Origin: Candidatus Heimdallarchaeota archaeon
GTDB taxonomy: Archaea; Asgardarchaeota; Heimdallarchaeia; Hodarchaeales; Hodarchaeaceae
Assembly (NCBI GenBank): GCA_020353515.1
Contig: CP070695.1
Location: 235,644 to 246,357 of the forward strand
Direction of reading: 5' to 3'
Length of the DNA stretch: 10,714 nucleotides
Both the position numbers and the translations under genes were made by a program. Below, in pieces: positions 1-10,714 of the stretch. Below the pieces are notes generated by a model, which ran no database searches, had not been told where the DNA came from, and saw only the letters and a program-made list of their open reading frames with translations. Position 1 is the stretch's first letter. Each line of letters begins with the position of its first letter.

Positions 1-163
1 ATATCGCTCCTAGCGCCATTTGGGTTTCTTTCGCAGATATTTCGGCCAGATAATCTGAAGCTCCTATAATTGGTAATATAAAAACACCGCTTACTATGGC
101 TGCACCCGTGCAGCTTATGAACAAGACTCCTACAATTCTTGCGTTCGTTTTGTATGTGTTCAT
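1..163 (-). CDS. DUF4386-family membrane protein, N-terminal part (runs off the left edge)
   Basis: Hand translation from ATG at 163-161: MNTYKTNARIVGVLFISCTGAAIVSGVFILPIIGASDYLAEISAKETQMALGAI..., open to position 1. The pattern 'ARIVGVLFI...DYL..IS..E.Q..LGA' recalls DUF4386 proteins; purine-rich AAGGCGGA lies upstream. Not in the ORF track. Confidence 0.75.
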   Translation of the reverse strand, partial: MNTYKTNARIVGVLFISCTGAAIVSGVFILPIIGASDYLAEISAKETQMALGAI

Positions 164-311
164 TTTATTCCGCCTTTTTTTGATACTGTTAAGTTATTGT
201 ACTGAAATTGCTTTACTTCAGTAATAATTGTTCATTGAAAAATATTTGTATTAATTCACATCAGCTTTTATATAAAAATTGATTATAGCGTTGGTTAAGC
301 GACAATGAGAT

Positions 312-332
312 CCTAAATCTGAGAGATTTTAG
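312..332. terminator. Perfect 9-bp inverted repeat (CCTAAATCT-gag-AGATTTAGG); terminator hairpin or operator
   Basis: Seen directly. It starts 2 nt after the stop of ORF 334-729 (-) and lies upstream of the DUF4386 gene promoter region. Confidence 0.5.
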
Positions 333-333
333 G

Positions 334-729
334 CTACATGGCTGTAGGAATAATTTCTCCATCATCATTGTAATTGATGTATCCTTCTACCCATAGCTCC
401 CAACAGACTGTATGTAGCTGCTGTTGAAAGAACTCCTGGTCTACATATGGAAAAAGGTTACTTTGAATGTAGTCCACCACCTCCGAGAAACCCTTAATAA
501 ACCCTACAGTGTATCCCACTAATAATCCCCACAGAATACATAATATCAATGTTTCAGAGGTGAACCACAGTTGGTCTCTGGGGATATCAGGTGGTTTGGT
601 CAAGAGTGTAAGGAATTCATCCAGCTGTTCTGGTTGGGCTAGTTGAGCCTCATGCGGGTTGGTTGCTCGTAGGATAATGTCTATCTCTCCATGTTGGTTG
701 GGTGTTGGCTCCCTTAATGTTCCCACCAC
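334..729 (-). CDS. Hypothetical protein; possible remnant of an SF2 (Ski2/Hel308- or YprA-like) helicase, motif VI to winged-helix segment
   Basis: GTG start with GAGGT upstream. The pattern MVG..R.P....GEI.II...LTKPP...L..CIL..L..G...EVVDYI...L..EGYI......I.PT loosely parallels the post-motif-VI/winged-helix region of SF2 helicases, but GRAGR is absent. Confidence 0.4.
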   Translation of the reverse strand: MVGTLREPTPNQHGEIDIILRATNPHEAQLAQPEQLDEFLTLLTKPPDIPRDQLWFTSETLILCILWGLLVGYTVGFIKGFSEVVDYIQSNLFPYVDQEFFQQQLHTVCWELWVEGYINYNDDGEIIPTAM

Positions 730-749
730 GAGCTAGCCAATAACCTCTT

Positions 750-1355
750 TTAATTCGTATAGTGAAAATGACTTGCTCCAATGAAGTGAGCAATTCTTAG
801 AGCTTCAGGAATAGTACCAATTGCCGTGCATTTCTTGATAAGTAGATAGGCGTCCTGTGGATGAATTCCTGCTATTTGGAGAAAAAGAAGAGGATCATCT
901 TGAACTTTTAATGGTTCTCCAGCAAAACCAATATTCCGCCACCTCTCCTGATCACTAGGAAAAGCCGTTTCTAAAGCAGATTTAATTTTAGGATAATCAG
1001 GATATTTTCGAAGGACTACAACAACAGGAATTCCGGTATTTTCATACAAAGAAGCAATATTAAGAACCCCAAATCCTGCAATTGTGATCCCCTGAAATAA
1101 TATTGCTTTTAATTGATTTTTGTGAGGTGACTCTATGATCATATGACTAATAATATTGGTGGCTTGAGGGTCGTCCTTTTTGAGATAACATTGAATAATA
1201 CCATCAACGTAAGCTGCTCCCTTCATTATGACACCAAAAACTGGAATATTAATATCTTCTTTAGAAAAACGGTCAAATCCTCCATCATCAATTCCAATTA
1301 TAGGAGTCTTTGACTTGACAGTCCGCCATCGTTTAACTTTGTTTTCTTCATTCAT
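750..1355 (-). CDS. DUF99/UPF0215 family EndoV-fold nuclease (endonuclease dU-like)
   Basis: N-terminal IIGIDDGGF, VDG, GITIAGF, GIPVVVV..KYP and C-terminal IPEALRIAH motifs; 201 aa is a typical DUF99 length. Confidence 0.9.
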   Translation of the reverse strand: MNEENKVKRWRTVKSKTPIIGIDDGGFDRFSKEDINIPVFGVIMKGAAYVDGIIQCYLKKDDPQATNIISHMIIESPHKNQLKAILFQGITIAGFGVLNIASLYENTGIPVVVVLRKYPDYPKIKSALETAFPSDQERWRNIGFAGEPLKVQDDPLLFLQIAGIHPQDAYLLIKKCTAIGTIPEALRIAHFIGASHFHYTN

Positions 1356-1453
1356 TAGGACGCACGGGGTACGATTGCTTTAACCTGTCTAAATAAAATT
1401 AGGTTTTAAAAGATTTTACTAAAATAACATTGTTTTGAGATTAGAAGAACTGG

Positions 1454-1483
1454 ATTACTTTTATAAGAGTAATTGGATCCAAT
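1454..1483 (+). promoter_or_regulatory. TATA box (TTTATAA, 1460-1466) inside a palindrome, followed by a second palindrome
   Basis: ATTACT-t-TTATAA-g-AGTAAT (1454-1473) and perfect 12-bp ATTGGATCCAAT (1472-1483), directly upstream of ORF 1504. Confidence 0.45.
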
Positions 1484-1503
1484 CATCATGACGAGGCCTG
1501 CAA

Positions 1504-1779
1504 ATGATCACTATATTTGACCGCTATCATGCAGAGGAAGGCACTCTAGAACATGAGCGGAAGCGGGAGCACGCATTTGGCCCCATAGCTGAAATGATTG
1601 AGGTTAAGTCGTGGAATCTTGAGGGATTCCATCAGAAGATTATTACTGCGTTTAAGTTTGAGGGGACTAATTATACCACTACTTTCGTTGAATTTCAGAT
1701 TGATGGGATGGGAGCCATCATAAAAGAGGTCACAGCGAGACTAGATCCTAAGGAACATGCAAACTATCGTGCTGATTAG
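1504..1779 (+). CDS. Hypothetical 91-aa protein (orphan or gene fragment)
   Basis: ATG with GAGG 7 nt upstream and a TATA-like box about 40 nt upstream. Composition is protein-like; no family recognised. Confidence 0.5.
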   Translation: MITIFDRYHAEEGTLEHERKREHAFGPIAEMIEVKSWNLEGFHQKIITAFKFEGTNYTTTFVEFQIDGMGAIIKEVTARLDPKEHANYRAD

Positions 1780-1865
1780 AGAGCCCATGGTTACCGAGCA
1801 GCGTGGCCCACTGTTATGTACTGGCCTGTTTTCTATTTCTAGGACTTAAGACTTGCCCCCTTTAT

Positions 1866-1887
1866 GAGAGAAGGCTTCTAACCTCTC
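1866..1887. terminator. Short hairpin between the convergent ORF 1504-1779 and the RHH gene
   Basis: GAGAG (1866-1870) pairs with CTCTC (1883-1887), about 8 nt past the RHH stop codon. Confidence 0.3.
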
Positions 1888-1894
1888 TAATTAT

Positions 1895-2071
1895 TTAAAT
1901 TCCGCCAGGAATTAATGCACTGGCGCGAAGACTCCATAGTTCGTCTTTCAGCATGTCACGGATGGCAAATCGAATTGCTTCACTGCGATTGGGATACCTT
2001 CCACTGCGTACTAACTCATCAAGTCCTAATACTTGATCATTTGGGAGATGCACCGTAATAAGTTTCATCAT
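1895..2071 (-). CDS. Ribbon-helix-helix (CopG/MetJ/Arc; CdrS-like) transcriptional regulator, 58 aa
   Basis: Hand translation: MMKLITVHLPNDQVLGLDELVRSGRYPNRSEAIRFAIRDMLKDELWSLRASALIPGGI*. It has the beta-strand ITVHLP and the G.YPNRSEAIR.AIRDML signature. SD-like GAGGT lies upstream (acctc at 2084-2088 on +). Alternative start at 2068. Not in the ORF track. Confidence 0.92.
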   Translation of the reverse strand: MMKLITVHLPNDQVLGLDELVRSGRYPNRSEAIRFAIRDMLKDELWSLRASALIPGGI

Positions 2072-2089
2072 TTTGAATTATCAACCTCT

Positions 2090-2207
2090 TTTCGTTGGTT
2101 AACGAAATTGATATTATGATCGGTTTAAAACAAACATAATACAAGCATATTACATGGTACTATTGGCATATTACGAGGTCTGAAGATCTGATTCTCAATA
2201 TTGAATC
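2090..2207. promoter_or_regulatory. Divergent promoter/operator region: inverted repeat, TATA box, phased CATnnTAC repeats, palindrome
   Basis: TTTCGTT-ggtt-AACGAAA (2090-2107); TTTAAAA (2124-2130); CATAATAC 2135-2142, GCATATTAC 2145-2153, CATGGTAC 2153-2160, GCATATTAC 2166-2174; palindrome TCAATATTGA 2195-2204. Confidence 0.55.
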
Positions 2208-2280
2208 CGACATTTTTGCGTACTACTACGGAGCTAATCAAATTTTTAATTAGTCTAGATCATTCTCCCTTCTGCACTTT

Positions 2281-2412
2281 GAGGAGTAAAAATGGTTTGA
2301 GCTATTGGTTTCATTACCAGCTCAATCAATATTAGGACATTAGCATTTTTTCGGGTTCTTAAATGATATTTCCTAATCCATTGGTGAGAAGACATTCTAG
2401 TTTGGACTCCTC
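2281..2412 (+). ncRNA. Candidate structured RNA (5' leader of nrdJ or stand-alone ncRNA); strand uncertain
   Basis: Nested Watson-Crick helices found by eye: GAGGAGT 2281-2287/ACTCCTC 2406-2412; AATGG 2291-2295/CCATT 2378-2382; TTGAGCT 2297-2303/AGCTCAA 2319-2325; ATTAGGA 2331-2337/TCCTAAT 2371-2377; CATTT 2344-2348/AAATG 2361-2365; AGAA 2387-2390/TTCT 2395-2398. Confidence 0.5.
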
Positions 2413-2470
2413 TTGTTTGCTAGATTCATTCATACTAGATAAAACTCCAGTAACCTAAGCCAATTGTATT

Positions 2471-5400
2471 GTGGATAAAGGGATCCATACCATGACTCTC
2501 ATCTCGGAAAAACCAGAGAAGTCTATGAGAACAAAGCTGCCACATCTTACGCCCAACGCAAAAATTGTACTTGAAAAACGATATTTAAGGCAAAATGAAC
2601 GCGGAGAGGTTATTGAAACTCCTGATCAGCTATTTAAGCGAGTAGCTAAGGCTATTGCTGCAAACGAAGCGCGGTATGGGGGAGATCCAATTCTCTTTGA
2701 AGAAAAATTCCATGATATAATGGTCAATCTTGAATTTCTTCCAAATTCGCCCTGTTTAATGAATGCGGGGACGGAACTCAACCAACTTTCGGCCTGTTTT
2801 GTCTTACCAGTCCATGATGATATGAACTCTATTTTCCTGGCTATTAAAAATGCAGCAATAATACATAAATCAGGTGGAGGCACTGGTTTTACATTTTCAC
2901 ATCTTCGACCTACTAATGATAAAGTTCAAACTACTGGTGGTGTAGCCAGTGGTCCAATTAGTTTCATGACTGTCTTTAACTCCGCTACAGAGATCATTAA
3001 ACAAGGTGGACGTCGTCGAGGAGCGAATATGGGGATATTGAGAGTTGATCATCCTGATATTATGGATTTCATTCATTGTAAAGAAGAATTAAGCACTTTA
3101 AACAATTTTAACATCTCCGTGGGACTCACTGAGACATTTATGGAAGCAGTAATTCATGATAACGAGTTTCCTCTCATTAATCCCCGTAATTCTCAAGTGG
3201 TAACTAGACTTAAGGCCCGCTTGGTTTTTGATGAAATTGTCAAACAAGCTCATTCCAACGGAGAACCAGGTATAATTTTCTTGGATAGAATTAATGCTTC
3301 TAATCCGACCCCTATAGTGGGTGAAATAGAAGCAACAAACCCTTGTGGAGAACAACCACTGCTAGCGTACGAATCGTGTAATTTAGGGTCTATAAATCTA
3401 AGTAAGATGGTAAAAAGCGACTCTTTTAATCCTTTGAAATTTCATGTTGATTATAATCGTCTTGAACGGGTTGTTACCCTTGCTGTTCGTTTTTTGGACA
3501 ATGTGATCGATGTTTCCACTTTTCCTCTACCTGAAATCGAGCGTATGACAAAAGCTAACCGAAAAATTGGATTAGGAGTCATGGGATTTGCAGATTTACT
3601 TATTAAATTAGGTATTCCTTATAATTCTGAGAAAGGGATTGAGCTCGCACAACGAATCATGAATTATATTCATACAATTGCTATTCGTGAGTCTCAAAAA
3701 CTAGCTCAAGAGCGGGGATCCTTTCCGAATTTCAAAGATAGCATTCATGCAGAAAAGTTTTCTATGATGCGAAATGCGACATTGACAACGCTTGCGCCAA
3801 CAGGTTCAATTTCAATTATTGCAAGTTGTTCTAGCGGTATTGAACCTCTATTTATGTTGACTTATGAACGACGAGTCTTGGATGATGATATTCTAGTAGA
3901 GGGATATCCATTTTTTGTGGAGACTGCAAAAAGTAAAGGAATTTATTCAGCTGAGCTAATGGAAAAAATCGCAACAACTGGTTCAATTGCAGACATGACC
4001 GAAATACCTGAAGAGATACGCCAAATATTTGTTACTGCACACGATATCTCTCCAGAGTGGCATGTTCGAATGCAAGCTGCGTTTCAGACATCAGGGGTAG
4101 ATAATGCGGTAAGTAAATGCATAGCTGGGGATACTCTATTACCAACTAATAAAGGTTTAGTTCCAGTAGCAGAATGCGGGTTTGCTAATGGTGTGGATGA
4201 ATTTGATTCTCCATTACCTGATTTAAAAGTTATTGATGGCAAAGAAGGCCAATTTAAAAAGATTATTTCTCATTATAGTGCGGGAAAACATCCTTCTGTT
4301 GAAATAACACTTAGAAATGGATCTAAAATTATTGGTGCAAAAGCTACTCATAACATTATGACTTCTAGTGGGTGGAAAACACTTTCAAAGTTAGAAAAGG
4401 GGGATCTAGTTGTTGTCAAACACAAATTTTCCCCTATTCACACCAAAGGTGGAAAAAAGATTGAATTTGATAGCGAATTTAGAACTAGTTCTAATATAAT
4501 CCAATTACCAAAGAAAATGGATGTACATTTAGCACATTGGTTAGGAATGCTAGCTGCAGACGGATCTATAGTAGAAAGAACTGGAGCAGTAGCTCTTGTT
4601 GAAAACAACAAGAAAGTGGGGGATCTTTTTGATGACCTTTCACTAGAGATTTTTAGAGAACATCCCCGACACATAAAAGATAAACGAAATAATGTGATAT
4701 CTCACGTTATTACATCAAGAACCTTAATCCGATTTGTCAAAAGTTTAATTGGAGACAAAGCACGAAATAAACGTGTTCCCAAGCAAATACTCGAAGGTAG
4801 TGCTAAAGAAAAGAAAGCATTCTTAGAAGGGGTTTCATTAGATGGTTATCTTAAAGAAAATAGAGGATTAGTTGTATATGGAGGGATGTCTAGACAATTA
4901 GCTTATCAGGTTTCAGAATTACTTAGAAGTTTTGGTCTCCCATATATATACCAAGGTCAGAGAAACCTTAGAGGACATGGTATTTATTATTTTGTCGAAA
5001 TTAGTAATGAATTGCAAGGCATAATAAGACCAATTGAAGAACACAAGAGGTCAATACCCCATTACAAGAAATATTTCGTTTTGGTTGATCCCGATGAAGT
5101 CCAAAAGAAGACCCTTCCAACTACGAACGAGTATTATAGCAATTTAAGATGGTTAAAACAATCAAAACGGGAGTATTGTTGGAATACTGTAGCGAAGTCT
5201 CTAAATCTTAGAACTATTGCTGCTGTTGAGAAAGTAACTTCCATTAAAGATATTGGAGATATTCCATTATTTGACGTTGAGGTTAATAGTTCTCATACAT
5301 ACCTTGTAAACGGTATTGTGTCCCATAATACCATTAATTTTCCTAAAGAAGCAACAGAAGCTGATATCAATGATGCATACATGTTAGCTTACAAATTAGG

Positions 5401-6037
5401 TTGTAAAGGGTTAACAGTTTACCGATCTGGCTCTCGTACTTACGATGTTTTATCAAAAAAAGGCACTAATGAAGTGAAACAAGTAGATGAGGTTCTCCCA
5501 TCGAAAAAACCTAGATATCGGCCTGATATTACTCATGGAGTAACTGAACGGATTCGGGTGGGTTGTGGAACCAATCTATTTATTACAATTAATGAAGATG
5601 AAGAGGGATTAGCTGAGTTATTTTTATCACTGGGAAAGTCTGGTGGTTGTGTCGCTTCACATATCGAATCGATGGGACGATTAATTTCACTAACACTTCG
5701 GAGTAGAATTGAACCTGATGAAATAATACTTCAGCTGAAATCCATACGATGCCCTTCTCCTACATTTGGTTCAGAAGGTCCGATTCTGTCTTGTGCTGAT
5801 GCAGTTGCTAAATCAGTAGAGCGTTTCATAAATCGATATAGTATTAATAATCATAAAAATGATGTTAGCTCTGTTAAAAAAACAGAGGAAAGCATATCTA
5901 GTTTAGACAATAATTCCATTTATCTTTCTCATACTACTTCAGGATTACGTCCAGAATGTCCTGAATGTGGAAATCTTGTAGAGCATAGTGAGGGATGCAT
6001 TCTCTGTCGAGTCTGTGGTTACTCTAAATGTGGATAA
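2471..6037 (+). CDS. nrdJ: Class II adenosylcobalamin-dependent ribonucleotide reductase, intein-containing (about 784 aa after splicing)
   Basis: FLPNSPCLMNAG, QLSACFVL, SGGGTGF, QGGRRRGANM, catalytic ATNPCGEQPL..ESCNLGSINL, RKIGLGVMG, LAPTGSISIIA, SK|TIN, KGLTVYR. C-terminal TSCPD-like domain (SCADA) and Cys-rich tail CPECG..EGCILCRVCGYSKCG. No N-terminal ATP-cone. The true start may be ATG 2492 rather than GTG 2471. Confidence 0.97.
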   Translation: MDKGIHTMTLISEKPEKSMRTKLPHLTPNAKIVLEKRYLRQNERGEVIETPDQLFKRVAKAIAANEARYGGDPILFEEKFHDIMVNLEFLPNSPCLMNAGTELNQLSACFVLPVHDDMNSIFLAIKNAAIIHKSGGGTGFTFSHLRPTNDKVQTTGGVASGPISFMTVFNSATEIIKQGGRRRGANMGILRVDHPDIMDFIHCKEELSTLNNFNISVGLTETFMEAVIHDNEFPLINPRNSQVVTRLKARLVFDEIVKQAHSNGEPGIIFLDRINASNPTPIVGEIEATNPCGEQPLLAYESCNLGSINLSKMVKSDSFNPLKFHVDYNRLERVVTLAVRFLDNVIDVSTFPLPEIERMTKANRKIGLGVMGFADLLIKLGIPYNSEKGIELAQRIMNYIHTIAIRESQKLAQERGSFPNFKDSIHAEKFSMMRNATLTTLAPTGSISIIASCSSGIEPLFMLTYERRVLDDDILVEGYPFFVETAKSKGIYSAELMEKIATTGSIADMTEIPEEIRQIFVTAHDISPEWHVRMQAAFQTSGVDNAVSKCIAGDTLLPTNKGLVPVAECGFANGVDEFDSPLPDLKVIDGKEGQFKKIISHYSAGKHPSVEITLRNGSKIIGAKATHNIMTSSGWKTLSKLEKGDLVVVKHKFSPIHTKGGKKIEFDSEFRTSSNIIQLPKKMDVHLAHWLGMLAADGSIVERTGAVALVENNKKVGDLFDDLSLEIFREHPRHIKDKRNNVISHVITSRTLIRFVKSLIGDKARNKRVPKQILEGSAKEKKAFLEGVSLDGYLKENRGLVVYGGMSRQLAYQVSELLRSFGLPYIYQGQRNLRGHGIYYFVEISNELQGIIRPIEEHKRSIPHYKKYFVLVDPDEVQKKTLPTTNEYYSNLRWLKQSKREYCWNTVAKSLNLRTIAAVEKVTSIKDIGDIPLFDVEVNSSHTYLVNGIVSHNTINFPKEATEADINDAYMLAYKLGCKGLTVYRSGSRTYDVLSKKGTNEVKQVDEVLPSKKPRYRPDITHGVTERIRVGCGTNLFITINEDEEGLAELFLSLGKSGGCVASHIESMGRLISLTLRSRIEPDEIILQLKSIRCPSPTFGSEGPILSCADAVAKSVERFINRYSINNHKNDVSSVKKTEESISSLDNNSIYLSHTTSGLRPECPECGNLVEHSEGCILCRVCGYSKCG
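4118..5329 (+). mobile_element. Intein with LAGLIDADG (DOD) homing endonuclease, 404 aa, within NrdJ
   Basis: Starts CIAGDTLL (block A), has THNIMT (block B), WLGMLAADG and FLEGVSLDG (LAGLIDADG blocks), and ends LFDVEVNSSHTYLVNGIVSHN followed by Thr. Removing it restores the conserved DNAVSK-TINFP motif. Confidence 0.96.
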
Positions 6038-6045
6038 TTATGGGC

Positions 6046-6054
6046 TTTTTCTTT
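6046..6054 (+). terminator. T-rich archaeal-type terminator candidate after nrdJ
   Basis: TTTTTCTTT run about 9 nt after the nrdJ stop codon. Confidence 0.4.
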
Positions 6055-6437
6055 GGTATTACAATGGAAATACGTTCTTAAGAGAACAGAAATTTTTGGT
6101 ATTCTATTAAAAATATTGACTTTGTCGCTTTAATAACTGAAATAGAGGGGTAATATTCATTCATCCGGAAGTTATATTAGTACACCTTTTATAATCGAAG
6201 GGTAACTATGCTAACTGAATTAGTAGAGCATGGACATACTTCTTTAAAGAACTATTTGCTCCTCATAGCTAATTTAATTATGTAAGGTCTTTAATGCGGA
6301 TGGTATATAAGATCATTACATACCTGAATACGTTGATTTCCATTAATTAGCAGATACGGATATAAAATCTCAACATTCTAGCAGTAAAGGATTCTACTCA
6401 ACGTTTCAAAAAAGAACTTCAAGGAGCTCTTAATAAG

Positions 6438-7337
6438 TTGAAATGGAATGATGAAGAGGCCCCAAAGACAGCGATGGCTATTTTGAATCTCGTTTCAGGT
6501 GTTACCCTCTGGGAGGAAATGATTCGAGATCGGAGGGAATTTTGTCTCCATAAGTGCCAAAATAATAAAGTTGTTAATATGTTGCGTCCTAAGTGCACTG
6601 ATCGTCGCTATTTAGATGTCCTTCTATTGAAACGCGAGTCTAAAAAGAATATGCCAATGTTTTGTTATTCTCAACGAATAAAAGGGCTCATAAGATCATT
6701 CCAAGAAGGTGAAATGCTGCTTCCTGACGTTTATGTCTATACTGATGATTATTGGAAGATTATCCATGAAAAACAATCGTCTACTCGTCGTTCAGCTTCA
6801 GATATTCTCAAACGAACAATTATAAAGGGAAAAGAGGTTCTTCCTATGGGGAGTATGGATCAAGTCCTTGAAACTCATTTATTACGTGATCAGCTTTTTC
6901 TCCTTTGGCCAAAGTTAGATTTATGTTTGATAAACGCCCAAGAAACTAGTATTCACAGTATAAGTATGTTTCGTTCAATCGTTGAGACCCTAGCGGAGTA
7001 TCATGGTCTTGAAGTCGATCTGGATGTTGAGGGTAATTTCATTAGTATAATATTCAAGAATCTTAACTTAAAAGATTCAGTTACGGTAGAAGAGGAGCTT
7101 CAAAAGTCTTCCGCCTTTACAGGCTTTTCTGGAACAGAGATTTGGACGGAAGTTTCATTACCATCAGGGTTAGAGGAAGAGGAATTCGAATTCAAAGTAA
7201 AAGATCTCCATTTCATTTTTAAAACAGTGTCCGGTGTGATAGAGATCATGGAAAGGGATGAAAACGATAATAGGCTTGCTGACTCGATAACAGAACTTTC
7301 TCAGGCCATTGCGGAAAAAGATCAGGATTCTAAATAA
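6438..7337 (+). CDS. Hypothetical protein, 299 aa, with N-terminal Cys cluster and acidic C-terminal half
   Basis: Long ORF, TTG start with AAGGAG upstream. Contains CLHKC...C...C spacing; no family recognised. Confidence 0.8.
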   Translation: MKWNDEEAPKTAMAILNLVSGVTLWEEMIRDRREFCLHKCQNNKVVNMLRPKCTDRRYLDVLLLKRESKKNMPMFCYSQRIKGLIRSFQEGEMLLPDVYVYTDDYWKIIHEKQSSTRRSASDILKRTIIKGKEVLPMGSMDQVLETHLLRDQLFLLWPKLDLCLINAQETSIHSISMFRSIVETLAEYHGLEVDLDVEGNFISIIFKNLNLKDSVTVEEELQKSSAFTGFSGTEIWTEVSLPSGLEEEEFEFKVKDLHFIFKTVSGVIEIMERDENDNRLADSITELSQAIAEKDQDSK

Positions 7338-7429
7338 TAGTTTCCTTTCCTTCTAGAGAGACATCCACTTATTGTTATTTAAATGAATAGAATCAGGTTA
7401 TAATTATAAATTTAAGGAGTCTTATCCAC

Positions 7430-9355
7430 TTGTTCTCGATAAGAAAAAAAGATGGATTAGCACGAATAGGGACAATTACTACAAAACATGGAAAGATTTC
7501 AACACCTACTCTTTTACCTGTCATTAATCCAAATCGTCAGCTACTCCATCCTGAAGAAATGGTGAAGTGCGGATCCGAAGCCTTCATCACTAACGCTTAT
7601 CTACTCTATAAAGATTCCGTAAATCGAGAAAAAGTACTTAAAGAGGGTTTACATAAGTATATTGGTTTTTCTGGCCCACTTATGACTGATTCTGGTGCAT
7701 TTCAGCTGATGGAATATGGAGAAGTATCAGTTACAAATAAAGAAATCACTGAATTCCAAGAAAAAATCGGTAGTGATATTGGTGTTTTTTTAGATATTCC
7801 AATAAAGAAAGGAACTTATGAGGACACAAAAGTAGCACTGGAAGAAACACTGCGTAGAGCTGATGAACATATTCACCATCGAAATTCAATAAGTTCTACT
7901 TTATGGGCTGGGCCGATCCAAGGAGGTAAATATTTGGAGCTAATTAAAGATTCTTGTGAGAAAATGGCTCAAAAGGACTTCATTGTACATCCTATTGGAT
8001 CGGTTGTTCCTCTTTTAGAAGCATATGATTTCAAGACTATTGTCAAGATTATTCTTACTGCAAAGCAACATTTACCTCCTAATCGTCCTACCCATTTGTT
8101 TGGAGCAGGACATCCAATGTTATTCGCTGTTGCAGTATTTCTTGGGATTGATATGTTTGATTCAGCCGCTTATGTTCTATATGCCAAAGGTAATCGATAT
8201 ATCACAGTTTCGGGAACAGAATACTTGAAAGATTTGGAATATCTCCCTTGTTCATGTGAAGTTTGCCAAAATTATTCTGTCACTGAGTTAAAGCAGGTAG
8301 ATCAAGACGTTCGAACCAATTTACTTGCAAAGCATAATCTTTGTGTCAGCTTAGAAGAAATCCGCCGAATAAAACAAGCAATCATCGAAGGGCGCTTATA
8401 TGAGCTTGTCTTGGCTCGTGTAATGAACCATCCTTCCTTAGCTAGGAGTTTAAGTCTTTTATTTGGAATTTCAACCTCTCAATTCATAGAATTCTATGAA
8501 CCAATATCTAAAGCTCGGTCTCTTCTTATTACACACCCTATTCTTGCGTTCCAACCCCTACTATTGCGATACAGAAAACGAATTCTAGAACGATTTTATT
8601 TCTGGAGTTCTAGATTACTTATAGGGCAGGATTACCAACATTTACGATCTTCATCTTCCTATCAAGTGATTAGGGTGTCTCCCCTTTTTGGGATAATTCC
8701 TGATGAATTACGAGGAGTTTTCCCCTTAGTTCAGCATGAAAGAGTACCTATGACGTATTCACCAGAAATAATCAACTTTATTTCTCAGTTTCTTGAGAAA
8801 TACAAAAGAAATTTTGAACAAATCGAAGTTCATCCTTCTATAGACCTAGACGTAGATATATTGCAAGAATTTAGCAGTTATGACGGAACTAAAGCAAAAG
8901 AAAAATTAAATGAAGCTCATATCGTCAAAGCTATATTAGATTACCAATTTGGGGTTGGAACCCACCTAGTTTTATCTGGGAAAACTATATTCGTGGAACG
9001 ATCAAAAAGAACAGGAATTCTCCGTCACTTTTCAGACGAATCTGGGATTCTAGGAACTTTTCGCGCATCAGATTTCGTAATTGTCCCTACAAAGGACTTT
9101 GCACATAAATTACATAATTATATTCCTGCTCCACGGTTACGAGTAGTGGCAAAGAGTGAAAGTATTCCCTATATTTCTAGAAATAAGGATTTATTAGCCA
9201 AATTTGTACTCAATGTTGATTCTGAAATCCGTTGTGGAGAAGAAGTGTTCATTGTTGATGAAAAAGACTCTTTTTTGAATTTTGGTAAAAGTTTACTCTC
9301 AGCTCCTGAAATGATTGCGTTTAATCGTGGGGTAGCTGTTCGTGTTCGTCGTTAA
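7430..9355 (+). CDS. tgtA: Archaeosine tRNA-guanine(15) transglycosylase (ArcTGT) with C-terminal PUA domain
   Basis: ARIG..TP..LPV, MTDSGAFQ, GPIQGG, PIGSVVPLLE.Y, HLFGAGHP, DMFDSAAY, Zn site CSCEVC...HN, DYQFG.G and a PUA tail (IRCGEEVFIVD...GVAVRVR). TTG start with AAGGAG at 7414-7419. Confidence 0.96.
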   Translation: MFSIRKKDGLARIGTITTKHGKISTPTLLPVINPNRQLLHPEEMVKCGSEAFITNAYLLYKDSVNREKVLKEGLHKYIGFSGPLMTDSGAFQLMEYGEVSVTNKEITEFQEKIGSDIGVFLDIPIKKGTYEDTKVALEETLRRADEHIHHRNSISSTLWAGPIQGGKYLELIKDSCEKMAQKDFIVHPIGSVVPLLEAYDFKTIVKIILTAKQHLPPNRPTHLFGAGHPMLFAVAVFLGIDMFDSAAYVLYAKGNRYITVSGTEYLKDLEYLPCSCEVCQNYSVTELKQVDQDVRTNLLAKHNLCVSLEEIRRIKQAIIEGRLYELVLARVMNHPSLARSLSLLFGISTSQFIEFYEPISKARSLLITHPILAFQPLLLRYRKRILERFYFWSSRLLIGQDYQHLRSSSSYQVIRVSPLFGIIPDELRGVFPLVQHERVPMTYSPEIINFISQFLEKYKRNFEQIEVHPSIDLDVDILQEFSSYDGTKAKEKLNEAHIVKAILDYQFGVGTHLVLSGKTIFVERSKRTGILRHFSDESGILGTFRASDFVIVPTKDFAHKLHNYIPAPRLRVVAKSESIPYISRNKDLLAKFVLNVDSEIRCGEEVFIVDEKDSFLNFGKSLLSAPEMIAFNRGVAVRVRR

Positions 9356-9461
9356 TTGAAAAATTAGGGAATATCAGGTTGGAATTTCTATATTGAGGAT
9401 AAAAACATTTATCAGAATAATGTAAGTTATTCAAATTTACAATTATGAAGAAGGTCAAATT

Positions 9462-10388
9462 TTGCCACGGAAACGATCTCGAAAAACATTATTGGAAATT
9501 TCTAGCCAACCAGAACTTTGGATATTTAGTAATCTCCTAATTGAAGATTGGGTAACAAAGGACGATCTCAAAAATCCTGTATTCAAAAAAAAAGTAAGCA
9601 TTCCTATTTCTCTTCCTAGTGGTACTGCAATCTTAAAAATCGAATCAGATGGTCCGAAGGGTCAAGTTATCTCAGTAGCGATTGTTCATAGCTCAGATAT
9701 CCAATTATTCCAATTGATGGAACCATTAGGATTTCCTAAATTTCAAACAAGAGTCTTAGATTACATAAAAGAGATTTATCCACATAATTTTGATTTTTAC
9801 AGCTATCTAAGACCTTTCTATTCCGCTAAAATGAGAGAGTTCGGAATTACTGATATTCTTGGTTTGGACACTGATGTTAAAGATTTGGCAGAATATGGTG
9901 TGAAATCTCGGATATTACAACGGTTTTCTGATCCAATACAAGGATATGAGGTTCCTCAGTATTGGCGTGTTAACAAAAAACTAGTTGTTTTTAAACCTGA
10001 CAAAATTACAGAGAGAGATCTGATAATCACACTCCGTAAAACGATCTGTGATAGATTAGCAAAACATGCTGTTATAGAGGGACTACGCTGTGCTATTATT
10101 GCTCTAAAACATTATGCCTCATTACTTGACAAACTCACTTCGGAAACACGAATCAATCCACCAGAAGAGCACAGAACTTTAGCTGATGGGCTTTATGAAT
10201 TAGGGGAATTCCAGAATTCCGCAATATTTTACTCTAAATGCTTATCTCAATCCACTTTTGCTGATGAAAATGAGAGAGACCAAATATTAACAGCTTTAAA
10301 AGACTCTATTGAACGACTGGAACCTCAAGATTTTTTAGAATACGCTTTGTTTGCAGCTAAAGTGGCACGAGAACATGGTGACGAATAA
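9462..10388 (+). CDS. Hypothetical protein; possible degenerate YprB/MrfB-like RNase H-fold domain plus C-terminal TPR-like helices
   Basis: AILKIESDG..QVISVAIV, DPIQGYEVPQYW and LAKHAVIE align by eye with the YprB motifs FxDIETTG, DIPGxxIPxxY and HNxxD. LADGLYELGEFQNSAIFYSKCL is TPR-like. Confidence 0.6.
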   Translation: MPRKRSRKTLLEISSQPELWIFSNLLIEDWVTKDDLKNPVFKKKVSIPISLPSGTAILKIESDGPKGQVISVAIVHSSDIQLFQLMEPLGFPKFQTRVLDYIKEIYPHNFDFYSYLRPFYSAKMREFGITDILGLDTDVKDLAEYGVKSRILQRFSDPIQGYEVPQYWRVNKKLVVFKPDKITERDLIITLRKTICDRLAKHAVIEGLRCAIIALKHYASLLDKLTSETRINPPEEHRTLADGLYELGEFQNSAIFYSKCLSQSTFADENERDQILTALKDSIERLEPQDFLEYALFAAKVAREHGDE

Positions 10389-10426
10389 GCTAGATAAAAA
10401 ATGGGTATTTTCTTTGAATCAATTCA

Positions 10427-10714
10427 CTAATGTGAGAGAAAATGTTGAAAAAGATTGAAATCTAATAGTTTATGCCCGTAAAAGATCTCCCCGTATTTTT
10501 TGTTGATTAATGACCCAAAAAAACGTCCCATTCCTTCCATCCAATCAATTATTGGAGGATTATATGAGGGATGAGCCCTAAACTGTGATTTATAGGCTAG
10601 TAATGCTTGCTTCTTTCTTTCAAATTGTTCACTGATGTCTATAATGAACTGAAGAGGTAAATTTGTCTGGATTAATTCACGAGCAGTGTAGTAGTAAAAC
10701 GCATGCTCAATTCT
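10427..10714 (-). CDS. PIG-L/LmbE family deacetylase (BshB1-like), C-terminal part (enters from the right edge)
   Basis: Hand translation: ...RIEHAFYYY...FIIDISEQFERKKQALLAYKSQF...GMGRFFGSLINKKYGEIFY...HFLSH*. The DIS..FE.K..A..AYKSQF and YGE.F motifs are typical of the family. Not in the ORF track. Confidence 0.85.
   Translation of the reverse strand, partial: RIEHAFYYYTARELIQTNLPLQFIIDISEQFERKKQALLAYKSQFRAHPSYNPPIIDWMEGMGRFFGSLINKKYGEIFYGHKLLDFNLFQHFLSH

Follow-up and report, generated by a model that had tools for sequence, protein, structure and literature searches.

A probable nrdJ control region, with a promoter-like element, a hairpin and a candidate upstream reading frame, in one genus of Hodarchaeales-type archaea

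The 132 bases at positions 2281-2412 of the window, as we call the whole 10,714-nt stretch of Candidatus Heimdallarchaeota DNA analysed here, are more likely the middle of an nrdJ control region restricted to one Hodarchaeales-type genus than the single multi-branched RNA that a first-pass annotation had proposed for them. We give roughly even credence to a reading in which a core promoter, a hairpin and an upstream reading frame, not one folded RNA, make up this region. Its centre (2348-2364) would be the nrdJ core promoter, with a G-rich element and the TATA box TCTTAAAT; downstream come an AT-rich element (2374-2377) and, at 2384-2386, an initiator (A/G)TG. With a start near 2384, the transcript would have a poorly structured leader of about 106 nt. 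In the nine closest species this leader carries a short frame whose first codon is at the start site or just past it and whose stop lies next to the nrdJ ribosome-binding site, so that coupling of nrdJ translation to the frame is probable. The left half (2281-2345), found in six species only, would be upstream regulatory sequence which, with the box at 2243-2250, a mini-frame, a hairpin and a T-run, may give rise to a short transcript upstream or contain binding sites for transcription factors; one candidate regulator is the CdrS/aCcr1-like ribbon-helix-helix (RHH) protein, whose gene diverges from nrdJ. The best-supported parts of this putative control region are the rigidly spaced promoter-like element, one hairpin and the clade-specific upstream frame.

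The host genome is a single contig of 4.94 Mb with 36% G+C, and the region in question lies between two divergent genes.

1895-2071, minus strand: gene for a 58-aa RHH protein, CdrS/aCcr1-like, divergent from nrdJ.
2477-2494, plus strand: nrdJ ribosome-binding site AAAGGGA and start codon ATG 2492, placed by comparison of orthologues.
2492-6037, plus strand: nrdJ, encoding a class II ribonucleotide reductase (RNR) with an intein, from Pfam matches.

The nrdJ product matches the Pfam domains Ribonuc_red_lgC (2.4e-128), Ribonuc_red_lgN, TSCPD, Intein_splicing and LAGLIDADG_3. GTG 2471, the start given in the open reading frame list, was ruled out as its start codon by what the orthologues share at ATG 2492, namely AAAG(G/T)GA 8-10 nt ahead of a conserved ATG and a protein that begins MTL(I/V)S. 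The RHH protein matches Pfam RHH_1 (E 6.8e-8), and its best NCBIfam matches are CdrS (E 9.4e-14, at 51 bits under the cut-off of 100) and the aCcr1 family (E 1.4e-4). Its gene has a conserved TATA-like box of its own at 2123-2130, about 50 nt from its ATG (2071), as well as a Shine-Dalgarno (SD) sequence. Further along the window lies a gene for an archaeosine tRNA-guanine transglycosylase, and a tRNA search across the window found none.

A protein search placed nrdJ in 18 of the 21 other genomes of the genus and in neither of the two genomes of the sister family. A metagenome scan added 5 further genus-level nrdJ loci in which the pairing with the RHH gene is kept (RHH protein 89-98% identical), and the RHH neighbour is absent from the 75 more distant nrdJ loci of that scan (about 50-59% nrdJ identity). 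For the RHH-nrdJ intergenic region we aligned six sequences, the window and the same-genus loci L003-L007 (the same places as L219, L218, L220, L225 and L221, respectively). Mean identity to the window in this set is 0.35 over 2175-2199, 0.64-0.85 over 2200-2424, 0.50-0.54 over 2425-2474 and 0.63-0.83 at the nrdJ start, a profile which argues that 2200-2424 is under constraint. The stretch 2150-2200 is unconserved among the close orthologues, and 2270-2345 is conserved to the same degree as coding sequence in the six species. That five same-genus genomes share the region with the window upholds the first-pass view of an nrdJ-linked cis-regulatory element, and since the 2281-2412 stretch occurs once in the 4.94-Mb genome, the alternative of a MITE or other dispersed repeat is excluded. 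From this comparison we take the region to be a genuine, genus-restricted nrdJ control region, in which nrdJ would be driven by one of two TATA-like boxes. The second of these lies in the central motif.

2346-2351, plus strand: T6 run at the upstream edge of the central motif; close relatives have T7 here and others T4-5.
2348-2365, plus strand: central motif TTTTCGGGTTCTTAAATG, from its conservation and spacing the probable nrdJ core promoter, with a G-rich element and the TATA box TCTTAAAT.
2374-2377, plus strand: TAAT, an AT-rich element some 10 nt ahead of the putative start site; YAAT is fixed in 20 orthologues.
2384-2386, plus strand: GTG (ATG in most relatives), at fixed spacing, the putative initiator and transcription start and a possible leaderless start codon.

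Of the genus orthologues, 19 had enough upstream sequence to be searched for the 17-nt core TTTYGGGTTCTTAAATG at up to 4 mismatches, and 17 of them carry it ahead of nrdJ, as do 3 metagenome relatives. These 20 motif-bearing orthologues align over 49 nt with zero indels, as TTTTYRKGTTYTTAAAT, 8-9 variable bases, YAAT, 5-6 bases and T(A/T)(G/A)TG; the pattern that other genus members keep is TTTTYRGGTTYTTAAAT, N8-9, YAAT, T(A/T)(G/A)TG, about 129 nt from the nrdJ ATG. The distance from motif to nrdJ ATG ranges from 83 to 133 nt, is mostly 129 and is exactly 129 in seven orthologues. Both the motif and an HMM built from it have a single site in the genome, and an exact-pattern scan of the contig collection with a degenerate 18-mer returned almost only chance matches in unrelated bacteria.

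How the motif varies bears on what it is. Its final "ATG" (2363 in the window) is ATT, ATC or ATA in eight orthologues of other clades, the last base being G, T, C or A, and TTAAAT becomes TTATAT in one orthologue. Such variation fits a TATA box, which tolerates these changes; a start codon would not. In most of the 20 motif-bearing orthologues T(A/T)(G/A)TG lies 19 nt after TTAAAT, and the SRP RNA gene of the same genome offers a measure of this distance: in this one calibrating gene it is 20 nt from the end of the TATA box TTTATAAA to position 1 of the RNA model, taken to be the 5' end of the RNA. If the same spacing is applied to TCTTAAAT, which ends at 2364, transcription would start at 2384-2385, on the conserved (A/G)TG. 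The segment 2348-2386 thus has the look of an nrdJ core promoter, with a TATA box, a proximal AT-rich element and an initiator, and a predicted start near 2384.

Two orthologues count against the promoter reading: L230 and L232 fail the core search, carry a degenerate TTATTGGGTYTTGAAGT at the same place by alignment, and have at the TATA position TCTTGAAGT, which is a poor TATA box. A purine- or A-rich BRE is absent upstream of the window's TATA box, where the sequence is TTTTYRGG(T); the local BRE consensus may differ, since a G-rich stretch also lies directly upstream of the TATA box of the SRP RNA gene. No genome-wide promoter consensus could be derived, either from 8-mer counts or from an EM motif search, the latter drifting to a low-information pyrimidine/purine pattern. 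Among other possible rulers, the tRNA upstream regions are too variable to measure TATA spacing, the RNase P RNA promoter is less clear than that of the SRP RNA and a 5S rRNA gene was not found. Nor is the motif the loop of a conserved hairpin, because no stem flanking it is kept across the 20 orthologues in any register; an enclosing hairpin of the ATCATTT/AAATGAT type was rejected on the same count.

Downstream of the predicted start, two features lie within the leader or overlap its 5' end.

2363-2458, plus strand: candidate upstream reading frame, 31 codons from ATG 2363 or 24 codons from GTG 2384 in the same frame.
2387-2398, plus strand: small hairpin AGAA-gaca-TTCT just past the putative start site, from the six-orthologue counts.

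If transcription starts near 2384, the leader of about 106 nt would be poorly structured: 2384-2500 folds no better than shuffles (z +1.23), and the six orthologues give no consensus structure for it. In the AGAA/TTCT hairpin two pairs change on both sides and just 65% of cells are paired, and other hairpins occupy the same place in relatives: L218 has GGAAU-GGC-AUUCC, L138 a hairpin of 8 bp and the L226 clade a long one.

The frame is open for 21-38 codons in all nine species closest by nrdJ, and over its first 21 codons these species have 0 stops, the two alternative frames having about 3 and 2. From its end to the nrdJ ATG there are 13-33 nt, which puts the end next to the ribosome-binding site; L224 falls within this range too, its leader being 46 nt shorter and its frame shortened to match. 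For single sequences the dinucleotide-shuffle P of an open frame is 0.05-0.17, and because four or five lineages are too diverged to align here, the joint probability is small, by a post-hoc estimate. In the six-orthologue alignment, read by eye for coding-type substitution, the changes are spread over all three codon positions with no third-position bias and the peptide is unconserved; indels within the frame are all multiples of three in five of the six. If the frame matters, then, the act of translation would count and not the product, and the position of its stop, next to the nrdJ ribosome-binding site, makes coupling to nrdJ translation probable.

Where such translation would begin depends on where the transcript does. 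The (A/G)TG of the putative start falls on codon 8 of the frame (six species have ATG there, two GTG and one ATA), so the frame could be translated leaderless; on a longer transcript, translation could begin at ATG 2363. All nine open-frame species retain this ATG, as would fit a transcript starting upstream of it. Outside this clade the codon is ATT, ATC or ATA, or else the frame is short in most cases, at 1-24 codons, and one frame that does not begin with ATG has 34. SD-led and not leaderless initiation dominates the genome, and TATA-like words are only weakly enriched 24-36 nt ahead of its SD-less start codons.

Upstream of the central motif lie the elements of the left half and its approach.

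2207-2229, plus strand: conserved upstream box CCGACATTTTTGCGTACTACTAC, a candidate transcription-factor site, near-invariant in all but one of the six closest orthologues, the exception being diverged.
2243-2250, plus strand: TATA-like box 1 TTTTTAAT, a possible upstream promoter (P1), conserved in the six close orthologues.
2281-2300, plus strand: SD-like GAGGAG, 5 nt and the two-codon mini-frame ATG GTT TGA; TTTGAGGAG is invariant in six orthologues.
2291-2330, plus strand: 12-bp hairpin AAUGG + UUGAGCU / AGCUCAA + UCAAU, from shuffles, RNAalifold and the six-orthologue counts.

The left half proper (2281-2345, with GAGGAG, mini-frame and hairpin) is confined to six species and missing in L008-L010 and other congeners. 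The blocks that do not vary among the six are TTTGAGGAG, the AAAA run before ATG 2292, TTTTNGGGTTNTTAAATGA and TTTG(G/A)A. Further upstream, the box CCGACATTTTTGCGTACTACTAC is unique in the genome; L222 and L223 have a GTACTACT core as well, and other orthologues show TGTCGGAT/ATCCGACA again, in one orientation or the other. The TATA-like sequence at 2243-2250, which the first-pass annotation had noticed, is followed by a conserved TCTGC 20-25 nt downstream, and lies 110 nt from the central motif in the six-species group, against about 55-65 nt outside it; TATA-like boxes in the other orthologues are placed 55-115 nt upstream of the motif. In this genome SD-like pentamers peak at -14 to -10 before start codons, a geometry that GAGGAG and ATG 2292 fit. 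The pattern ATG-NNN-TGA is kept in four of the six; in L007 the TGA is TGG, giving 16 codons, and L006 is without the ATG. Three other reading frames here were rejected, a minus-strand one containing HLRTQKN (broken in L005, L006 and L007), a plus-strand one over 2201-2335 (in another frame in L003, and without an ATG) and the 2292 frame read through its TGA, which is open to 2364 in five close species and frame-shifted in L007 and was judged to be chance.

The mini-frame stops inside the 5' arm of the hairpin, and a run of six or seven T lies 20 nt past it. Folded alone (2288-2332), the hairpin has a z of -3.57, with 1 of 200 shuffles as good; in the six orthologues 90% of the cells of TTGAGCT/AGCTCAA are paired and one G-C to A-U compensation is seen, and three cells are G-U, which would be A-C on the minus strand. 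It is credible, on this evidence, that the hairpin behaves as a plus-strand RNA helix. The coding-level conservation of 2270-2345, the SD with its ATG and the plus-strand G-U pairs together argue that the upstream promoter is active and that an RNA of the left half exists. The left half looks like a second transcription unit or leader, whether it makes a short RNA upstream, serves as a leader by read-through or works as an interference device; its repeats may instead be protein-binding dyads in DNA. A scan for terminators of bacterial type gave 0 terminator-like sites in 1800-2600; the T6 run could act as an archaeal oligo-T termination signal for a transcript from P1.

If the upstream box is active, it could be the nrdJ promoter itself, which we hold to be possible though rather unlikely. 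Transcription would then start near 2274 and give a leader of about 215 nt containing the mini-frame, the hairpin, the T-run as an attenuator (2346-2351) and an nrdJ-coupled frame from ATG 2363, while the central motif would act in the RNA as a termination or pause site and as the region where the frame initiates. Such a leader would account for TATA-like box 1 with TCTGC some 24 nt downstream, for the invariant TTTGAGGAG and ATG with an SD geometry typical of the genome, and for the hairpin's z of -3.6 and its plus-strand G-U bias. It also agrees with the presence of a hairpin before the T-run in most orthologues (7 bp in L227, 8 bp in L230, mostly 4-5 bp elsewhere), with the ATG and open frame in 9 of the 9 close species and with the stop-start overlap ATGA between the 2292 and 2363 frames. 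On the other hand, the ATG gives way to ATT, ATC or ATA in other clades despite the kept motif and spacing, and there is no good SD before ATG 2363. The left half, moreover, is absent outside the six species, the terminator scan was empty and the putative 2274-2351 RNA folds no better than shuffles (z -0.39).

A two-tier arrangement, in our estimate an unlikely one, would let the upstream promoter produce a short RNA with a ribosome-loading SD-AUG-NNN-UGA mini-frame and the hairpin. This RNA would either stop at the T-run that overlies the nrdJ core promoter or continue into a leader in which the reading frame gates nrdJ translation. If true, this would be an archaeal attenuation or interference switch for RNR, possibly set by the neighbouring RHH protein of cell-cycle type, and we know of no described counterpart.

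More doubtful still is a stand-alone small RNA of about 75 nt (about 2274-2351) made from P1 and ending at the T-run, which would act either by pairing in trans, its 5' GAGGAGU with the ACUCCUC of the nrdJ leader, or through interference of its transcription with the downstream promoter. The order of TATA-like box, hairpin and T6-7 run suits such an RNA, as does the 7-nt complementarity, which is exact in four species. Yet just 7 bp would pair, changes in the 3' arm go uncompensated, and the element belongs to six species only, with the same z of -0.39 for the 78-nt RNA. A small RNA of this kind overlaps in part with our preferred reading of a core promoter, a hairpin and an upstream frame.

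The first-pass proposal itself, a single multi-branched RNA over 2281-2412 that senses a ligand or protein and controls nrdJ, has in our view become very improbable. Its helices are real. GAGGAGT (2281-2287) and ACTCCTC (2406-2412), AATGG (2291-2295) and CCATT (2378-2382), TTGAGCT (2297-2303) and AGCTCAA (2319-2325), ATTAGGA (2331-2337) and TCCTAAT (2371-2377), and AGAA (2387-2390) and TTCT (2395-2398) are all in the sequence, as is the pyrimidine run from 2408. In the minimum-energy fold of the plus strand (-33.7 kcal/mol) the outer, TTGAGCT, ATTAGGA and AGAA stems of the six-helix fold form, but another pairing replaces AATGG/CCATT. That fold is marginally better than chance, at z -2.23 with 8 of 200 shuffles as good, a modest significance for the shuffle comparison that the annotation had called for. 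By our own base-composition estimate about one perfect 7-bp inverted repeat is expected per 132 AT-rich bases, so that three of them are unusual but not extreme.

The covariation among the six orthologues is likewise marginal overall, with one hairpin standing out and the closing stem left uncompensated. Counting seven helices on the six sequences gave pairing in 83% of cells and double-sided changes at 7 pairs. Among 500 column shuffles, 11-31 did as well on these measures, and the tool itself warns that related sequences can attain such values without any structure. Sliding the partners brings the paired cells down to 32-48%, a control that is biased because the structure was derived from one of the tested sequences. 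The closing stem has zero double-sided changes, its 5' arm being unchanged in five of the six (GAGGAGC in L003) and its 3' arm as follows.

2406-2412, plus strand: ACTCCTC, 3' arm of the proposed closing stem, ACATCTC in L006 and ATCCCTT in L007.

In L006 and L007, the two most distant of the six, GAGGAGT thus stays unchanged while the 3' arm decays and the stem is broken. The AATGG/CCATT, ATTAGGA/TCCTAAT and AGAA/TTCT helices have just 65-78% of cells paired. RNAalifold on the six drops all three; it keeps the outer stem and the TTGAGCT hairpin, the latter extended by AAUGG/UCAUU, with a covariation term of 0.23. The helix-by-helix counts, RNAalifold and the z of the hairpin taken alone therefore make the hairpin credible and the multi-junction architecture not.

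A cmscan of 1800-2900 on both strands against Rfam 15 (E <=10) gave two chance matches elsewhere and none in 2281-2412, cobalamin families included, which bears out the annotation's remark that no cobalamin-riboswitch signature is present and leaves its two-junction, riboswitch-like RNA without a known family. The conserved "loop" could be a ligand pocket. It looks, however, like a TATA-box core promoter, so that the proposed fold would straddle the promoter and, on the promoter reading, transcription would start downstream of most of it. The architecture also fails to travel with the element, for congeners that lack 2281-2345, and with it half of the fold, keep the central motif, and no motif-flanking stem is kept across the genus. 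The locus is, in short, no evidence for an archaeal riboswitch. That the fold belongs instead to the minus strand as a leader of the RHH gene, as the annotation had also allowed, is scarcely conceivable: the minus strand folds at z -2.76 with 2 of 200 shuffles as good, but the RHH gene comes with signals of its own, a TATA-like box (2123-2130) and an SD ahead of ATG 2071; 2150-2200 is unconserved, and the hairpin's G-U pairs would become A-C.

Returning to the reading with a core promoter, a hairpin and an upstream frame, its candidate regulator invites a comparison of sites. PMC9976878 gives the aCcr1-box as A(T/G)G(A)TA(G)A(T/G)TAC, and box-like sites occur in the RHH-nrdJ intergenic region as GCATATTAC at 2145 and 2166 and as CATAATAC at 2135; GTAGTAGTAC, on the minus strand of 2220-2229 within the upstream box, fits the published pattern. 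We infer from the sequence that the RHH protein may regulate itself or nrdJ. As a genome-wide regulon motif TTGTCGGAT was rejected, its 31 copies being close to chance expectation by our own base-composition estimate. For NrdR, PMC13584703 gives the operator as two 16-bp boxes 15-16 bp apart, and no 16-bp boxes at that spacing were found upstream of nrdJ. A search with TIGR00244 found no NrdR gene in the genome, and control genomes gave matches.

To our knowledge very little is known of how archaeal ribonucleotide reductases are regulated, and almost nothing of Asgard promoters and leaders. The locus offers a sharply conserved, gene-specific promoter-like element with fixed geometry and a candidate upstream frame that ends at the nrdJ ribosome-binding site, and the conserved pairing of nrdJ with a CdrS/aCcr1-type regulator would link dNTP supply to the cell cycle.

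The region resembles bacterial RNR regulation in having a dedicated cis-element ahead of the gene; it differs in lacking an NrdR gene, an NrdR box pair and a cobalamin riboswitch match. As in known upstream frames and leader peptides, the frame is short, encodes an unconserved peptide and ends beside the ribosome-binding site of the main gene, but here it is limited to nine species, its start is ambiguous between ATG 2363 and (A/G)TG 2384, and there are neither regulatory codons nor alternative terminator and antiterminator pairings.

With archaeal core promoters the putative nrdJ promoter shares a TATA-like octamer, an AT-rich element some 10 nt ahead of the start, a pyrimidine-purine initiator, rigid spacing and a distance from TATA end to start like that of this genome's SRP RNA gene. 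Model archaea carry an A-rich BRE upstream of the TATA box, whereas the sequence there is T-rich with GG in the window; the 17-nt conservation is also unusually tight and gene-specific, and the start site is a predicted one. From the aCcr1/CdrS repressors (PMC9976878) the RHH protein differs in scoring under the family cut-offs, in having nrdJ and not cdvA or ftsZ as its neighbour, and in that no such box lies between the central TATA box and the nrdJ ATG. What it has in common with them is its type, a 58-aa RHH protein, and the box-like ...TAC motifs in the intergenic region that it shares with nrdJ.

The candidate upstream reading frame, 31 codons from ATG 2363, is in-frame with the class II ribonucleotide reductase gene nrdJ (2492-6037, plus strand), the two start codons being 129 nt, or 43 codons, apart, and in the window and four close relatives one stop codon alone stands between this candidate frame and the nrdJ ATG. 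The distance from the conserved central motif (2348-2365), a probable core promoter, to the nrdJ ATG is divisible by three in 11 of 17 orthologues. Further upstream, the mini-frame ATG GTT TGA at 2292 spans two codons, after which, in five close species, the same frame is open as far as a TGA that overlaps ATG 2363 (ATGA); at one orthologous locus, L007, TGG replaces the early TGA. We judge the open stretch at 2292-2364 to be a product of chance, though the frame could be the leftover of a longer leader peptide.

In a second clade of the genus (nrdJ loci L226, L228, L229, L234 and L236), a stem-loop of about 40 nt is predicted by RNAalifold:

About 105 to 60 nt upstream of the nrdJ ATG: second-clade stem-loop, 5' end at the putative transcription start

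Some of its pairs look compensatory by eye, e.g., GGGGGUGAAAU/AUUCACCCCC versus GUGAUGAAAU/AUUUACAC. This stem-loop and the leader in the window are not similar in sequence.

Within nrdJ itself, an intein with a LAGLIDADG domain occupies about residues 597-953. Since open-frame lengths at the orthologous nrdJ genes (L217-L236) lie between about 725 and 2581 aa, intein content appears to vary among them. Elsewhere in the window, Pfam gave no match for four reading frames of 91-308 aa, and the two that were also compared with NCBIfam have no match there:

334-729, minus strand: no Pfam or NCBIfam match
1504-1779, plus strand: no Pfam or NCBIfam match
6438-7337, plus strand: no Pfam match
9462-10388, plus strand: no Pfam match

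The window's own genome, whose sequence includes runs of N, yielded no 5S rRNA match to RF00001, an SRP RNA at 74 bits, under the Rfam gathering cut-off of 96.5 bits, and just 37 tRNAs by ARAGORN in a search that permitted introns, some of these calls being doubtful.

Upstream of nrdJ, the box TGTCGGAT/ATCCGACA recurs in one orientation or the other (window 2207-2214; orthologous loci L224, L227, L230, L232, L223 and L137), forming near-palindromes in L224 (ATTGTCGGTATCGACAAT) and L137 (AATGTCGGTATGGACATT); in the window's own genome it has, by our estimate, about as many copies as chance would produce. In the same-genus orthologues examined, nrdJ stands head-to-head with a ribbon-helix-helix (RHH) gene, whose protein is 89-98% identical in the five metagenome loci. 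The intergenic region common to both genes carries motifs ending in TAC (2130-2180 and 2220-2229) that resemble the published aCcr1-box of RHH repressors:

1895-2071, minus strand: CdrS/aCcr1-like RHH gene, 58 aa
2135: aCcr1-box-like motif CATAATAC
2145 and 2166: two copies of aCcr1-box-like motif GCATATTAC, spaced 21 nt
2220-2229, minus strand: aCcr1-box-like motif GTAGTAGTAC
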